Shown here: in pieces, positions 1 through 64,000 of the stretch
How the letters are laid out: the number at the start of each line of letters is the position of its first letter
Position numbering within the stretch: position 1 is the stretch's first letter
Assembly: GCA_032250835.1 (NCBI GenBank)
Contig: JAVVEA010000005.1
Location: 1-64,000, forward strand
Reading direction: 5' to 3'
DNA: 64,000 bases
DNA from: a bacterium
GTDB lineage: Bacteria; SAR324; XYD2-FULL-50-16
Position numbers and translations under genes: made by a program
Notes under the pieces: generated by a model
The model's database searches: none
What the model was told of the DNA's origin: nothing
Seen by the model: only the letters and a program-made list of their open reading frames with translations

Positions 1-3000
1 CGGTGGGGCAACTGCATCCAGGAGCCATACTGTCCATCCGTCAGGGCCCATGCGGTACCCGCCGACCAGCTACTGGCACCTAAGGTCACCTTATGCACCG
101 CGTGCCCCGTCGGGTCCGTGAAGTTGGTCGGGTTGTTGCGCACGTAGGCGTAGCGGTTGAAGTGGACCGCGCCGGTTCCATCGCCGTCGATCAAAGTGTC
201 CGGGCTGATGAAGCGGCCCAGGCTCGGATCATAGTAACGTGCGTTATAATAGATCAAACCGGTGGACTCGTCCAGTTCCTGACCCGTAAAAGAGGCGTAT
301 TGTTTGGCCGCCTTGCGGTGGTCCAAGGTGGACTGCACGTCTACCTCTCCGTATGGCAGGTGGCGGATTCTCGCCGCCACCTGGCCTTCTGAGTCGGTGA
401 TCAACGTCGCCGTTTGGATGTGGTTGGGGTGGAAGAACACCTTGTCGGTCATGGGCCGGGTCTGGACCATTTGGCCTAACAAGTTGCCCGAACTCAACGC
501 CCTCGCAGGAGCGCTGAGATCTTCGGAAGTTCCCTCTGTACCTTGATCGTCGTCAACGTCAACGTCCAGCGTCTCGCCGCTGAGCGTTGTCGAATCACCT
601 ATCGACAAGGGGTCTCCGTTACCCTGATTCCCGTTCCCGCAAGAAGCCACCCAAAACATCATGAACACCATGCTCAACGACACCAAGCGGTTGCCCCAAC
701 CGAAACGGCTGGTTTCCTGGGTTTCGTTTCGCCAGTTCTTGAGTTGACTCCACAATAAGGCCATCAGCACGGCGAGGGACAAAAGTCCAAAGAAGGTATA
801 AGGCAGGTTGACCAAGAATTGCGGTTCCGTAATTTTGGCCAAAAACCGGTAACCTACCGCTAAGGCAAAGCCCTTGGGCGTATTTTGGTCAAATATTTGT
901 GAATAGGCGACCCACTGACCGGCTTCGTCGGTTTCTCCGAAGGCGTAATGTTCATCGAAGCTGGCCAACTTGCCGTAACTGCCGGCTGAGATGGTTTTGG
1001 TGATCACAAACTTGTTGCCCTCGTGGTCGTGCTTCACTTGCACGCCTGCAGCGGGGTAGAAGGTGGTGTGTACCTTGTGGTTGTGGTGACCTCGGTAGAC
1101 CCGCTGCAAAATCCGCTGGCCCTTGTAGTCGTACGCGTTGGCCTGGAGTAGGCCTCCGTTTTTATAGACTTCCGTCATATGGCCCAAGGCGTTGTAGCGG
1201 TAGCCCCATTCAAGACCGTCCTGCAATTTGCCGGTCATCGCGCCGCTCCCATCATAGGTCACTTCGGTCCGCGTACCCGCAATCAGCTGTGTGCCGTTGT
1301 AGGTGAAGTCGCGGTCCACGGCGGCCCCGATATGGGTCATGTTACCGATCTGGTCATAAGCGTAGGTTTTATCACCATATGCGCCCGTGGCTCGGATCAA
1401 TTGTCCTAAAGGATCATATTCAAAAATCTGGCTCTGTGAAAGGCTGATGCCGGTCGAGAGGATGTGGTCTCGATCTTTTTCGCGGTCATGATCCTCTGAC
1501 TTACCGTGTTCATCGGATTTTTTTGACTCCTTATGTTCCCTTTCGTAGTGGTCTTTTTCCTGGCCATAATGATGGCCCTGGTCATGGTCATGGTCATCGT
1601 CTTCCTCACCGTAACGAGTGAAGTCGTCAATGCGGCTCACATTGCCCAGCACGTCGAAGCCGTAGCTCAGATTCTGCAGCTCCAAGCCCCTTGCGTTGGT
1701 GACCGACATGTTGGTGAGTAGGCCGCGCTGGTCAAAGCTAAAGCGGCTGACCACTTCAGAAGTCTGCCCTGGCTCCAAGGTCCGGGTGCTCGGTTGGCCG
1801 TAGGCGCTAAATCCGTCGTACTGTGCGTACACTTGCCCGTCGACCTTGACCTGGAACAGGTTGCCACCGGGCGTGTAATCGTAAGATTGCACCGTCGCCG
1901 GCGCGGGGCCAAATTTAGGGAAGCTTTCGCTGATCGCCCGACCCGCCAAGTCATAACTCCAATTACGGGTGAATACGGCTGGCAGGGCACCGAACTGAAC
2001 CGCTTCGGCGGATTTGCGCCCCATGGAGTCGTAAGCAAATTCAATCGTCCGGGCGGGATCAACGACTTTCGACAGGCGGCCCAGCGAGTTGGGCATTGCC
2101 GAATCGTCATAGGTAAAGGAGGTCACCTCTCCGTCGGCACTGATCCGGCGAGTGATGCGATTGAGCTCGTCAAACTCAAACCGCAGGGTACGACCCATGT
2201 TGTCGGTTACCCCCACTTTGTTGCCGTTTCGGTCATAATCATAGCTTACTAAACCCACCGAAGGGTCTTGCATCTGACGCAATTGGCCGAAGTTATCGAA
2301 GTTTTGTAAGACCTGCTGGCCATTGGGCAGATCGATCCGGGTCACGTTTCCCTTTAAATCATAGCCATAGAAAAGGGACCGCCCGGCTTTGTCTTTGACC
2401 TCAACCAGCCGTCCACGCCGGTCATATAGCCTTGTTTCTTTCTGCCCCTTCGCGTTGGTCATGGTGACCTGCCCCAGCCCGTATGCGTAAGTGATGGTTT
2501 TTCCATCGGGGCGCAGGATGCTTAAAGGACGTTCGGCCAAATCTCGCGTTGTCTGGCCCCAAAGCACGGGGTCGCCCTGAAAATGGGGCAAGCTCTTTTT
2601 TTCGATTGATCCGCCGAATTGAAGGACCCGTTCTTTTTCGGCCACAATCAAGCGTCCCTGGTCACCACTTTGAATGGTCCGGTAGACTTCGGAGAATCCA
2701 TCGAAGTATTCTGTACGTTCAGCCATCTGCAAGGGAGCACCGGGCTTTGAACTGGTGGTCCGTTGCAGAGTCCATTGCGTGTTGGGATCGCCTAGGGCCG
2801 AATAACTCTTGGTCGAGTAGCTGCCGTCTGGGCGGTTGACTTGGGTCAAGCGACCAAAAACATCGTAGCTGTAGCTGGTTTCATTTTGGTTGGCATCGCG
2901 CAACACAAGCAACTGTCCAGCGGCGTTGTATTCGCGAACGCTGCGTTGCCCCAAGGCATTGATTCCGCTGGTCAGATAGGCATTATAGATGGGGTCATAC

Positions 3001-6000
3001 TCTAAGACGCTACGGTTGCCTTTGGCATCTTCCAAGGCAATCAAGTTGCCACTGGTATCGTACGTCATCCCCTGAGTCTTAGGCACCCACACCCCGCTAG
3101 CGGTGGTGCATTGGGTCGATTCAGGACAGAAGAAAGACTCGATCGCCGTGATTTGGTTACCTGAATACTGGAAACGCGAGCCCGAAACCACAAGGCTGCC
3201 AGCGTATTCCATTGACTCGGTCGGCTGCCGCAAAATCCAGTTGGAAAGATCGTCGTGGTAGCTCATCTTCGTCCTGCGACAATCGGTGTCGATGCAGTCT
3301 ATCCGTTCGATGACGCTATCATAAGCGCCGAAGGTACTTTGGCTGGTCGAGGTCTTATATAAGGTGCCTCCTTCGTAGACTTTCTGCTCGCGGCTGGTCT
3401 GGTGAATACTGAAGACTTCCGGATAATGCTGCGCCCGGTCCCATTGATAGCTATCGACCGACAAAAGGCGGCCTAGATGATCGCGAGATTCCGAGCGAGA
3501 CGGCAATCCATGAAAGGGAACGTCTTGGCGGAAATATTCCGTCTTGGAAACTCCCAAGGGATCTACGTGAGTCGTCTTCGAAGCAAATCCCAGATTCTTG
3601 GTCTGGCTGCGGTCACCGGGCAGATAGCGGGCATTTTGGTACTGATACTGGCGCGACAGACTCATCCCACGACCATTCGTTTGCGTCACTTTCGTGACCA
3701 AGTAACGAAAGGCCGTATCGGCTTGCCCCGGACCGGCTGCTGCTCCGGGCACAACGGCACCTGGATGGTCTAAGGTAGACTGGTAGGCCAGTTGCATCGA
3801 GCCGCCAGCACCATTGTCTAATGCGACCAGAGCATCACGCTTCCCAGCCGTGCTCATCCATAATTTGGTAGCATCACCCCCGGTTTTGCCTCTCAAGAGC
3901 AGGTCGATGTTGCCATCGGCATTGAGGTCAAGAGAGCTCATCAGGCTTTGGGCCTCGCTCCAATCGGCGCGAGAAAACCCCAACACACCGTCTAGGCTTT
4001 GGGGTGTTTGGTACCCACCCGAAGCGGCGGCTTTTGCCACAAAGGAAGGCTGTGCGGCATCTTTGGACAGAAAATAGAGGTCTAAACGACCTGCGCCTTT
4101 GGTGTTCAACCAGCGCAACGAAAAGTTATCGGTTGCCCATTTGTCGGCGCTAATGCCCCATTTATTGCTCAAGCTGGCTGCGTTGTCGAACCCTTGACCG
4201 TTTTGCCGGGCCCATATGGGCGCCAAGCTGGTGTTCTTGGGTAGGAAGATCAAGTCGTCTAGGCCGTCAGCGTCTAGGTCGCGGGTAAGCAGTGTATAGT
4301 TGGCCGAATTCCAATGGCTCTTGTTCAAGCCATAGGCATTGGTCACAACCGTTAATCCCTGGTAGCCGGTAGGCGTCGAAAGGGATAGATAAGTTTCGTA
4401 GAGTTCGTTGTAGGGAACAAACAGAAGATCCGGGCGGCCATCTCGGTTGAGGTCAATCCGTTGCACCCGGAAGTTTGGCGTTGGGGCCACGGTCACATCG
4501 GGTGTGGCCATCTGCGGCAAACCCCAGGAGCTATTGTTTCGATCAGCTTTGGTGAAGCCACCTCCGGTCTTGCCGTTAAGCATAAATCCAGGCTGATGCA
4601 TGAAAATGGGCATCAGGTAAAAGTCCAGCATCCCGTCGCCGTTGTAGTCACCCAAGGCCCAGGTAACCGAGTCACCGCTCAAGGCGGCATTGCTCAAGCC
4701 CAACTGGCTGGCAATATCGACGGCTGATTTAAAACCGCCTTGTCCGTCCGCTTCAAGATACAAGGTCGACTGGTCTTGATTGAGCCCCTGCAAGAGCAAG
4801 TCGTCGAACGAGTCTTGGTTGTAGTCGACCACGTGAACAAGGTGGTTGCTTCGGTTCCAGGCGGCGTTGTTCATGCCGTAGCTGTTGGTGATGTTCTTTG
4901 CGTTGTCAAAACTGCCGTTTTGGTTGGCCAGCAGCAACTTCGCCTTTCCATTGCCCTTAGGCTGCAACAATAGATCCCTGCGGCCGTCACCATTGAAGTC
5001 GGCAAAGTGCAATTGACTCGCATCGATCGCCCATTCTGCTTGAGATACCCCCCAGACACCGTTCTGGTCACTCGGCACCGACGTTCCGGTCAACGTCGCA
5101 TCCCGCCAGGTGAACTGATGCGTCCTCAACAGACTGAGCCCGTCCGAACCAAACTCAGACACACGATTCAGGCGGCTGTACCCCGAGTCTTCACTCTGTT
5201 CATAAGCTAATTGATAGCTAAAGAAGAGGCTGGCTCCGGCGTAGATATCGATGCGAGATAGGCGCTGGGTCCGTTTTATAGGTGCTCCGTACGATTGAAT
5301 ATCGGAATAATCTGGCCGTCCTTCATAGATAAATTCCACTCCTTTAGCGTGGTCGGCGCTTCGACCATTGCCCAACGTATACAGCATGCGCCGAACCCGG
5401 AAATCGCCCGTGGTGGTGTCTTCGTCATACTGCACCTCATAATAGTTTCCGAACCGGTCTTCTACACGGTTTAAGGCCCAAACGCGGACGGCACCACCAC
5501 GGCCGCTTGCTTCGATCCGCGAATCGTTTGTGTATCCGAAGTAGGATTTAACTCCGTCGCGGGTCGTCCGAATCCATTGGCAAGGGCCAGCGGACCCACA
5601 GTTGCCTTGGGGCTGATACTGGGCCCAGTTTCCGATTCGGCGTGATATTGGGTTTTAGCCCCAGAGATGTCGACTAGCGGCCCATCGGGACCCACAAAGG
5701 AGTCTGCGGCGCTATATTGCACTCCATTCTCATTGGGCGTTCGCGAAATGGCTGAAAGCCCCCCTAGGTACCAACCGACCCCCAAAAGACCGTTCCCGCG
5801 TGAGGACGAATAGGCCAAAGCCAACTCAGGGCGCAGCTTCTGCGTTGCCTGAGGCAGCATCAAGGGGATGGCATGATTGAAATCACCTCGCGTCGAAACT
5901 TCGGCCTGACTCGGAGTAGAACTCAAGACCAGACACGCCACCAGGACTAAAATTGCGCTCCAATAACGCAGTCGTAGCTCCAGGGGGCGGTGTCTTTGAG

Positions 6001-6077
6001 TCTGCTTTTTGGGGGAGCAAGAGAGAGAGAGAGAGAGGATTCTGAGCTTTCAAGACGGTTACGATAGAATTAGACAT
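1..6077 (-). CDS. Large RHS/YD-repeat protein (SpvB-like N-term, FG-GAP repeats, TcdB-midN-like region, YD repeats, RHS core, start of C-terminal domain); 3' end outside window; two frameshifts near 5' end (phase-variable, pseudogene or assembly error)
   Basis: Manual translation. ATG 6077 with RBS GAGG. SpvB-like PELALAYSSSRGNGLLGVGWYLGGLSAISR lies in frame 5941. One frame appears open from ~5630 to position 1 (spot-checked; ORF track shows no stop-terminated ORF in it) with DFNGDGRRDLL, GDYNGDGMLDF, DLNRDGRPDLL, DLDADGLDDL, DLNADGNIDLL, many YxYD motifs, and core FTGQELDESTGLIYYNARYYDPSLGRFISPD...NRYAYVRNNPTNFTDPTGH. Confidence 0.9.
6020..6037 (-). repeat. (CT)9 simple sequence repeat in 5' coding region of RHS gene
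   Basis: AGAGAGAGAGAGAGAGAG on + strand; (CT)7 or (CT)10 would join ATG 6077 to the signal-peptide/SpvB frame. Confidence 0.9.
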
Positions 6078-6510
6078 AATTTCCTCACTTAGAAAGGGTA
6101 TTCAGAAGCCTCACTAACTACCTAGCGAGCCAATTGCCTAGGAGTAAAAAACAACTATGGGACTTCACCCTAAAAGATTTCGGGTTAATTCCCTAGGCAA
6201 TAACCTAATCGATTTCCCCAAAATGTCAAATAAAAAAATAACTCCGAAAAATGTTTTCCATAGGTACGCCAAAAACCAGGAGGACTCTTCAGGAATTTTA
6301 TTTTATTATATATATGTTTCAGTTGATTACAGTGACTTTTTACCAAACCGTCCAAATAAAGAGTCAAAGATTCGCTTCATCTTAACAGTGGTCCAGGATC
6401 GCTTCAGAATCGCTGCAAGGTATTTTGTTAAAAAGCCGGAGATCCTCGTATGTTGCTTCATAACCAAGACCTGCGACCATGCACCCGAAACATGCCGGAG
6501 TGTACCCCCC

Positions 6511-6549
6511 AAAAACACAAAACCCCGCTCTAGGCGGGGTTTTGCTTTT
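6511..6549. terminator. Probable bidirectional intrinsic terminator
   Basis: AAAACCCCGC-TCTAG-GCGGGGTTTT with T-rich tails on both strands. Confidence 0.7.
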
Positions 6550-6597
6550 AAACTAAATTTTCAAGGACCCTGACCCATCGCGGGGTTCCGAGCGGGC

Positions 6598-7735
6598 GTC
6601 ATGCGGTCCCCATAGGGGGACTTGGCTTCGGCTTCCCATGGACGCAGGCATCTGGGCCGGGCGCGGGGAAGGCGCTGTTTTCGCTGCATGGCTCCCGCAG
6701 GAACAGGGCGGTAGGCCCAATATGCGGGCCAATCAACCAAAAGTCACGCGAGGCCCCTAAATTCAGTCCAACGCGGTCCCCATAAGGGGGATTTGGCTTC
6801 GGCTTCCTTTTCACTCGGGCCCTAAGGGCACCCTACAACTCAGGAAGGCGCTGTTTCTGCTGCGTTGGCCCTCACCGGGGCCGGGCGGGTGGTCCTCGGG
6901 ACCACCGATCTACAAAATCACCAAAAGTCTGACTTCTAAAAGTCTCGCGAGGCCCCTAAATTTAGTCCAACGCGGTCCCCATAAGGGGGATTTGGCTTCG
7001 GCTTCCCACTGGCGGTGCCTCTGGGCCAACGCCGGGAAGGCGCTGTTTCGGCTGCGTTGGCCCTCAGCGGGGCCGAGCGGGTGGCCCTCGGGGCCACCGA
7101 TCTACAAAATCACCAAAAGTCTAACTTCTAAAGTCACGCGAGGCCCCTAAATCGTTCCAACGCGGTCCCCTAAGGGGGATAAGGCTCTTCGGCTTCATAT
7201 AGCCGGGCTCTTGAGGCCCGACGGCCAGAAGTCGCTGTTTCTGCTGCGTTGGCCCTAACCGGGGCCTTGCGGGTGGTCCTCGGGGCCACCGGGTTACAAA
7301 GTCACCTAAAAGTCTCGCAGGACCCTTAAAGGGCCCCCGTCACCTTAAAAAAGTTCCTTCGAAAAACCCCAAGGGAATCGAGCTAGCATCAATTCCCGTC
7401 AACCCAGCCCCCGTAGGGGCGCTGATCTTCCCCAAGCGGTCGGCGCGGTCCCCCTAAGGGAGACTTGGCTTCGGCTTCTGCCTGCGAGCAGGTCGAGAAG
7501 GCGCTGTTTTGGCTGCGCCGAAGGCCTAGAAAAATCAAGTTCTAAGAATGCTGAAGGAACCAGACCGGCTTCGTGCCGATCTCAAAAGAGCCAGAAATTG
7601 GCCCGCAAAACGAGGAGCTTAAACTTGCCCGTAGGAAGGTTCCCAGGGCGGTTTCACGGTCCCCTAAGGGGGACTTAGCTGGCTTCCCCAAAGGCTCCCG
7701 TCAGTGGGGCTAGGGGAGTGCGGTATTCAAGTGAA
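6598..7735. repeat. Tandem array of 5 clear + 1 degenerate copies of a ~80-100 nt structured motif (candidate ncRNA or REP-like array)
   Basis: Units at ~6600-6690, 6768-6868, 6967-7060, 7157-7252, 7440-7521, 7653-7735; shared core GCGGTCCCC-loop-GGGGA(T/C)TTGGCTTCGGCTTC[variable]GAAGGCGCTGTTTyNGCTGC. Confidence 0.9.
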
Positions 7736-7736
7736 T

Positions 7737-7905
7737 AACCGCCCTGCCGTGTAGTTGGGCGAATTGAACCTGAGTTGTCTCAGGTGGGAGTAGTATAACG
7801 GCGTCAGGCTTCCTAGCGAACCAGGCATGCACACTGCCGACAGAGACCAGTCCCTTTCTATAAGCATCGGCTCAATATATCCCAAAAAGCACGAACAGGG
7901 CAGTC
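7737..7905 (-). ncRNA. ssrS: 6S RNA
   Basis: Directly downstream of zapA; terminal stem GACTGCCCTG/CAGGGCGGTT; 6S-like motifs TTGAGCCGATG and CCCACCTGAG..CTCAGGTTCAA; ~170 nt; ends approximate. Confidence 0.85.
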
Positions 7906-7917
7906 AAGCTCCCATCT

Positions 7918-8250
7918 CTAATGAGCTTCTTGGGAAATTGCAACCTCAGAATGGGCAACCGCTTGGTTTCCCAGTAAAAGGTCCAATTCCCTAACCAAGG
8001 GCGTCAACCTTTCTTCGACCAGGGCCGATTGTTTTTTACGCTCCGCCTCCTCGCGGAGACCTTGGTCGGCGAGCATAATGGCGATTTTCATGGCCGCTTG
8101 GGAGAGATTGGGGTTCAGGCCCCCTTGGGCTAGGGCTCCAACGATTTCTTGGAGTCGCGACTCAATCTCTCGGACATGGGCTTCGCCATCACTACAACGC
8201 AGACTATAGCTCTGGTTATTCACCTCGATAGAGTAGGTCTGATTTTCCAT
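7918..8250 (-). CDS. zapA: Cell division protein ZapA
   Basis: YSIEVNNQSYSLRC...EAHVREI...AAMKIAIMLAD plus C-terminal coiled coil; precedes 6S RNA. Confidence 0.8.
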   Translation of the reverse strand: MENQTYSIEVNNQSYSLRCSDGEAHVREIESRLQEIVGALAQGGLNPNLSQAAMKIAIMLADQGLREEAERKKQSALVEERLTPLVRELDLLLGNQAVAHSEVAISQEAH

Positions 8251-8530
8251 GAACAAATTCTTCGGCCCTTGTGTTTAAGCCCTTACAGAACCCTTTTGGT
8301 TCTCTCGGGTAAATTATAGCACAGCCGCCGCCGCTTGCAAGGTCTATTTGTTCATAGCAGATGAATTTTTTTTAACTTGCCAGCAGGGGCTCATCCATTG
8401 TTACTTGGATTCCAGCGGGATTTCAAGACTTTTTGAACCCGAGGCATCATGGACCCTTTTTACTTGTCAGGCTCAAGTTCCTTCGGTTAATCTTGTACCC
8501 TTACCAACCAGCATAAGATCCAGATTCCCA

Positions 8531-8674
8531 ATGCCCGAAATCCATAATCTCAATTACGTAGTAGCCTCTTACGGCATCACTTTTGTCGTAATCTTCGGTT
8601 ACGCCCTTTGGGTCTGGGCCCGCATCGCTAAGGCGAAGCGGCAACAGGCCGAACTCAACCAAAACCAAAAATGA
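8531..8674 (+). CDS. ccmD: Heme exporter protein CcmD-like (47 aa)
   Basis: YVVASYGITFVVIFGY TM segment plus basic tail; ATGA overlap with ccmE. Confidence 0.75.
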   Translation: MPEIHNLNYVVASYGITFVVIFGYALWVWARIAKAKRQQAELNQNQK

Positions 8675-9120
8675 ACAAACGCAGCATCAAGTTCATCGCT
8701 GGTGGGGTCTTAATCCTGCTGGTTGCCTTGGGGCTATTTTCTTCGCTTAGCTCCGAGAACCTCACCTACTACCAAACACCCAACGAAGTATTGGCCAACC
8801 CCGCTAAGTACGAAAACGAAAAAATCCGCATCATGGGTTTGATCGAAAAAGACTCAGTAACCTGGGAACCCCAGGACACCCGCCTTAGCTTCCGTATCAC
8901 CGAAGACTCAGAAACCTTTTTGAGCGTCACCTACATCGGCAGCAAGCCGGACATGTTCAAAGAAGGTCAAGGGGTCGTAGTCGAAGGCATGATGGTCAGT
9001 GCCAAGGAATTTAAAGCCAACACCCTTCTGGTTAAGCACTCCGAGGAATACAAGGTAGACCCTGAGATGATGCACCAGATGAAAAAAGACAAATACTTCG
9101 ACTCGCTGAGCGCTAACTGA
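8671..9120 (+). CDS. ccmE: Cytochrome c maturation heme chaperone CcmE
   Basis: PDMFKEGQGVVVEG and KHSEEY heme-binding motif. Confidence 0.95.
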   Translation: MNKRSIKFIAGGVLILLVALGLFSSLSSENLTYYQTPNEVLANPAKYENEKIRIMGLIEKDSVTWEPQDTRLSFRITEDSETFLSVTYIGSKPDMFKEGQGVVVEGMMVSAKEFKANTLLVKHSEEYKVDPEMMHQMKKDKYFDSLSAN

Positions 9121-9127
9121 GAACACT

Positions 9128-11089
9128 ATGATTGTTGATATTGGTTATTACGCCCTGCTGTCCGCTTTGGTCCTCACCCTGTTCGGTATCTTCGCCGGGC
9201 TTTCGGGTATCCATAAGGACAGCAACAACCTGATCATTTCCTTTCGCTACTCGATCATAGCGGTTTTCGGTTTAGTTGCGGTTGCCTATGCAGCGCTTAG
9301 CTATGCGTTCTTGAGCAACGACTTCACCGTTAAGTTTGTCGCCAATAACTCCAGCACCGACCTCCCGATATTCTATAAGATAACCGCCGTTTGGGGCGGT
9401 TTGGAAGGTTCGCTGCTCTTGTGGCAAATCATCTTATGTTCCTTCGCGGCCATCGTCGCGATCCGCTACGCTAAGTCCAACCGGGAAACACTGCCCTATA
9501 CGCTGGTGGTCTTGCAGTTAAGCACCCTCTTTTTGTTGTTCCTGCTGATCGGCTGGTCGAACCCCTTTGAGCGGATTTTCCCAATCCCCGCCGAGGGACG
9601 CGGCTTAAATCCGCTGTTACAAAACCCCGGCATGGTCGCCCACCCGCCTGCGTTATACCTGGGTTATGTGGGGTTTAACATCCCCTTCGCCTTCGCCATG
9701 GGCAGCTTGCTGTCTAAAAAACCCAACGATGATTGGATTTTAACGACCCGCCGCTGGACCCTGATCAGTTGGTTCTTTTTGACTATGGGTATGATCTTAG
9801 GCGGCAACTGGGCCTATGTGGAATTGGGCTGGGGCGGTTATTGGGCCTGGGACCCAGTAGAAAACGCTTCGCTGATGCCCTGGCTGACGGGTACCGCTTT
9901 CTTGCACTCGGTGATGGTCCAAGAAAAACGCAACGGGCTGAAACTTTGGAACTTGATGTTGATCATTGGGACCTTTGCCCTTTCGATCTTAGGCACCTTC
10001 ATCACCCGCTCGGGCGTGCTCAACTCGGTCCACGCCTTTAGTAAGTCCAACATTGGCCCGGCTTTCTTGGTTTTCATCGCCCTCATCTTAGTCGGCTCTT
10101 ACGCGCTGCTGTACGTGCGCCAAAGCCGCTTTGCCATCAAAGAAAAAGCCAAGGGTTTTTTGAGCAAGGAGAACGGCTTCTTGCTCAACAACTTGGTCTT
10201 TGTGGCGATGGCATTCACCGTCTTTTACGGCACCGTCTTCCCGCTCTTGGCCGAAGGCTTGGCCAACAAGAAAATCAGCATCCAGGCCCCCTTCTTTAAC
10301 AGCATCATGTTGCCTTTGGGCGTGTTCACCATCTTCTTGATGGGCGTCACCCAGGCCTTAGGTTGGAAAAAGACCAGCAACCAGATGTTGCGGCGTGAAT
10401 TAATGGCCCCCGTTATCCTCTCGGTGGCTTTTGCGGTAGTGATGCCTTTCTTGGTAGAGACCTCTTGGCAGATGCTGTTGATGTCAACCATGACCCTCTT
10501 TGCGCTGTACGTGAACGTGCTTGAACTGGTGCGCAGTTTCCGCGGCGGGTTCCAGCGCAAGACCAAGTCCGGCGGTGGGTCGAAGCTCAAATCGATCTTA
10601 ACGGACCGGCGCAAGCGCGGCGGTTTGATCGTGCATTTGGGTGTGGTGGTCATGATGATCGGCTTTACCGGCAACTTCTTCGGCGAAGAGGGGGCCTTTA
10701 CGCTCAATCGGGGCGAAACCCACGCTTTTGCCGGGTACCAGCTAAAATACACCGAGGCGCTTGAATATAAGCAGCTCAACGCGGAACATGTCGGTGCCCG
10801 CATCTTGATCAGCAGAGACGGTGTCTCCGAAGGGGAGATTTTACCTTCTAAGGCCTTCTACCCGACCCGTCCCGAACCGATGACCGAGGTGGCCATCCAC
10901 CGCACCCTGGTCCACGACCTATATGTTAGTTTGGCTTCGATCAACGAGGACGGCTCGGCGACGCTGAATCTTTACTTCAACCCCATGGTCAACTTCGTCT
11001 GGGCCAGTATGGGCCTTTACATCTTAGGTTTGGCCTATAGCCTCTCCTACAAGCCAGCCCAAAAACGCGGCGGACACCTAAAGGAATAG
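9128..11089 (+). CDS. ccmF: Heme lyase CcmF
   Basis: WGGYWAWDPVENASLMPW (WWD domain), HPP, SVHAF. Confidence 0.97.
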   Translation: MIVDIGYYALLSALVLTLFGIFAGLSGIHKDSNNLIISFRYSIIAVFGLVAVAYAALSYAFLSNDFTVKFVANNSSTDLPIFYKITAVWGGLEGSLLLWQIILCSFAAIVAIRYAKSNRETLPYTLVVLQLSTLFLLFLLIGWSNPFERIFPIPAEGRGLNPLLQNPGMVAHPPALYLGYVGFNIPFAFAMGSLLSKKPNDDWILTTRRWTLISWFFLTMGMILGGNWAYVELGWGGYWAWDPVENASLMPWLTGTAFLHSVMVQEKRNGLKLWNLMLIIGTFALSILGTFITRSGVLNSVHAFSKSNIGPAFLVFIALILVGSYALLYVRQSRFAIKEKAKGFLSKENGFLLNNLVFVAMAFTVFYGTVFPLLAEGLANKKISIQAPFFNSIMLPLGVFTIFLMGVTQALGWKKTSNQMLRRELMAPVILSVAFAVVMPFLVETSWQMLLMSTMTLFALYVNVLELVRSFRGGFQRKTKSGGGSKLKSILTDRRKRGGLIVHLGVVVMMIGFTGNFFGEEGAFTLNRGETHAFAGYQLKYTEALEYKQLNAEHVGARILISRDGVSEGEILPSKAFYPTRPEPMTEVAIHRTLVHDLYVSLASINEDGSATLNLYFNPMVNFVWASMGLYILGLAYSLSYKPAQKRGGHLKE

Positions 11090-11622
11090 TGGGAATGAAC
11101 CGAAAGTTAGTCTTTGCCGTCGCTGGGTTGGTTTTTACGGGCTTTGTCTCCTTAATGGTCTTCGGGCTTTTTTATGCCTCCAATCCCAAGGAAATCCCTT
11201 CAGCCTTGATCGGCACCAAGGCCTCCAATTTCTCGACCGTTACCTTTAATGGTCAGCCCATCTCGCTCGAACAGTTTAAAGGCCACCCGGTAATTTTAAA
11301 CTTTTGGGCTAGTTGGTGTGTCTCTTGCCGCCAAGAAGCCCATATCATCGAAACAGCGCACCTGAAATACACACCCAAAGGGGCTGTGTTTATCGGGATC
11401 GCCATCAATGACACCCGAGAAAAATCCTTAGGATTTATCCGCAAATATGGTAAAACCTATTTACTCGGGCCCGACGACGAGATCGGCACTATCTCCCTAA
11501 ACTACGGCGTTTCGGCCGTACCCGAGACTTTCTTTATCGACCAAGAAGGCGTGATCCGTTTCAAATCACTCGGACCGGTCCAGCCGGGCGCGATCGATGA
11601 ATTTTTAGATTCACAACTATAG
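11089..11622 (+). CDS. ccmG: Thiol:disulfide oxidoreductase CcmG/DsbE (TlpA family)
   Basis: LNFWASWCVSC, YGVSAVPETFFID, N-terminal TM. Confidence 0.88.
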   Translation: MGMNRKLVFAVAGLVFTGFVSLMVFGLFYASNPKEIPSALIGTKASNFSTVTFNGQPISLEQFKGHPVILNFWASWCVSCRQEAHIIETAHLKYTPKGAVFIGIAINDTREKSLGFIRKYGKTYLLGPDDEIGTISLNYGVSAVPETFFIDQEGVIRFKSLGPVQPGAIDEFLDSQL

Positions 11623-11633
11623 ACCCATCCACC

Positions 11634-12095
11634 ATGAGAACGCTGATCTTCATTCTGACCCTGATGCTGCTGACCCCGGCGGTCTACAGTGCCAATTATA
11701 CCGACGAAGCCTTGGAACAACGGGTACGCGAAATTTCCCATAAATTGCGCTGCCCAACCTGTCAGGCCATGTCGGTGAAGGAGTCCGAAGCAGGGCTTTC
11801 AAACAATATGAAAGCCATGATCCGCGCCCAGCTACAAGAAGGCAAAAGCGAGGAAGAAATCCTCAAATTCTTTGTCGCTCGTTATGGTGAGTGGATATTG
11901 CGCAACCCAACCAAGTCGGGCTTCAATCTGCTTTTGTGGTTTGGACCTGGAGTCTTGATGGTCTTGATTGGTATTTGGGTGGTCTGGCGCGCAAAACGCC
12001 GGGAATTGCATCTAGACCCTTACTCACCGGAATTAAGCCAAAGTGAATCGGCCGAGGTGGAAGCTGATTTAAAAAAACTTTCACAAGAGGATTGA
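11634..12095 (+). CDS. ccmH: Cytochrome c biogenesis protein CcmH
   Basis: LRCPTCQ motif, FFVARYGEWIL, C-terminal TM. Confidence 0.93.
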   Translation: MRTLIFILTLMLLTPAVYSANYTDEALEQRVREISHKLRCPTCQAMSVKESEAGLSNNMKAMIRAQLQEGKSEEEILKFFVARYGEWILRNPTKSGFNLLLWFGPGVLMVLIGIWVVWRAKRRELHLDPYSPELSQSESAEVEADLKKLSQED

Positions 12096-12098
12096 GCC

Positions 12099-12371
12099 AT
12101 GGGTACCTTGATTGTATGCAGTTTGCTTTCGGTGGTCATCGCTCTGCTGGTTGCCCGACCCTTTTTCTCGACCCAAGAAAAGCCCTATTTTGACCCCAAC
12201 GCCGAAGCCCACGTTTTCGACGAGAAGATCTCGTTATTAGAGACGATCCAAGAATTAGAAATGGATTTTCGCATGGGTAAGTTGACCCGTGAAGAATTTG
12301 AAGCGCTGTCTAACGACTCCAAGCGAGACTACCTCAAGCTCAAGCACCAAGGCGACGAACCCCAAGCCTAA
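12099..12371 (+). CDS. Small membrane protein resembling CcmI/CycH N-terminus
   Basis: TM helix then IQELEMDFRMGKLTREEFEAL; last gene of ccm operon. Confidence 0.6.
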   Translation: MGTLIVCSLLSVVIALLVARPFFSTQEKPYFDPNAEAHVFDEKISLLETIQELEMDFRMGKLTREEFEALSNDSKRDYLKLKHQGDEPQA

Positions 12372-12869
12372 TTGCTGCGCCGACAGTTCCAGGGTGATGC
12401 TCCTGGGCTTTGCGCTTGAAGGCTCCGCTTGAAGCGGTAGGTTTACAGCGATAGGAGACTTTATGGGCAGACCTACTGACGGCCAGATCAGCAGGCTGGG
12501 GCGAGCCCGAAGCTAGGTACCTTAGCGGCCAAAGGCCCGGGCTTCCTCCCCTCGAAATTAGGTCCGGGCTGTTGGAGCCGGAGCCGAACCTTTGGGTGGC
12601 CCTCCTGCTATCCTAATCCAACCGCACCCAGCCCTCATCATCTAATGCCTGGGCCTCCTACCTCAAGCCATTGGCCCCGGTGGATGCGCTTGCGGCAAGC
12701 CGGCTTGCATTTGCCCCCATTTGGCACCAGCATCGATTGACGGCTAATAAAGTCCATGGCCCGGCAAGAACTGGTTTCTCAAGGGGTCGGGGCAATGCTC
12801 TGCCTCCTTTGAGGACTGGTCAAAACCGGGTTTTTCGCCTATTCTTATCCAAACTCATTTGGATCTAAT

Positions 12870-14864
12870 ATGGAACTACCCATTTTACAAGACTTAGCCA
12901 TCCTCTTCGGGATCTCGATTCTGGTGGCTTTCGCCAGCGTCAAAGCGAAGTTACCGGCGCTCATTGGCTACCTCTTAACCGGCGTGATGGCGGGTCCCTA
13001 CGGCCTTGGGTTGATCCACGGGGTACATGACGTTGAAGTCTTAGCCGAAATCGGCGTGATCCTCTTGCTCTTCGCCATTGGCTTAGAATTTAGCTTTAAA
13101 GACCTGCTACGCATCAAGAAATCGGTCTTTCTCGGCGGCGGTCTACAGGTGACCATCACCCTGGGGCTGGTCGCTGCCTTTGCCCTAACCCTCGGACAGG
13201 GCTGGCAATATGCTCTATTCTTGGGCACCTTGGTGGCGCTTTCGTCTACCGCCATTGTTTTAAAGCTGTTCCAGGAAAAGGGCTGGATGGATAGCCCCTA
13301 CGGTCAAAATGCCCTAGCCATCTTGATCTTTCAGGACATGGCCATTGTCCCCTTGATGCTGTTGGTGCCCTTTTTGGCGGGCCAAGGTGGCGAGGGAAAT
13401 GGCCTCTGGCTATTGCTGGCCAAGGGCTTGGGGATCGTCGTCGGGGTCTTTCTTATGAGCCGTTATGTGGTTCCCTTCCTGCTCTATCACGTGGCGCGCA
13501 CCCGTAGCCGTGAATTATTTTTGCTCACCATCTGCGCTCTCGGCTTGACAGTCGCCTGGGCGACCAATCTAGGGGGGCTCTCGCTGGGCTTAGGGGCCTT
13601 CATGGCGGGATTGATCATTTCCGACTCAGATTACGGCACCTATGCCTTAAGTTCGATCCTGCCCTTTAGGGACGTTTTCAGCAGCCTATTCTTCGTATCC
13701 ATCGGGATGCTGCTCAACCTAAGCTACTTTTTTGAAAACTGGGTCACCGTTTTAGCCCTCGGTTTTTTGGTGGTGGTCTCCAAAGGTCTGGTGGTCGCCC
13801 TGGCCGGTTGGGTCTTAAAGCTTTCGGTCAAGACGGTGGTGATCCTCTCCTTTGCGCTAAGCCAAATCGGGGAGTTTTCTTTTGTTATCGCTAAGTCAGG
13901 CTTGGATTTAGGGTTGCTCGAACCGGACCGCTATCAGTTGTTTTTAAGCATTACGGTCATGAGCATGGCCCTGGCCCCCCTGTTGATCATGGCCGCTCCT
14001 CGTATGGCCGAGCTATTGGCGCGCGGCCTGATGCCGGTCTTCCGGCACAAGGACATAGAGCCCCATGGCCGAAATAAGCTAAAGGACCATTTGATCATCG
14101 TCGGGTATGGCGTAACGGGGCAAATGCTTTCACGGGCCGCTAAAGCCGCAGGAACCAGCTTTGTGGTGTTGGAGATGAACGCCGAGACGGTACGGCGCGA
14201 AAAGGCCCAAGGCCTACCTATCTACTTTGGCGATTCCACCCATGAGGAAGTCTTAGAACACCTAAACATCCACGCAGCCCGGATCTTAAGCGTCGCCATC
14301 AGTGACCCCATGGCTACCGCCGCCACGGTCAGACTGGCCAAGAGCCTCAACCCTTCGCTTTACGTGATCGCCCGCACCCGCTTTGTGAACCAGCTAGAAA
14401 AGCTCTACGAAGCAGGCGCAGACGAAGTGGTTACGGCGGAATACGAAGCCTCGGTAGAGATCTTTGCCAGGGTCTTGCATCAATACATGATCCCCCAAGA
14501 CGAGATCGAACGCTTTGTCAGTGAAGTCCGCGCCGATGGCTACCGGATGCTGCGCAAAATGGGCGGGGTCCCGGCGAGCAACCTCAACCTAAAGACCCAT
14601 TTAGTGGGCCTGGAAATCCGCAATTTGCGTATTGGTGATGGCCCTGGGGCTTTTTGCAGTAGCCTTAAAGATTTAGACCTTCGCGCAAGGTTCGGCGTGA
14701 CCGCCCTGGCGATCCGCGATCATGAAGGCAAACTAACGGCCAACCCGCCGGCGGACTCGCCGGTTTGTCCGGGCGACGAGGTCTTGATTCTAGGTGAACC
14801 CCAACAACTAGCCCAAGCGGCCCTCTTCCTTTCACCGCCCAAAACTGCGGCAAACCCGGCTTAG
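12870..14864 (+). CDS. CPA2-family (KefB/KefC-like) cation:proton antiporter with TrkA-N and TrkA-C domains
   Basis: LAEIGVILLLFAIGLEFS, LSSTAIVLK, ILIFQD, LIIVGYGVTG, C-terminal RCK-C. Confidence 0.9.
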   Translation: MELPILQDLAILFGISILVAFASVKAKLPALIGYLLTGVMAGPYGLGLIHGVHDVEVLAEIGVILLLFAIGLEFSFKDLLRIKKSVFLGGGLQVTITLGLVAAFALTLGQGWQYALFLGTLVALSSTAIVLKLFQEKGWMDSPYGQNALAILIFQDMAIVPLMLLVPFLAGQGGEGNGLWLLLAKGLGIVVGVFLMSRYVVPFLLYHVARTRSRELFLLTICALGLTVAWATNLGGLSLGLGAFMAGLIISDSDYGTYALSSILPFRDVFSSLFFVSIGMLLNLSYFFENWVTVLALGFLVVVSKGLVVALAGWVLKLSVKTVVILSFALSQIGEFSFVIAKSGLDLGLLEPDRYQLFLSITVMSMALAPLLIMAAPRMAELLARGLMPVFRHKDIEPHGRNKLKDHLIIVGYGVTGQMLSRAAKAAGTSFVVLEMNAETVRREKAQGLPIYFGDSTHEEVLEHLNIHAARILSVAISDPMATAATVRLAKSLNPSLYVIARTRFVNQLEKLYEAGADEVVTAEYEASVEIFARVLHQYMIPQDEIERFVSEVRADGYRMLRKMGGVPASNLNLKTHLVGLEIRNLRIGDGPGAFCSSLKDLDLRARFGVTALAIRDHEGKLTANPPADSPVCPGDEVLILGEPQQLAQAALFLSPPKTAANPA

Positions 14865-14876
14865 GAGACTTAGGCT

Positions 14877-15812
14877 ATGCGTATCGCCATTGTGATGGAT
14901 CCCTTAAACCTGATCCACATCGACAAGGACACGACCTTTGCGCTCTCATTAGAGGCCCAAAATCGTGGTGATGAGATCTTCTACATCGCGCCGGAAACCC
15001 TGTTCGTTAAGGACTCACAGGTTTATGCTTTTTGCCTGCCCGTCCGGTTCGAGCGGGCCGATCCCTGCTGGAATCACCCCCGGCCCGGTCAGACCGAATG
15101 CCTAGACGACTTTGACTATGTCTTGATGCGCAAGGACCCGCCCTTTGACGAGCAGTATTTTATGCTCACCCACTTCTTGTCACTGGTCAAAGGAGCCCGC
15201 GTAGCCAACCGTGCCGAAAGCTTACGCAACGCGCCCGAGAAGCTCTATAGCCTCAACTTTCCGGGCATCTATCCCCCTAGCCTGATCAGCATGGACCCGC
15301 AGGAGATCCGGTCCTTCATGGAAGAGCAGGGCGGAGAAATCATCATCAAACCGCTGAACCGGGCCGGTGGTTCTGGGATCATTTACCTGCACGACCAAGA
15401 CAAAAACTTTAACAGCCTAATTGAGCTTTCTACCCTTGAGGGTAAAGAATTCATCATCGCCCAACGCTACCTTCCCGAGGTACGGCGCGGTGATAAACGA
15501 ATCATCTTAGTGGGTGGGGAGGCCTTAGGGGCGGTCTGGCGGATTCCGGCGGATCATGAACACCGAGGCAACATCCACGTAGGCGGCAGGGTCGAGTTAG
15601 CCGAAATCACCGAACGGGACCGATGGCTGATTAGCCACTTCGACAAGCAGTTGGTGGCCGATGGGCTCTTTTTTGTGGGCATCGATGTGATCGGCGATTA
15701 CATTACCGAAATCAACGTGACCAGTCCAACGGGGATACAAGAGATTTTGCAGCTAGGCGGCGCGGATATTGCCAAAAGCTTTTGGGATAGGATCGGCGAC
15801 TTTCCCCTTTAG
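14877..15812 (+). CDS. gshB: Glutathione synthetase
   Basis: MDP..KDTT, MRKDPPFD, GDKRI, EINVTSPTG. Confidence 0.95.
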   Translation: MRIAIVMDPLNLIHIDKDTTFALSLEAQNRGDEIFYIAPETLFVKDSQVYAFCLPVRFERADPCWNHPRPGQTECLDDFDYVLMRKDPPFDEQYFMLTHFLSLVKGARVANRAESLRNAPEKLYSLNFPGIYPPSLISMDPQEIRSFMEEQGGEIIIKPLNRAGGSGIIYLHDQDKNFNSLIELSTLEGKEFIIAQRYLPEVRRGDKRIILVGGEALGAVWRIPADHEHRGNIHVGGRVELAEITERDRWLISHFDKQLVADGLFFVGIDVIGDYITEINVTSPTGIQEILQLGGADIAKSFWDRIGDFPL

Positions 15813-15836
15813 AGGAAAAGCCGCCAAAAAAGGCGG

Positions 15837-16031
15837 TTAGACAGCCTGTACGTTAGTCGCGCAGGGGCCCTTGAGCCCTTCCGTGATTTCGTACTCCACG
15901 GCCATGCCCTCTTCTAGCCTAGCTCCCATGCCGAGCCCGGATTTATGAACGAAGAGTTCCCGTCCATTAGGTTGGATAATAAAGCCGTAGCCTTTTTTGA
16001 CGTCGTACCACTTGACCTTGCCCTGTTCCAT
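15837..16031 (-). CDS. Cold-shock protein
   Basis: GKVKWY..KKGYGFI, LFVHKS, GLKGPCATNV. Confidence 0.93.
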   Translation of the reverse strand: MEQGKVKWYDVKKGYGFIIQPNGRELFVHKSGLGMGARLEEGMAVEYEITEGLKGPCATNVQAV

Positions 16032-16224
16032 TGTTCTACTCTCCTGAAAACGTTATGCGGAGTGATGGCGTTCCGATTTTGATAGTAAGCAAGCTTTCCC
16101 CACAAGAGCAAGAAAAATGTAAAGAATCTTTCTATTTCTTCATTTTCTTGCGATAGGTCTTGAGAAGCCAGGGGCCGAAGCAGAGGCCAATTTATCCGAA
16201 AACCCGACCTATTTTACCGGTAAT

Positions 16225-16950
16225 ATGCCGATCTACCAACTGCCCAAAGAGTTCCTCTTCCCGCATCCAGAAGAGGCTGAAACTGAAGGGATTTTAGCCG
16301 TCGGAGGGGGGTTAGAACCGGAGCGTTTATTGCTCGCATACCAGATGGGCATTTTTCCCTGGTATGACCACAACACCCCGATTTTGTGGTGGTCACCTGA
16401 TCCGCGGCTGTTGATCTACCCCAAAGAAGTGCATGTTTCCAAAACACTTAAGCGGGTGCTGCGTTCGGGAAAGTTTCGGGTGAGTTTTGACCAAGCCTTT
16501 GGCCAAGTGATCGAAGCCTGCGCGGTCACCAAACGTGAAGGCCAGGAGGGCACTTGGATTTTAGACGAGATGGTCGAAGCCTATACGGAGCTGCACCGCC
16601 AAGGCTACGCCCATTCGGTAGAATGCTGGGAAGAGGGCGTCTTGGTGGGAGGGCTGTACGGGATTTCCATCGGGGCGGCCTTTTTTGGCGAAAGTATGTT
16701 CAGCCATCGCCCCGACGCCTCTAAAACCGCCTTGGTTTATCTATGCGCCCAGTTGGACGCCTGGAATTTTGAGCTGGTTGACTGCCAAGTGCCCACGGAC
16801 CACCTCAAGCGCATGGGGGCCATTGAGGTGCCGCGTAGACTTTTTTTAGAGCAACTGGGCCAAGCGCTCCAGCAAGAAACCCGACTAGGGACCTGGAGCT
16901 TCGATCTCAACCAGGACACTCTTGGTTTGTGCTTCCGAAAAATAGACTAA
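16225..16950 (+). CDS. aat: Leucyl/phenylalanyl-tRNA--protein transferase
   Basis: GIFPW, WWSPDPR, AHSVECW, FFGESMFS. Confidence 0.95.
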   Translation: MPIYQLPKEFLFPHPEEAETEGILAVGGGLEPERLLLAYQMGIFPWYDHNTPILWWSPDPRLLIYPKEVHVSKTLKRVLRSGKFRVSFDQAFGQVIEACAVTKREGQEGTWILDEMVEAYTELHRQGYAHSVECWEEGVLVGGLYGISIGAAFFGESMFSHRPDASKTALVYLCAQLDAWNFELVDCQVPTDHLKRMGAIEVPRRLFLEQLGQALQQETRLGTWSFDLNQDTLGLCFRKID

Positions 16951-17652
16951 ATAGTGCGGTGCTTTGGCAAAGTAGCCAAAGTTAAACTTCGACTGTTCGG
17001 GCGGTAGCAACATTTGCAACATGGGGTTGGTGGGGGTCACGACCAGTTCTAAAACCGCAGCCTTCCCCCTGACGGTATCCATCTGCACCTCTCCTTCAAG
17101 CTTCGCCACCACATCAATCTTCGCCATATCCCGGCTCATGCCCTTTTTTTCCAATTCAAAGGCCAACTGGGGTAGGTAGAGCTTAAAATTAAGGTCACCC
17201 TTTGATTTGATTTCGCTGAGGTGCTTTTGCAGGAAAAGGGTCAGCAATTCAAAGGGAACCAAATCCCCTGCTAAAGATTCGCCAAAGCTCCGCTTTTTAC
17301 CCTCTAATTCCACTTGCGAAACCAACCGGCCTTTTTGCACCAAGTCCGTTACCTTTAAGCCCCTTCGGTGGTCGACTTCTTGGTAACTGAGCAGGTATCC
17401 CCTAGAATCAAAGAGGCTGTGTTTCTCCTGAAATAGCTTTCCTTCAGGCTTGCGGTTCAGCAGCCGCTCTTCAATACGCCCCCGGTCATCGCGGTGGTAG
17501 GAGAGCTCCGAAAAACCGGTGATCTGTTGACTCTTTTGATTTCGGTGTTCATATCTAAGCTTTAGCCCCCCCTCCAGCAAAGCGGAATAGCTTTCCGCCC
17601 AGGCTACGGAGTTCCAACAGAGCAACGCCAAAACCAACACTAAACGCTTCAT
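16885..17652 (-). CDS. Hypothetical exported protein
   Basis: Signal peptide MKRLVLVLALLCWNSVAWA; long ORF; 3' end overlaps aat by 66 nt. Confidence 0.7.
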   Translation of the reverse strand: MKRLVLVLALLCWNSVAWAESYSALLEGGLKLRYEHRNQKSQQITGFSELSYHRDDRGRIEERLLNRKPEGKLFQEKHSLFDSRGYLLSYQEVDHRRGLKVTDLVQKGRLVSQVELEGKKRSFGESLAGDLVPFELLTLFLQKHLSEIKSKGDLNFKLYLPQLAFELEKKGMSRDMAKIDVVAKLEGEVQMDTVRGKAAVLELVVTPTNPMLQMLLPPEQSKFNFGYFAKAPHYLVYFSEAQTKSVLVEIEAPGP

Positions 17653-18496
17653 GGGTAGACTCCGATTTACCAAAATGCAAGGAACGGGAAACGACTATGT
17701 TTACCTTAACCTCACCGAAGAGCAAGTGTCAAAGCCGCAAGATTTAGCTATCCGCTTGAGCGACCGGCGTTTTGGTATCGGGTCAGACGGTTTGGTTTTG
17801 ATCGACCGGGGCCGTCAGGCAGACCTGTCGATGCGCATGTTCAATGCCGACGGTAGCGAATCGGAAATGTGCGGCAACGCCATCCGTTGCGTCGCTAAGT
17901 ATGGCTTCGAACATGGCTTGGTTCAAAAGACCGAACTGACCGTTGAAACCTTAGCGGGCACTAAAGAAATCAGTCTGATTTTAGACGATTGGGGCCGGGT
18001 GGATTCGGTACGCGTCAATATGGGCCTACCGGAACTCGACCCCGCCCGCATCCCGGCTTTGGTAGAGGGCACCCGCTGCATCGACCAAACGTTCGATTTC
18101 GGATCTTTTGCCATAAAAGGCACCTTGGTTAGTATGGGCAACCCCCACCTGGTTACCTTCGTTGAAGACTTAGAAAACACGCCGGTCGGAGTTTGGGGCC
18201 CGATCATCGAAACCGACCCACGCTTTCCCAACCGCATCAACGTAGAATTCCTGCAGCTCGTCGACTCAGGCCACGCCAAGCAGCGCACCTGGGAACGCGG
18301 CTCTGGTGAAACCTTATCCTGCGGTACCGGAGCTTCGGCGGCCCTGGTCGCCGGGGTCTTGACCAGTAGGTTGACCAGCCCGGCCCGCATCCAACTGCTG
18401 GGTGGGGAACTCACCATCGAGTGGCCCGGTGAGGGCGGTGCGCTCTTGATGAGCGGGGATGCCGTCGAAGTCTTTGAAGGTCACGTAGAGCGCTAA
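17651..18496 (+). CDS. dapF: Diaminopimelate epimerase
   Basis: FTKMQGTGNDY, EMCGNAIRC, GNPH, ERGSGETLSCGTG. Confidence 0.96.
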   Translation: MGRLRFTKMQGTGNDYVYLNLTEEQVSKPQDLAIRLSDRRFGIGSDGLVLIDRGRQADLSMRMFNADGSESEMCGNAIRCVAKYGFEHGLVQKTELTVETLAGTKEISLILDDWGRVDSVRVNMGLPELDPARIPALVEGTRCIDQTFDFGSFAIKGTLVSMGNPHLVTFVEDLENTPVGVWGPIIETDPRFPNRINVEFLQLVDSGHAKQRTWERGSGETLSCGTGASAALVAGVLTSRLTSPARIQLLGGELTIEWPGEGGALLMSGDAVEVFEGHVER

Positions 18497-18512
18497 AAAT
18501 AAAGCAAACCAG

Positions 18513-20324
18513 ATGTACAAACTAAAAAACTTTTTACCGAAAAAAATACATCTGGACCGCTTTGAGCGCCTCAACCGCTTGCTCTTGAAGCTACGGCTCT
18601 CGGAGACCAACGTAGAGCTTTTGTTGGCTTGTGTGGTGGGGATCGCAGCGGGGTACGCCTCGGTATTTTTTAGGGCGATGTTGCATTGGATGCACGGCGT
18701 CTTCTTCGGTCAGTTTTATCCCTTTTTGGCCGCCTATTCACCCTATCTGTTGCCCATCGTGCCCATGACCGGGGCGGTGATCTTAATCCCCTTTTTAAAG
18801 GGAACTTCGGGCCGCATCTCGGGCTACGGCATGCCCAACTTCCTGATTGCGGTCCACTTGCGCGGCGGTTTGATCCGCACCCGAGACATCTTTGTTAAGA
18901 TGATCACCTCGGCAATCACCATCTCTACCGGCGGGGCCGCCGGGGTCGAGGGGCCGATTGCCCAGATCGGTGGTGCCGTGGGCAGCAGCATCGGGCGCTT
19001 CTTTTCAATGGGCAGCCAGCGGCTAAAAGTCCTGATCGCTTGCGGGTCGGCGGCTGGTATTGCCGCACAGTTCAATGCTCCTTTGGCCGGGGTGCTTTTT
19101 GCCCAAGAGATCATCATGATCGGCAACTTCCAGTTGCAAACCTTCGGGGTGATCGTGATCAGCTCCGGCTTGGCCACAGCCATCAGCCGGTCCTTCTATT
19201 CGGACCAACCGCTGTTCGGCAAACTGACCTACCAAATCCACAGCTACCACGAATTTGGGCTGTATATCCTACTAGGCCTCGTGATCGGCCTCTTCGCCTT
19301 TGCCTTCATCAAACTCTTCTTTTATATCTGTGACCTCTTTGAAGGATTGAAGCTACACCGGTTTGCCAAGCCCGTGTTGGGGGCCTTCTTGGTCGGTTGT
19401 TTGGGGTTGTTGAATATTGATGTCTTAGGCGACGGATACGAGGTCATTACCGACTCACTGCAAGCGAGGCCTAGTATGGCCTTCTGGGTGATCCTCAGTT
19501 TGATCTTTTTGAAGATGGTGGCCACCTCGATCACCCTAGGCAGCGGCAACGTGGGCGGCCTTTTTGCGCCCTCTTTGTTCATCGGGGCGATGATCGGGGC
19601 CAGCTTTGGCTTTATCGCGGACTGGCTCTTGCCGGGGATGAACATCAAGCCCGGCTCTTACGCCTTGGTGGGCATGGGGGCCTTTTTGGCGGCTTCGACC
19701 CACGCGCCGATGACGGCGATTTTCTTACTCTTTGAGGTGACCAATAATTATCAGGTCATCATCCCCATTATGTTCGCCTCGGTGATCGGCGTGATGGTGG
19801 CCCGTGCGCTCTGCCCCGATTCCTTAGACAGCATGGAGCTGAGTCGCAAGGGGATCGTACTGCATGCAGGCAAAGAAGAGAGCATCCTTTCGAAGGTGTT
19901 GATCGAAAAGGTGATGATCACCAATTTCGAGACCATCCAAGAAAACATGACCTTCGCCGAATTCATGGTCATCTTCCCGAACTCTAAAAGCCAATATTAC
20001 CCGGTAATTAACGACGAAGGCAAGATGACCGGCGTGGTGAGTTTCCAGGATATCCGCGAAATTCTTCTTGAAGAGGGGCTGGAACATTTGGTAGTGATGA
20101 AGGAGCTAGCCGAAACCGAAGTGCTTAAGCTGTACCCCCATGACAACTTAACCGAAGCGATCAGGAAGTTTGGGCTTAAAGACATAGAAGCGATCCCGGT
20201 GGTCAGCCCCGACGATCCGGGCGTGATCTTAGGTATCTTAAAACGTAAAGACGTGATCGATGCTTACAACCGCGCGATCCTCTTACAAGCCATGGAAACC
20301 AAAAAGGACCTTGATGATAATTAA
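18513..20324 (+). CDS. ClC-family chloride channel/transporter with CBS pair
   Basis: GYGMP, GVEGP, GGLFAP motifs; two C-terminal CBS domains. Confidence 0.92.
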   Translation: MYKLKNFLPKKIHLDRFERLNRLLLKLRLSETNVELLLACVVGIAAGYASVFFRAMLHWMHGVFFGQFYPFLAAYSPYLLPIVPMTGAVILIPFLKGTSGRISGYGMPNFLIAVHLRGGLIRTRDIFVKMITSAITISTGGAAGVEGPIAQIGGAVGSSIGRFFSMGSQRLKVLIACGSAAGIAAQFNAPLAGVLFAQEIIMIGNFQLQTFGVIVISSGLATAISRSFYSDQPLFGKLTYQIHSYHEFGLYILLGLVIGLFAFAFIKLFFYICDLFEGLKLHRFAKPVLGAFLVGCLGLLNIDVLGDGYEVITDSLQARPSMAFWVILSLIFLKMVATSITLGSGNVGGLFAPSLFIGAMIGASFGFIADWLLPGMNIKPGSYALVGMGAFLAASTHAPMTAIFLLFEVTNNYQVIIPIMFASVIGVMVARALCPDSLDSMELSRKGIVLHAGKEESILSKVLIEKVMITNFETIQENMTFAEFMVIFPNSKSQYYPVINDEGKMTGVVSFQDIREILLEEGLEHLVVMKELAETEVLKLYPHDNLTEAIRKFGLKDIEAIPVVSPDDPGVILGILKRKDVIDAYNRAILLQAMETKKDLDDN

Positions 20325-20538
20325 GATCGAATACTGCGGCGTTTGAAACTACGAACCCCGCGCCGCCGGTCTGGCGGACAAAATCAAACAGAAATATGGC
20401 GTCCAAGCCGAGTTGATCCGCTCCAGCGGAGGGGTCTTTGAAGTCAGTGTCGATGGATTGATGATCTGGTCAAAAAAGCAGCGGGGTCGCTTCCCGGACG
20501 ATGACGAGGTCTTTGGCGCTTTGGACCAGCAAGGTTAA
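20314..20538 (+). CDS. SelT/SelW/SelH (Rdx) family selenoprotein, UGA at 20344-20346 read as Sec
   Basis: MIIKIEYCGV(UGA)NYEPRAAGLA...SGGVFEVSVDG..IWSKK..GRFP; CxxU motif; SECIS-like hairpin follows; absent from ORF track. Confidence 0.9.
20363..20377 (+). promoter_or_regulatory. Putative bacterial SECIS hairpin
   Basis: CCGCC-GGTCT-GGCGG starting 16 nt after the in-frame UGA; apex resembles the E. coli fdhF SECIS GGUC apex. Confidence 0.7.
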
Positions 20539-20540
20539 CT

Positions 20541-21050
20541 ATGGCTAAGGAGTGGAAAGCCCCCCTGGGGGAATTGACTTATCTGTCCTTTGAATCACCC
20601 ATCGGCGGCCTGCGGCTCTTTGAGCGCAGGGGGGCCTTGGTGGCTTTAGAACTGTCTCCTTTCGGTAGCCCTCCTCAAGGTGCAAAGCGCGGAAACAATC
20701 CGCTACTGCAAAGCTCACAACGCCAATTAGAGGAATATTTTAGGGGCCAACGACAGCAATTTGACCTGCCCCTTGCGCCCGAAGGGAGCCAATTCCAGCA
20801 AGCCGCCTGGAAAGTGCTTTGCCAAATCCCTTACGGTCAAACCATCGACTATGCCGAAGAGGCACGCCGCATGGGCCGCCCCGGAGCCCAGCGGGCTGCT
20901 GGCGGGGCCAACCGCCGCAACCCCCTACCCATCATCATCCCTTGCCACCGCGTGATCCGCGCCGACGGAACGCTAGGCGGATTCGCCAGCGGAGACGCCT
21001 GGAAACGATCTTTACTGGAATTAGAAGGGGCCGCCGAGGGGCTTAAATAA
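20541..21050 (+). CDS. ogt: Methylated-DNA--protein-cysteine methyltransferase
   Basis: IPYGQT, NPLPIIIPCHRVI. Confidence 0.93.
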   Translation: MAKEWKAPLGELTYLSFESPIGGLRLFERRGALVALELSPFGSPPQGAKRGNNPLLQSSQRQLEEYFRGQRQQFDLPLAPEGSQFQQAAWKVLCQIPYGQTIDYAEEARRMGRPGAQRAAGGANRRNPLPIIIPCHRVIRADGTLGGFASGDAWKRSLLELEGAAEGLK

Positions 21051-21054
21051 GGCC

Positions 21055-22182
21055 TTACCCAGCGTAGTAACCGAGGTCGATCGGTCGGTAGAAGAAATGC
21101 AGAATATCTTGATAGCTATAGCCCTTTTCGGCCATCTCCTTGGCCGCCCACTGGCACATCCCTACGCCATGCCCGTTCCCCTGGCCGGTAAACAGAAAGC
21201 CTTCTTCGGTTTCGGCCACTTCAAATTTCAAGCTAGGCAGCTTGGTATACCCAAGATATTTGCGGAAATCTTTAGCCAAGATCGATTGGCGGAATTGGCC
21301 TTCTAAAATCAAGTCAAAGGCCCTGCCCGAGGGCGTACGCTGATTAACCGAAACGCGTTCAAGACGGTCTGGCTTTAGCCCTGCGGCCTTGAGTACTTGA
21401 CTCATCTTCTCAAAACTGACCGGGTGCTCCCAAAAGTAGCGCGGGTCCTCGTAACCATAGGGCACATCAATGATCGGGTAGTAGGGCAGGGAATAGGCCC
21501 ACAACAAACCGGGGTCTGCGGTGCTGCCGCCACAATTGCTGTGATAAAAAGTCTGGGCCAAACGCCCCTGATAACTGACCACAATCCCCCGAGTTTCACT
21601 GATCGCTTGCACCGCCCGGCGGTCCGCCGAATTGCGTCCTAGATACATCTGGTCGGCGGTGCTGCTTTTGAGGTGCCAAGCGGCATTGCGGCGTTCGTGG
21701 TGACGGTAAAGGGCGTAGGTACGGGCTAAAACTGCCTGAGCCTTGACGGCGGCCATAGACCAACTGGTCTTGATCTCCCCTGGAAGCACGCCTTCAAGGT
21801 AGGTTTCGGTGTCTAGGTGGTTGATCAGGTACACCCCGCCCTTAAAGGGCAAGACCTCAAAAAAGCCTTCATAGCGCTTGGCCGGTTTGTTGCCCCAACG
21901 CAAGACCCAATCACCTTGGGCATGTAGCCGTAAGGTACTGCGGGTTTGTAGGTGAGCCACCTGGACCAAGCCACGTCCCTTGGGAACAAAATCCAGCCTC
22001 TTAAAGCCCCCAGGACCGAGGTCGGCACCTTCAACCTGAATAGGGGACTTAGAGCTGAGCGTAAAGGGCTGCGAAGTGGTCAGGATCAGCACCTTCAGCT
22101 CGGGATTGGAATACCCAGCCCAGGCCCCTGGGACCCAGAGGAGAGATAGAAAAAGAAAGAGTAAAGGCTTCATAGACTCCAT
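21055..22182 (-). CDS. SpoIID/LytB domain protein
   Basis: YLEGVLPGE, KAQAVLARTYA, FYHSNCGG, GNGHGVGMCQW. Confidence 0.92.
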   Translation of the reverse strand: MESMKPLLFLFLSLLWVPGAWAGYSNPELKVLILTTSQPFTLSSKSPIQVEGADLGPGGFKRLDFVPKGRGLVQVAHLQTRSTLRLHAQGDWVLRWGNKPAKRYEGFFEVLPFKGGVYLINHLDTETYLEGVLPGEIKTSWSMAAVKAQAVLARTYALYRHHERRNAAWHLKSSTADQMYLGRNSADRRAVQAISETRGIVVSYQGRLAQTFYHSNCGGSTADPGLLWAYSLPYYPIIDVPYGYEDPRYFWEHPVSFEKMSQVLKAAGLKPDRLERVSVNQRTPSGRAFDLILEGQFRQSILAKDFRKYLGYTKLPSLKFEVAETEEGFLFTGQGNGHGVGMCQWAAKEMAEKGYSYQDILHFFYRPIDLGYYAG

Positions 22183-22229
22183 TCGGTAGGCCCAAGGGGG
22201 CTACCCATCTATTCCAGAAGCGTACCAAC

Positions 22230-23177
22230 TTAACCGGCGACTCCCACACGGAGCAGTCTTCCTTTGCCTTCGATGGCCAAACCGTCCTTTAGATTCACCT
22301 GCCAACCGCCTTTGCCGCTCAGCACTAAGCGCAAAACATCTTCAAGCTGGTGCCGTCCGATTTCGCGCACCCCCTTATCCAATAAAAACCGGTGCAGCAA
22401 CTCCATAGCAAAGAGGGGCTTTAGGTCGCTTATTTGATCATAAGAAAGCGCCGCCGAACTCCAAGCGGCCTCTTCGCAAAGATCCAAAAAGTGGGCTTCT
22501 AAATCCTGGGCTTCGCGGGCTAACTTGGCCAGCTTACCTGCCGACTGGGTGCCCGAAAGCTCATCTAATAGGGGTAGGAGTTGGTTGCGGATGCGGTTTC
22601 TTTGGTAATCGTTGCGGGCATTGCTGGGGTCTTCCATCCAAGCCTGTTCGCGCCGCCCCAGGTAATCGATCAAATCCGCGCGGGATAGCTCCAATAAGGG
22701 ACGAAACCACGGGATTTCCAGTGGCCGCATCCCCTTTAGCCCGATCAAGGAGGTTCCGCGCAACATGCGCCAAAGCAACGTTTCGGCTTGGTCTTGAATC
22801 TGGTGCCCTAAAGCAATCCGGTGGGCCCCCCAACTAGAAGCCCGGTCTAATAAGGTTTGCCTCCTCCAGGCGCGGCTGGCGGCTTGGATGCCCGCCCCAC
22901 CCAAGGGAGCCTCGGGGGCAAAAATCTCCAGCGGTAGTCCCAACTGGTTGGCCAATTTCTGGCAAAAGGCCGCCTCGTCTTCTGATTCAGCCCGAAGGTG
23001 GTGGTTAAAGTGGACCAGTAACAGTTCCAATTGGAACTTAGGTTTCCACTCTGAGAGAATGCAAGCCAGGGCGGTGCTGTCGGCCCCGCCACTTAAGGAG
23101 ACCAATATCCTCTGTCCCGCCTCAATCCAGCCATGTTCTTGAGCTTGATTGGCTAATCGTAGCGCTAAAGCGTCCAT
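22230..23177 (-). CDS. tilS: tRNA(Ile)-lysidine synthetase
   Basis: SGGADS PP-loop, HFNHHLR, DQAETLL, EDPSN..YQRNRIR. Confidence 0.93.
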   Translation of the reverse strand: MDALALRLANQAQEHGWIEAGQRILVSLSGGADSTALACILSEWKPKFQLELLLVHFNHHLRAESEDEAAFCQKLANQLGLPLEIFAPEAPLGGAGIQAASRAWRRQTLLDRASSWGAHRIALGHQIQDQAETLLWRMLRGTSLIGLKGMRPLEIPWFRPLLELSRADLIDYLGRREQAWMEDPSNARNDYQRNRIRNQLLPLLDELSGTQSAGKLAKLAREAQDLEAHFLDLCEEAAWSSAALSYDQISDLKPLFAMELLHRFLLDKGVREIGRHQLEDVLRLVLSGKGGWQVNLKDGLAIEGKGRLLRVGVAG

Positions 23178-23178
23178 T

Positions 23179-24024
23179 TCAAGCGCCTCCCTGCAGCCGG
23201 ATGTTATCGATCAACCGCAAGGCCCCAAAAAAAACAGCCAATGAAACCAGCACTTCGCCGTTGATCTGCTCAACGGGCTCTAAGGTTTTCGGGTCATTGA
23301 AGCTAATGTAGTCCACCACCGCTAGGGGGCCGGATTCGATGATTTGGGTCATCTCCTTTAGCAGTTGCGGTGTTTCTTTCAGGCCTTCGGCCACCCGTTT
23401 TTCCGCATGCAACAAGGCCCGGTATAAAAGGGGGGCTTCGGCCCGTTGGTCTGGGGTCAAGCGAGCATTCCGGCTGCTCATAGCCAATCCGTCGGCTTCA
23501 CGCTGGGTCGGGCAAGCCACCACTTTGACCGGAAAATTCAGGTCCGCCACCATCTTCTGGATCACCAGCAACTGTTGGGCGTCCTTCTCTCCGAAGTAGG
23601 CCCGGCAGGGCGTAAAGAGGTTAAAGAGCTTGGCCACCACCGTCGTCACCCCATCGAAGTGCCCCGGACGGCTGGCCCCTTCGAGCGGAGCAGTCAAGCG
23701 CTCGACCCGGACCAAAGCATTAAACTCGGGCGGATAGATGACCTCAGGACTGGGCAGAAAAACGGCCCCCACCCCAGCTTGGCGCAACAATTCCAGGTCC
23801 CCTGCTTCATTGCGGGGGTACTTTTCCAGATCGGCAGGGTCGTTAAATTGGGCGGGGTTCACAAAAATACTGACCGCCACCCGCCGGTTCTCAGACAGGG
23901 CACGTTTGACCAGCGAGATATGCCCTTCGTGCAGGTATCCCATAGTGGGCACCAGCCCTAAGTCCTGGGGTCCAGCAGGGCCGATCCATTGCCTAAGAGT
24001 TTGAATTTCTTTAATGACTTGCAT
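23179..24024 (-). CDS. panC: Pantoate--beta-alanine ligase
   Basis: VPTMGYLHEGH, RPGHFDGV, FGEKDAQQ, GLAMSSRN. Confidence 0.97.
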   Translation of the reverse strand: MQVIKEIQTLRQWIGPAGPQDLGLVPTMGYLHEGHISLVKRALSENRRVAVSIFVNPAQFNDPADLEKYPRNEAGDLELLRQAGVGAVFLPSPEVIYPPEFNALVRVERLTAPLEGASRPGHFDGVTTVVAKLFNLFTPCRAYFGEKDAQQLLVIQKMVADLNFPVKVVACPTQREADGLAMSSRNARLTPDQRAEAPLLYRALLHAEKRVAEGLKETPQLLKEMTQIIESGPLAVVDYISFNDPKTLEPVEQINGEVLVSLAVFFGALRLIDNIRLQGGA

Positions 24025-24098
24025 ATTGCCGGGCCGCCTGGGGTTTGGTAGTCTAGAATAACTTGCTTTGACCCCTTTTGCCAGCCCTTTTGGAAACC

Positions 24099-25121
24099 AT
24101 GACCGCTTCTAATGGCCTCTTATTGATCAACTTGGGTAGTCCCGAAGCCCCAACGACCCCCGCTCTTCGGCGCTACCTGGGCGAATTTTTGTCTGATCCT
24201 AGAGTGATGGACATTCCGCCGCTTACCCGCAGCTTGCTGTTGCGGTTGGTCATTCTCCCGCGACGCCCCCAAAAGGTTGCCCCTAAATATCAGAGCATCT
24301 GGACCGAGGCCGGGTCCCCGCTGGTAGCATACGGACAGGAGATCCAAAAAAAGATCAGTCAGTCTTTAGGCGTTGATTGGCAAGTTGAGTTGGCCATGCG
24401 CTATGGTCATCCCTCGCTGATCGAAACCTTGGAGCGCTTAAAAAAATCCAGTTTAAAGCGGCTGGTGGTTTTGCCGCTGTTCCCTCAATATGCTTCGGCG
24501 ACCAGCGGCTCGGCCATAGAAGCGGTGATGGAGCAATTAGGCAGTTGGCCCACGCTGCCCGATCTCTTGATCAAGCGCAGCTTCCATGACCACCCCGCCT
24601 TTTTAGACGCCTTCGCCAACCGGGGCCGTGTCTTGTGGCAGGAGGGCTTTGACCACTTGGTTTTCAGTTTCCACGGCCTACCGGAACACCAAATCCTTAA
24701 ATCTGACGCCTCGGGCCACTGCCTGCAAAGTCCCGAATGCTGCGCCATCCCCGAAGCGGCGGGGCGGGGCTGTTACCGGGCCCAATGTTTCGCCACCGCC
24801 CGCGAATTGGCCCACCGGCTTGAAGTGCCGATGGAGCAATATTCAGTGGTCTTCCAGTCCCGCTTGGGCCGGGCTAAATGGCTAGAACCTAGCTTAAACC
24901 AAGAACTAGAGCGGCTCAGCGGGCAGGGCATCAAGCGGCTATTGGTCTACAGCCCCAGTTTTGTGGCCGACTGCTTAGAAACCTTAGAGGAAATCGCCCA
25001 AGAAGGAGCCAAACAGTTTAAAGCGCTGGGCGGTGAGCGCTTGCAGCTCGTCCCCTCGCTCAACGACGGAGCAGATTGGGCCGAGGCCCTGGTGCAGATC
25101 CTTCGGGAATTAGCTCCTTAA
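24099..25121 (+). CDS. hemH: Ferrochelatase
   Basis: LLINLGSP, LPLFPQY, FSFHGLP, FQSRLG, FVADCLETLEEI. Confidence 0.96.
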   Translation: MTASNGLLLINLGSPEAPTTPALRRYLGEFLSDPRVMDIPPLTRSLLLRLVILPRRPQKVAPKYQSIWTEAGSPLVAYGQEIQKKISQSLGVDWQVELAMRYGHPSLIETLERLKKSSLKRLVVLPLFPQYASATSGSAIEAVMEQLGSWPTLPDLLIKRSFHDHPAFLDAFANRGRVLWQEGFDHLVFSFHGLPEHQILKSDASGHCLQSPECCAIPEAAGRGCYRAQCFATARELAHRLEVPMEQYSVVFQSRLGRAKWLEPSLNQELERLSGQGIKRLLVYSPSFVADCLETLEEIAQEGAKQFKALGGERLQLVPSLNDGADWAEALVQILRELAP

Positions 25122-25126
25122 GTCGC

Positions 25127-25255
25127 CTCAAAGAATTTAACGCTGAAGGGTCGAAAAAAAGCCTTTGAAGCCAAGGGCGGCGGGGCTTCACCAAGGGTCC
25201 CTGGCTTGATCAAGGGGTAATACCGGTGCAGATGCTCCGGGCGCTTGCCATCTAG
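25127..25255 (+). pseudogene. Decayed second copy of hemH 3' end
   Basis: Reads, with indels, LKEFNAEG..KAFEAKGG..VPGL..VQMLRALAI* versus HemH LEEIAQEGAKQFKALGG..VPSL..VQILRELAP*. Confidence 0.65.
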
Positions 25256-25271
25256 GTTTTCGCCACAAAAC

Positions 25272-25313
25272 AAAAAAGCCCGCCTTGGACGGGTCCAAGG
25301 CGGGCTTTTTTTT
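25272..25313. terminator. Bidirectional intrinsic terminator between hemH and fusA
   Basis: AAAAAAGCCCGCCTTGGAC-GG-GTCCAAGGCGGGCTTTTTTTT. Confidence 0.85.
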
Positions 25314-25348
25314 AAGCTGCAAGCGGGCCCCCGAAAGGGGCAAGAAGC

Positions 25349-27445
25349 TTACTCGTCTTCTTTGAGCTTTTCTGCGCGGGCTTTGATGATGCCTTCTTGC
25401 AAGCTGCGGGGTACCGCAGCGTAGCTGTCGAATTCCATCGAGAAGCCGGCTTTACCCTGGGTGGCCGAGCGGAGCACCGTAGAGTAGCCGAACATTTCCG
25501 AAAGGGGCACCGTAGCGTTGATGACGGTCATTTCGTCGCGCACTTCAGAACCACCGATAATACCGCGGCGGCTAGAAAGGTCACCGATTACCGAGCCTTG
25601 GAACTCGCTGGGCGTTTCCACTTCCACTTTCATCATCGGCTCTAGCAACTGAGCATTGGCACCGCGTACGGCCTGCTTCATAGCCTGGCGAGAAGCGATG
25701 CGGAAAGCCATGTCGCTAGAGTCCACTTCGTGGAACTTACCGTCGTCTAACATAACCTTGACGCCAACCATGGGGAACGCAGCCAGAGGGCCTTCGGCCA
25801 TGACGTCGCGGAAGCCGGCCTCACAGGCACCAATGAATTCGGTGGGGATTGAGCCCCCCTTGATGTTGTTCTTGAACTCAAAGTCCTGAGCGCCTTCAAC
25901 GGTGAAGTCGACGGGCTCGATGCTACCGACCACACAAGCGTACTGACCAGAACCACCGGTTTGTTTCTTGTGGGTATAGTCGAACTTAGAGGGGATGGTG
26001 ATCGCTTCGCGGTAAGCTACCTGAGGCGCACCAACCGAGACGGGCACTTTGTATTCGCGCTGCATCCGCTCGATGTAGATTTCTAAGTGCAATTCGCCCA
26101 TACCTTTGATGATGGTCTCACCGGACTCTACGTCGGTCATCACGCGGAAGGTGGGGTCTTCTTTCATGAAGCGAGACAGCGCCTTAGACATACGGTCAGC
26201 GGCAGCAGCATCGGTACATTTGATGGCCAAGCTGATTACGGGATCGGCGATGTACATGGACTCCAACACGACTTTTTCTTTCTCGTCGCAGAAGGTATCA
26301 CCGGAGGCACAGTCAACGCCAACCAAGGCAACGATGTCGCCACAAACGGCGGTATCGATGTTTTCGCGGTCATTAGCATGCATCCGCACAATCCGTCCAA
26401 CCCGCAGCTTTTTGCCGGTCCGGACGTTGTATACCGTCGCGCCCTTTTCCAAGGTTCCTTGGTAGACCCGAATATAGGTCAACTGACCGAACTGCTCTTC
26501 GGTGATCTTAAAAGCCATCATCACCAAAGGTGCTTCGGGCTTGGGGTAAATTTTAACTTCTTCGCCGTTGTCTACCCGGGTCGCCTTGGTCGGCTGAGCT
26601 TCCATAGGGCTGGGCAGATAGCGGCAGATTGCGTCCAACAGAGGTTGCACTGCTTTATTTTTAAAGGCCGAACCCATAAAGACGGGGGTGAATTTCAGGC
26701 TATTCACACCGGCCCAGACGGCTTTATTGATGGCCTCAACGGAGATGTCTTTACCTTCAAGCAGGTCTTCCATCAACTGGTCATCAAACATGCTGACCGC
26801 TTCGAGCATCTCGGCGCGCATCTCTTCGGCTTGTTCTTGCAACTCAGCGGGGATATCTTTAACGATCACGTCATCGCCGCGCTCACCTTCGTTGTAGAAG
26901 GCCTTCATGGTGACCAAGTCGACCACACCGACAAAGTCTTCTTCAGCGCCAATCGGTAACTGCATGGGCACCGCGTTGTGGCCCAGTTTTTCGCGCAGCG
27001 CCTTGATCGCCTTGAAGGGATCGGCACCCATGCGGTCCATCTTGTTGATGAAGCACAGGCGGGGTACGTTGTAGCGCTTCATCTGGCGGTCTACGGTGAT
27101 CGACTGAGACTGGACACCGGCCACCGCGCAGAGGATCATGATGGCGCCGTCGAGCACGCGCAAGCTACGCTCCACCTCAACGGTGAAGTCAACGTGGCCG
27201 GGGGTGTCGATGATATTGATGGTCTTGTCGTGCCAGAAAACGGTGGTCGCCGCCGAGGTGATGGTGATCCCTTTTTCTTTTTCCAACTCCATGTGGTCCA
27301 TGGTCGCACCGGCACCGCCGCCGCGAACCTCTTCGATCTTGTGGATTTTACCAGCGTAATAGAGAATCCGCTCGGTCAACGTGGTCTTGCCACTGTCGAT
27401 GTGAGCAGAAATGCCGATGTTCCGCAATTGATTGATTTCTTTCAT
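25349..27445 (-). CDS. fusA: Elongation factor G (stand-alone copy)
   Basis: [39 protein letters not shown]. Confidence 0.97.
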
Positions 27446-27559
27446 CTTAAGCTAAATCCGTGGAGGTTGGAGTTGGAAAGGGTTAGCGGTGTAGTCCGTT
27501 AAACTCGGAATAATAAAAGGCCTGACCCACCTTGTCTATCCCTTTTTTTAAGGTCAAGC

Positions 27560-28354
27560 CTATTCTGGCAGCAGGCTAAGAGGGACGGCTCGCGGCAATT
27601 TGCCGATACCCACCATCTTCTCTTGAAACAACAAAAAACCCTCAATCGCCGCCGGACCTAAGTGGTGGTCTAGGTTGGCTAGGTAGTCCAGACAGGTGGC
27701 AGCATCGGGAAAGACGCCCTGGTGCCGGTTTTGGGCGATTTCTTCTAACAGCCCTTTGGCGGCGTCGCGGCTCTTAAGCAATTGGGCGTGTAACTGGTGC
27801 ACTGCTTGAGGTTCACGCTCAAAGGCCTGACGGCGCACCACCCAAAGAGCAAACACAAAGGGCAGGCCGGTCCGATCCTTCCAAAGCTGGCCTAAGTCAT
27901 ATACATAAGCGTCACTGCGGCGGTAAAACCGCCGGATCGCCTCATCGGCAATCAGCAATTCAGCGGCATGTGGCTCTTCTGGGTCATGGGTATAGCGAAC
28001 GGCCAAGTCTTGTAATAGATATTGGATCAGGTGCACCGAGGTGAGCGAAAACTCGGTCAGGCGGATGGTTTGACCCCGCAAGTCCCCTAAGGGCCGGTCG
28101 CTAAACAGGTAAATGGACTTAACCGGACCCATAGCGCTAATCGAGAGACCGGGCAGCACGTAATATTGATCGGCGTTGAGGGCGTACTCAAAAGAGGAAA
28201 CCACCGAGAGGTCCAAGGCTCCCTGGTTGAGTTTCCGGTTCAGCTCTGTTACCTTGCCGAAGCAAGGCTCAAAAAGGCCTTCCGGTGGGTTTTCAATCAA
28301 TTGATAATAGACCGGCAAGGCATTTAAAACGCCGATCACCCCTAACTTGAGCAT
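27560..28354 (-). CDS. mqnA: Chorismate dehydratase MqnA (futalosine menaquinone pathway)
   Basis: LNALPV, GPVKSI, SLTSV, DLGQLWKDRTGLPFVFALW. Confidence 0.85.
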   Translation of the reverse strand: MLKLGVIGVLNALPVYYQLIENPPEGLFEPCFGKVTELNRKLNQGALDLSVVSSFEYALNADQYYVLPGLSISAMGPVKSIYLFSDRPLGDLRGQTIRLTEFSLTSVHLIQYLLQDLAVRYTHDPEEPHAAELLIADEAIRRFYRRSDAYVYDLGQLWKDRTGLPFVFALWVVRRQAFEREPQAVHQLHAQLLKSRDAAKGLLEEIAQNRHQGVFPDAATCLDYLANLDHHLGPAAIEGFLLFQEKMVGIGKLPRAVPLSLLPE

Positions 28355-28394
28355 AAGCCACCACTCCTTATTTCTTCTCGACTGAGGACTATCA

Positions 28395-29705
28395 ATGCCC
28401 CCGTCTATTGACAAGCGCAAACTGGCTCTTCTGATCACCGGCGACGAGGTCCTTTACGGTGACATCGTTGACACCAACTCCAGCCTGATCGCCAAGGCGC
28501 TACAAGAATTCGGCATGCGCCCTTCGAAAAAGCGGGTCGTCGGTGACGACCTGCTGGCTTTGGTTACGGAGCTCAAAGAGCTATCTAGCGAGATGGACCT
28601 TTTGTTCATCAACGGCGGCATGGGCTCTACGGTGGACGACCGCACCAACGAGGCCGTCTCGACGGCCTTCAACCTCCCCTTAACCGAACACCCCGAAGCC
28701 AAGGCCCATCTAGAACGCCGCGTGGGTGCGCAGATGGACCCCCAGTCGGTACATTACAAGCAATGCCGCCTACCCGAAGGGGCCATCACCTTCCACAACC
28801 CGGTGGGCTCGGCCTTAGGTTACGCTTGCCTGATCGGGGACTGCCTTTTGATCGCCACGCCCGGCCCGCCGGCCGAAGTGGGCAGTATGTTTGAGCACCA
28901 CATCATCCCCTGGTTACGGCTGCGGTTACAGCTGGGCCCCGCCGGAGAACTGCGCCGGTTTTTCATCTTAGGGCTCGGTGAATCGCGGATCGAGCGGATG
29001 ATCATGGCCCAATACCGTGACCATAACCCCTTTAACGAATTGCGGCTAGGCTTCCGCGCTGTCGCCCCCTTCACAGAAGTAAAGATTTGGGCAAGGCCCG
29101 AGCAGAAGGAACTGCTAGAGCAGACCAACCAAGAAATCTTAGACCTCTTTGGCCCCCATTGTTATAGCCAGGGGGACGAACTGCCCGGGGTGATCGCCAA
29201 GCTCCTGATCGACCGTCAAGAAACCTTTGCCAGTGCCGAGTCCTGTACCGGCGGCCTGATGGCCTCGTTGATCACCGCCCAACCGGGGATTTCCTCGATA
29301 TATTGGGGTGGCTTGGTTTCTTATGCCTATGAAGCCAAAGAAACGATGCTGGGCGTAGACCACGACTCCTTGGTACGCAACGGCGCGGTGAGCGAAAAAG
29401 TGGCCCGCGAGATGTTGCTAGGCTTACTTAAGACCAGCAAAGCCAAATGGGGCATCAGCATCACCGGCATCGCCGGGCCGACGGGCGAAACGGCAGAAAA
29501 ACCGCTGGGCACCGTATATATAGGTTTTGGTAGCGCCGAAAATCCCCAGGTACGTCATTTGGTGATCCAAAGAGAACGGACACAGTTCCAGCGATTTACC
29601 GCTCTAACCGCGCTAGACCTACTTCGGCGGGAAATCATGGGGCTCGATCCTTACGGCCCATATTACTACGACGAACTAACCAAGGGACGGTTACCCCAAG
29701 AATAG
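28395..29705 (+). CDS. cinA: CinA competence/damage-inducible protein (NMN deamidase domain)
   Basis: GDEVLYGDIVDTNS, AESCTGG, GAVSE, SITGIAGP. Confidence 0.93.
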   Translation: MPPSIDKRKLALLITGDEVLYGDIVDTNSSLIAKALQEFGMRPSKKRVVGDDLLALVTELKELSSEMDLLFINGGMGSTVDDRTNEAVSTAFNLPLTEHPEAKAHLERRVGAQMDPQSVHYKQCRLPEGAITFHNPVGSALGYACLIGDCLLIATPGPPAEVGSMFEHHIIPWLRLRLQLGPAGELRRFFILGLGESRIERMIMAQYRDHNPFNELRLGFRAVAPFTEVKIWARPEQKELLEQTNQEILDLFGPHCYSQGDELPGVIAKLLIDRQETFASAESCTGGLMASLITAQPGISSIYWGGLVSYAYEAKETMLGVDHDSLVRNGAVSEKVAREMLLGLLKTSKAKWGISITGIAGPTGETAEKPLGTVYIGFGSAENPQVRHLVIQRERTQFQRFTALTALDLLRREIMGLDPYGPYYYDELTKGRLPQE

Positions 29706-29735
29706 TTGACAATTTCTAAGTCTCCAAGTTAGCTT
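29706..29735 (+). promoter_or_regulatory. Putative sigma70 promoter of rpsU
   Basis: TTGACA-18 nt-TAGCTT. Confidence 0.5.
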
Positions 29736-29793
29736 GAGGGATAAACCCAGATTTTCGGAACCCTCTCACACTGAAAAGGAAGGTATTCGCTTC

Positions 29794-30003
29794 ATGGAGA
29801 TTAAAGTAGTCAACAACCAAGTCGAACGTGCCATGCGGGAGCTTAAACGCTTATTGATCCGCGAAGGCCTCTTTAAAGAACTCAAGAAGCGCCGCTACCA
29901 CGCCAAACCCTGTGTGAAGCGCAAGCTCAAGCGCGAGGAAGCCGAGAAGACCCGGCATAAGGACCGCAAGCGCGCTGCCGCTCGTGCCCGTAACTTCCTG
30001 TAG
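29794..30003 (+). CDS. rpsU: 30S ribosomal protein S21
   Basis: VERAMRELKR..REGLFKELKKRRYHAKP. Confidence 0.93.
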   Translation: MEIKVVNNQVERAMRELKRLLIREGLFKELKKRRYHAKPCVKRKLKREEAEKTRHKDRKRAAARARNFL

Positions 30004-30048
30004 TCAACAGACTTTTTGCAGTCAGCAGACTACCCGTAGGCTTCAGGC

Positions 30049-30225
30049 TTACAAGATATTGAAGCAACCTCGGTTGCTCCAGCCCCCTTTCTCTTCGGCC
30101 CCCCATTGGTGGGGCCGGAGCTGAATCCCAAAGACCCAGGAAACCCCCACTCCTTGGGCCAAGTTTTTGCGCTGGGCCGCCCCCAGCCCCTCTCTCAAAT
30201 TCATGGTCTCCTGGGCTCCGTCTGG
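30049..30225 (-). pseudogene. Decayed second copy of the lipoate-ligase gene 3' end
   Basis: Aligns with 30271-~30450 at ~222 bp offset (TTACAAGA.., CTCTTCGGC, CCATTGGTGGGGCCGGAG); QLRPHQWGAEE..ATE..FNIL* versus QLRPHQWSAEE..ATEGRFSVL*. Confidence 0.8.
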
Positions 30226-30270
30226 TTGCGCCTAGCTCCTGCAAATCGCAGATTCCCTATAGACCGGAAC

Positions 30271-31026
30271 TTACAAGACGCTAAAGCGACCTTCGGTGGC
30301 TTTAAGCCCTTGACGCTCTTCGGCACTCCATTGGTGGGGCCGGAGTTGAGCCCCAAAAGCCAAGGCAAAGGAAATCTCTAAGCGCTTGGCCAAACCTTCG
30401 GGCTCGACCTCGCCTAAGATTTCCCCCAAATTCGCCGTCTCTCGGGCCCAATCCTGCGCTGCCCGTTGGGGCCAAACCCTTTGATGCAAGTCCAGGTCCA
30501 AGCCTAAGAGGATCGAGCCATGCTGCAAAAGCCTTCCGCGGCTGCGCCGCTGGGCCGAACCAACCAGCTTGCGCCCCTGATACAAAATCTCATGCCCCGC
30601 CGCTTTGGCGAAACAAACCGAACTAACCGGGCGGAATTTGGCTTCTTCAGGTGCCGCAGACAAGCTGAGGCCCAAAGTGCTGAGTCCCGTTAATAGAGGT
30701 TGACGGATGTCCCGGTAGCTTTGGAGAATGGAACGAGCCATAGGGGGGACCCCAGCGGCAAAAGAATAGGTCAGCTCTAAGTGATGCAAGACCGCTTGGC
30801 CCCCAGTGGCACGGCGCACGAGGTCAATCCCGGCAGCCCGCGCCGCGCTCAGATTCATTTGCGGATCCGGGCCCTGGTTGCGACCCAAGCTTAAGGTCGG
30901 CCTCAGCCAGCCGTAAAAACGCAGCCACGCGCCGGGCTGCTCAAGCATCCATTGATCGATCGCCATTTGGCGGGCCCCCGAAGCGACTTCAAAGGGCAAA
31001 AGACCGATTTCATTGATTAGGGGCAT
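30271..31026 (-). CDS. Lipoate-protein ligase family protein (LplA/LipM-like)
   Basis: RRATGGQAVLH, KLVGSAQ, LQHGSI; divergent from lipA. Confidence 0.88.
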   Translation of the reverse strand: MPLINEIGLLPFEVASGARQMAIDQWMLEQPGAWLRFYGWLRPTLSLGRNQGPDPQMNLSAARAAGIDLVRRATGGQAVLHHLELTYSFAAGVPPMARSILQSYRDIRQPLLTGLSTLGLSLSAAPEEAKFRPVSSVCFAKAAGHEILYQGRKLVGSAQRRSRGRLLQHGSILLGLDLDLHQRVWPQRAAQDWARETANLGEILGEVEPEGLAKRLEISFALAFGAQLRPHQWSAEERQGLKATEGRFSVL

Positions 31027-31905
31027 GTGAAAGAGACTCCAAAAAGACAAGCCAAGCCGGACTGGCTCAAGGTCAGCCTACCTAAGGGACCGGAGTTTAG
31101 GCAGATTTCCGAACTCACGCGTAAAGAGGGACTGGCCACAGTCTGCGAAGAAGCCAAGTGCCCCAACCTGGGCGAGTGTTGGAGCTCAGGCACCGCCACC
31201 TTCATGTTGCTAGGCGAGGTCTGCACCCGGGCCTGTCGGTTTTGCTCCGTCGAGACCGCCGCACGTCCGGCCGCACCGGACCCACAGGAGCCCATCAAAA
31301 TCGCCCGCACCGCCAAGGCCTTAAAACTCAAGTATTTAGTCCTCACCTGCGTGGACCGGGATGACTTGCCCGACCTAGGTGCGGCCCATATGGCCAAGGT
31401 AGTAGAGCAGGTGCAATCAGCCAACCCCGAACTGATGGTGGAGCTGCTGGCCCCCGATTTTTCGGGCCGATTGGACCTCTTAGAACTGCTGTTGGAGCAT
31501 CCTCCTTTGGTGCTGGGGCATAACTTAGAAACCGTCGAGCGCTTGAGCAAACTAGCCCGCGACCCGCGCTGTGGTTACCGACAATCCCTTGAGGTTTTAG
31601 GCCACATCAAAAAATATTCCCCCCAACAACGCACCAAGTCCAGCCTCCTATTAGGCTTAGGCGAAAGCCGCGAAGAAACGCTGCAAGCCATGAAAGACCT
31701 ACGCGAAGCACAGGTAGACTTTTTGACCCTCGGACAATATCTACAGCCCACTAAAGCCAAGCTACCGGTTCTCCGCTACCTTAGCCCCGAAGAATTTACC
31801 GAATTAGGTCAGTTGGGACGGGAAATGGGTTTCGCTTACGTCGCCTCGGGCCCTTTGGTACGCAGCAGCTACCGGGCCTTTGAATATTTCATGGCCAAGC
31901 AATGA
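31027..31905 (+). CDS. lipA: Lipoyl synthase
   Basis: TVCEEAKCPNLGECW, CTRACRFC, GPLVRSSY. Confidence 0.96.
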   Translation: MKETPKRQAKPDWLKVSLPKGPEFRQISELTRKEGLATVCEEAKCPNLGECWSSGTATFMLLGEVCTRACRFCSVETAARPAAPDPQEPIKIARTAKALKLKYLVLTCVDRDDLPDLGAAHMAKVVEQVQSANPELMVELLAPDFSGRLDLLELLLEHPPLVLGHNLETVERLSKLARDPRCGYRQSLEVLGHIKKYSPQQRTKSSLLLGLGESREETLQAMKDLREAQVDFLTLGQYLQPTKAKLPVLRYLSPEEFTELGQLGREMGFAYVASGPLVRSSYRAFEYFMAKQ

Positions 31906-32582
31906 AAAGGCTTTTGCGCTCCTTTGCACCTGGGCGCTGGTGTTACGGCTGTGGCTTATTGATGGAGCCTAGCGAGCCGATGGGCATCTGCCCGACTTGT
32001 GTGGGGCGGTTGCCTTGGTTTGAAGAAGAAATTTGCTTTTATTGCGGCTACGCCCATCTCAAGGGAGATTGCCGCGAAGACTTTGCCCCCGACATCACTC
32101 AGCTAAAGAGCCTCTTTTACTACCGTGAGCCCGTCAACCAGTGGGTTGCGGCGCTCAAGTATTCTCGGGATCTGATTGCCGGGCGGCTGCTGCAACAGCT
32201 ACTAACCCAGTGGATGGAGCGCCAGACCGAATGGCTCAGCCAGTATGACCTAATCCTACCGGTACCGATCCACCACGCCCGCCTGCGGATGCGGGGCTTC
32301 AACCAAACGTCTTACCTCCTACGCCAACAAACCCAACTCCCCTTAGGCAGCCAATTAGCCAAGAAGACCCGCTATACCAAGCACCAAGCCGGATTGAGCG
32401 GTAAGGGCCGTCTGACCAACCTCCACAAAAGCTTCGGGGCCCAAGGGGTCGAGGGACTAAATATCTTGTTGTTTGATGATGTCTGCACCAGCGGCCAAAC
32501 CTTAGACCAGCTAGCCCATTGCCTTAAAAAAGAGGGCGCCGAGGAGATTGGAGCCCTGAGCCTTTGCCGCAGCAGCAATTAA
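31902..32582 (+). CDS. comF: ComF family protein (Zn-ribbon + PRTase)
   Basis: CxxC pairs, PVPIH..RGFNQ, LFDDVCTSGQT. Confidence 0.85.
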   Translation: MKRLLRSFAPGRWCYGCGLLMEPSEPMGICPTCVGRLPWFEEEICFYCGYAHLKGDCREDFAPDITQLKSLFYYREPVNQWVAALKYSRDLIAGRLLQQLLTQWMERQTEWLSQYDLILPVPIHHARLRMRGFNQTSYLLRQQTQLPLGSQLAKKTRYTKHQAGLSGKGRLTNLHKSFGAQGVEGLNILLFDDVCTSGQTLDQLAHCLKKEGAEEIGALSLCRSSN

Positions 32583-33808
32583 CGCTCAAAGGCTGCCGTT
32601 TCGCGGGTCATGCTAGATAGGCGGCGCACATGGGCCTGAGCCGCTTCGGTAAAGGCCTTGGTTTTGGTTTGGTCCTTGCGAACCAGCGTTTCGGCGGCGG
32701 TCAACGCGGTGGCCACCATTTTGGCCTGTTCGGCCGGTTGGAACAATCCTTCGCACTTGTAGGTAATCAGCCCCAAATTAAGGTAAGGATCTGCCTCAAA
32801 GGGCTGGTTCACGGGCTGGTTTTCCATCTTCAGCATCGCGCTGTGGTTTTCCTGGAAGATCACTTTAGCCACCCGGCGCATACGTTCTTCGTTTTTTTCG
32901 GCCTCTGCTATGCGGAAGAGGCTAAAATGTCGAACCGACTGGATCGACACCTTGCGGATCGCTAAAGCCGAGGTCAAAGAGGGGATCGCATCCATCAAGC
33001 GGTCTACCAGCGGATGTAACAGAGGCACCTTGGCTGCGGCGACGCCAAAGGCATAGGTAAAGGAAATCGTCTCGTTGGCCGTAAAATAGCCCACGGGCTC
33101 CTTGGGCTTACCGGCCTCAATCGACTGAGCGGCCCGCTCAATCCGCTCAAAGTTGATTCCGTGCGCGTAGGCATTGGCCATGATCTTCTTTTTCAGGTGG
33201 CCTACCACGGCACGGCCCTTGACCATTTCATCGGTCAATAGATCCAACATCGAACTACCAAACTCCATCTTGGCCCGGGCCAGGGCGGCTTTGTCGCCGC
33301 GAAATTCCCTGGAAAGTTTGTCAAACTGCCGCTTGTAGCGCTCCAACAGCAAATGGTAGAGCCTAAAGAAGTTTTCGAAGTTGTAAAGACTCATGCCGTC
33401 AAAGATCAGCGCCGAAGCGGCATCTTTGTTCGCCTGCTTGAGCGCCCCAAACATCGCCGAAGGGTTTGATGAGTTCATGTTGATGCCATGGGTACAAATC
33501 GCCGAAAGCATCAGTAAGTTGGGGTTGTAGGGGTGCATCTTCTTGAGCTTTTGCAACTGCGCCATGGTTTTACCTGGCGACTGGGCCGCCTCTTTGCGTA
33601 GCGCAATGATCTCGTCTTCAGGCAATTCCTTTTGAAATACCTTGAATATTTTCTTGCCTGAAAAGCGGCTGGTGCTAGGTAGCGAAATTTTCCAAAAGTC
33701 GTCGCGCTGGGGCAGGGGGAGTTGCAGCGCCTCTTCGAGCCGTTTGATAGCCGGACCCTCACTGACGATATCGTCTGGGGCTATTTCTTGTTTTGGGCTG
33801 CGTGCCAT
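32579..33808 (-). CDS. Hypothetical, probably alpha-helical protein
   Basis: ~410 aa ORF, no recognised motif. Confidence 0.7.
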   Translation of the reverse strand: MARSPKQEIAPDDIVSEGPAIKRLEEALQLPLPQRDDFWKISLPSTSRFSGKKIFKVFQKELPEDEIIALRKEAAQSPGKTMAQLQKLKKMHPYNPNLLMLSAICTHGINMNSSNPSAMFGALKQANKDAASALIFDGMSLYNFENFFRLYHLLLERYKRQFDKLSREFRGDKAALARAKMEFGSSMLDLLTDEMVKGRAVVGHLKKKIMANAYAHGINFERIERAAQSIEAGKPKEPVGYFTANETISFTYAFGVAAAKVPLLHPLVDRLMDAIPSLTSALAIRKVSIQSVRHFSLFRIAEAEKNEERMRRVAKVIFQENHSAMLKMENQPVNQPFEADPYLNLGLITYKCEGLFQPAEQAKMVATALTAAETLVRKDQTKTKAFTEAAQAHVRRLSSMTRETAAFER

Positions 33809-34044
33809 ATAACTAGGACCACCATGGATCAAGATTGTTGCCCATAACCCGCCCCGCAACCGGTTATGTGGCCCCCATGGCCACTGGAACCGGCTTGAGG
33901 GGGAGAATATCTAGACTTTTGCGCCCCTTTGACGCATAGTGTGTAGCAAGGGGCAAGTAGCGCCCCAAAGATAATAAATCCAAGCGAATTGATCAAGGTA
34001 ATCTTCCATCAAGGCTCTGGCCCAAACCCAAGACAAGCGCTTCA

Positions 34045-34329
34045 ATGGCACCTACCCTGTCGGCGATCCGTATTTACATTTCCGGTCTAGTTCAAGGCGT
34101 ATACTTCCGCGCAACCTGCCAACAAGAAGCCCGCCAACTGGGCATAAAGGGTTGGGTTAGAAACCTCCCTGATGGTCGGGTTGAGGTGTACGCTCTTGGC
34201 GAAGACAAAGACCTGGAAGAACTAAAAAAATGGTGCCGCAAGGGACCCAGCGGATCTCGGGTGGACACGGTGCAAACAAGTGAAGATCAAATCGAAGAGG
34301 GTTTGCACAACTTCAAAATCCTCTATTAA
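34045..34329 (+). CDS. acyP: Acylphosphatase
   Basis: GLVQGVYFR, GWVRNLPDGRVE. Confidence 0.93.
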   Translation: MAPTLSAIRIYISGLVQGVYFRATCQQEARQLGIKGWVRNLPDGRVEVYALGEDKDLEELKKWCRKGPSGSRVDTVQTSEDQIEEGLHNFKILY

Positions 34330-34336
34330 CCCCAAC

Positions 34337-35455
34337 ATGAAAAGCATCAACATCTCGCTGGTCCGCCAAGCCACACAATACCAAATCCAGATTGGCACGG
34401 GTTTGATGGTGCAGGGCTTAAAAGACCTTTTGGCTGGATACAAAGAAACCTTCGTTTACATCGTCACCAACGACCGGGTCGATAGCCTTTACCCTATGGC
34501 CGTCGAGCAAGCCCTGCCGCAGGGGTTGCAGTCGAAAAAGCTGGTTTTGCCAGACGGGGAACTCTACAAAAACTTAGACAGCCTCAGCCGCATCTATGAC
34601 TTCCTGACCCAAGGGGGTGCCAACCGCAAGAGCATCCTGATAGCCTTTGGGGGCGGCGTGATCGGTGACATGACCGGTTTCGCGGCGGCCACCTATATGC
34701 GGGGAATTGCCTACATCCAGCTACCCACCACCTTACTCTCCCAGGTAGACAGCAGCGTCGGCGGCAAAACGGCGGTAAACCACCGATTCGCAAAAAACAG
34801 CATCGGGGCCTTCAAGCAACCCATCGGGGTGGTGATCGACGTAGACTTCCTCAAGACCCTGCCACAACGGGAGTTTTTAGCCGGCTATGCCGAGTTGATC
34901 AAACATGGCTTCATTGCCGACGTTTATCTCTACCAGATTTTAAGCCGCACCACCCCGGCCGCACTCCACCAAGACCAAAACCTGCTGACCGACGCAATCT
35001 CACGTAGTTGTCAGGTTAAGGCCAATGTGGTGGAGCAAGACGAGCGAGAGCACTTCCAACGAGCTTTATTGAACTTTGGCCACACCTTGGCGCACTTCAT
35101 CGAAACCTATACGGGCTATGATCAATACCTACACGGCGAAGCGGTAATCGCCGGGATGGACTTTGCGGCCTTTTGGTCCTGGCGCAAGGGGCACCTTGAA
35201 CAAGACGATTGGCATCGAGTCCATGATCATTTAACGGGCTTGGGCTTAAAACTAAGCTATCCGGCGGTGGGCAAAGAAACCTTTTTGGAGCTGTTAGGCC
35301 ACGACAAAAAGATGTCCTCCCAAGGGGTCTCCTTTGTGGCGTTAACCAGCATTGGGCACGCGCTAATTGTAGAGAAAGTCCCGCTCGAAAGCCTTTGGGA
35401 CCAATACCAAGCCTACTTGGCCCTCGAAACGTCCTTGGTGGACGAGGTCGCTTGA
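34337..35455 (+). CDS. aroB: 3-dehydroquinate synthase
   Basis: GGGVIGD, DSSVGGKT, LNFGHT, HGEAV. Confidence 0.96.
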   Translation: MKSINISLVRQATQYQIQIGTGLMVQGLKDLLAGYKETFVYIVTNDRVDSLYPMAVEQALPQGLQSKKLVLPDGELYKNLDSLSRIYDFLTQGGANRKSILIAFGGGVIGDMTGFAAATYMRGIAYIQLPTTLLSQVDSSVGGKTAVNHRFAKNSIGAFKQPIGVVIDVDFLKTLPQREFLAGYAELIKHGFIADVYLYQILSRTTPAALHQDQNLLTDAISRSCQVKANVVEQDEREHFQRALLNFGHTLAHFIETYTGYDQYLHGEAVIAGMDFAAFWSWRKGHLEQDDWHRVHDHLTGLGLKLSYPAVGKETFLELLGHDKKMSSQGVSFVALTSIGHALIVEKVPLESLWDQYQAYLALETSLVDEVA

Positions 35456-36087
35456 AGCTAAGGGGCCGCAGCCGTTGGGTTCTGTTGCTTTGGGGACTGT
35501 TGGCCTCCTGTAGCCAACCTCAAGCCCAATTACACCCCAGGCTTGACCCCCAATCCTTTGACCCACCCCCCGCAGCGCGCGAGTTGTTCTTTGAACAAGG
35601 CCGGGTGCGGCTAGTCGACTTAACCACCCAACAAGAGGACTTAAAACTACTCAAACAGCTATGGTACGACGGCATAGGCCAGCGCCTAGACGAGCAACAA
35701 CCGGTCTCTCGCTTGAGCCGAGACGAGATTTGGGTTTTAGACCTACTTTTGAGTGAGCATCTAAGCGCCTTTTACTTGTGGCCTGAAGGTAAGGTACCTA
35801 TCGAGCAACTGACCGAGGAACTTTGTGAGCCCATAAGCCGGAGGCAACTAGACTTTATGTCCCAAACCCAATCCGAGGAATTCCGCAACCTGCCCAGCCA
35901 GTTGTTGCTGATCAGCTTAGCCGAACTCACCCTGCGCCAGGGAGCCAGCCCGAAATACCCTCAAATCTATTCTCAGACCTTACGCAAAGAGGCGGGCTTA
36001 CCGCCGCGAATCTCCTTGAGTGACCTGTGGATTCCTGGTAATTTAAAGGAACTCAAAACCCAAGGGTTTTGGATCTGTCGCCGATAG
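35452..36087 (+). CDS. Hypothetical lipoprotein
   Basis: TTG start overlapping aroB stop; lipobox LLASC. Confidence 0.6.
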   Translation: MKLRGRSRWVLLLWGLLASCSQPQAQLHPRLDPQSFDPPPAARELFFEQGRVRLVDLTTQQEDLKLLKQLWYDGIGQRLDEQQPVSRLSRDEIWVLDLLLSEHLSAFYLWPEGKVPIEQLTEELCEPISRRQLDFMSQTQSEEFRNLPSQLLLISLAELTLRQGASPKYPQIYSQTLRKEAGLPPRISLSDLWIPGNLKELKTQGFWICRR

Positions 36088-36089
36088 CC

Positions 36090-39000
36090 ATGACCTTAAT
36101 TAGCGAATACCCACAATTCCAACTGATCCTCGATCACCCCTATGCGGAGCTGTATCGAGCCGAAAAAGAACATGGCCTGATCAAGCGGGTCATTCTCCAG
36201 ACGCTCACCAACGAAGCGCGCGAGATCATCGAAGCCATCGACCCCAAGAGTTCCCTCCCCCAACTGATCCCTCCGCATCAAATTCGGCTTAAAAAAGGCG
36301 AGTTTTTGCTGGTCTATGAAAACTGCGATCTGCTCTTTTTGCCGCAGTACGTTACCGGCCCCATGGAAAGCGGGGCCTTTTTGGACTTGGCCGTTAACTT
36401 GGTGGCGGCCGTAGAAGGACTGCATAAAAACGGCCTGATCCATAAGGATTTAACGCCCTTTAATATTTTGATCGATCCGGTCGGCAGTAAGACCTACCTG
36501 ACCGGGTTTTATTGCGCCCAAGGCCGCAATCTTTTGGAATCGGACATCAGCCCGTTCCATAACCTAGAAGAAGCCTTTGTCTATCAGGCTCCCGAACAAT
36601 CGGGGCGGATCAACCGCGAGGTCGGCGCTTCGGTGGACCTTTACGCTTTAGGCGCGATCTTCTTTGAATTACTGAGCGGGCATCCTCCCTTTGCCACCAA
36701 AGACCAAATGGAGTTGATCCACAGCCACATCGCGATAGTGCCGCCTCCCTTATCAGTAGAGCGGCCCGATGTCCCGCCGGTGTTAGACCGCATCTTACAA
36801 AAGCTCTTGGCGAAAACCGCTCAAGAACGCTACCGCACCGCCAGCAGCCTTCTGAGCGACCTCCTGCATTGCCAGCGTGATTGGCAAGAAAAGCAACGGG
36901 TCGACGACTTCGAGTTGGATTTCCGCGCCACGGAGCATAATTTCCGCCTGCCCACCCGGATGTACGGCGTTGAGGAGCACCGACGCACCTTGACCGAAGC
37001 CTTCGATCAAGTGGCCTTGGGCGGCGTCGAGATGTTGATGGTCAAAGGAGCAGCAGGCTTAGGGAAGTCCAGCTTGGTGAAATTGATTAAAGGCCCCCTA
37101 AAAGAACGCGGTGGGTACTTGATCGAAGGCCGTTTCGAACGACAACATAAAGACACCCCCTATTTTAGTCTGCGCGAAGCCTTTGAAGACCTCGTTGCCC
37201 ATCTCTTGACCCAAGAAGAAAAGCAACTAGAGGTTTGGCGCAAACGACTTAAATACGAACTAGGCGAGAACCTACCGATCTTAGCGGACTTACTACCCGA
37301 CCTAAGGCTGATTTTGGGTAGCGACCTGCCTAACCTGCCGGTCGATCCGCTAGAGATACAAAACCGGATTGGCCATGCTATCCAGAAATTTTTAGGCTGC
37401 TTTACCCAAGAAGGTAAGCCGCTGGTGATCTTCTTAGACAACTTCCACTTTGCCGACTCGGCCTCGTTGCTGGCATTGCAGCAGTTTTTGACGGACGTCA
37501 ACAGCCGCCACTTGATGCTGTTGGTGGCTTTCCGTGATTCACTGGCGCTTCAGTCGGTGAGTCTAAACATGTTTTTAGAAGAAGTGGAAAAGTCCGGGGT
37601 CCCGATCAAGGAGCTGCGGGTCCGCCCTTTGCGTGAAAAGGACCTCAACGCTATGTTGGCCGAGGCATACGGCTCGGAACAGGACTTTAGCGAGCTAGCC
37701 CACCTGATCTTAGACAAAACCAACGGCAACCCTTTTTTCGTCAAACAACTCTTAGAGCACCTCAACGAAAACTCCTTAATCTCTTGGGACGAAGCGGTCG
37801 GCACTTGGGTTTGGCAGATAGAAGACATCCACAAAACGGCGCAAAGCAAGGACGTAGTGGATTTATTGATCCAAAAGATCAATAGCCTCAGCCCCGAATC
37901 AGCTGAAACCATCAAGACCGCCGCCTGCATCGGCACCCAATTCGACTTAAACACCCTTGCGCTGTCCTTGGATTTGACGCCTCAAGTCCTGATGGAACGC
38001 CTAGAGGAGCCACTCAAAAAGGGATTGATCTACCGCGAGGTGCGCGCAAACGATGAGGAAATTTCTTTCCACTTCCTGCACAACCGCATCCACATGGCCG
38101 CGCTTAGCCTGTGGGAGCCTAAGGAAAAGCGGGAGCGGCACTTAATCATCGGGCGTCACTTAGTGGCGCACCGCCCCGAACACCCAACCGAAGATTGGGT
38201 CTTTAAGACCGTCAACCAACTCAACCTGGCCGTCGAGTTGATCAGCGAACCCTTTGAGCGGCATGAACTAGCCCGTCTCAACCTGATGGCTGGGGACTAT
38301 TCACGGGCCATTGCCGCCTATGAAACCGCTTGGACCTACTATAGCCAAGGGACTGAGCTGCTGCGCGAAGACAGTTGGCGCAGTGATTATGAGCTGAGCA
38401 AAGAGCTGTTTGTGCGGCGCGCCGAAGCCGAATACTTTACCGGCAATACCGAGGCCTTCAAGCCCATCTTCCAACTACTCTACGACAATCTACGCTCCGA
38501 CGAAGAACGCGAAGAAGTAATCAACATCAAGCTCAACCTCTTCATTAAGACCGGGGATCTCAAACAGGCTTTAGAGATAGGCGTCGATGCGATCAACCAC
38601 TTCTCGGACGAAAAGGTCCCGCCCAATGATTCCGAAGTGACCATTGTCGCCCAAGTAAAAATGCAGGAGATGGCTGCCCGGTTGGCCAAACACAAGATCG
38701 AAACCTTGCAGTTTTTAGATCCCATGAAAAACGGCCGCAAGCAAGCCTTGATGAAGCTTGTGGGCAACGTGATCCCGGCGGCGGTGATTGCTCGGCGTAA
38801 TCTTTGGGTCTATTTGACCTTAAAGATGGTCGAAACGAGCCTCAACGAAGGCAACTGCCCCAGTTCGGCCTACGGCTACATGAACTACGCGGTTTTGCTC
38901 TGCGCGGGCATGGAAGATTACCAACAGGGCTATACTATGGGCAAAATGGCGCTGGACCTGAACCGGCAGGTTGAAAACCGTGCCCTGAGCAGCCAGCTCA

Positions 39001-40565
39001 ACTTTGTTTTTGGGGCCTTTGTCAACCACTGGCGCGCGCCCATTCGTGAAGGCTTAGAATATCTACAGAACGCCGCTCAATTGGGGGTCCGGTACGGCGA
39101 CTTTGTCGGTGCCGCCAACGCCATTGCCTACCTATTGTTCACCCACCTTGCCAACGGCACGCCCTTGGACCTGGTGGAGTTAGAGATCAAAAAACACGAG
39201 GACTTTGCCAAGCAGGTCAAAAACGAAGACCTCAACCGGGTGATCCGCACCACCCGAATGTTCCTCACCTTAAGCGAGGTGGATGAAGCCGCCACCCCGC
39301 TCCAGCGGATCGGAGATCCCAGCGCTCTAGAAGCGGCTTTAAAGGCCGGGCGGAACCAACAGCCCAACCAATGGTACTTCCTATTGATGGCTCAGTTGCA
39401 TTACCACCTCGCCCAGTATGACGAGGCCTTTGCACTGATCCAGAAGTCGGACCGGCTGACCCGTAACTACGCGCAATTGGGCGTGCCGGAACATTACTTC
39501 TATTTTTCGCTGATTGTGATGTCCAAATACCCCTCGATGAGCTTCGAGGAGCGCAAACGCTTTTGGGACATCCTGAAAAGCAACCGGGAAAAACTCAAAA
39601 AATTGGCCCAGGCCTGTGAAGCCAACTTCGAAGACCGCTACTTCTTAGTTTGCGCCGAAATGAGCGCCGCTAGCGGAAACTTCATCGAAACCATCGATCT
39701 CTATGACCGGGCCATCGACGCCGCCAAGGCTCAAGGCCGGATTCATCTTCAGGGCATGGCCAACGAGCTGGCCGCCCGCTATTACCTATCAAGAGACAAG
39801 GTCACTATCGCCCGGGCTTATCTACGTGAGGCCTTTTTGGCCTACCGCAAGTGGGGTGCTGCCGCCAAGTTAGCGGCCATGGAAGAAGAATACGGCCCCT
39901 ACCTAGAAACGGGTACGGTGGAAGCGAACAGCGACGCACAGCCCCAAGTGGGCGGTGGGCAGTTACTTGACTTGGCCGCGCTGCGCCGGACCCTAGAAAC
40001 GGTCAGTCTAGAAATTGACCCCTCTAGTTTGATCCGCAAGTTGCTCAAAGTGATCTTGGAGACCGCCGGGGCCCAACGGGGCTATTTTTTATTGGAGCAA
40101 GAAGGGCACCACCGCATCCGCGCCGAGGGTTCAGTTGACGACAGCCCGCCGATCCGTATCTGCTCACAGGCCTTTGAAGACTGCCAACGCATCGCCCAAA
40201 CGGTGATCTCTTATGTGATCCGGACCCGCAAGAAAGTCTGGCTGGACGATGCCCGCAACGAGGCGATCTTTGGTTATGATCCCTATGTAGAACAGGCCAA
40301 GCCAAAATCCATTCTGGCTTTACCGGTGATCCACCACGGCCGTATGTTGGGTATTCTTTATCTGGAAAACAACCTGACCACCCACGCCTTCAGCCGAGAC
40401 CGGGTAGACTTTTTGGTGCTGCTGGTGTCTCAGGTGGCCATTTCTTTGGAAAACTCCAGCCTATACGCCAGTTTGGCCCGTACTACTGAAGAACTCCGCC
40501 ATTCCAAAGCCGGCTTGGAGCGCCGGATCAATGATTTGGAATCCAAATTGGCTGAAGCCCCATGA
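36090..40565 (+). CDS. Ser/Thr kinase-like + AAA ATPase + helical repeat + GAF protein, no C-terminal output domain
   Basis: HKDLTPFNIL, YQAPEQSGR, Walker A GAAGLGKS, TNGNPFF, GAF with SILALP..GILYLENN. Confidence 0.9.
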   Translation: MTLISEYPQFQLILDHPYAELYRAEKEHGLIKRVILQTLTNEAREIIEAIDPKSSLPQLIPPHQIRLKKGEFLLVYENCDLLFLPQYVTGPMESGAFLDLAVNLVAAVEGLHKNGLIHKDLTPFNILIDPVGSKTYLTGFYCAQGRNLLESDISPFHNLEEAFVYQAPEQSGRINREVGASVDLYALGAIFFELLSGHPPFATKDQMELIHSHIAIVPPPLSVERPDVPPVLDRILQKLLAKTAQERYRTASSLLSDLLHCQRDWQEKQRVDDFELDFRATEHNFRLPTRMYGVEEHRRTLTEAFDQVALGGVEMLMVKGAAGLGKSSLVKLIKGPLKERGGYLIEGRFERQHKDTPYFSLREAFEDLVAHLLTQEEKQLEVWRKRLKYELGENLPILADLLPDLRLILGSDLPNLPVDPLEIQNRIGHAIQKFLGCFTQEGKPLVIFLDNFHFADSASLLALQQFLTDVNSRHLMLLVAFRDSLALQSVSLNMFLEEVEKSGVPIKELRVRPLREKDLNAMLAEAYGSEQDFSELAHLILDKTNGNPFFVKQLLEHLNENSLISWDEAVGTWVWQIEDIHKTAQSKDVVDLLIQKINSLSPESAETIKTAACIGTQFDLNTLALSLDLTPQVLMERLEEPLKKGLIYREVRANDEEISFHFLHNRIHMAALSLWEPKEKRERHLIIGRHLVAHRPEHPTEDWVFKTVNQLNLAVELISEPFERHELARLNLMAGDYSRAIAAYETAWTYYSQGTELLREDSWRSDYELSKELFVRRAEAEYFTGNTEAFKPIFQLLYDNLRSDEEREEVINIKLNLFIKTGDLKQALEIGVDAINHFSDEKVPPNDSEVTIVAQVKMQEMAARLAKHKIETLQFLDPMKNGRKQALMKLVGNVIPAAVIARRNLWVYLTLKMVETSLNEGNCPSSAYGYMNYAVLLCAGMEDYQQGYTMGKMALDLNRQVENRALSSQLNFVFGAFVNHWRAPIREGLEYLQNAAQLGVRYGDFVGAANAIAYLLFTHLANGTPLDLVELEIKKHEDFAKQVKNEDLNRVIRTTRMFLTLSEVDEAATPLQRIGDPSALEAALKAGRNQQPNQWYFLLMAQLHYHLAQYDEAFALIQKSDRLTRNYAQLGVPEHYFYFSLIVMSKYPSMSFEERKRFWDILKSNREKLKKLAQACEANFEDRYFLVCAEMSAASGNFIETIDLYDRAIDAAKAQGRIHLQGMANELAARYYLSRDKVTIARAYLREAFLAYRKWGAAAKLAAMEEEYGPYLETGTVEANSDAQPQVGGGQLLDLAALRRTLETVSLEIDPSSLIRKLLKVILETAGAQRGYFLLEQEGHHRIRAEGSVDDSPPIRICSQAFEDCQRIAQTVISYVIRTRKKVWLDDARNEAIFGYDPYVEQAKPKSILALPVIHHGRMLGILYLENNLTTHAFSRDRVDFLVLLVSQVAISLENSSLYASLARTTEELRHSKAGLERRINDLESKLAEAP

Positions 40566-41806
40566 GGAACTTACAGTTTTATACACTGCAACGTTTCTTC
40601 CCAAAGCCCTGGTTCAATAACATCAATCTGGGGATTGCGGGACTGATCTTCGTCTATATGCTACTCTATCCGCCCTTTGTCAGCCATGTTGCTTTTGCGG
40701 CAGAAATTCGCTTATTCATTGAATTTTTTGTCATCCTCATACTCATGGGGCTTTACTTAGTCCGCAATGACTATAAGTTCAGCCAGCATTTTTTATGGAC
40801 CATGATCACCGTAGGGCTCTACGGCTTTTTGGGCGGCGACGCCCCGCAACAGGTGCTGTCCTTTTTCCTAAAAATGCTGTTCCTGTTGGTGATCTTGCGA
40901 GCCCTAGACCGCAACTTAGGTGTCTACCTTTGGGTGCGCCAGCTTTGGATCTGGCTATGGGCCGCCTTTTTTTTCATGGCAGTGCTAGGCGTTTTGGGCA
41001 AAGCTGGGGGCCTGATCGGTTTTAGCGCCTTTCCGGCAAAGACCGCCTACCCCTACCAGTTCCATCCTCTAGTAGGTAATTTACTGGAAAAGAACGTGCT
41101 CGGGCGGCTACTTCCCCGCTATACCGGCTACTTCGATGAGCCCGGCTTGTTTGGACTTTTTGCCGGCATCAACTACTTTATCGCCCGTGACCTATTTACC
41201 GAAAAGAGCCGCCAAAAGGTCTGGGCCACCTTTGCTTTGGTGGCGGCGGTATTGAGTCTGTCTTACTCGCTTTATTTGTTCCTGGTGCTTTATTTTGGCT
41301 TTCTCTGGACTAGGCGGGTGCGTATCTCGGTCTCTTTGATCTTAACCTTAGTCGCCGCGATTGCGTTGCCGACCATTGCCTATATCTTTTTTAATCCCGA
41401 AGCGCTACCCAACTCCTCTGTGTTAGACCGGGCCCAGTCCATTTTTAACGCCTTGGGGGCATTTTTAGCGGCGGACTTACAGCAGATGATCTTTGGCATC
41501 GGCATCCTGCCCTTAAAAGAGTTGATCGAAGGCGGAGCCACCTCTGGGCTCTTGCAGATTCTTTTTGCTCGGGGCATCTTGCTAACGGGATACTTTTACT
41601 GGTTGATCTACCGAATGGGCCGCCACAACGGCCCTTTGATGCTTTTTGTACTCTACTATAGTCTCACCTTTGATTTTTTCTGGTACCCTCTCTTTTTAAC
41701 TGGATTAGCCCTCAGCTTCCTGGGCCATCACCACCAATTGGAATCTCTGGACTTTGTTAAGGACCCCCATGACCACCGAAAAGAACCAAGACCCCAACCA
41801 GCCTGA
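40562..41806 (+). CDS. Polytopic membrane protein, O-antigen polymerase (Wzy)-like
   Basis: About 10-11 hydrophobic segments; RYTGYFDEPGLF and SVLDR motifs. Confidence 0.55.
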   Translation: MRNLQFYTLQRFFPKPWFNNINLGIAGLIFVYMLLYPPFVSHVAFAAEIRLFIEFFVILILMGLYLVRNDYKFSQHFLWTMITVGLYGFLGGDAPQQVLSFFLKMLFLLVILRALDRNLGVYLWVRQLWIWLWAAFFFMAVLGVLGKAGGLIGFSAFPAKTAYPYQFHPLVGNLLEKNVLGRLLPRYTGYFDEPGLFGLFAGINYFIARDLFTEKSRQKVWATFALVAAVLSLSYSLYLFLVLYFGFLWTRRVRISVSLILTLVAAIALPTIAYIFFNPEALPNSSVLDRAQSIFNALGAFLAADLQQMIFGIGILPLKELIEGGATSGLLQILFARGILLTGYFYWLIYRMGRHNGPLMLFVLYYSLTFDFFWYPLFLTGLALSFLGHHHQLESLDFVKDPHDHRKEPRPQPA

Positions 41807-42623
41807 CCCCAATAAGGAGCAGCCGGAAGCACCAGTCGAACCCTCGGAGCCCCCAGTAGAGCCGCCGCAAGAAGAACCAACCGAACCCGTTCCTCCAGAG
41901 GAGCCAACTGGACCCGGTGCGCCCGATGAAATACCCCCGCCGCCCGAAGAGCCCTTGACTCCGCCGCGGCCACCTGAAGACGAGCCCTTCGACTTCACCA
42001 AGCGACTGCGGGAGCGCCCCTTTAACTTGATCGCCTTTTTCTTTGCGCCCTTTTATTATATCGGCTACGGACAGATTGTAAGAGGCATTGCCTTTTTCTT
42101 TCTCTCCTTGATTCCCGTCGGGGCCATTTTGGTGTCCTTCTGGGCTGGGTTCCGGGCCAATAAGGAGTTACCGATCGGTGAGGTCCCCTTCAATTGGCGC
42201 AATGTCGGCCTTTCACTGGCTGGGTTTACTCTATTGGTCATCCTTTTAAGGCCTCAGATAGAGGAGATGTTCGGCCCCAATCCCCAAGGCCCCCTGATGG
42301 GCCAGTCGACCCCCTCGAACCTTGAAGGGCGCTTGGGCTTTAGCCCAGAAATTTTCTGTAGTGGTTTGGCTCGAAGGGGCGGATTGCGCAGCGAGCCTAT
42401 TTGCCTTAGGCTAGAAAGAGGAGCCTTAGAACAGATCGGCAGCCTCAACCCCAGCGCTGAAAACAAGCAACTCTGCCTTCAATATGCCCAAGCGGCGGGC
42501 GGGTCCAATCAATTGCTGCTGAATTGCCTGTTGGCTCCTCGGGTCAACCCCCAACCAGATCCGAGTCCCATAGAACCGCGCAATATGGCCCCGCGCTTCA
42601 GCGACCCCCTGCGGAGTAGGTAA
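41769..42623 (+). CDS. Membrane protein with Pro/Glu-rich N-terminus (DUF2628-like core)
   Basis: EPPVEPP low-complexity region; FNLIAFFFAPFYY followed by TM helices. Confidence 0.6.
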   Translation: MTTEKNQDPNQPDPNKEQPEAPVEPSEPPVEPPQEEPTEPVPPEEPTGPGAPDEIPPPPEEPLTPPRPPEDEPFDFTKRLRERPFNLIAFFFAPFYYIGYGQIVRGIAFFFLSLIPVGAILVSFWAGFRANKELPIGEVPFNWRNVGLSLAGFTLLVILLRPQIEEMFGPNPQGPLMGQSTPSNLEGRLGFSPEIFCSGLARRGGLRSEPICLRLERGALEQIGSLNPSAENKQLCLQYAQAAGGSNQLLLNCLLAPRVNPQPDPSPIEPRNMAPRFSDPLRSR

Positions 42624-42624
42624 G

Positions 42625-42957
42625 ATGAACGCTTGGCTTTGGTTGCTTTTGGCGATTGCCGCTGAAGTGGGCGGGACCAGTGCGTTAAAGGCCTCCGAAG
42701 GGTTCACCCGGCCGGTCATGGGGATTTGGGTCTTTATCTGCTACTGCGCCAGTTTTTGGTGTCTTTCCAAGGCCATCACCCAGATCCCCCTAGGGGTAGC
42801 CTATGCCGTTTGGTCCGGGTTGGGCATGTGCGCCTTGGCCATTGTCGGATGGATAGTTTACCACCAAAAACCGGACCTCGGTGCCTGGGTTGGGATGGGA
42901 TTGATCCTCCTGGGTGTGGTGGTCCTTCAATTATTCTCTAAAACTCAGGCTACTTGA
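42625..42957 (+). CDS. SMR family multidrug efflux transporter
   Basis: AIAAEV..TSALK.SEGFT, IPLGVAYAVWSG. Confidence 0.92.
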   Translation: MNAWLWLLLAIAAEVGGTSALKASEGFTRPVMGIWVFICYCASFWCLSKAITQIPLGVAYAVWSGLGMCALAIVGWIVYHQKPDLGAWVGMGLILLGVVVLQLFSKTQAT

Positions 42958-42964
42958 GCTGCTT

Positions 42965-43753
42965 ATGGACTTATCGCTAAAGGGCAAACGAGCCTTTCTT
43001 TCGGCCTCAAGCCGGGGCATCGGCCTGGGTGTCGCCCAGGTATTGGCCGCCGAAGGAGCTAGGCTGCACCTAGGCGCGCGTGACCTAGTCAGCTTAGAGC
43101 GTACCGCTAAAACTCTAGAAGACCAATATGGCCAAGCAGTCAGCTTTGCGCCCTTGGACATGTCCCGAGGCCCCTCGATTAACGAATGGGCCCAAATCGG
43201 GTTGCAACAATTAGGCGGTGCCGACCTGGCTTTGGTCAACGCGGGAGGACCCCCGGCGGGGGCTTTTTTGGGTTTCGAGGAAGCTCATTGGCAAGGGGCC
43301 TTTGAAACCAACCTACTCTCGGCGGTACGCCTAATCCGCGCCCTCTTGCCTTCGATGACCGCACAGGGGGCAGGGTCTTTGCTCTGCATCACCTCCACTG
43401 CCGTCAAGGAGCCTTTAGAGGGCCTGATTTTGTCTAATGTGATGCGCGCCGGGGTGGCGGCATTGGTGAAGAGTTTGTCCCGCGAATTGGGGCCCCAGGG
43501 CATCCGCATCAATAATTTGATGCCCGGCCGGATCGATACGGACCGAATCGCCAGTTTAGATGCCGCCCAAGGGCAAGCAAGGGGCACCACCGCCGCAGTA
43601 CAGCGAAAACTCGCCGAGCAAAGCATCCCCCTGAGGCGCTATGGGACCATAGAGGAGATGGGCCAAGCAGCGGCCTTTTTGTTGAGCGACGCCGCCAGCT
43701 ACCTAAGCGGCCAAAGCTTGGCGCTAGACGGAGGCCTGCTCAAGGCGCTTTAG
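42965..43753 (+). CDS. SDR family oxidoreductase
   Basis: ASSRGIG, NAGGPP, PGRIDTDR, DGG. Confidence 0.9.
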   Translation: MDLSLKGKRAFLSASSRGIGLGVAQVLAAEGARLHLGARDLVSLERTAKTLEDQYGQAVSFAPLDMSRGPSINEWAQIGLQQLGGADLALVNAGGPPAGAFLGFEEAHWQGAFETNLLSAVRLIRALLPSMTAQGAGSLLCITSTAVKEPLEGLILSNVMRAGVAALVKSLSRELGPQGIRINNLMPGRIDTDRIASLDAAQGQARGTTAAVQRKLAEQSIPLRRYGTIEEMGQAAAFLLSDAASYLSGQSLALDGGLLKAL

Positions 43754-46305
43754 CCCCCAGCCTTCAGGGCAACACGCAGGCGCTCGACGCCGTCGCTGAT
43801 CGATTGGGCCTGAAGCGCTTGTAAGTCAAATTGCGAACGGATGGAGCTGATTTTAGCCACCTTCTTGCGGTAATCGTCGGTTTCAAAAATCAAGTTGATC
43901 TGGGACTGCTCTAAAAGCTTCAAAAAACCTTTGGCGAAGTTACGGAACACCGAGGGATAAGGCTCAAGGTTTTTTGCAATACTCCCGATGCTGATCATCG
44001 GCTTTTCAGTTAGCGACAAAGAGAAGTAAGACTCCTCCACCGGCTGTTTGAGCCGAAGAAATAAGCGGCGCATCTCTTCTTCAATCTGGTGGAATACCTC
44101 TACCCGCTCGGGCAGAGCCTTGGGGCCTGATTCATGGGCGCGGACTAGTTCGACCATTTCGGTTAGATGCAAGCGGAATTTGGTATAAGCTTGGTTACCT
44201 ACCTCATCTAAGCTGAGGCTTGGGTTTTCGGTTTTGATACGCCGGATCAGCTGGTTATAGACCTGTTTTGACAGTTGGTTAGTCACCATACCTTCGGGGG
44301 GTCCAGCCTTGATGCTGAGCATATCACGCAAATAATGGATCACCGCCTTGCCCTGTACCGGGGTCAATTTAACCGGCTTGTTTTCAAACTCCTGCACCCG
44401 GCGCTCCAGGTCGCGTACCGTTTCGGCCTTGATCCATTTATCGTAATGCTGGTCCCGCTCTTTGACCAAATCACCGGCAAAGGACAGCATTTTGTCGCAC
44501 AACCATTGCAGGATCAGAGTATACTGCCGGGTGATTTGGGCAACGTCCCACTTTTCCTTTTCCCAAGGAAGCTCTTGGCGAGGCAAACAAATCAGGCAGT
44601 AAGCCGTATCTATTGGGTCATTCTCCCCCCTAGCGGGCGTGACCACCTTCAGGGCCTTAGCCTCATCTTCGGCGATTCCGGCCCAAGCGGTACCGCCCAA
44701 CAAAACGCCGGGTTTAAGAAAAAAGAGATCTTTATCGCCCTGTTTGAGCGTCAACCCGCTAGAAACAGGGAACCAATAGTTCGCCGCCAATTCACTAGGC
44801 TGCATAAAGTCGCCCGGCGTGGCGCGGAAAACATAAAACAGATTGTTGGCGACAGGAGCCGGGAGGCTGGGGATATTCAGCCCTAAGGTAGTCGCAAGGA
44901 AATTGTAGGCCTGCTCGATGCTCTGGCGCACAGCCTTCGAGCCCGAAGCCTTGACTAGGTCAATCCCGCGCGGAACTTCCTCATGGGTGTAATAAATCTC
45001 GCCCAGCCGCTTACCAACAGGAACCTCGACTTTACGCATGTGGGCATCGTAGCTGCGCATCATTTCGCGGGCCATGCGGTTGACTTGGGCCAAATCCACT
45101 GGTTTTTCTTCCTGGGCCTTGCCTAGGTCCAAGCTCATGCTGCGGACCCGCTCTAAAAAGCTTTGCATCCGCACAATGGAGCCGTTAAACTCATTTTCGC
45201 TTTTGGCGGCAATTTGGGCCGTCTTTTGGGCAAGCAGCGCTTTAATCCAGTTGGGCCGGGGGATCTTGAAGGCCGCTTCAAAGCTTTCCAGATAAGCAAA
45301 AAGATCTAAAAAGTTAATTTTTTGTCCCTTGCCGAAATGGGCTTCGGCTTGGTGTTCGATGCCCTCAATCAGCTCAAAGCGCTTTTCAAAGCTCCGCAGC
45401 AGGGTCAAAAGTTTGACCCGGAACAACTTGGGGTTAAATAGTTCGACTTCACCAATATCGATGGGCAGCGCCTTTTTGGGGAGGTGCTTGAGCACTCCTT
45501 TGGCGATTTCTTCTAGCCAACCTTGCCACAGCCGGTGCCGGGCCATGCTGTACTCCTCGGGCTTGAGCCGCTTCTTTAAAGGAGCCATCTTCAAGGTCAG
45601 AAATTTGGCCATCACCGCATAAAGATTTGGCCCCGTCGTATCTAAGTCGTCGGGCCAGCGGAAACCAATCAGTTTGTTGACCTGACGTTTGACATGTTCC
45701 CAAGTCTTGGGGTCCCAGTTGAGGTTTTTCTGGGACTCTAGGGATTTGGCAATCAGCTTGGTGTTGAGCGCATTCAAGAGGCTGTTCGCTTCTTCCCACA
45801 GGGCTTTCTGGTGAGCCATGTAGCTGAAGAGGCGGTCTTGAATGGTTTGGAACATGGCCGCGAAGATCGCCGATTCCTGCCCAAACTGGGGGTCTGGGAC
45901 CTGGGCCTTGAAGTCTTTGATGAACAATCCCATCGGGATTTTTAAAAACAAACAAACCGACCCCTTGGCGACGCGGATGGTGGCGGCGCGTGTCGAGTCG
46001 GACTCGATAATGCCCTTATCCCCCAACAGCGTGGGGCCTTTCATCTCCACCACCTGCTTACCGCCCACTAAGACGTCAACTTTGCCTTCACAGAGCAAGA
46101 ACAGATCTCGTCCTTTTTCCCCCTCGATGATGATGTCTTGTCCGGTGGAAAAAAAGCCGAACTGAACCGATTTGACCAAGCGTTTGCCCAAGACGCCCAG
46201 ACAAGACCGAGTCAAGGGGTAGGCGGCCAGTAGCTCTTCGCCAAAAGCAGCGGCGCGGTCGCCTGCTTCATGCAGGGTGTAATATCGATTGTAATCCCAG
46301 CTCAT
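43750..46305 (-). CDS. Large protein with N-terminal cyclic-nucleotide-binding domain
   Basis: IIIEGEKGRDLFLLCEGKVDV...LLGDKG...RAATI; rest unrecognised. Confidence 0.75.
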   Translation of the reverse strand: MSWDYNRYYTLHEAGDRAAAFGEELLAAYPLTRSCLGVLGKRLVKSVQFGFFSTGQDIIIEGEKGRDLFLLCEGKVDVLVGGKQVVEMKGPTLLGDKGIIESDSTRAATIRVAKGSVCLFLKIPMGLFIKDFKAQVPDPQFGQESAIFAAMFQTIQDRLFSYMAHQKALWEEANSLLNALNTKLIAKSLESQKNLNWDPKTWEHVKRQVNKLIGFRWPDDLDTTGPNLYAVMAKFLTLKMAPLKKRLKPEEYSMARHRLWQGWLEEIAKGVLKHLPKKALPIDIGEVELFNPKLFRVKLLTLLRSFEKRFELIEGIEHQAEAHFGKGQKINFLDLFAYLESFEAAFKIPRPNWIKALLAQKTAQIAAKSENEFNGSIVRMQSFLERVRSMSLDLGKAQEEKPVDLAQVNRMAREMMRSYDAHMRKVEVPVGKRLGEIYYTHEEVPRGIDLVKASGSKAVRQSIEQAYNFLATTLGLNIPSLPAPVANNLFYVFRATPGDFMQPSELAANYWFPVSSGLTLKQGDKDLFFLKPGVLLGGTAWAGIAEDEAKALKVVTPARGENDPIDTAYCLICLPRQELPWEKEKWDVAQITRQYTLILQWLCDKMLSFAGDLVKERDQHYDKWIKAETVRDLERRVQEFENKPVKLTPVQGKAVIHYLRDMLSIKAGPPEGMVTNQLSKQVYNQLIRRIKTENPSLSLDEVGNQAYTKFRLHLTEMVELVRAHESGPKALPERVEVFHQIEEEMRRLFLRLKQPVEESYFSLSLTEKPMISIGSIAKNLEPYPSVFRNFAKGFLKLLEQSQINLIFETDDYRKKVAKISSIRSQFDLQALQAQSISDGVERLRVALKAGG

Positions 46306-46367
46306 TTCCTTGAGTCCCTTGGCCCGAAATCACGATGATCGAATGGGGTTCCCCTGTTATGCACGAC

Positions 46368-48479
46368 CTATTCCGTTTCCTGAGCGGCTCGTTTTTCGGC
46401 GATTAGGGCACCTACGCTGGCCAGTTTGCCATAGATAACTTCTTGGGAAAAGGGCTTTCCCACGTAATCGTCCATTCCGCCTTTTAGATAACGTTGTTTG
46501 TCGTCATCAAAGACATTGGCGGTCAGGGCAATGATGAACGGGGCCTTGACGCCCATTTTGGCCTGTATTCGCTGGGTAGCGGTCAGGCCGTCCATCTCGG
46601 GCATCTGGATATCCATAAACACCAAGTCGTACTTCTTGATGGCCACGCGGCTGAGCGCCTCAAGCCCGTTGTTGGCAACATCGGGCTGGTAACCGGCTTT
46701 GATCAATAACTTGGCTAGTAGACGCTGGTTGATCCGGTTGTCTTCCACCACCAGAATATCCATCGGATAACTTTCGCCCATCAACTGGCCCAGAACCTCG
46801 GGCCGTTCTAGGTGGTATTTACCCAAAAGGTCGTTGAGCGCGCGCCGCAAGCTACGCTCACGGATGGGCTTAAAGAGGTGGCGGCAATGGTCGGTCAACA
46901 CCTTCATCCCCGAGCCTTGCCCCATGCGCGTCACCAACAACAAAGGCAGTTTGGCTCTGCTGGGCAGTGCGGCAATTTGCTCTAACAGTCTAGCCCCGCT
47001 GGATTCGGTCCCTTCGAGGCACAGGATGGCCAAGTCAAAGCTCTGCTCTCCCGCTAAGGTTTCCATCAGCTCTTCACGCATGCGGATCAGTTGGACGTCC
47101 ATGCCCCAGCGGCTGAGCCTTTCGACCAAGGCTTCCCCCTGCTCTAGGCTGCGTTCAAAAACCACCACGTGCTTCCCTTCAGGTAAGGTCCATTCGGGCT
47201 CCACCACTCTAGCCACCGGCTCAACGGGGACCGCAAAAAAGAACCGACTGCCCTTACCTTCTTCGCTCTCAAACCAAATACGAGCGTCCATCAATTCGCA
47301 AAGGTGCTTGGAAATAACCAGCCCCAGCCCGGTCCCGCCGTGGCGGCGGGTGATGGAGCTATCGACCTGATAAAAGGGTTGGAACAATTCATCCTGTTTG
47401 GGTTCCGGGATGCCAATGCCGCTGTCGCGTACCTCAAAAACCAATTCGTCGCCTGCTTCATGTCCTTCTTGGGCGATGTGCATCTCGGCTAGTAATTGGA
47501 CGTCCCCCGTATCGGTAAATTTGATGGCATTGGAGAGTAGGTTGTTGATTACCTGAGCAATGCGCTTAGCGTCGCCACGGATGGCCAAGGGGAGATCGCC
47601 GGGTAAGCGGCTGAAGAGTTCTAATCCGCGGTTCGCCGCCGCCGCAGCGTGGATCGCCAAGCAGTCTTCAATGACCTCGCGCGGATTGAGTTCTTCGATC
47701 TCAACCCGTAGGTCTTCTTCTTCTAGCTGACTGTAATCTAAAATGTCATTAATGATCCCTAAGAGATTGCGCCCGCTCATCAAGATCGAATCGGTGAACT
47801 CACGCTGCTCTGAGTTGACTTCGGAACTTAGCAGCAATTCAGCCATCCCCAAAATCCCGTTTAAGGGGGTGCGGATTTCGTGGCTCATGGTGGCAATGAA
47901 GGCGGCCTTGGCGTTGGCCGCCGACTCGGCAATCTTCTTTTCCTTTTGCAGCTGCTTGTGTTTTTCCGCTAGCGCTTGCTGGGTCTTATTTAGGTAGATG
48001 TTGACGATTTCATACTGTTTGGCCTTGTAGGTGGTCAGCGCCAGCTTGTCGGTCAACACGGCCGCAAAGAGGCGGTAGAGAATATGGTTGATCCGCTCGA
48101 CGTCAATGTCGGTGTACTTGCCAATATTGCGGCCCTTGACCGTAAAGACCTGTACCCGGGTCTTGGCGAGAACGGTGGCACTGGCGGGTTTGGAGCTGAT
48201 CACGCTCATTTCGCCAAAGAGGTCCCCCTGGCGCTTGAGTTCTAGAATGAATTCACCGCCCGAATAGATTTCCACCCCGCCGCGGATCAAGAAGAAGACC
48301 CGGTCGTTCTCTTGGCCTTCGACTAAAATTTCATCGCCTGGCTCATAGGTGCGTAAATCGGCCAACGGAACGAGCTGGTTGAGCAAATCGCCGGGAATAT
48401 GGCTGAACAAGCGCGAAGCGCGCATGTATTCGATCAGCTCTTCATTTCGGTTGTTGATGAATTCATCTTGGAAGGACAT
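46368..48479 (-). CDS. Hybrid sensor histidine kinase with cNMP-binding input domain and receiver domains
   Basis: FGEMS; MSHEIRTPLNG; NLLSNAIKFT; GGTGLGL; VFMDIQMPEMDG. Confidence 0.93.
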   Translation of the reverse strand: MSFQDEFINNRNEELIEYMRASRLFSHIPGDLLNQLVPLADLRTYEPGDEILVEGQENDRVFFLIRGGVEIYSGGEFILELKRQGDLFGEMSVISSKPASATVLAKTRVQVFTVKGRNIGKYTDIDVERINHILYRLFAAVLTDKLALTTYKAKQYEIVNIYLNKTQQALAEKHKQLQKEKKIAESAANAKAAFIATMSHEIRTPLNGILGMAELLLSSEVNSEQREFTDSILMSGRNLLGIINDILDYSQLEEEDLRVEIEELNPREVIEDCLAIHAAAAANRGLELFSRLPGDLPLAIRGDAKRIAQVINNLLSNAIKFTDTGDVQLLAEMHIAQEGHEAGDELVFEVRDSGIGIPEPKQDELFQPFYQVDSSITRRHGGTGLGLVISKHLCELMDARIWFESEEGKGSRFFFAVPVEPVARVVEPEWTLPEGKHVVVFERSLEQGEALVERLSRWGMDVQLIRMREELMETLAGEQSFDLAILCLEGTESSGARLLEQIAALPSRAKLPLLLVTRMGQGSGMKVLTDHCRHLFKPIRERSLRRALNDLLGKYHLERPEVLGQLMGESYPMDILVVEDNRINQRLLAKLLIKAGYQPDVANNGLEALSRVAIKKYDLVFMDIQMPEMDGLTATQRIQAKMGVKAPFIIALTANVFDDDKQRYLKGGMDDYVGKPFSQEVIYGKLASVGALIAEKRAAQETE

Positions 48480-48754
48480 GGCTTCAGCCCACTTTTGGGT
48501 TTTAGGGCCAGTATAGCCACCTATCAAAGGGATTGAAAGGCTTAATTGCTTTAGCCATTACCGCAAAGACAACCGGGCGAGCCCAAACCAGCCAATGCCT
48601 AAGGGACAAGCAGGAAAGGCGAAGCACAAGAAAAACCAGGGGGACTTTGACGGGCCTTCCCTTAAGGGAGTCGCCGACTAAATAAGAAGAGATTGCCAAT
48701 CTGGCAAAAGGCGCGTCTTTGATGATGCCGCTAAGATACGAATATCTTAGGAAT

Positions 48755-48831
48755 TGGCATCCCCAAGGGGATTCGAACCCCTGTTACCAACGTGAAAGGC
48801 TGGTGTCCTAGGCCGACTAGACGATGGGGAC
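48755..48831 (-). tRNA. tRNA-Glu(TTC)
   Basis: Cloverleaf GTCCCCATCG...CCAGC-CTTTCAC-GTTGG...GGTTCGAATCCC...TGCCA. Confidence 0.96.
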
Positions 48832-48852
48832 GCTTCTGTTCTATCCGCGGAA

Positions 48853-48928
48853 TGGTGAGCCGGGGGGGGGTCGAACCCCCGACAACCTGATTAAAAGTCA
48901 GGTGCTCTACCAACTGAGCTACCGGCCC
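48853..48928 (-). tRNA. tRNA-Lys(TTT)
   Basis: GGGCCGGTAGCTCAGTTGGTAGAGC..CCTGA-CTTTTAA-TCAGG..GGTTCGA..ACCA. Confidence 0.96.
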
Positions 48929-48948
48929 CTGCCGCGTAATATTTCGCC

Positions 48949-48977
48949 AACGTACGGGACCGTTGTTTGGATGTCAA
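48949..48977 (-). promoter_or_regulatory. Putative sigma70 promoter of tRNA operon
   Basis: TTGACA-17 nt-TACGTT, 20 nt upstream of tRNA-Lys. Confidence 0.65.
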
Positions 48978-49578
48978 CCTGATTTTTTCCGGTGTCTTTC
49001 CTCGCTCCCTGCGTGCTCAATAGCCCCAATGTTTAGGTGAACCTTGCTTTTCTGTAAAGACCTTTTTGTGAACATTTCTAAAGCGTTTATATTTTAGTCA
49101 GAACCAACTGGCCCCATTCAAAGCAACCGCACCTTCGGGGGAAAAGCTTATCCTGATTAGGTCCATTTTTTTTAAAAGGCACTGCCCAAAAAGCGGCGCA
49201 CCCCCTTGGCAACGCCGCCAAAAAAGCAACCAGAACTGGGTTAGCGCCGGTTGGCACGATCCAATTAGGGCCCTCCAGCAACTGCGCAGAATGGTAAAGC
49301 CCTCTGGCGCTTCGCTTTTAAGGTCTATTATAAACTGTTGCACCCCTTTTACTCTCCCCAAGAGCGATAAAATCACTTATCCTGAACTAAACACTTAATT
49401 CTTTAACCAAGCCCTACAAAACCCCGTTTCAAAGGCTTTAAATAGAGCCCCAGGGCTTTTCGCAGACCAACATCCGCCTCGCGGAATAGTCACCACAGAC
49501 CTAAGCGGATTTCAAACCGGCGGACCCGAAGCAGCCCTAAGGGGTCCTCCAAAAGCTTGATCCCCCCAACGATTTCTT

Positions 49579-51453
49579 ATGAGCCAAATTTTCGGCCCTT
49601 TGGCCTATTTTAGTCTCTTCTGCTTCCTGCCCGGACTCTGGTTAGCGCGGTTAGGTTATCGTAAAGGATTTTGGACCAAAAATCGTCCGACTCTGGCCTT
49701 AGGGCTGGGGCTTAGTTGGCACCTATACAGCCTGCTGGCCTTTCATGCCCTTTCACTGCGCTTTGGACTAAGCCCCTGGATTTACTTTGGCAGCCATTTT
49801 CTTTTCCTGTGGCTACTGCGCGACTGGTTGGGGCCTAAGGGGCTTTCCGAGCGGCTGTTTCGGGTCTTGACCTACCACCGTCTTTCCCAGTTAGGTTTGC
49901 TGGGGGCGACGCTGATTGTGGTCGCCCTTTTAGCCAACCAAGCTCAATTGCCCAGACTATGGGACCGGCCTATGGTCGATTTGGAAAGCCTAGGCACCTT
50001 AGAAGCGCTCAAGCTAAATTTCCCGCCCCAAAACTTCTTTTTTGCCTTAACAGGCAAGGGATCGGTCTATCATCTAGCCGAACTCATGGCCCTCTATTTA
50101 AGCAAATTTCTGGGCCACCGGGGAGACCAAGCCTACTTCTTTGAACTCACGCTGCTTAACTGGGCCATAATCTATCTGGGATTCTCCGCCTTAGTTGACC
50201 GGTGGCCAGGGCGGCGTTTATTGGTTTGGCTGCTTTTTTGGTTGCTGTTGGCGGGATTTGGCTCCATCAGCGAACGCTGGCATCTCGCCCTGTTAGACCC
50301 CTCCTTTGGGCTCGCTTTGGCTTTATTACTGATGCAACTCTTCAGTTTATTAGAAGTGCGCCGAGGGAACCCTTCGGGCTTGCTACTGATCTCCTTGGCG
50401 CTAGGTCCGCTGGTAGTGATGACCCAGCCGGTTTTGGCCGTCGCGGCGGTATTGCCGGGCTTTTTCCTGTCCTTCTTTTGGTGGATTAGCAAAACCAGTT
50501 TACCGCCGCTGTTTTTTCTGAGTTGGTTTTGGCCCGCCATGTTAGGGTGGCTCTATTTCCAGGCCCAAGGTATGGGGAGCTTTCAGCTTCCAGTAGAGGT
50601 GGACCGGTGGAGTTGGAACACTGCGGCTGCTATGGATGCCGTTAGGCAACTGCCGGGACTCTCAAGGTGGGTGCTCGAAACCGCCTCGCCCAAGTCGATG
50701 GTCTTGCCGGGGATTTTATGGCCTCTATTTGCTTTATTGGTGAGCTTTAAAACCTGGTTCTTGCTGCTCGCCGCTCCCTTTTGGACCGGTCAATCTCGGG
50801 TCCATTCTGAGCCCGGCGTTTGGTCGCTATTCCTGGCGGCAGTGGTGCATCTATTCTTGTTCCAGCACCTCAACCTAGAACCCCACGGAATGGGCGGGTA
50901 TCCCTTTTTGTTCCTCTTTATGTTGCTTTTGGCCTTAGTCGCGGCCATGCAGTTCCAGCCAGCGATCCCCCGGCGCAACCAGCGCCCGGCTTATCTTTTC
51001 TTAGTCTTTTTGTACCTGATCGCCTCGGCCCAATTTATCTTTTCCGACCGCCCTGGTTTCGGCCCTAAGCCTTCTGGGCTTGCGGTCAGTAGCCAAGAGA
51101 TCTTAGCCTTGCAGGCCATCAAACGCTCCAGTCCACCGGGCCGACGCCTGTTGCATGACCAACTGGAAGCACCGCAAAGTTATGCCTTTGCTTTATTGGC
51201 CCAACGCCCCTCGGTAGCTAGCGCGCCCTCACCTTGGCCCCGGCCTGCAGAAGACTGGCTACGCCGACGAGCGCGCAAGATTTTATTTGAGCCCATGGCC
51301 TTGCCACTGCGCCGAGCAGCACTAGAGGAGTTAAAGGTAGGGGCTATTTTGGCTTACAGCCCCTTGGCCTTTGACCCAACCGAATTAGGCTGGCTGGAAC
51401 AAAGCTTTGGGGAGGGCCTTACGATTTGGCTGCAACCAGCCCCCCTGAATTGA
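49579..51453 (+). CDS. Polytopic membrane protein of unknown function (possibly GT-C-like)
   Basis: 624 aa, many hydrophobic segments, soluble C-terminal tail. Confidence 0.65.
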   Translation: MSQIFGPLAYFSLFCFLPGLWLARLGYRKGFWTKNRPTLALGLGLSWHLYSLLAFHALSLRFGLSPWIYFGSHFLFLWLLRDWLGPKGLSERLFRVLTYHRLSQLGLLGATLIVVALLANQAQLPRLWDRPMVDLESLGTLEALKLNFPPQNFFFALTGKGSVYHLAELMALYLSKFLGHRGDQAYFFELTLLNWAIIYLGFSALVDRWPGRRLLVWLLFWLLLAGFGSISERWHLALLDPSFGLALALLLMQLFSLLEVRRGNPSGLLLISLALGPLVVMTQPVLAVAAVLPGFFLSFFWWISKTSLPPLFFLSWFWPAMLGWLYFQAQGMGSFQLPVEVDRWSWNTAAAMDAVRQLPGLSRWVLETASPKSMVLPGILWPLFALLVSFKTWFLLLAAPFWTGQSRVHSEPGVWSLFLAAVVHLFLFQHLNLEPHGMGGYPFLFLFMLLLALVAAMQFQPAIPRRNQRPAYLFLVFLYLIASAQFIFSDRPGFGPKPSGLAVSSQEILALQAIKRSSPPGRRLLHDQLEAPQSYAFALLAQRPSVASAPSPWPRPAEDWLRRRARKILFEPMALPLRRAALEELKVGAILAYSPLAFDPTELGWLEQSFGEGLTIWLQPAPLN

Positions 51454-51457
51454 GGCC

Positions 51458-51487
51458 AAAAAAAAGGGCCCGAAGGCCCTTTCTTTC
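51458..51487. terminator. Intrinsic terminator between convergent genes
   Basis: A-run, AAAGGGCC-CGAA-GGCCCTTT, T-rich tail. Confidence 0.75.
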
Positions 51488-51503
51488 AATGATCTTGGTT
51501 TAG

Positions 51504-52529
51504 TTAACCAAAGATACTTTTGCCATTAGAGCGCAGCGCCTCGCAGGCCTCGACGATCCGTTTGGCCATGGCGTCCTCACCTTTTTTCAAATAAGCGCGG
51601 GGGTCATAAAGCTTTTTATTACCCACTTCCCCTTCAACCTTCAATACGCCGTCATAATTTTTGAGCATGTGGTCAACAATCGGGCGGGTAAAGGCATATT
51701 GGGTGTCCGTGTCAATATTCATCTTGATCACGCCGTAATCCAAGGTTTCACGGATTTCTTCTAAGCTCGACCCGGAGCCGCCATGAAAGACCAAATCCAT
51801 CTTGGCCTTCGCGCCGTGTTTGCCGGTCACTACATCTTGCCCAGCCTTTAAAATCGAAGGCTTAAGCTTCACGTTGCCGGGCTTGTATACGCCGTGGACA
51901 TTGCCGAAGGTGGCCGCCAACATAAAGCGACCTTTAGTACCCAACGCCTCATAGGCATTTAACATGTCTTCAGGGGTAGTGTAGAGCTTTTCTGCCGGTA
52001 AATTTTCGTTAGAAACGCCGTCTTCCTCACCACCGACGACACCAATCTCCACTTCTAAGATGATGTCCAACGCAGCGCATTCTTCCATCAAGCTTTGGCT
52101 GATCTGCATGTTTTCGCCCAAAGGCAACTCGGAGCCGTCAAACATGTGGCTGTTGAAGAGGTTGGGCAGGCCAGCCTGACGGCGGCGCTTGGTTTCTTCC
52201 ATCAAAGGCCGCACAAAGCTATCGAGCTTGCCCGGTTGGCAATGGTCGGTATGCAGCGCAACAACAACGTTGTACTTTTCGGCCAAAAGGTGCACATGCT
52301 GGGCTAGGCTGATCGCGCCTAGGGCTGAGTCGTTGACCGAAAGTCCCGAGGCGAACTGTCCGCCACCAGTAGAAACTTGAATGATCCCATCGGAGCCCGC
52401 ATCAGCCAGCCCTTTGAGCACCGCGTTGGCGGTGGACATGCTAGAAACGTTAATCGCCGGATAGGCGTATTGGTTTTCCTTGGCGGCGTCGAGCATCTTG
52501 CAGTAAGTCTTAAAATCCGCAACCGGCAT
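51504..52529 (-). CDS. fbaA: Class II fructose-bisphosphate aldolase
   Basis: LHTDHC, SHMFDGS, GGEEDG, FGNVHGVY, VFHGGSG. Confidence 0.96.
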   Translation of the reverse strand: MPVADFKTYCKMLDAAKENQYAYPAINVSSMSTANAVLKGLADAGSDGIIQVSTGGGQFASGLSVNDSALGAISLAQHVHLLAEKYNVVVALHTDHCQPGKLDSFVRPLMEETKRRRQAGLPNLFNSHMFDGSELPLGENMQISQSLMEECAALDIILEVEIGVVGGEEDGVSNENLPAEKLYTTPEDMLNAYEALGTKGRFMLAATFGNVHGVYKPGNVKLKPSILKAGQDVVTGKHGAKAKMDLVFHGGSGSSLEEIRETLDYGVIKMNIDTDTQYAFTRPIVDHMLKNYDGVLKVEGEVGNKKLYDPRAYLKKGEDAMAKRIVEACEALRSNGKSIFG

Positions 52530-52639
52530 TGATTCCTCCTGAGGAAATTGTTAAACAGGTTCGGTAGTGTTGTTGTCCCTTCACTACCCCAAATACCGGC
52601 CAAAGTACAGCCTTTTCCCTTAAGAACCCAGGCACCCAC

Positions 52640-53515
52640 ATGGAATACAGAGAAGCCAAACCGCCGGAAATGGAACCCCAAAAGAAGCGCGCCCTGTTGC
52701 GAGAAGCGCTTTCCTTCATCCAAGGATTTTCTGGAAGGATTGTGGTGATCAAATATGGCGGTGCGGCGATGGTCCAAGACCAATTTAAAACTAGTTTCGC
52801 TGAAGACGTGGTGCTGTTGCAGTCCTTAGGCTTAAAGCCGGTGATCGTCCACGGCGGCGGCCCCGAAGTCAGCCGAGTGGCCCAAACTCATGGACTTGAA
52901 GCTAAGTTTATCGACGGCCTGAGGATCACCGATCTAGAGCAAATGAAGGTCAGTGAGATGGTCTTAAGCGGTGCCGTCAACAAAGAGATCGTCACCCATC
53001 TGCAAATTGCCGGTGGGCTGGCTGTTGGGCTTTCGGGCAAAGACGGCAAGCTGATCCAGGCCCGCAAATTGGCCCATTCTACCCACGACCTGGGTTATGT
53101 GGGCGAAGTGGATCAGGTCAACCCCGATCTGATCTTCACGCTGATCGACAAAGGGTACATTCCGGTGATCAGCCCCATCGGCATCGGACATGACAACTTA
53201 ACCTACAACATCAACGCCGACACCGCCGCCAGCGCGGTGGCCGCCGCCTTAAAGGCCCAAAAGGTGATTTTCTTAACCGACGTGAAGGGCGTCTTGCACC
53301 AAGACCGCTTGATCAGCAAGCTAAGCGTCTTTGAGACCCGCCAACTGATCGAAGACGGCGTGATCAAAGGCGGCATGAAGCCCAAGGTAGAAGGCATGAT
53401 CGACGCCTTGGCGGCCGGAGTGGTCAGCGCCCATATCATCGGCGGCATGGACCACCATGCCCTTATCGCCGAGTTATTCACCGAACAGGGCATCGGCACC
53501 ATGATCGTAAACTAA
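52640..53515 (+). CDS. argB: Acetylglutamate kinase
   Basis: VIKYGGAAM, VHGGGP, NINADTAA, GGMKPK. Confidence 0.96.
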   Translation: MEYREAKPPEMEPQKKRALLREALSFIQGFSGRIVVIKYGGAAMVQDQFKTSFAEDVVLLQSLGLKPVIVHGGGPEVSRVAQTHGLEAKFIDGLRITDLEQMKVSEMVLSGAVNKEIVTHLQIAGGLAVGLSGKDGKLIQARKLAHSTHDLGYVGEVDQVNPDLIFTLIDKGYIPVISPIGIGHDNLTYNINADTAASAVAAALKAQKVIFLTDVKGVLHQDRLISKLSVFETRQLIEDGVIKGGMKPKVEGMIDALAAGVVSAHIIGGMDHHALIAELFTEQGIGTMIVN

Positions 53516-53722
53516 ACTCCAGGGAAATTCCGGTTGAGCCCTACGCAACACCTCAGCCAAACTACTTGAATTTTCCGGGTCTAATTTCTTGAATAATAGC
53601 TAACAGACAGTTAAGATGAGGGGTACTTTGATTTGTTGTGCCCCATGGCCAAGCCAAAGTCCGGCCCAAGGGGGTTGAGGCGTCTTGGTAGTGCTGGCAC
53701 CTACCTTAATCCCCTTAATCCA

Positions 53723-54256
53723 ATGAAAAAAACCCTATTCACTTGGCTGGCCCTCTGTCTTGCGTTGATTCCCGGTGGCTGCGCCGACGAATCGGTGGGG
53801 GCCACCGGTGCCGATGGAAAAATCAACCTCACCCTTTCATTGGCCAGCGGACTTGCCACGCTGACCCCCACGGGCGATGCGGTCGTGGCCGCTTGGGGTT
53901 GCGTGGTCCTGACCTCGACCCTTACGGGTTGTGTCTATAACTACAACGGTACCATCCAAACCGATGCGACCTTATCTAGCGATGCTGCGGCTGCCGGACC
54001 CGGCACCGGTTCCGGTTACACCTTCGTTACCAACGGTTATACCTTTAGCGGTTACGAGGGCGGCAGCCGGGCCTATGCTTTTTATTACGCCAATACCAGC
54101 GCCTCCGCGACGGCCGTACAAACTTCCGGCACCATTGACCTCGCCGCCAATCCTGGCGATCCGGGCACCAAAGGGGCTGATGGGGCCGATGGGGCCGACA
54201 AAACCTATTTGGTAACCTTCGACGAAACCGGCAGCTACACCAGCAGTTCCAACTAA
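53723..54256 (+). CDS. Gly/Thr/Ala-rich lipoprotein with short Gly-X-Y run
   Basis: MKKTLFTWLALCLALIPGGC; PGDPGTKGADGADGAD. Confidence 0.65.
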   Translation: MKKTLFTWLALCLALIPGGCADESVGATGADGKINLTLSLASGLATLTPTGDAVVAAWGCVVLTSTLTGCVYNYNGTIQTDATLSSDAAAAGPGTGSGYTFVTNGYTFSGYEGGSRAYAFYYANTSASATAVQTSGTIDLAANPGDPGTKGADGADGADKTYLVTFDETGSYTSSSN

Positions 54257-55254
54257 GCCGTCTCCCGCAACCAGCCGGGCAGGGGGCAGCCCTGGCAGGT
54301 GGGGCCGTAGTGGTGGCAGAGTTCGTCGTGGAACTGGATTAAGCCCTGATGGTAAGCCAGGTTGCGGCGTAGCGGCAGCTCCTGGCAGGCCAAACGGCGC
54401 TCTAAGGCCTCGGTCTTAAAGTTGGGCCCTTCGGCAGGCATCAACAAAAACAGCCCGAAGAGGGTCTTTTCTAAGGCCCGATCCTTCGAAAACAACGCCC
54501 AAGACAAAAAGAAGGGCATCAATCCGTTGATCAAGACCACCCGCTGGCGACTGGGTCCGATCAAGCGCTGGGCGTGTTTTAGGGTCTTAGAACTGGTCGG
54601 TGAAGCCAGCCAAGCTAAGGGTTCGTCGGGCGGCTGGGCAAACCGTTCGTCTAGGGCCTTGAGTAAGTTCGGTAAGGCCTTGGGCCCCTTTAAGAGCCCT
54701 TGGGCTTGATAAAAAAAGCGTAGCCAATATTTCACCAGACTTTCTCCACCCAACCCTTCTAGGTGGTGCGCCAAGCCCGTCAGTCGACGCAGCGGATGGT
54801 TGCTGGGGCGTCCTTTAAGCTTAAGCTGAACCAACACCTCGCCTTTAAAGGAGGCTTGGTAACTCCGGTAGATGGGGCGGTAAGCCTCATGCATCCCCTC
54901 AGTCTCGCTGCCCAACAACCCCAGCTCACCAAGCCAATCGGCCAACAGCCGCAGCCGCCCTTGGGGCTTTTTCAACCGTTCCATTGATTCCCGGTAGGAA
55001 TAGCGGCTGGCCAGAGACTCAAAGGGTTCAGCGAAATGGGAGTAACCTAGGGAACGGAGCAGCAGCGCGAAAAGGCGTTGCTCCTGAGCGGCCAATCCGG
55101 CGGACCAATCAAGGCCCAAACGCCTTGCCTTTTGGATTTGGCGCTGTTCAGAAGCCTGAAAAATCAGGTTGGATAGCCGCGTAGTGCGGCCTAGCGCCAG
55201 GGCTCCACCGCAACAAGATGGCTCCTTGAATTTTCCGGCATCTTCCTTTAACAT
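54253..55254 (-). CDS. Hypothetical protein resembling DUF2851 C-terminal region
   Basis: LGYS, RPSNHPLRRL, IG.SR....INGLMP, QGLIQF...C....CxxCP; family call tentative. Confidence 0.55.
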   Translation of the reverse strand: MLKEDAGKFKEPSCCGGALALGRTTRLSNLIFQASEQRQIQKARRLGLDWSAGLAAQEQRLFALLLRSLGYSHFAEPFESLASRYSYRESMERLKKPQGRLRLLADWLGELGLLGSETEGMHEAYRPIYRSYQASFKGEVLVQLKLKGRPSNHPLRRLTGLAHHLEGLGGESLVKYWLRFFYQAQGLLKGPKALPNLLKALDERFAQPPDEPLAWLASPTSSKTLKHAQRLIGPSRQRVVLINGLMPFFLSWALFSKDRALEKTLFGLFLLMPAEGPNFKTEALERRLACQELPLRRNLAYHQGLIQFHDELCHHYGPTCQGCPLPGWLRETA

Positions 55255-55284
55255 CTTGCGGACAACCTCTTTTATCGCGGTGCC

Positions 55285-56166
55285 ATGCTAGACGACCAAA
55301 TTACCCTGCTGGTGATTCCACAGAAAGACGGCCATGTCTTTCGGCTGAACCTTTCGTCGTTCTTAATCAAGAGCATGATAACCGGAGCGCTGATCTTGAC
55401 TCTGGCTTCACTGGCCATATTCATAGACTATCTATTCATCATCGAAAAGGGCCAAGCCCAGCGATTGTTGGCAAAGGAACTAAAACTCCAACAGTTTCGC
55501 ATCCAGTCGATCCACAACCGCTTAGATGACACGACCCAACAGCTCGTTAAGTTTGAGGAGTTCGACCGCAAACTACGCATCATCAGCGACCTGCAGGACA
55601 CCCGCCCAGCGGTACGCTTTGCGGCCCACGAAGAAAACCTTAGCGAAGAAGAACAGCAAGACCCCAGCAACCAGATTCTTAGCCAGCTCAACCGGCTGAG
55701 TTACGACATCAAGGTACGCGAAGCCAGCTTCTTTCAGTTAGACGCCTTCTTAAAAGAACGTAAAGACCGCTTGGCGCGAACCCCTTCCATCGCCCCGGCT
55801 CAAGGCCACCTATCTTCCAGCTTCGGGCCCCGGTCAGACCCCTTTACGGGAAAAACCAAATACCACAATGGCCTAGACTTTTCCAACGGTCCCTTCACAC
55901 CAATCTACGCGCCTGCCGACGGCGTGGTGGTCAACACCTTCCACAACGGCGGTTATGGCGAGTTTCTGGTGATCGACCATGGCTACAACATCGTCAGTCG
56001 CTATGGTCACCTCGCTAAATATGAAGTCTCGGTAGGCCAGCGGGTCAAACGCGGCGACCTGATCGCGCGGATGGGTAACACCGGGCGCAGCACGGCAACC
56101 CACCTGCATTACGAGGTCCTGGTCCGGGACCAGCATGTGGACCCGGAGAAATACATCCTCGAATGA
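55285..56166 (+). CDS. M23 family metallopeptidase
   Basis: HNGLD, YGHL, GNTGRSTATHLHYEV; N-terminal TM and coiled coil. Confidence 0.93.
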   Translation: MLDDQITLLVIPQKDGHVFRLNLSSFLIKSMITGALILTLASLAIFIDYLFIIEKGQAQRLLAKELKLQQFRIQSIHNRLDDTTQQLVKFEEFDRKLRIISDLQDTRPAVRFAAHEENLSEEEQQDPSNQILSQLNRLSYDIKVREASFFQLDAFLKERKDRLARTPSIAPAQGHLSSSFGPRSDPFTGKTKYHNGLDFSNGPFTPIYAPADGVVVNTFHNGGYGEFLVIDHGYNIVSRYGHLAKYEVSVGQRVKRGDLIARMGNTGRSTATHLHYEVLVRDQHVDPEKYILE

Positions 56167-57542
56167 CCTTAAAAGGCGGCCTGCTTTGGATTTTTTGCCT
56201 ATTTTTTTTGGTTGCCCCTTTGCTGGCGGCACCAGAAAAGCCCGTTTCGGCGATCCCCGAGGCCCAAGCCCTCTTCAAAGAAGCCACCGCCGCCCTGGTC
56301 AAACACCGCCCCGACCTTGCCCTACCACTTTTTAAGCAAGCTTTAAAGCTCGACCCGAAGAATCCAAAATTTTACTGGGAAATGGGCTGGGCCTATTGGC
56401 AGCAGTCCGACTGGGAAAGGGTTTTAGAGCGCTGGGAATGGGCCCAAAAGTATGGTTTTAACGGGTCTGAATTGCCCCGCTTCCGCAAACTGGCCCGCCA
56501 GTATTTAGCCTGGGAGCAGGGAGCCCAAAAGCGCCAAGTAGACCAACCTCCGCTACCGGCTTCCGCGCCCGGCGAGTTGGTTTTGACCGCCGTTGGGGAT
56601 ATGATGTTAGGTAGCGACTACGGCCCGGAGCCCAAACTACCACCCGACGAGGGTAAAGCCCTCTTTGCCGAGGTGCGCTACTTGCTCGACGGCGATTTGG
56701 TGGTAGGCAATCTCGAAGCGCCGATAACGACGGTGGCCACCTCAGACAAATGCAGCCAACTTTCGAAGTGTTACCTATTCCGTACCCCCTTGGCCTTTGC
56801 GGCAAGGCTCAAAGAGGCGGGGTTTGATCTGCTCAACTTGGCCAACAACCACATCAGCGATTTCGGCCTCCAGGGCATGAAAGACACCATGGCCGCCCTA
56901 GAAAGCGCCCAGTTACAGCACTACGGCCTTCGAGCACGCCCATCGGCGGATTTTAAAGTGGGGGATATTAGGATCACCTTCATCGGCGCTTCAACCACCG
57001 GCTGTTGCCAGCATATGAGCGACTTAGAGGGGTTGAGCGAAAAGGTCAAAAAGGCCAAGCAAACAGCCGACTTGGTAGTGGTCACCTTCCACGGAGGGGC
57101 CGAAGGGTTAGAGGCCGCTCACGTTCCGCTGGGTGAAGAACTGTACCTAGGCGAGCCTAGGGGAGACGTACGCCGTTTTGCCCACCGCATGATCGACGCC
57201 GGTGCGGACTTGGTTTTGGGCCATGGGCCCCATAGCATCCGGGGAATGGAGCTATACCGGGGCAAGGCGATAGCCTATAGTCTGGGGAATTTTGTGGGGT
57301 ACCTGGGATTTTCCAGTTCCGGCCACTTGAAATATTCGATGATTCTGAAAGTCCGACTGAACGCGGCAGGGGAGCTGTTGGGCCTTAGGGTCGTGCCGAT
57401 CCTACTCAGCCCCAAGGTGTTGCCCCAATTTGATCCACAGGGGCATAGCCTAGCTTTGCTTAATGATCTAAGTCGTCAGGACTTCGGCGAAAGGGCCATC
57501 CTCTTGGACCCCAAGGGCGACTGGCAGCCAAACCCACCTTAG
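56163..57542 (+). CDS. TPR + CapA-family metallophosphoesterase
   Basis: VGDMML, GNLE, LANNHISDFG, GHGPH, YSLGNF; N-terminal TPR. Confidence 0.88.
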   Translation: MTLKGGLLWIFCLFFLVAPLLAAPEKPVSAIPEAQALFKEATAALVKHRPDLALPLFKQALKLDPKNPKFYWEMGWAYWQQSDWERVLERWEWAQKYGFNGSELPRFRKLARQYLAWEQGAQKRQVDQPPLPASAPGELVLTAVGDMMLGSDYGPEPKLPPDEGKALFAEVRYLLDGDLVVGNLEAPITTVATSDKCSQLSKCYLFRTPLAFAARLKEAGFDLLNLANNHISDFGLQGMKDTMAALESAQLQHYGLRARPSADFKVGDIRITFIGASTTGCCQHMSDLEGLSEKVKKAKQTADLVVVTFHGGAEGLEAAHVPLGEELYLGEPRGDVRRFAHRMIDAGADLVLGHGPHSIRGMELYRGKAIAYSLGNFVGYLGFSSSGHLKYSMILKVRLNAAGELLGLRVVPILLSPKVLPQFDPQGHSLALLNDLSRQDFGERAILLDPKGDWQPNPP

Positions 57543-57560
57543 TCGCTGGTCTGGGGCCCT

Positions 57561-57662
57561 CTAGGGCTTTGGGCGCTCACCCTCGGTTTTGATGGTAAAG
57601 CCTTTTTGGCCTTTGCGCCGGATGCCGATTACCACCAAATGTTTGTCTTTGCTCGGGGACAT
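57561..57662 (-). CDS. Putative 33-aa basic small protein
   Basis: AGGAG RBS 5 nt before ATG; MSPSKDKHLVVIGIRRKGQKGFTIKTEGERPKP. Confidence 0.4.
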   Translation of the reverse strand: MSPSKDKHLVVIGIRRKGQKGFTIKTEGERPKP

Positions 57663-58083
57663 ATAAACTCCTGGGTTGCGCTTTAAGCGCGTTTGGGGAA
57701 CTGCTCCCTTAGATAGTCCTTCTTCAAATAGCGGACCAACCGAGTATTCCGAGGATAAATGCAACATTCGTTCACTTTATTCCACAAAAGTGAACTTTTG
57801 TGCAAGTATTTTTTAAGAACAAATATTCACCTTACGTGAACCGGCTCGCCCAAATGGTCGAAGTAAGCACCAAAAAAGGTCCTCTCTCCTTATCGGCAGG
57901 GGCGCAGAAAACTTTAGGGAAATTAAAAAAAAACGGCAGGATGACCGGGACGACCTAGAGAACTCAGTCCCCAGGCCAATCGCCCAAAGGACAGGGGAGG
58001 GAACCAGGGCGAAAAATAGGGAGGCTAGGGCCCCGGAAGCCCGCGACCATCTGGACGAGCCAACGGATTGGCCGACGGGGACT

Positions 58084-60228
58084 TTAAAAGAAGCGGGACC
58101 AATTAGACCCAAGCGCTGAGAAATGGCGGCCTAAGTACAGCGGTAGGGTTTTTAGATCCAATAGTTCGTCGAGCCGCTGCCGGTCAATTTCGCGGTCCAG
58201 CAAAAGAACCACCGGCCATTCGGCCAGCACCTCGCTTTGGCGGAGCAGGCGGAGCAGGCTCACCGCGACGTTCACTTCTTGATCGATCACCAGTAAATCG
58301 CCCTCTAGGGGTTTTAATTCTTCAAGGACCTGATTCAAGAAGCGGGCAACACGCAGGCCATTTTCCTTGGCCAAAGCCTCGGTGGCCACTTCGTCATCCA
58401 TATGCCCTTCAAGACGTTCGAGCAATTCGGGGCGAGCCACAAAGCCCGAAATTTCCATGGGCTTAAGCAACCCAGAAATACGCTGGAAGCTGCGGGCGTC
58501 ACGAGCCAGCAACACAACCTCACGCTCTTTGGGCTCGAAATTTTTCCGGACCCGGGCCTTGGCGGTCTCATCTAGCCGTTCTTCAACCTTCGGCAGCCAG
58601 TCTTTAAAGAGCGGCAGGCTGCGGACCCAGGCTTCCAAACAAGCCAAGGTCTCAAAGGACCATTGGAGCTGCTCGCGCTCGCTACCTAGTTCTTGCCCCG
58701 TTAAATCGCTCTGCATGCCCACTTGCCGTTTCGTTTCTTCGGCAATGCGGTCCAACTTTTTGAGCAAATAATCGCGGCTCTTGTCGGTTACCAAGACATG
58801 CCCGTGCTTTAAAAAGGGCACCAAATGGTCGGTCTTATAGGTGAGCAACGACTTCAGGTTGGTGAAGCCGCCGATATCAAAAAACAAATTTTTCCCGCTG
58901 CCTTGCAGGTGGCGGCTGATCTGCCGGGCCAGGGCCTCGTCTTCATAAAAAACCAAACAATCCTGGCCCAGCTTGAGGATCATTTCATCTGAGTTGGGCT
59001 CATAAATTTCGGCCCGATTCATCAACTGACCCAATAGCTCCAACTTGCGCCGGGCCATCACCTTAATATCCTCTTCTTGGGCCTTGAGTAGCTTGGCCCC
59101 TTCATAGGCTTTTTGGCGTTCGGTCAGTCGCTCTTTACGCCGAAAGAGCCCCTCGCGACTCCTAGCAATATCAGCCAACGTCATTTCCGTTGCGGGGGGC
59201 AGGTCCAACTCTAAGGCTTGGTCCTTGAGGTCTTCAAAAAAGGGCAGAGCCCAAAGCTCGGGAGGCCAGTTAAAATCGGCGGCACCCTGACTTAGGTCCA
59301 ACTCCAACGTCCCAACCTGGGGCTGGGTTAAGAACCCGGCTTGGTTTAGATGGTACTGCGCGAATAGGGCCAGGGCTTGATGGTCACAGCGAACCGCCAA
59401 GGGGATGCGGGCCTTGAGCCAAGCATGGTCCGACCAGCGTTGTTGGGCCCAATGGAAATGCCCCAACTCTCGGATCAAGTCGTAAAGCTTCAAGCCGAAG
59501 ACTTCGGCATTTTCGCTGTCCGGGTTTTGAGCGGCCATCAAATGCTCGATCCGGCAGCCGCCGGTTTCGAAGTAGTCTAGCTCGCGCAAATGGAAGCGGC
59601 GTTTAAGGTAGAGATCACCGCCAAAAACAAAAAAGCTCTGTGAAGCAGGAACGGGGAACTCACCTTCTTTGAGGTAGGCCATCAGCTCAAAAAACTCGCC
59701 CGGCTCAAAGGTCCGGCCCTTCCAATTAAACCCTTCGAAGGCTTCTAAAGGTAAGTTGCCCATCGCCCGCAAGGCTCCTTGCGCGGTCAGGCTCCAGGTC
59801 GGGGCTGGGTCGATCGGTTGGTAGTCTTCAGGGCCCTCGTCGGCCAAGCAGAGTTGTTCTTGTTGATCTAATTTGAAGCAAGGTAGTCCCTTGAAGGCAA
59901 AATCCTGGGCCTGTTCGATCCGGTAGCTGAGATAGCCCGGAAGGTCGTCGAGCATCAAAAACACCCGGGGGCGCGAGCGCTCGTTTAGCCCAGCCAGCAT
60001 CACCAAAAAGGACTCGATCAACTTCCCCCGTTCGGCTCCGCCGCGGTCCCTGAGCAAGATAATCTGGGGTCGGTACTCTACGACCGCCGCAAACCATTGC
60101 TCGGGGCTGTCGCTACGGATCACCTCCCGATCCGGCGCAACGGGGCCGGTGGGGAGCGCAGCGAGCAGCGGCTCTAAAGAGGCTTCGATTTCAGGGCCCA
60201 GGCCCAGCAGGCAAAACGGCTGGCTCAA
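58084..60228 (-). CDS. Hypothetical protein with coiled coils and degenerate receiver-like ends
   Basis: 714 aa ORF; EYRPQIILL and DLLVID..WPVVLLL segments. Confidence 0.65.
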   Translation of the reverse strand: MSQPFCLLGLGPEIEASLEPLLAALPTGPVAPDREVIRSDSPEQWFAAVVEYRPQIILLRDRGGAERGKLIESFLVMLAGLNERSRPRVFLMLDDLPGYLSYRIEQAQDFAFKGLPCFKLDQQEQLCLADEGPEDYQPIDPAPTWSLTAQGALRAMGNLPLEAFEGFNWKGRTFEPGEFFELMAYLKEGEFPVPASQSFFVFGGDLYLKRRFHLRELDYFETGGCRIEHLMAAQNPDSENAEVFGLKLYDLIRELGHFHWAQQRWSDHAWLKARIPLAVRCDHQALALFAQYHLNQAGFLTQPQVGTLELDLSQGAADFNWPPELWALPFFEDLKDQALELDLPPATEMTLADIARSREGLFRRKERLTERQKAYEGAKLLKAQEEDIKVMARRKLELLGQLMNRAEIYEPNSDEMILKLGQDCLVFYEDEALARQISRHLQGSGKNLFFDIGGFTNLKSLLTYKTDHLVPFLKHGHVLVTDKSRDYLLKKLDRIAEETKRQVGMQSDLTGQELGSEREQLQWSFETLACLEAWVRSLPLFKDWLPKVEERLDETAKARVRKNFEPKEREVVLLARDARSFQRISGLLKPMEISGFVARPELLERLEGHMDDEVATEALAKENGLRVARFLNQVLEELKPLEGDLLVIDQEVNVAVSLLRLLRQSEVLAEWPVVLLLDREIDRQRLDELLDLKTLPLYLGRHFSALGSNWSRFF

Positions 60229-60415
60229 TGTGATTTAGCGAACGAGGTTGTTGCGGATTTGCTCGAATCATAGAATATTCCTCCTCTGCCTTCAAGCCGT
60301 TAATCGGCCCGAGGCCAAATGAAGATGAACATTTTTTCATCCAAACTACCGCTTAAGTTCATCTTCAAACCTTAATTTGCGCCGACACCAAACTTAACAC
60401 TCTAATGTTGGCTTT

Positions 60416-61093
60416 ATGAAAACTAACATCTTTGTCCTGATCGGTCTGTTGCTAGCCGCTCTGATGTTCAGTTCCTGTAAGGAAGGGATCACTTCACACA
60501 ACATCGACTTGGACGGTGTTGAACATGGCAAGAAGCTTTATCAGGGAGCCAAGGACTGCACCGCTTGCCACGGTATCGCCTTAAAAGGCAATGGCTGGAT
60601 TCCAGGTTGTTACGACTGCCATGGGGTGATGTGGAACAAAGACGACCACCTCAAAGAACGCGGCGGTGTGATGCACAAACGAGGCTTTCAGGCGACTGAG
60701 AACTGTGGTTCTTGCCATGGTGGGGACGCCTTAACGGGAAAGCGTAGCCGGCCCAGTTGTTTTTCCTGCCACGGCGACAACTGGAGCGATTTGGCCTTCC
60801 ATAACGTAACCAAGAGCGGCATCCAGCACGGAACTAACTTGTTCGAGCCCAGCAAATACTGCGCTGGCTGCCACGGCTCGGCCCTAGACGGCGAGGGCAA
60901 CGCCCCCGGTTGTTATAGCTGCCACTACGACAAATGGAGCGCCAAAGTACCGCATACCACCATGCTCTACGGCTATGGCCACGCCGAGGCCTACAATAGC
61001 CCGCAAAACAACTGTAGCGAATGCCACGGCTCAGACCTGCGCGGCTCTAAGGCGGCACCTAGCTGCTATAGCTGCCACGGCCAAAAGTGGTAA
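60416..61093 (+). CDS. Octaheme cytochrome c lipoprotein (four diheme repeats)
   Basis: Lipobox FSSC; 8 CxxCH motifs. Confidence 0.9.
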   Translation: MKTNIFVLIGLLLAALMFSSCKEGITSHNIDLDGVEHGKKLYQGAKDCTACHGIALKGNGWIPGCYDCHGVMWNKDDHLKERGGVMHKRGFQATENCGSCHGGDALTGKRSRPSCFSCHGDNWSDLAFHNVTKSGIQHGTNLFEPSKYCAGCHGSALDGEGNAPGCYSCHYDKWSAKVPHTTMLYGYGHAEAYNSPQNNCSECHGSDLRGSKAAPSCYSCHGQKW

Positions 61094-61106
61094 AGTTTGG
61101 TTGCTA

Positions 61107-61138
61107 AAGGTCGGCCCCAAGAGATTGGGGTCGGCCTT
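61107..61138 (+). promoter_or_regulatory. Intergenic hairpin (mRNA stabiliser or weak terminator)
   Basis: AAGGTCGGCCCCAA-GAGA-TTGGGGTCGGCCTT without long U tail. Confidence 0.5.
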
Positions 61139-61192
61139 GATCGCCCTTGGCTAAGTAGGCTATACTGCTGGTGAACCACTTCGGGTAGTACC

Positions 61193-62389
61193 ATGCCTTG
61201 GATCCTACTATTCTTGTTCCTCTTAGCGCTGCCTTCTCCTGGCTCCGCCTATTTTGACGAAGACTGGGAGATTAAGCCCCACTACCTGGCCGAAGAAGCC
61301 TTCTTCGACCTTCTGGCCTACCAATATCCCGCTGATTGGGAGCAACGCTTCACCGCACAGCGCAATGGACTGCGTTCGACGGTCGGTAGCATCAGCATGG
61401 AAGATTTCTACCAGCACCTAGAGGTCCACCTTGCCCAAGATCTGGGTTCAGACCTGGACTTCGGTTACCACTACGAAGAAACCTCCTTATACAAACCCAC
61501 CCGACCGAGCCAAGAAGCCTACCTAGCCTGGGGCCGTCCCTGGCGCTTCGACCTCTTAGGTTTTCCCTCTCAAGACAAATCCCAGGGCGACCTAGGCTGG
61601 GCCGTAGGATACGGCAGGCGGCACGAGACCAAGTATTTTCGGGCCTCAAGGCTCTACCAAAATGCTTTGTACAATGAAAAACGTAAAACCGACGAGGTCA
61701 GTGCCGTCTTAGACGAAGCAGTGGTCACTCCGGTGACGGACCGCGTCGAATGGGTCTGGCGTGAAGAGGGGGGCTATTTTCTGGCCGGTGAGGCAATCTG
61801 GGAACATAGGGCGGAGCACCGCTGGCTTGAGCCGGAACTAACCCGCAGCCACCAAGCCCAAAAGCTACGGCTGCGCGGCGAGTGGGGCGGGGAACAAGCT
61901 TTAGGGATCAAGGCCATCAGCGACCGGCAACGGCGCACCCAGGTATCTGCCGAGCAGGAGCGAACGGCCCAGGATCTTGGGTTTTATTGGTTAGAGGCCT
62001 ATGGCCGCACAACGCTGTTGGAAAAACTTCAAATACAACTAGGCAGCCAGCGGGGCCGGTTTGAAAACCAGATCACCGCCGACCGGGCGGCGGATCGATA
62101 CCAAAACAAACTAGACAGCGCCCAGCTCTACGGCCAAATCCGCTACCGCAGTTCTGCCCATAGCGAATGGTTCACCTCCTTGCAAGCGGGACCCTCACAT
62201 TTAGTCAAGCGCTTCGACGACTCAAACAATGATATAGATTCCCAAACCACGCAGCTTAAGGCCAGTCTAGGGTATCTTTTAAGTAAGCTGGATCGTTGGC
62301 AACTTTATCTCAACAGCACCTGGGATTTGGATGTTATCCATTACCGGCAATGGGACGGCGGGAACCTAATGGTGCAGATGTTTTTTTAG
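61193..62389 (+). CDS. Probable outer-membrane beta-barrel protein
   Basis: Signal peptide; alternating amphipathic strands; C-terminal GNLMVQMFF beta-signal-like end. Confidence 0.65.
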   Translation: MPWILLFLFLLALPSPGSAYFDEDWEIKPHYLAEEAFFDLLAYQYPADWEQRFTAQRNGLRSTVGSISMEDFYQHLEVHLAQDLGSDLDFGYHYEETSLYKPTRPSQEAYLAWGRPWRFDLLGFPSQDKSQGDLGWAVGYGRRHETKYFRASRLYQNALYNEKRKTDEVSAVLDEAVVTPVTDRVEWVWREEGGYFLAGEAIWEHRAEHRWLEPELTRSHQAQKLRLRGEWGGEQALGIKAISDRQRRTQVSAEQERTAQDLGFYWLEAYGRTTLLEKLQIQLGSQRGRFENQITADRAADRYQNKLDSAQLYGQIRYRSSAHSEWFTSLQAGPSHLVKRFDDSNNDIDSQTTQLKASLGYLLSKLDRWQLYLNSTWDLDVIHYRQWDGGNLMVQMFF

Positions 62390-63096
62390 TGCAGGTCGCC
62401 AAAGTAGGCCCCGAAGAGACTTAATCCCGCCAAAGCGGCCGTATCGGCGCGCAGGACACGCGGGCCCAGCTTTAGGTATTGCCCCTGGAATCCCGCCAAT
62501 TCTTCTTGGGCAAAGCCCCCTTCGGGCCCCAACAACATCCGAGCCGCCCCCTCTAGGGCTAGGTCCTTCAATAACGGTCCCTCATGGTAAGGGTCCAGGA
62601 CAAAACAAGGCTCACTAAAGCTCGATACCAGCGGGCTGGTTTCTTCTAATCCCAGTTCCGGAGGCCGCTGACGGCCCGATTGTTTACAGGCTTCCCATAA
62701 AATCTTTTGCCAACGCTCCTCCTTTTTTTCCCGGTCTCGTCCTTCGGGAAGTCGTTGGCTATGTTCGGATTCAAACAAATAGATTCCCGCCGCGCCCAGC
62801 TCTGTGGCCTTCTGTAAGATAAAGTCCAGCGCCTTTTCTTTGACCATCGCTTGGTGTAGGTATAGCTTAAACTCGGGCTCCGCCGGAGGCGTCAATGGTC
62901 TTTGGGGCAAAAGTTCCAAGGAGCGCCGCTCGCGGGCCAAAACGCGGCAGAGGAAGCGTTGGCCGGTGGGGTCTTGGATTTCTAGTTCCTCATCAGCGCG
63001 GATCCGCCTGGACTGGAGCAGGTGGGCCGCTTCTTCGCCTTCAAGACGAAAGGCCTGATCTAAGACCAAATTCAGATCTGCCAGGAAATATCCCAT
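62386..63096 (-). CDS. rsmE: 16S rRNA m3U1498 methyltransferase
   Basis: QKATELG, EACKQSGR, GPEGGF, LGPRVLRADTA. Confidence 0.94.
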   Translation of the reverse strand: MGYFLADLNLVLDQAFRLEGEEAAHLLQSRRIRADEELEIQDPTGQRFLCRVLARERRSLELLPQRPLTPPAEPEFKLYLHQAMVKEKALDFILQKATELGAAGIYLFESEHSQRLPEGRDREKKEERWQKILWEACKQSGRQRPPELGLEETSPLVSSFSEPCFVLDPYHEGPLLKDLALEGAARMLLGPEGGFAQEELAGFQGQYLKLGPRVLRADTAALAGLSLFGAYFGDLH

Positions 63097-63187
63097 GCCG
63101 GTCTTGTCAAAGAAAGGTTGTCAGAATAACTTGGGGCCAACGCTTTTGCATATCTCACTTTAGACCGCAAGTCCACCTGGAGCCTAG

Positions 63188-64000
63188 ATGACCGACCAGT
63201 TAAGCCAACTCCGTGAAATGACTCAGGTAGTCGCCGATACCGGCGATTTGGAATCGATCAAACGATTCAGCCCCGTTGACGCCACCACCAACCCTTCCTT
63301 GATCCTCAAGGCGGTCCAATCCAAAGCCTACGATCACCTACTTAAAGAAGCCTTAGATTACGGCGCAGGTTTAGGCACAGCAGAAAAATTTTCCGGGGCC
63401 ATCGATTACCTAGCCGCAGGCATTGGCCGCGAAATCCTACAGGTCATTCCGGGGCGCATCTCTACGGAGGTGGACGCCCGGTTGTCTTTCGACACCCAAA
63501 CGACCCTAGAACGAGCCCGCCGCATCATAGGTCTATACCAGCAAGCCGGAGTCGGCAAAGAGCGGGTCTTGATCAAAGTGGCCGCCACTTGGGAAGGGAT
63601 TCAAGCCGCCAAGGTCTTAGAAACCGAAGGGATCAACACCAACGTGACCCTGCTCTTCAGCTTTGCTCAGGCCGTAGCCGCCGCCGAAGCCGGGGCCTAT
63701 CTGATCAGCCCTTTTGTGGGCCGCATTTTAGACTGGTATAAAGACAACCAGCCCCAGAGCGATTTTGAGGGAGCACAAGACCCAGGGGTGATCTCGGTTA
63801 CCGAGATTTATAAGTATTACAAGAAACATGGGTACCAGACCATCGTGATGGGCGCTAGTTTCCGTAATACCGGGGAAATCTTGGAACTTGCCGGATGTGA
63901 CCGATTGACCATCGGGCCCGGCCTCTTAGAAGAGCTCCAAGCAACCAAGGCTCCGGTGGAACGCAAACTTAGCCCCCAGATGGATTTGGGAACGCCCGCT
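63188..64000 (+). CDS. tal: Transaldolase (3' end outside window)
   Basis: [43 protein letters not shown]. Confidence 0.95.

What the first reader, a model, noticed from the sequence alone, without database searches (positions are those of the whole stretch)
540..820. RHS protein with an internal two-TM hairpin ending in a lipobox just before the core
Seen: between the last YD repeats and the RHS core the protein reads FLVNLPYTFFGLLSLAVLMALLW (TM1), a short charged loop, then RLVSLSMVFMMFWVASC (TM2 plus lipobox-like VASC, Cys codon 639-641), then a G/N/D-rich linker. The N-terminus also has a Sec-like signal. Inference: the YD shell is membrane-anchored, and Lgt/LspA processing could turn the core plus C-terminal domain into a separate lipoprotein. 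That would be a surface-tethered delivery or adhesion route not needing T6SS/Tc; no vgrG, PAAR or tcA is in the window. I recall similar insertions in Leptospira RHS proteins but have not verified this.
Basis: partly seen in the sequence, partly recalled or inferred. Interest (0 to 1): 0.72.

Follow-up and report, generated by a model that had tools for sequence, protein, structure and literature searches.

The report
Signal-peptide hairpin spliced into RHS toxin shell
A giant secreted bacterial toxin container carries, just before its closing plug, a two-helix membrane hairpin whose second helix looks like a buried lipoprotein signal peptide, so the cell probably cuts the protein in two and fastens the loaded container to its membrane.

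Summary
The minus-strand RHS gene (window 5435..3, cut by the contig end) has only two hydrophobic stretches in 1811 residues. They are TM1 (window 750-818) and TM2 ending in VASC (Cys codon 639-641), inserted between the last shell strand and the RHS core.

The feature is conserved. Of 206 relatives examined, 64 carry the same TM1, basic loop and TM2. In 50 of the 64 a Cys follows TM2 (6 of 64 at the TM1 end); the other 14 have an AxA-type site. The last K/R lies 15-22 residues before the Cys. The loop is net +3.2.

A Hahella genome encodes the shell and a "signal peptide + core + toxin" as two adjacent genes. The genome has lspA and lgt, and no Hcp or PAAR match. No TcA-domain match was found either, but that search rang in no control genome.

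Best reading: a stop-transfer helix plus an internal signal peptide, cut by LspA, giving a membrane-anchored shell and a lipidated core-toxin chain that closes it in trans.

NCBIfam already catalogues the same principle as the untested "lipo-invert" tail (NF058595). This scan has noted that tail 41 times on other DNA. The RHS module scores below that family's cut-off, so it is a new variant rather than a member. No paper describing it was found.

The window copy is disrupted twice at its 5' end; an intact paralogue lies on contig C14.

The parts
3..5435 (-). Main open frame of the RHS/YD-repeat cocoon toxin (1811 aa): FG-GAP beta-propeller, TcdB mid/N region, RHS repeats, hairpin module, RHS core and the first 33 residues of the toxin domain. 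It runs off the contig start.
   Evidence: RHS_repeat 1.8e-41, FG-GAP_3 2.8e-13, TcdB_toxin_midN 4.6e-07. AlphaFold model of residues 612-1811, mean pLDDT 80.4. Foldseek TMq 0.67-0.68 to TcdB2-TccC3 entries.
5471..5941 (-). SpvB-type N-terminal domain with the signal-like hydrophobic stretch (about 5903-5953), in a different frame from the main ORF.
   Evidence: PF03534, 8.5e-12; paralogue residues 30-148 align to 5953..5594 in one frame, and residues 139-309 to 5624..5085 in another.
5883..6077 (-). Short frame opened by the only ATG that has a GAGGA-type ribosome site. It contains a (CT)9 tract (6020-6037) and is out of frame with the signal peptide that follows.
831..926 (-). Two predicted helices (residues 1504-1535) leading from the last shell strand to TM1. 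This segment is conserved in hairpin-bearing relatives.
   Evidence: helices 893-901 and 909-924 of the model; alignments.
750..818 (-). TM1 (residues 1540-1562), read as a stop-transfer helix.
   Evidence: KD up to 1.91; helix 927-958 of the model; median length 22 in 54 relatives.
687..749 (-). Basic loop (residues 1563-1583, SQLKNWRNETQETSRFGWGNR), read as cytoplasmic.
   Evidence: net +2 here. Across relatives the loop is net positive in 60 of 64, with mean net +3.2 and median length 15.
639..686 (-). TM2, read as an internal lipoprotein-type signal peptide (residues 1584-1599), ending in the lipobox V-A-S-C. Cys codon 639-641.
   Evidence: The Cys is the only invariant column in 13 module sequences and is invariant in 25 longer sequences chosen as Cys-types. 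The distance from the last K/R to the Cys is 15-22 residues in 42 relatives.
444..638 (-). G/N/D/T-rich acidic tether (residues 1600-1664), predicted disordered.
   Evidence: pLDDT below 50 for model residues 984-997 and 999-1048. In relatives the tether is 59% G/S/N/D/T/P against a 44% background.
102..443 (-). RHS repeat-associated core (residues 1665-1778), ending in NPTNFTDPTGH.
   Evidence: TIGR03696, 88 bits, cut-off 32.5; strands from model residue 1052 onward.
3..101 (-). Start of the C-terminal toxin domain (33 residues), cut by the contig end.
   Evidence: No continuation was found on another contig.

Best explanation
The gene encodes a Sec-exported RHS cocoon toxin of the TcB-TcC-fusion type: SpvB domain, FG-GAP propeller, YD-repeat shell, RHS core, then the toxin. 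A 110-170-residue module has been spliced between the last shell strand and the first core strand.

Proposed course of events (inferred):
1. The N-terminal signal takes the roughly 1500-residue shell across the inner membrane.
2. TM1 stops transfer.
3. The short basic loop stays in the cytoplasm.
4. TM2 re-starts export as an internal type II signal peptide.
5. Lgt lipidates Cys1599 and LspA cuts in front of it.

The result would be two chains. One is the shell, held in the membrane by the TM1-loop-TM2 hairpin now at its C-terminus. The other is a lipid-modified chain made of tether, core and toxin. The core strands complete the shell sheet and plug in trans, with the toxin enclosed, so the loaded cocoon is fastened to the envelope without T6SS or TcA.

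In about a fifth of relatives the site is of the signal peptidase I type, so the chain break before the plug seems to be the common requirement and the lipid an addition. A plug cut free at both ends (by the signal peptidase, and by the core's own protease) could be what lets the toxin out; that last point is speculation.

Shown here: the sequence features, their conservation, the insertion point, the cocoon fold, the presence of lgt and lspA, and a natural two-gene version. Inferred: membrane topology, cleavage, lipidation, assembly in trans and final location.
For: (1) The protein has only two hydrophobic stretches, at the stated place.
(2) The module is a clean insertion between two strands that are consecutive in relatives lacking it. 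Those strands are modelled with confidence, the helices between them with less, and the tether as disordered.
(3) Of 206 relatives with a core match and at least 150 residues upstream, 65 have two or more hydrophobic segments in the 160 residues before the core. One of these (P0038, dockerin-like) was dropped as false.
(4) Of the remaining 64, 50 have a Cys at the TM2 end, against 6 at the TM1 end. The residue at -1 is A, G or S in 43 of the 50. The other 14 have AxA-like sites such as ASVAQA.
(5) The last K/R lies 15-22 residues before the Cys (median 16) in 42 of 42 examined. 31 of the 42 fit the classical lipobox pattern, which I recalled rather than retrieved.
(6) Mean net charge is +3.2 in the loop and -0.9 in the 15 residues after TM2.
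(7) An N-terminal signal-like segment is present in 32 of 39 hairpin proteins of 1700 residues or more, including the intact paralogue (..NTAQA/NITEDGSF).
(8) In a FastTree of 185 rows built without the module, one 66-row clade (support 94) holds 38 of 42 Cys-types and 9 of 12 AxA-types, with switches between the two types inside it.
(9) Hahella ganghwensis (L068) has a shell gene with its own signal peptide. It is followed 18 bases later by a gene for signal peptide + core + toxin.
(10) lspA and two lgt genes are present. No Hcp or PAAR match was found.
Against: No experiment or proteomic datum shows cleavage or lipidation.

The window copy has two frame disruptions in its first 500 bases and may not be made at all.

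At position -1, 7 of the 50 Cys-types have N, Y or Q, which are poor LspA sites by the E. coli rule. 11 of 42 miss the classical pattern.

After cleavage the shell would stay in the inner membrane of a diderm cell, which gives no obvious way to reach a target. If Lol moved the lipidated chain to the outer membrane, it would have to leave the shell.

The model's coordinates could not be read, so I could not tell whether the module leaves the shell outward.

The relatives were taken from the best hits to this protein and are not an unbiased sample.

The TcA-domain searches had silent controls.
Confidence: 0.6

Rival explanations
1. A plain double-pass membrane anchor. The hairpin holds the cocoon in the inner membrane, no peptidase cuts it, and the Cys has another role or none.
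For: TM1 is long and strongly hydrophobic. Internal signal peptides are rarely cut in bacteria (my own knowledge). 7 of 50 Cys-types have N, Y or Q at -1.
Against: An uncut anchor gives no reason to keep a Cys at exactly the TM2 end (50 of 64, against 6 of 64 at TM1). It does not explain the fixed 15-22-residue distance from the last K/R, nor the replacement of the Cys by AxA sites in sister lineages. The two-gene Hahella form shows that a chain break at this point is tolerated.
Confidence: 0.15
2. Same processing, different fate. The lipidated tether-core-toxin chain leaves the shell, is sorted by Lol to the outer membrane or the surface, and acts as a free lipoprotein toxin, as the SitA lipoprotein toxins of myxobacteria do.
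For: Residue +2 is G, S, N or T and never D in the Cys-types, which in E. coli means outer-membrane sorting (my own knowledge). ORFs of the form signal peptide + core + toxin exist without an adjacent shell gene (L079; about a dozen short proteins). Cassettes starting at TM2 lie on C5, and in L027 a second cassette that keeps TM2 lies downstream of the main RHS gene. Lipoprotein-type immunity-like genes follow the related cassettes.
Against: The core supplies strands and the plug of the shell and is modelled as part of it. A shell of about 1500 residues would then have no role. The orphan on C5 lacks a basic n-region, and those in L007 and L027 have no ATG before TM2.
Confidence: 0.12
3. The helices are never inserted in the producer's membrane. 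They travel with the toxin and insert into the target membrane, like the N-terminal transmembrane domains of prePAAR T6SS Rhs effectors.
For: Hydrophobic helices that help translocation are known in T6SS Rhs effectors (abstract seen in the search listing, 10.1101/2020.10.28.356139).
Against: These proteins carry Sec signals, and Sec would release a helix like TM1 into the membrane. No Hcp or PAAR match was found in the genome. This reading explains neither the lipobox nor the AxA sites.
Confidence: 0.06
4. At this locus the feature is a relic. The window copy is a recently inactivated or phase-switched-off gene, and only its intact relatives use the module.
For: The frame changes across the (CT)9 tract at 6020-6037 and again between 5594 and 5624. 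The gene sits at a contig end.
Against: The remaining 1811 codons are open. The hairpin, lipobox and core motifs are all intact. The breaks could be assembly errors or a reversible repeat-length switch. No reads could be obtained to decide (none was listed).
Confidence: 0.35

Closest known systems
NCBIfam NF058595 'invert_tail', lipo-invert putative C-terminal anchoring domain (release 20.0)
   Same: Same order of parts: transmembrane helix, basic loop, second helix ending in a lipoprotein-type Cys. It gives weak matches over exactly TM1 to the lipobox (profile positions 25-77), and 8 of 13 module sequences give weak hits. According to this scan's earlier unchecked notes, that tail is spliced into a beta domain (the last Ig-like domain), as this module is spliced into the RHS beta shell.
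   Different: It scores 15.1 bits against a cut-off of 37. At E <= 0.1 the model also rings in 14 of 14 control genomes, so the hits are not specific. Here the piece after the Cys is not a short tail: it is tether + RHS core + toxin (at least 212 residues in the window, several hundred in complete relatives). A fifth of relatives use an AxA site and no Cys. No partner barrel gene recurs. I found no paper on either module.
Tc toxin BC cocoon, TcdB2-TccC3 of Photorhabdus (PDB 4O9X, 6H6E and others)
   Same: Same domain order (SpvB, propeller, RHS shell, core, toxin) and the same fold (TMq 0.64-0.68).
   Different: The Tc BC component works with a TcA channel. Here there is a Sec signal, no TcA-domain match in the genome (controls silent), and a membrane hairpin before the core that the Tc structures lack.
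T6SS Rhs effectors with prePAAR transmembrane domains (RhsA, PDB 7Q97; Tse15, 8UXT)
   Same: RHS cocoon with transmembrane helices and cleavage at both ends of the shell (for the fold; the two self-cleavages are from my own knowledge of the published structures).
   Different: There the helices are N-terminal, are kept soluble by chaperones, and the cuts are self-made. Here the helices are internal, signal-peptide-like, and the upstream cut would be made by a host signal peptidase. No PAAR or Hcp match was found.
Ordinary bacterial lipoprotein signal peptides (Sec, Lgt, LspA)
   Same: Basic n-region, h-region of the usual length, lipobox V-A-S-C, and a G/S/N-rich tether after the Cys.
   Different: It is buried about 1600 residues into the protein and needs TM1 to bring it into the right orientation.
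Polyproteins cut at internal signal peptides (flavivirus and bunyavirus glycoprotein precursors; the cytochrome b/c1 precursor FbcH of Bradyrhizobium, recalled)
   Same: A stop-transfer helix followed by an internal signal peptide that a signal peptidase cuts, yielding two membrane-associated products (viral examples seen as abstracts in the listing).
   Different: Those are viral or respiratory proteins. No paper holding 'fbcH' was among the ten listed, so that example rests on memory. I know of no toxin example.
Two-gene form in Hahella ganghwensis (L068)
   Same: The chain break is at the same place. The shell gene and the core-toxin gene each have their own signal peptide.
   Different: There is no TM1 and no lipobox, and the break is genetic rather than proteolytic.

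Membership tests
RHS/YD-repeat cocoon toxins of the TcB-TcC (BC) type | SpvB N-terminal domain | tested here: met
   PF03534, E 8.5e-12, in ORF 5471-5941. It lies in another frame than the main ORF.
RHS/YD-repeat cocoon toxins of the TcB-TcC (BC) type | FG-GAP propeller, TcdB mid/N region and RHS repeats | tested here: met
   FG-GAP_3 2.8e-13, TcdB_toxin_midN 4.6e-07, RHS_repeat 1.8e-41.
RHS/YD-repeat cocoon toxins of the TcB-TcC (BC) type | RHS repeat-associated core ending in a DPxG motif | tested here: met
   TIGR03696, 88 bits against a cut-off of 32.5. The sequence ends ..NPTNFTDPTGH.
RHS/YD-repeat cocoon toxins of the TcB-TcC (BC) type | Cocoon fold | tested here: met
   Model pLDDT 80.4. 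Foldseek E 1e-39 to 1e-41 and TMq up to 0.68 to TcdB2-TccC3 and Rhs effectors.
Tc toxin complex (ABC) | A TcA partner | tested here: inconclusive
   No VRP1 or TcA_TcB_BD match in a genome that is 97% complete, but neither model rang in any control genome.
T6SS Rhs effectors | A PAAR or VgrG link and a T6SS in the genome | tested here: not met
   No Hcp match and no PAAR match genome-wide. Controls rang in 1 and 3 genomes respectively.
NCBIfam NF058595 lipo-invert tail | HMM score at or above the curated cut-off (37 bits) | tested here: not met
   15.1 bits for the module and 14.1 for the 432-residue piece. The best of 13 relatives has E 1.1e-4. The model rings in 14 of 14 controls at E <= 0.1.
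NCBIfam NF058595 lipo-invert tail | The order TM helix, basic loop, TM helix, lipobox Cys | tested here: met
NCBIfam NF058595 lipo-invert tail | Position at the C-terminal end of the protein (from the family's name; profile length 113) | tested here: not met
   The Cys is followed by tether, core and toxin: at least 212 residues in the window, and about 450 in the complete relative L006.
Type II (lipoprotein) signal peptide | Basic n-region, h-region and a lipobox with A, G or S at -1 before the Cys | tested here: met
   The window has R..R, LVSLSMVFMMFW, then VASC. In relatives 43 of 50 have A, G or S at -1 and the K/R-to-Cys distance is 15-22.
Type II (lipoprotein) signal peptide | Location at the N-terminus of the precursor | tested here: not met
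   The Cys is residue 1599 of the open frame.
Type II (lipoprotein) signal peptide | Lgt and LspA encoded in the genome | tested here: met
   LspA 115 bits. Two Lgt genes, 219 and 190 bits.
Type II (lipoprotein) signal peptide | Actual lipidation and cleavage | not testable with these tools
   This needs labelling, globomycin treatment and mass spectrometry.

The most novel reading that the evidence does not exclude
The break before the core makes the RHS cocoon a two-part machine. A membrane-anchored shell is one part; separately exported 'signal peptide-core-toxin' chains are the other. On this reading the so-called orphan cassettes that keep TM2 or have their own signal peptide (C5 in this genome, L027, the Hahella genes) are not silent spares. 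They would be alternative cartridges that can be loaded in trans into a shared shell in the periplasm. The doubly cut plug would be the release valve that replaces TcA or T6SS.
Probability: 0.12. Interest if true: 0.88.

Novelty: new variant of a known kind. Interest (0 to 1): 0.66.

Why it matters
How the many Sec-exported RHS cocoons that have neither T6SS nor TcA are deployed has been an open point since they were grouped as a "TcdB/TcaC-like export pathway" (PMC3482391; passages seen). About a third of the relatives sampled here carry a module that predicts three concrete things: a cut by a host signal peptidase, a lipid, and a membrane anchor. All three can be tested with standard lipoprotein methods.

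If the prediction holds, it would be the first toxin known to me that is processed like a viral polyprotein at an internal signal peptide. It would extend the catalogued but untested "lipo-invert" principle from adhesin tails to a toxin container. It would also give a reason for the modular "signal peptide-core-toxin" cassettes. For annotation, such proteins should be read as two mature chains.

Tried and rejected
It failed internally with 78 and with 44. 8 and 25 sequences worked.
A1 was used instead.
- Searching the 5.8-billion-protein set with the 13-sequence module profile among longer proteins returned only the query itself. The module's spread outside RHS proteins is therefore unknown.
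- The profile did find the module in 12 of 88 genomes of the phylum, including 9 of 18 in the same family.
- Sequencing runs: none was listed for window 5300-6300. Neither expression nor repeat-length variation could be examined, and read laying was not used.
- The maximum-likelihood tree did not finish in time. FastTree was used instead.
- A 370-residue outer-membrane-barrel-like gene lies upstream of the C14 paralogue, but it has no relative elsewhere in the genome or in any fetched locus.
- A search for any neighbour gene shared by 11 hairpin loci found none beyond the RHS genes.
- An 'HP' motif before TM1 occurs in only 18 of 54. I made nothing of it.
- The weak NF058595 hits were rejected as evidence of homology.
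- Whether the module points out of the shell could not be decided, because the model's coordinates are not readable here.
- Complex prediction was not used. A split cocoon would probably pass merely by likeness to solved structures.
- Seven literature searches and passages of two papers gave no description of this module. Subscription journals are not covered.
Full report
**What is in the window**

The window is the first 64 kb of contig C39 of a 3.66-Mb, 43-contig genome.

On the minus strand a frame of 1811 codons runs from 5435 to base 3 and off the contig. Pfam finds FG-GAP repeats, the TcdB middle/N region and RHS repeats in it. The SpvB domain lies in the next ORF upstream, 5471-5941. 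NCBIfam finds the RHS repeat-associated core (88 bits).

An AlphaFold model of residues 612-1811, built with 25 aligned sequences, has mean pLDDT 80.4. It matches the TcdB2-TccC3 cocoon and T6SS Rhs cocoons (Foldseek E about 1e-40, TMq up to 0.68). The protein is therefore an RHS cocoon toxin of the fused TcB-TcC type. Its toxin domain is lost beyond the contig end, and no continuation was found elsewhere in the assembly.

**The observation**

A 19-residue hydropathy scan finds only two hydrophobic stretches in the whole protein, at residues 1540-1562 and 1584-1599. The Cys codon is 639-641.

Between the helices lies SQLKNWRNETQETSRFGWGNR. After the Cys comes a G/N/D-rich acidic stretch of 65 residues, then KVFFHPNH.., the first strand of the core.

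In the model the last shell strands are followed by two short helices, a long helix (TM1), a second helix (TM2), about 60 disordered residues, and then the core strands.

**Is it conserved?**

I collected relatives of the C-terminal third in two ways: 120 listed hits of a word-indexed search and the 150 best of an exhaustive HMMER search of 1.84 billion representatives. Together these gave 261 proteins.

- 259 of them have a core match.
- 206 have at least 150 residues upstream of the core.
- Of these 206, 65 have two or more hydrophobic segments in the 160 residues before the core, 5 have one, and 136 have none.
- I dropped one of the 65 (P0038, a dockerin-like acidic repeat) as false.

Findings in the remaining 64:

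- 50 have a Cys in a 13-residue window at the TM2 end. This compares with 6 at the TM1 end, 2 at the TM1 start, and 7.5% expected from composition.
- The residue before the Cys is A, G or S in 43 of the 50, and N, Y or Q in 7.
- The other 14 have no Cys. They have small-x-small sites such as PAAAAQA, ASVAQA and TAYAQP directly after TM2.
- The loop is net positive in 60 of 64. Mean net charge is +3.2 in the loop and -0.9 in the 15 residues after TM2.

In the 42 Cys-types that have at least 400 residues upstream:

- The last K/R lies 15-22 residues before the Cys (median 16).
- 31 fit the classical lipobox pattern, which I recalled rather than retrieved.
- The 15 residues after the Cys are enriched in G/S/N/D/T/P.

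These are the marks of signal peptides, not of ordinary membrane helices. The rows are relatives of one another and were chosen as best hits to this protein. The counts therefore describe a subfamily and are not independent trials.

**The insertion point**

Aligned with relatives that lack it, the module is a clean insertion of 110-170 residues. It sits between the conserved ..TK.I.AG..G.LAS.. strand and the ..YYH.NH.. strand. In those relatives the two strands are only a few to about 30 residues apart.

**Evolution of the module**

A FastTree of 185 rows was built from 220 shell residues plus the core, with the module left out.

- One clade of 66 rows (support 94) holds 38 of 42 Cys-types and 9 of 12 AxA-types.
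- The other side of the midpoint root (57 rows) has none.
- The labels need 9 and 8 changes, against 37.9 and 11.8 in shuffles.
- Cys and AxA types sit as sisters inside the clade.

The module is therefore old in one large branch of these proteins. It has been lost at times, and it has switched between the two kinds of peptidase site.

**Export signals and host genes**

An N-terminal signal-like segment is present in 32 of 39 hairpin proteins of 1700 residues or more. The figure is 75 of 102 for those without the hairpin.

The genome has one lspA and two lgt genes. It has no Hcp or PAAR match. It has no VRP1 or TcA_TcB_BD match either, but those two searches rang in no control genome, so they show little.

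**Who has it**

Among 77 named loci from one genome per species, the full module precedes 12 RHS cores in 11 loci:

- SAR324 MAGs: L009 (two cores), L011, L012.
- MAGs labelled delta-proteobacterial: L010, L015, L037.
- Spirochaetota: L027, L043.
- A Leptospiraceae MAG: L021.
- Two unclassified MAGs: L006, L008.

A profile of 13 module sequences finds the module in 12 of 88 genomes of the window's phylum, including 9 of 18 in its family. I did not test that directly, but the closest named relatives of this protein agree with it.

**Copies in this genome**

An intact paralogue lies on contig C14 (L002, 3044 to the contig end). It has the signal ..NTAQA/NITEDGSF, the hairpin, VASC and the core.

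On contig C5 there are two cassettes without a shell.

- One (L001 4814-6325) starts MLFIHWVSIMFWVTSC, that is, inside TM2, and runs through tether, core and a toxin with a glycine-rich membrane segment.
- The other starts inside the core.
- Both are followed by paralogous genes of 209-222 residues that have lipoprotein signals of their own, probably immunity genes.

The closest complete relative, L006, has the same toxin type and a lipoprotein-type gene after it. This points to an action in the cell envelope.

**A natural split**

In Hahella ganghwensis (L068), a 1313-residue gene with its own signal peptide and RHS repeats ends without any membrane helix. Eighteen bases later a 339-residue gene begins with MEILAKLKYSLCLTLTVLMLLVSAQA/QSE and runs straight into the core and a toxin. 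A 151-residue gene follows.

In Hahella sp. CCB-MM4 (L079), a like gene follows a giant protein that is not an RHS protein.

About a dozen short proteins among the representatives have the same build, but their genomic context could not be seen.

So the point just before the core is a place where nature breaks the chain, and where the second piece gets its own export signal. A fused gene that wants the same outcome needs exactly what is seen here: a helix that brings the chain back into the cytoplasm, then a signal peptide.

**What is already known**

NCBIfam release 20.0 holds NF058595, 'invert_tail', described as a lipo-invert putative C-terminal anchoring domain. It matches the module weakly, exactly over TM1 to the lipobox (15.1 bits, cut-off 37), and in 8 of 13 relatives.

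At that level the model also rings in 14 of 14 control genomes. I therefore take the hits as likeness of composition, not as homology. The RHS module fails that family's score test.

This scan has 41 earlier notes on lipo-invert tails in at least 30 genomes. They describe the tails as a hairpin with a lipobox spliced into the last Ig-like domain of giant exported proteins. Another note describes a like cassette in a Gemmatimonadota genome. Those notes are unchecked by me.

The principle is thus catalogued, though untested. Its use inside an RHS cocoon, with the core and toxin as the lipidated piece, is not described in NF058595's name. It is also absent from the polymorphic-toxin survey (PMC3482391; passages only), the Tc survey (PMC7861908; passages only), and seven full-text searches.

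**How it most likely works**

See Best explanation for the steps. What is shown and what is inferred are marked there.

The main weakness is biological. An inner-membrane-anchored cocoon in a diderm cell has no evident path to a target, and the fate of the lipidated chain under Lol sorting is open. No conserved neighbour gene offers a hint.

**The state of the window copy**

The only ATG with a ribosome site (6077) opens a frame that ends at 5883. The signal peptide and the SpvB domain are in a second frame. The rest of the gene is in a third frame.

The paralogue aligns across both junctions. The first junction coincides with a (CT)9 tract at 6020-6037. Such tracts are known to change length by slippage (my own knowledge). 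The second junction lies between 5594 and 5624.

The breaks could be sequencing errors, a switch, or decay. No reads were available to decide.

Noticed in passing
window 6020-6037: A (CT)9 dinucleotide tract on the coding strand lies exactly between the start codon's frame and the signal peptide's frame of the RHS gene. It is a candidate slipped-strand on/off switch, or an assembly artefact.
   Followed up: partly
window 1455-1604: A stretch of about 50 residues rich in Asp, Glu, His and Lys (..EEDDDHDHDQGHHYGQEKDHYEREHKESKK..) is inserted in the shell. It is predicted disordered (model residues 667-716). Close relatives (P0122, L006) also have an acidic/His-rich stretch at this place. It may bind metal; its role is unknown.
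   Followed up: no
L001 (G000:C5:36000-48000), 3946-10200: A shell-less RHS cassette array (two core-toxin ORFs and three paralogous lipoprotein genes) is flanked by a 151-residue hemerythrin-like gene and an 80-residue duplicate of that gene's 3' end. This looks like an insertion with a target duplication.
   Followed up: no
L007 about 9540-9640 (also G085:C30): A close homologue has an in-frame TAG in the basic loop between TM1 and TM2. Gene callers split it into one protein ending at TM1 (P0122) and one starting inside TM2 (P0123). It could be a pseudogene, a read-through site or a split form.
   Followed up: partly
L068 189-5637 (Hahella ganghwensis): A two-gene RHS system: a shell gene and a core-toxin gene, each with its own Sec signal peptide, followed by a small probable immunity gene.
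   Followed up: partly
window 6550-7150: The region upstream of the RHS gene appears to be non-coding. It holds a repeated element: the same ..KPKPNPPYGDRVGLNLGASRDF.. reading appears in ORFs at 6599-6814 and 6936-7097. It may be a REP- or MITE-like repeat.
   Followed up: no
L002 609-1721 (G000:C14): A 370-residue secreted protein ending ..LTVTLKF, like an outer-membrane barrel, is encoded divergently upstream of the intact RHS paralogue. It has no relative elsewhere in the genome or in the fetched loci.
   Followed up: yes
L009 3814-4152 and 10467-10808 (SAR324 MAG): Two hairpin-bearing RHS genes lie in the same locus in one genome, about 6.7 kb apart at their cores.
   Followed up: no

Follow-up and report, generated by a model that had tools for sequence, protein, structure and literature searches.

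What is the row of repeated elements that lies beside the 6S RNA gene in the window, the whole 64-kb stretch of DNA analysed here? A preliminary description had seen in it five clear copies and one decayed copy of a folded motif that it could not match to known CRISPR, tRNA, riboswitch or ribozyme families. The array is probably a new non-coding RNA, because the three-armed fold of its units is kept, the units belong to no catalogued family, they were found in no other genus, and they are present in RNA libraries.

Six full module copies of about 95 nt each form a row of about 1.2 kb on the + strand, adjoining the 6S RNA gene. The covariance model R1, derived from these six copies, gives exactly six matches in the 3.66-Mb genome, all of them on the + strand within 6595–7738, with E values ranging from 5e-23 to 3e-7. 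The earlier count of copies is thus reproduced, with copy 6 as the divergent one, and a truncated seventh copy is added to it. An exact pattern of the conserved hairpin occurs five times in the genome in the forward direction, never in reverse, and never with a reversed-pattern control. Tandem Repeats Finder reports copies 2–4 as a 192-nt unit present in 3.0 copies with 83% matches, and the repeat period across the array is 170–270 nt. The features of the locus, in window coordinates, are the following.

6517–6545, − strand: strong terminator-like hairpin at the far end of the array, 12 pairs, with a T-run on the − strand; read on the + strand, the same site is a hairpin plus TTTTGCTTTT
6595–6696, + strand: copy 1, 97.4 bits; closing stem CATGC/GCATG, extendable to about 6590/6700
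6765–6872, + strand: copy 2, 98.2 bits; first 192-nt tandem unit, with a unit-specific tip at about 6808–6842
6888–6906, + strand: linker hairpin GGTGGTCC-TCG-GGACCACC
6964–7064, + strand: copy 3, 104.4 bits; tip at about 7007–7034, with no sequence likeness to that of copy 2
7080–7098, + strand: linker hairpin again, as GGTGGCCC/GGGCCACC, changed on both sides
7154–7256, + strand: copy 4, 92 bits; 2-nt insertion GGCT(CT)TCGG, and a G.U in place of the G.G mismatch
7272–7290, + strand: linker hairpin again, with U.G at the same pair
about 7405–7439, + strand: truncated seventh copy, reduced to a P2-like hairpin plus the 5' strand of P3, and more distinct in L022
7437–7525, + strand: copy 5, 81.3 bits; closing stem TCGGCGC/GCGCCGA, short tip CCTG-CGAG-CAGG
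7640–7648 and 7738–7746: helix CAGGGCGGT/ACCGCCCTG enclosing copy 6
7650–7738, + strand: copy 6, divergent, 43.4 bits
7732–7909, − strand: 6S RNA gene (RF00013, 92.8 bits against a gathering score of 46.4)
7918–8256, − strand: zapA (PF05164), upstream of 6S, with a promoter-like site at 8340–8313

The neighbours of the array are an Rhs/SpvB-like gene, the 6S gene and zapA. On the − strand, a large ORF at 3–5435 contains RHS repeats, FG-GAP repeats and a TcdB middle/N-terminal region, and is preceded by a short SpvB-domain ORF (5471–5941, −). From this content, the segment 3–5941 is read as a toxin-complex/Rhs-like operon that is cut by the contig start. The region upstream of these ORFs (6000–6500) is AT-rich, with a GC content of 0.33–0.43 as compared with 0.58–0.62 in the array, and this spacer includes an (AG)9 dinucleotide run at 6020–6037. 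At the opposite end, a ccmD-ccmE-ccmF-thioredoxin-like cytochrome c maturation cluster (8348–11622, +) diverges from zapA.

The module fold is a three-way junction with the arms P1, P2 and P3. The multi-way junction with conserved bases that had been described at first is thereby specified as three-armed, with a core that is nearly invariant. The closing stem P1 is free in sequence and kept in pairing, reading CAUGC/GCAUG, CCAACGC/GCGUUGG, UCGGCGC/GCGCCGA or UUCAC/GUGAA depending on the copy. All the closing stems quoted originally are present, namely CATGCGG/CTGCATG in copy 1, CCAACGCGG/CTGCGTTGG in copies 2–4, TCGGCGCGG/CTGCGCCGA in copy 5 and TTCAC/GTGAA in copy 6, and the same holds for the inner elements TCCCC-loop-GGGGA, TTGGCTT, CGGCTTC/GAAG(G/T)CG and CTGTTT. 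P2 is the nearly invariant hairpin GGUCCCC-loop-GGGGAYU. P3 is formed by CGG.CUUCC/GGAAG.GCG, in which a G.G mismatch is kept (replaced by G.U in copy 4), and carries a tip that differs in every copy and always folds as a hairpin. UUGGCUU and CUGUUUYNGCUG are kept as single strands at the junction or in an internal loop. An alternative local pairing, GGC-UUCG-GCU, can be drawn in the core, and its loop is precisely where the copies differ in length; either version of the pairing in this region is possible.

The modules are joined by A/C-rich linkers that bear their own small hairpin. The flanks of copies 2–4 are 94–97% identical and the tips of these copies are unrelated, which suggests either that gene conversion homogenises all but the tips, or that the tips change very fast. 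The linker after copy 1 (6697–6712) is alike in 14 of 16 nt to 7889–7904, at the end of the 6S gene, and part of it (6704–6712) is alike in 9 of 9 nt to 7738–7746, the former terminator arm discussed below; these short likenesses could be relics of duplication or due to chance.

Eleven aligned copies, from the window and from a second array (L022), were used for an analysis of base pairing. Standard pairs occupy 93.0% of the 229 pair cells, and 40.7–53.5% when the partners are slid by 1–3 columns. The covariation score of the alignment is 0.164 against a mean of 0.094 after shuffling, and none of 500 shuffles reaches the observed score. Since the copies are paralogues from two arrays and were aligned by fitting to the model, independent events are fewer than these figures suggest. 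In P1, four of the seven pairs change on both sides, and the covariation of the closing stem that had been pointed out before is borne out. RNAalifold calls P2 and P3 in the 11-copy alignment, and misses P1 because two copies are gapped there. Between strains, the pair U6808–A6842 in the tip of copy 2 becomes C–G in run X4, and in run X2 position 6808 alone is changed, leaving C6808 opposite A6842. The linker hairpins vary at 6901 (A>G) and 7285 (G>A), and one of their pairs toggles between U-A, U.G and C-G among copies and strains. On these comparisons, the module structure is under selection.

The search for known families gave no match to the modules. With Rfam 15 at gathering thresholds, only 6S and two tRNAs pass in the 64-kb window (the tRNA genes are adjacent, at 48758–48928 on the − strand). 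When the threshold was relaxed to E ≤ 10 over 6300–8000, the modules attracted only ALIL (13.2 bits, cut-off 50) and Cobalamin (11.4 bits, cut-off 31.5), so the earlier failure to assign the motif to a known family is borne out. The modules are not recognisable as 6S homologues either, the matches shared with 6S being at most 10 nt long with E ≥ 0.22. A coding repeat was rejected: six-frame translations contain no frame or start codon common to the units, and the lengths of the P2 loop and the tip vary by steps that are not multiples of three. An ORF of 138 aa at 6157–6573 has no Pfam match, crosses the terminator hairpin and is unlike a protein in sequence.

Several functional classes of repeat were also rejected. 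CRISPR arrays were taken as 23–50 nt repeats that alternate with unique spacers of similar size and have cas genes nearby; the period here is 170–270 nt, and no Cas domain was found in the eight neighbouring ORFs scanned. A type III toxin-antitoxin system would place repeats of ~36 nt just ahead of an endoribonuclease ORF; here the unit measures 192 nt, and neither the array nor the sequence behind it holds a conserved ORF. As a sponge for CsrA, the array would be expected to carry GGA motifs, of which there are 18 on the + strand and 21 on the − strand in 1138 nt, an excess on neither strand; the conserved GGA within GGGGGA is part of the P2 stem. The genome does have a CsrA gene, in a flagellin-csrA-fliW operon (a flagellin-like gene, csrA and fliW at G000:C11:277411–280569, locus L042). 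The antagonist of a FliW-partnered CsrA is FliW. A CsrA sponge is unlikely because of this operon context and because GGA is not enriched.

The array is genus-restricted within the collections searched. No module copy was found in the rest of the genome or in any of the 18 other genomes of the family, and none of 87 other genomes of the class has the module (the set comprises all genomes of the phylum in the collection). Applied without filters to 16 6S loci from relatives, R1 reaches 12 bits at best (E 0.41). BLAST against plasmids and phages and a scan of viral contigs (0 loci) did not find the module. An exact-pattern scan returned five loci in species-representative genomes and seven in metagenome contigs. 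The former score at most 23.6 bits with R1, have no Rfam match and were taken as chance, two of them (L012 and L014) being ordinary gene-like sequence by eye; six of the seven metagenome loci score at most 16.1 bits. The only true array is L022.

In three of the 16 family members with 6S, the contig breaks just past this gene, ending 4, 7 or 92 nt beyond its 3' end (G007:C21, G017:C24 and G002:C129; loci L032, L038 and L030), and the assembly of G007 has only about 50 contigs. These genomes may have unassembled repeats downstream of 6S; R1 found no copies in the three assemblies.

L022 is a metagenome contig of 1412 nt with the order zapA-6S-array, and it ends inside the array. R1, built from the window copies only, scores its copies at 80.0, 71.8, 35.1 and 33.2 bits, and the cut copy at 22 bits. 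The identities between L022 and the window are listed below.

6S gene: 177/178 identical
zapA third codon positions: 91/113 identical
linkers: about 82–83% identical
copy 5 core: 61/64 identical
copy 5 tip: 17/18 identical
copy 6 tip: exchanged for a longer, unrelated sequence, with the flanks kept

These values indicate that the linkers drift at about the silent rate and that the cores are constrained, with some tips turning over by replacement. A candidate long-range helix between 7556–7563 and 7630–7636 is not kept in L022 and was dropped.

The position of the array points to its origin. In G003, from the nearest genus, and in G010, the 6S gene is directly followed by a GGGCGG...CCGCCC hairpin and a T-run. 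The same two arms are found in the window (7738–7746 and 7640–7648), where they enclose copy 6, and no T-run follows. The array therefore sits inside the former terminator of the 6S gene. Most other members of the family lack the array and carry a small convergent ORF at this site. In L027 and L028, which belong to genus g7, the first ~120 nt past 6S contain a partial duplicate of the 6S 3' end, with ACTATTAGC...GGTGGTTAC present twice, and the region behind 6S thus seems prone to duplication in this family. A near-palindrome at 7717–7741, GCGGTATTC-AAGT-GAATAACCGC, runs across the 3' part of copy 6 and the 3' end of 6S; it could form a local hairpin on either strand, in competition with the closing stem of copy 6.

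Public sequencing runs were compared with the locus. Five runs share words with the stretch; four of these are RNA libraries, and three studies are represented. Contigs of four runs were compared with the array, leaving out X5 and the zero-share runs X6–X9. Contigs from X1 and X4 (one sediment study) and from X2 (an ice study) cover modules and linkers at 85–99% identity, for example at 6557–6796, 6706–6948, 7228–7398 and 7416–7539, and an X1 contig (7255–7813) bridges copies 5 and 6 and 82 nt of the 6S gene. Among the variant rows listed, those that touch copies 1 and 2 alter the loop of P2 and the tip of P3. The RNA-library contigs fit transcription of the array; they are strandless and compatible with DNA carry-over. 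In the runs compared, no contig covers 6400–6507. The 6S gene is not covered in X4, nor over its 5' half in X1, and the contigs of X1 and X4, which come from one study, both end at 6557; the gaps in cover and the shared end were not counted as evidence.

With moderate confidence, we take the + strand as the functional RNA, which would run convergently with 6S and overlap its 3' end. The G+U content of the + strand is 0.535–0.60 in all six modules and 0.40–0.44 in all five linkers, and the reference values are 0.539 for sense 6S and 0.548 and 0.527 for the two sense tRNAs. Structured modules set on A/C-rich linkers thus look like a sense RNA on the + strand. The pair cells read on this strand hold 31 G.U against 8 A.C, 25 of the 31 G.U lying in three column pairs that have no independent pairing support, and the core C-UUCG-G is present in seven of ten full copies. 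The U-A, U.G and C-G forms of one linker-hairpin pair likewise speak for this strand. Folding energies do not separate the strands: the mean z-scores are about −2.35 on + and −2.07 on −, and the folds of the + strand are always more stable, but so are its shuffles. The scan detected no promoter-like site on the + strand from the 6517–6545 hairpin up to copy 1, nor a + strand terminator behind copy 6.

The alternative on the opposite strand is that the RNA is a long structured 3' extension of the 6S transcript. Transcription from the zapA/6S promoters would run past the lost T-run to the 6545–6517 hairpin, and the reverse-complement modules would act as elements of processing or stability, or have a function of their own. 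The loss of the T-run behind the terminator arms of 6S predicts such read-through, and the only good promoter-like site (8340–8313, upstream of zapA) and the only strong terminator-like site (6545–6517) that the scan reports are both on the − strand. The X1 contig that joins copies 5 and 6 to 82 nt of 6S is in keeping with a continuous transcript, and the A.C mismatches of the + strand (eight cells, and C6808/A6842 in X2) become G.U on the − strand. By contrast, the modules would be A+C-rich and the linkers G+U-rich on this strand, the reverse of the measured sense RNAs. The kept G.U in GCGG/CUGC would become A.C, the UUCG loops would become CGAA, and about half of the variants would lose the U-A/U.G pair of the linker hairpin to a mismatch. 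Overall, we regard a − strand RNA as fairly unlikely.

We rate the array as a real, selected and undescribed RNA family with a familiar overall architecture and a narrow distribution, and we describe it as a genus-restricted, selected and probably transcribed multi-module non-coding RNA. In the literature listings searched, a repeat array beside 6S/ssrS is not described. Our overall explanation, which we hold as tentative and somewhat short of probable, is a genus-restricted non-coding RNA locus at about 6557–7746 with six full and one truncated three-way-junction modules. The array would have grown inside the intrinsic terminator that the 6S gene has in sister genera. Its RNA would serve as a multivalent platform, either a sponge or a scaffold, on which several copies of a single partner, be it a protein or perhaps an RNA, are bound. 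Binding would take place through the invariant bases of the junction and internal loop, and the variable tip would be either a tolerated periphery or an element that gives each module its specificity.

Known sequestering RNAs are likewise built from several copies of a module set on inert linkers. That the array works as a multivalent binding platform is possible, if somewhat unlikely, and is the function we favour; the idea is drawn from the architecture, namely the repeated modules, the invariant unpaired bases and the inert linkers, and from the position beside 6S. A search for Hfq, ProQ and Ro60 as candidate partners found none of them in the genome, which is 97% complete; their absence is not thereby proven.

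The modules might instead be parts of a precursor that is cut into small RNAs of ~100 nt, with a common scaffold and a variable P3 hairpin that recognises different targets. The near-identical flanks and unrelated tips of copies 2–4 would be expected of such units, as would the replacement of the copy 6 tip between strains with its flanks kept, and the fact that tips are always hairpins. On the other hand, a BLAST search of the six tips against the genome gave short matches at chance level, and among the matches listed no non-self match of a tip is better than E = 0.018 (20 nt, 95% identity), which speaks against tips as guides. Between strains, copy 5 keeps its tip (17/18 identical). The units have no conserved promoter: a TAAAT box of the window reads GAAAT in L022. 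Furthermore, with Hfq and ProQ not found, the organism appears to lack the usual small-RNA chaperones. A small-RNA precursor is, in our estimate, quite unlikely.

We consider it very unlikely that the modules form a constant protein-binding scaffold that presents a different hairpin per unit for an effector, or that the array is an antisense or partner RNA of 6S. In the latter version, the RNA would overlap the 3' end of 6S and tune how much RNA polymerase 6S sequesters. Either idea would explain the homogenised flanks with distinct tips and the birth of the array inside the 6S terminator.

The possibility that the array is a local selfish or recombination DNA repeat of REP/BIME, MITE or attC type, without an RNA function of its own, is highly improbable. 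Copy 6 looks as if it were inserted into the loop of a hairpin, and the genome has one gene for a Y1 transposase. However, dispersed copies of the REP/BIME or MITE kind are absent, every genome match lying within 6595–7738 on one contig, and the single Y1_Tnp match is on another contig, C43, where R1 finds no module copy, whereas the RAYT (Y1 transposase) gene of a REP/BIME family has the repeat at its flanks. The preliminary interpretation had left a choice between a structured RNA array and a REP-like single-stranded DNA element: the repeated structured RNA motif stands, with contigs in RNA libraries, and the DNA reading is weak because the copies are all found at a single locus. As to attC, integron arrays have a neighbouring intI and carry the core-site consensus RYYYAAC ... 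GTTRRRY at the two ends of each repeat. Here the neighbours are an Rhs/SpvB-like gene, 6S and zapA; copies 2–4 start with GTCCAAC and end with GTTGG, in a GTCCAAC...GTTGGCC arrangement resembling these sites, whereas copies 1, 5 and 6 have neither box, and integron attC sites were rejected. The unpaired junction bases are also invariant while the stems covary, and there is no match to a plasmid, a phage or a viral contig. The least probable reading is that each module is a self-cleaving ribozyme or a ligand aptamer of a new class: catalytic and ligand-binding cores typically combine variable peripheral helices with an invariant multi-way junction, but no ribozyme or riboswitch model matched the modules at E ≤ 10, and an aptamer would have no downstream + strand gene to control.

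If the favoured reading as a multi-module non-coding RNA is correct, the locus would capture a structured RNA family early in its history, absent from sister genera and arisen within the terminator of an RNA gene that ranks among the most strongly transcribed in bacteria. It would already have six modules with a constrained core and a fast-changing periphery. Should the modules bind a partner, the array would show how sequestering RNAs come into being in nature. If + is the true strand, the RNA converges on 6S and overlaps it, and could be linked to the availability of RNA polymerase. The reach of the finding is limited so far to one genus of an uncultured lineage.

The array can be set against several known systems. 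A preprint survey of periodic arrays that feed RNA-guided systems (CRISPR, TIGR, VIPR; 10.64898/2026.10.21.760802) reports periods of 60–79, 18 or 5 nt. In such arrays, a conserved unit alternates with a short unit-specific segment, a layout that the present array resembles. The array differs in its period of 170–270 nt and in its variable portion, which is a self-paired hairpin inside the fold and not a free spacer. It also has no effector gene beside it, and its tips lack a significant match among the matches listed. Like REP/BIME and MITE elements, the array consists of imperfect palindromes, lies in an intergenic region on the 3' side of a gene and may have been inserted into a terminator. 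Those elements are dispersed over many loci, whereas six of six matches of the array are at one locus and unpaired bases are conserved.

The ToxI RNA is a repeat RNA as well, each unit of which binds one protein; its repeats of ~36 nt stand directly upstream of the toxin gene, in contrast to the period of ~192 nt and the lack of an adjacent conserved ORF found here. The cyanobacterial NsiR1 is a tandem array of small-RNA genes. The array resembles it in having head-to-tail units of small-RNA size in one intergenic region, and differs in lacking a promoter or terminator kept from unit to unit, in its far more structured modules and in its unit-specific tips. From CsrB and RsmZ, finally, the array is set apart by the lack of loop GGA motifs and of GGA enrichment, by a host CsrA that is FliW-partnered, and by a module that is a 95-nt three-way junction and not a short hairpin. 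It shares with these RNAs the presence of many copies of one small structured module, the binding unit in CsrB/RsmZ-type RNAs, on one RNA, and it adjoins 6S, another sequestering RNA.
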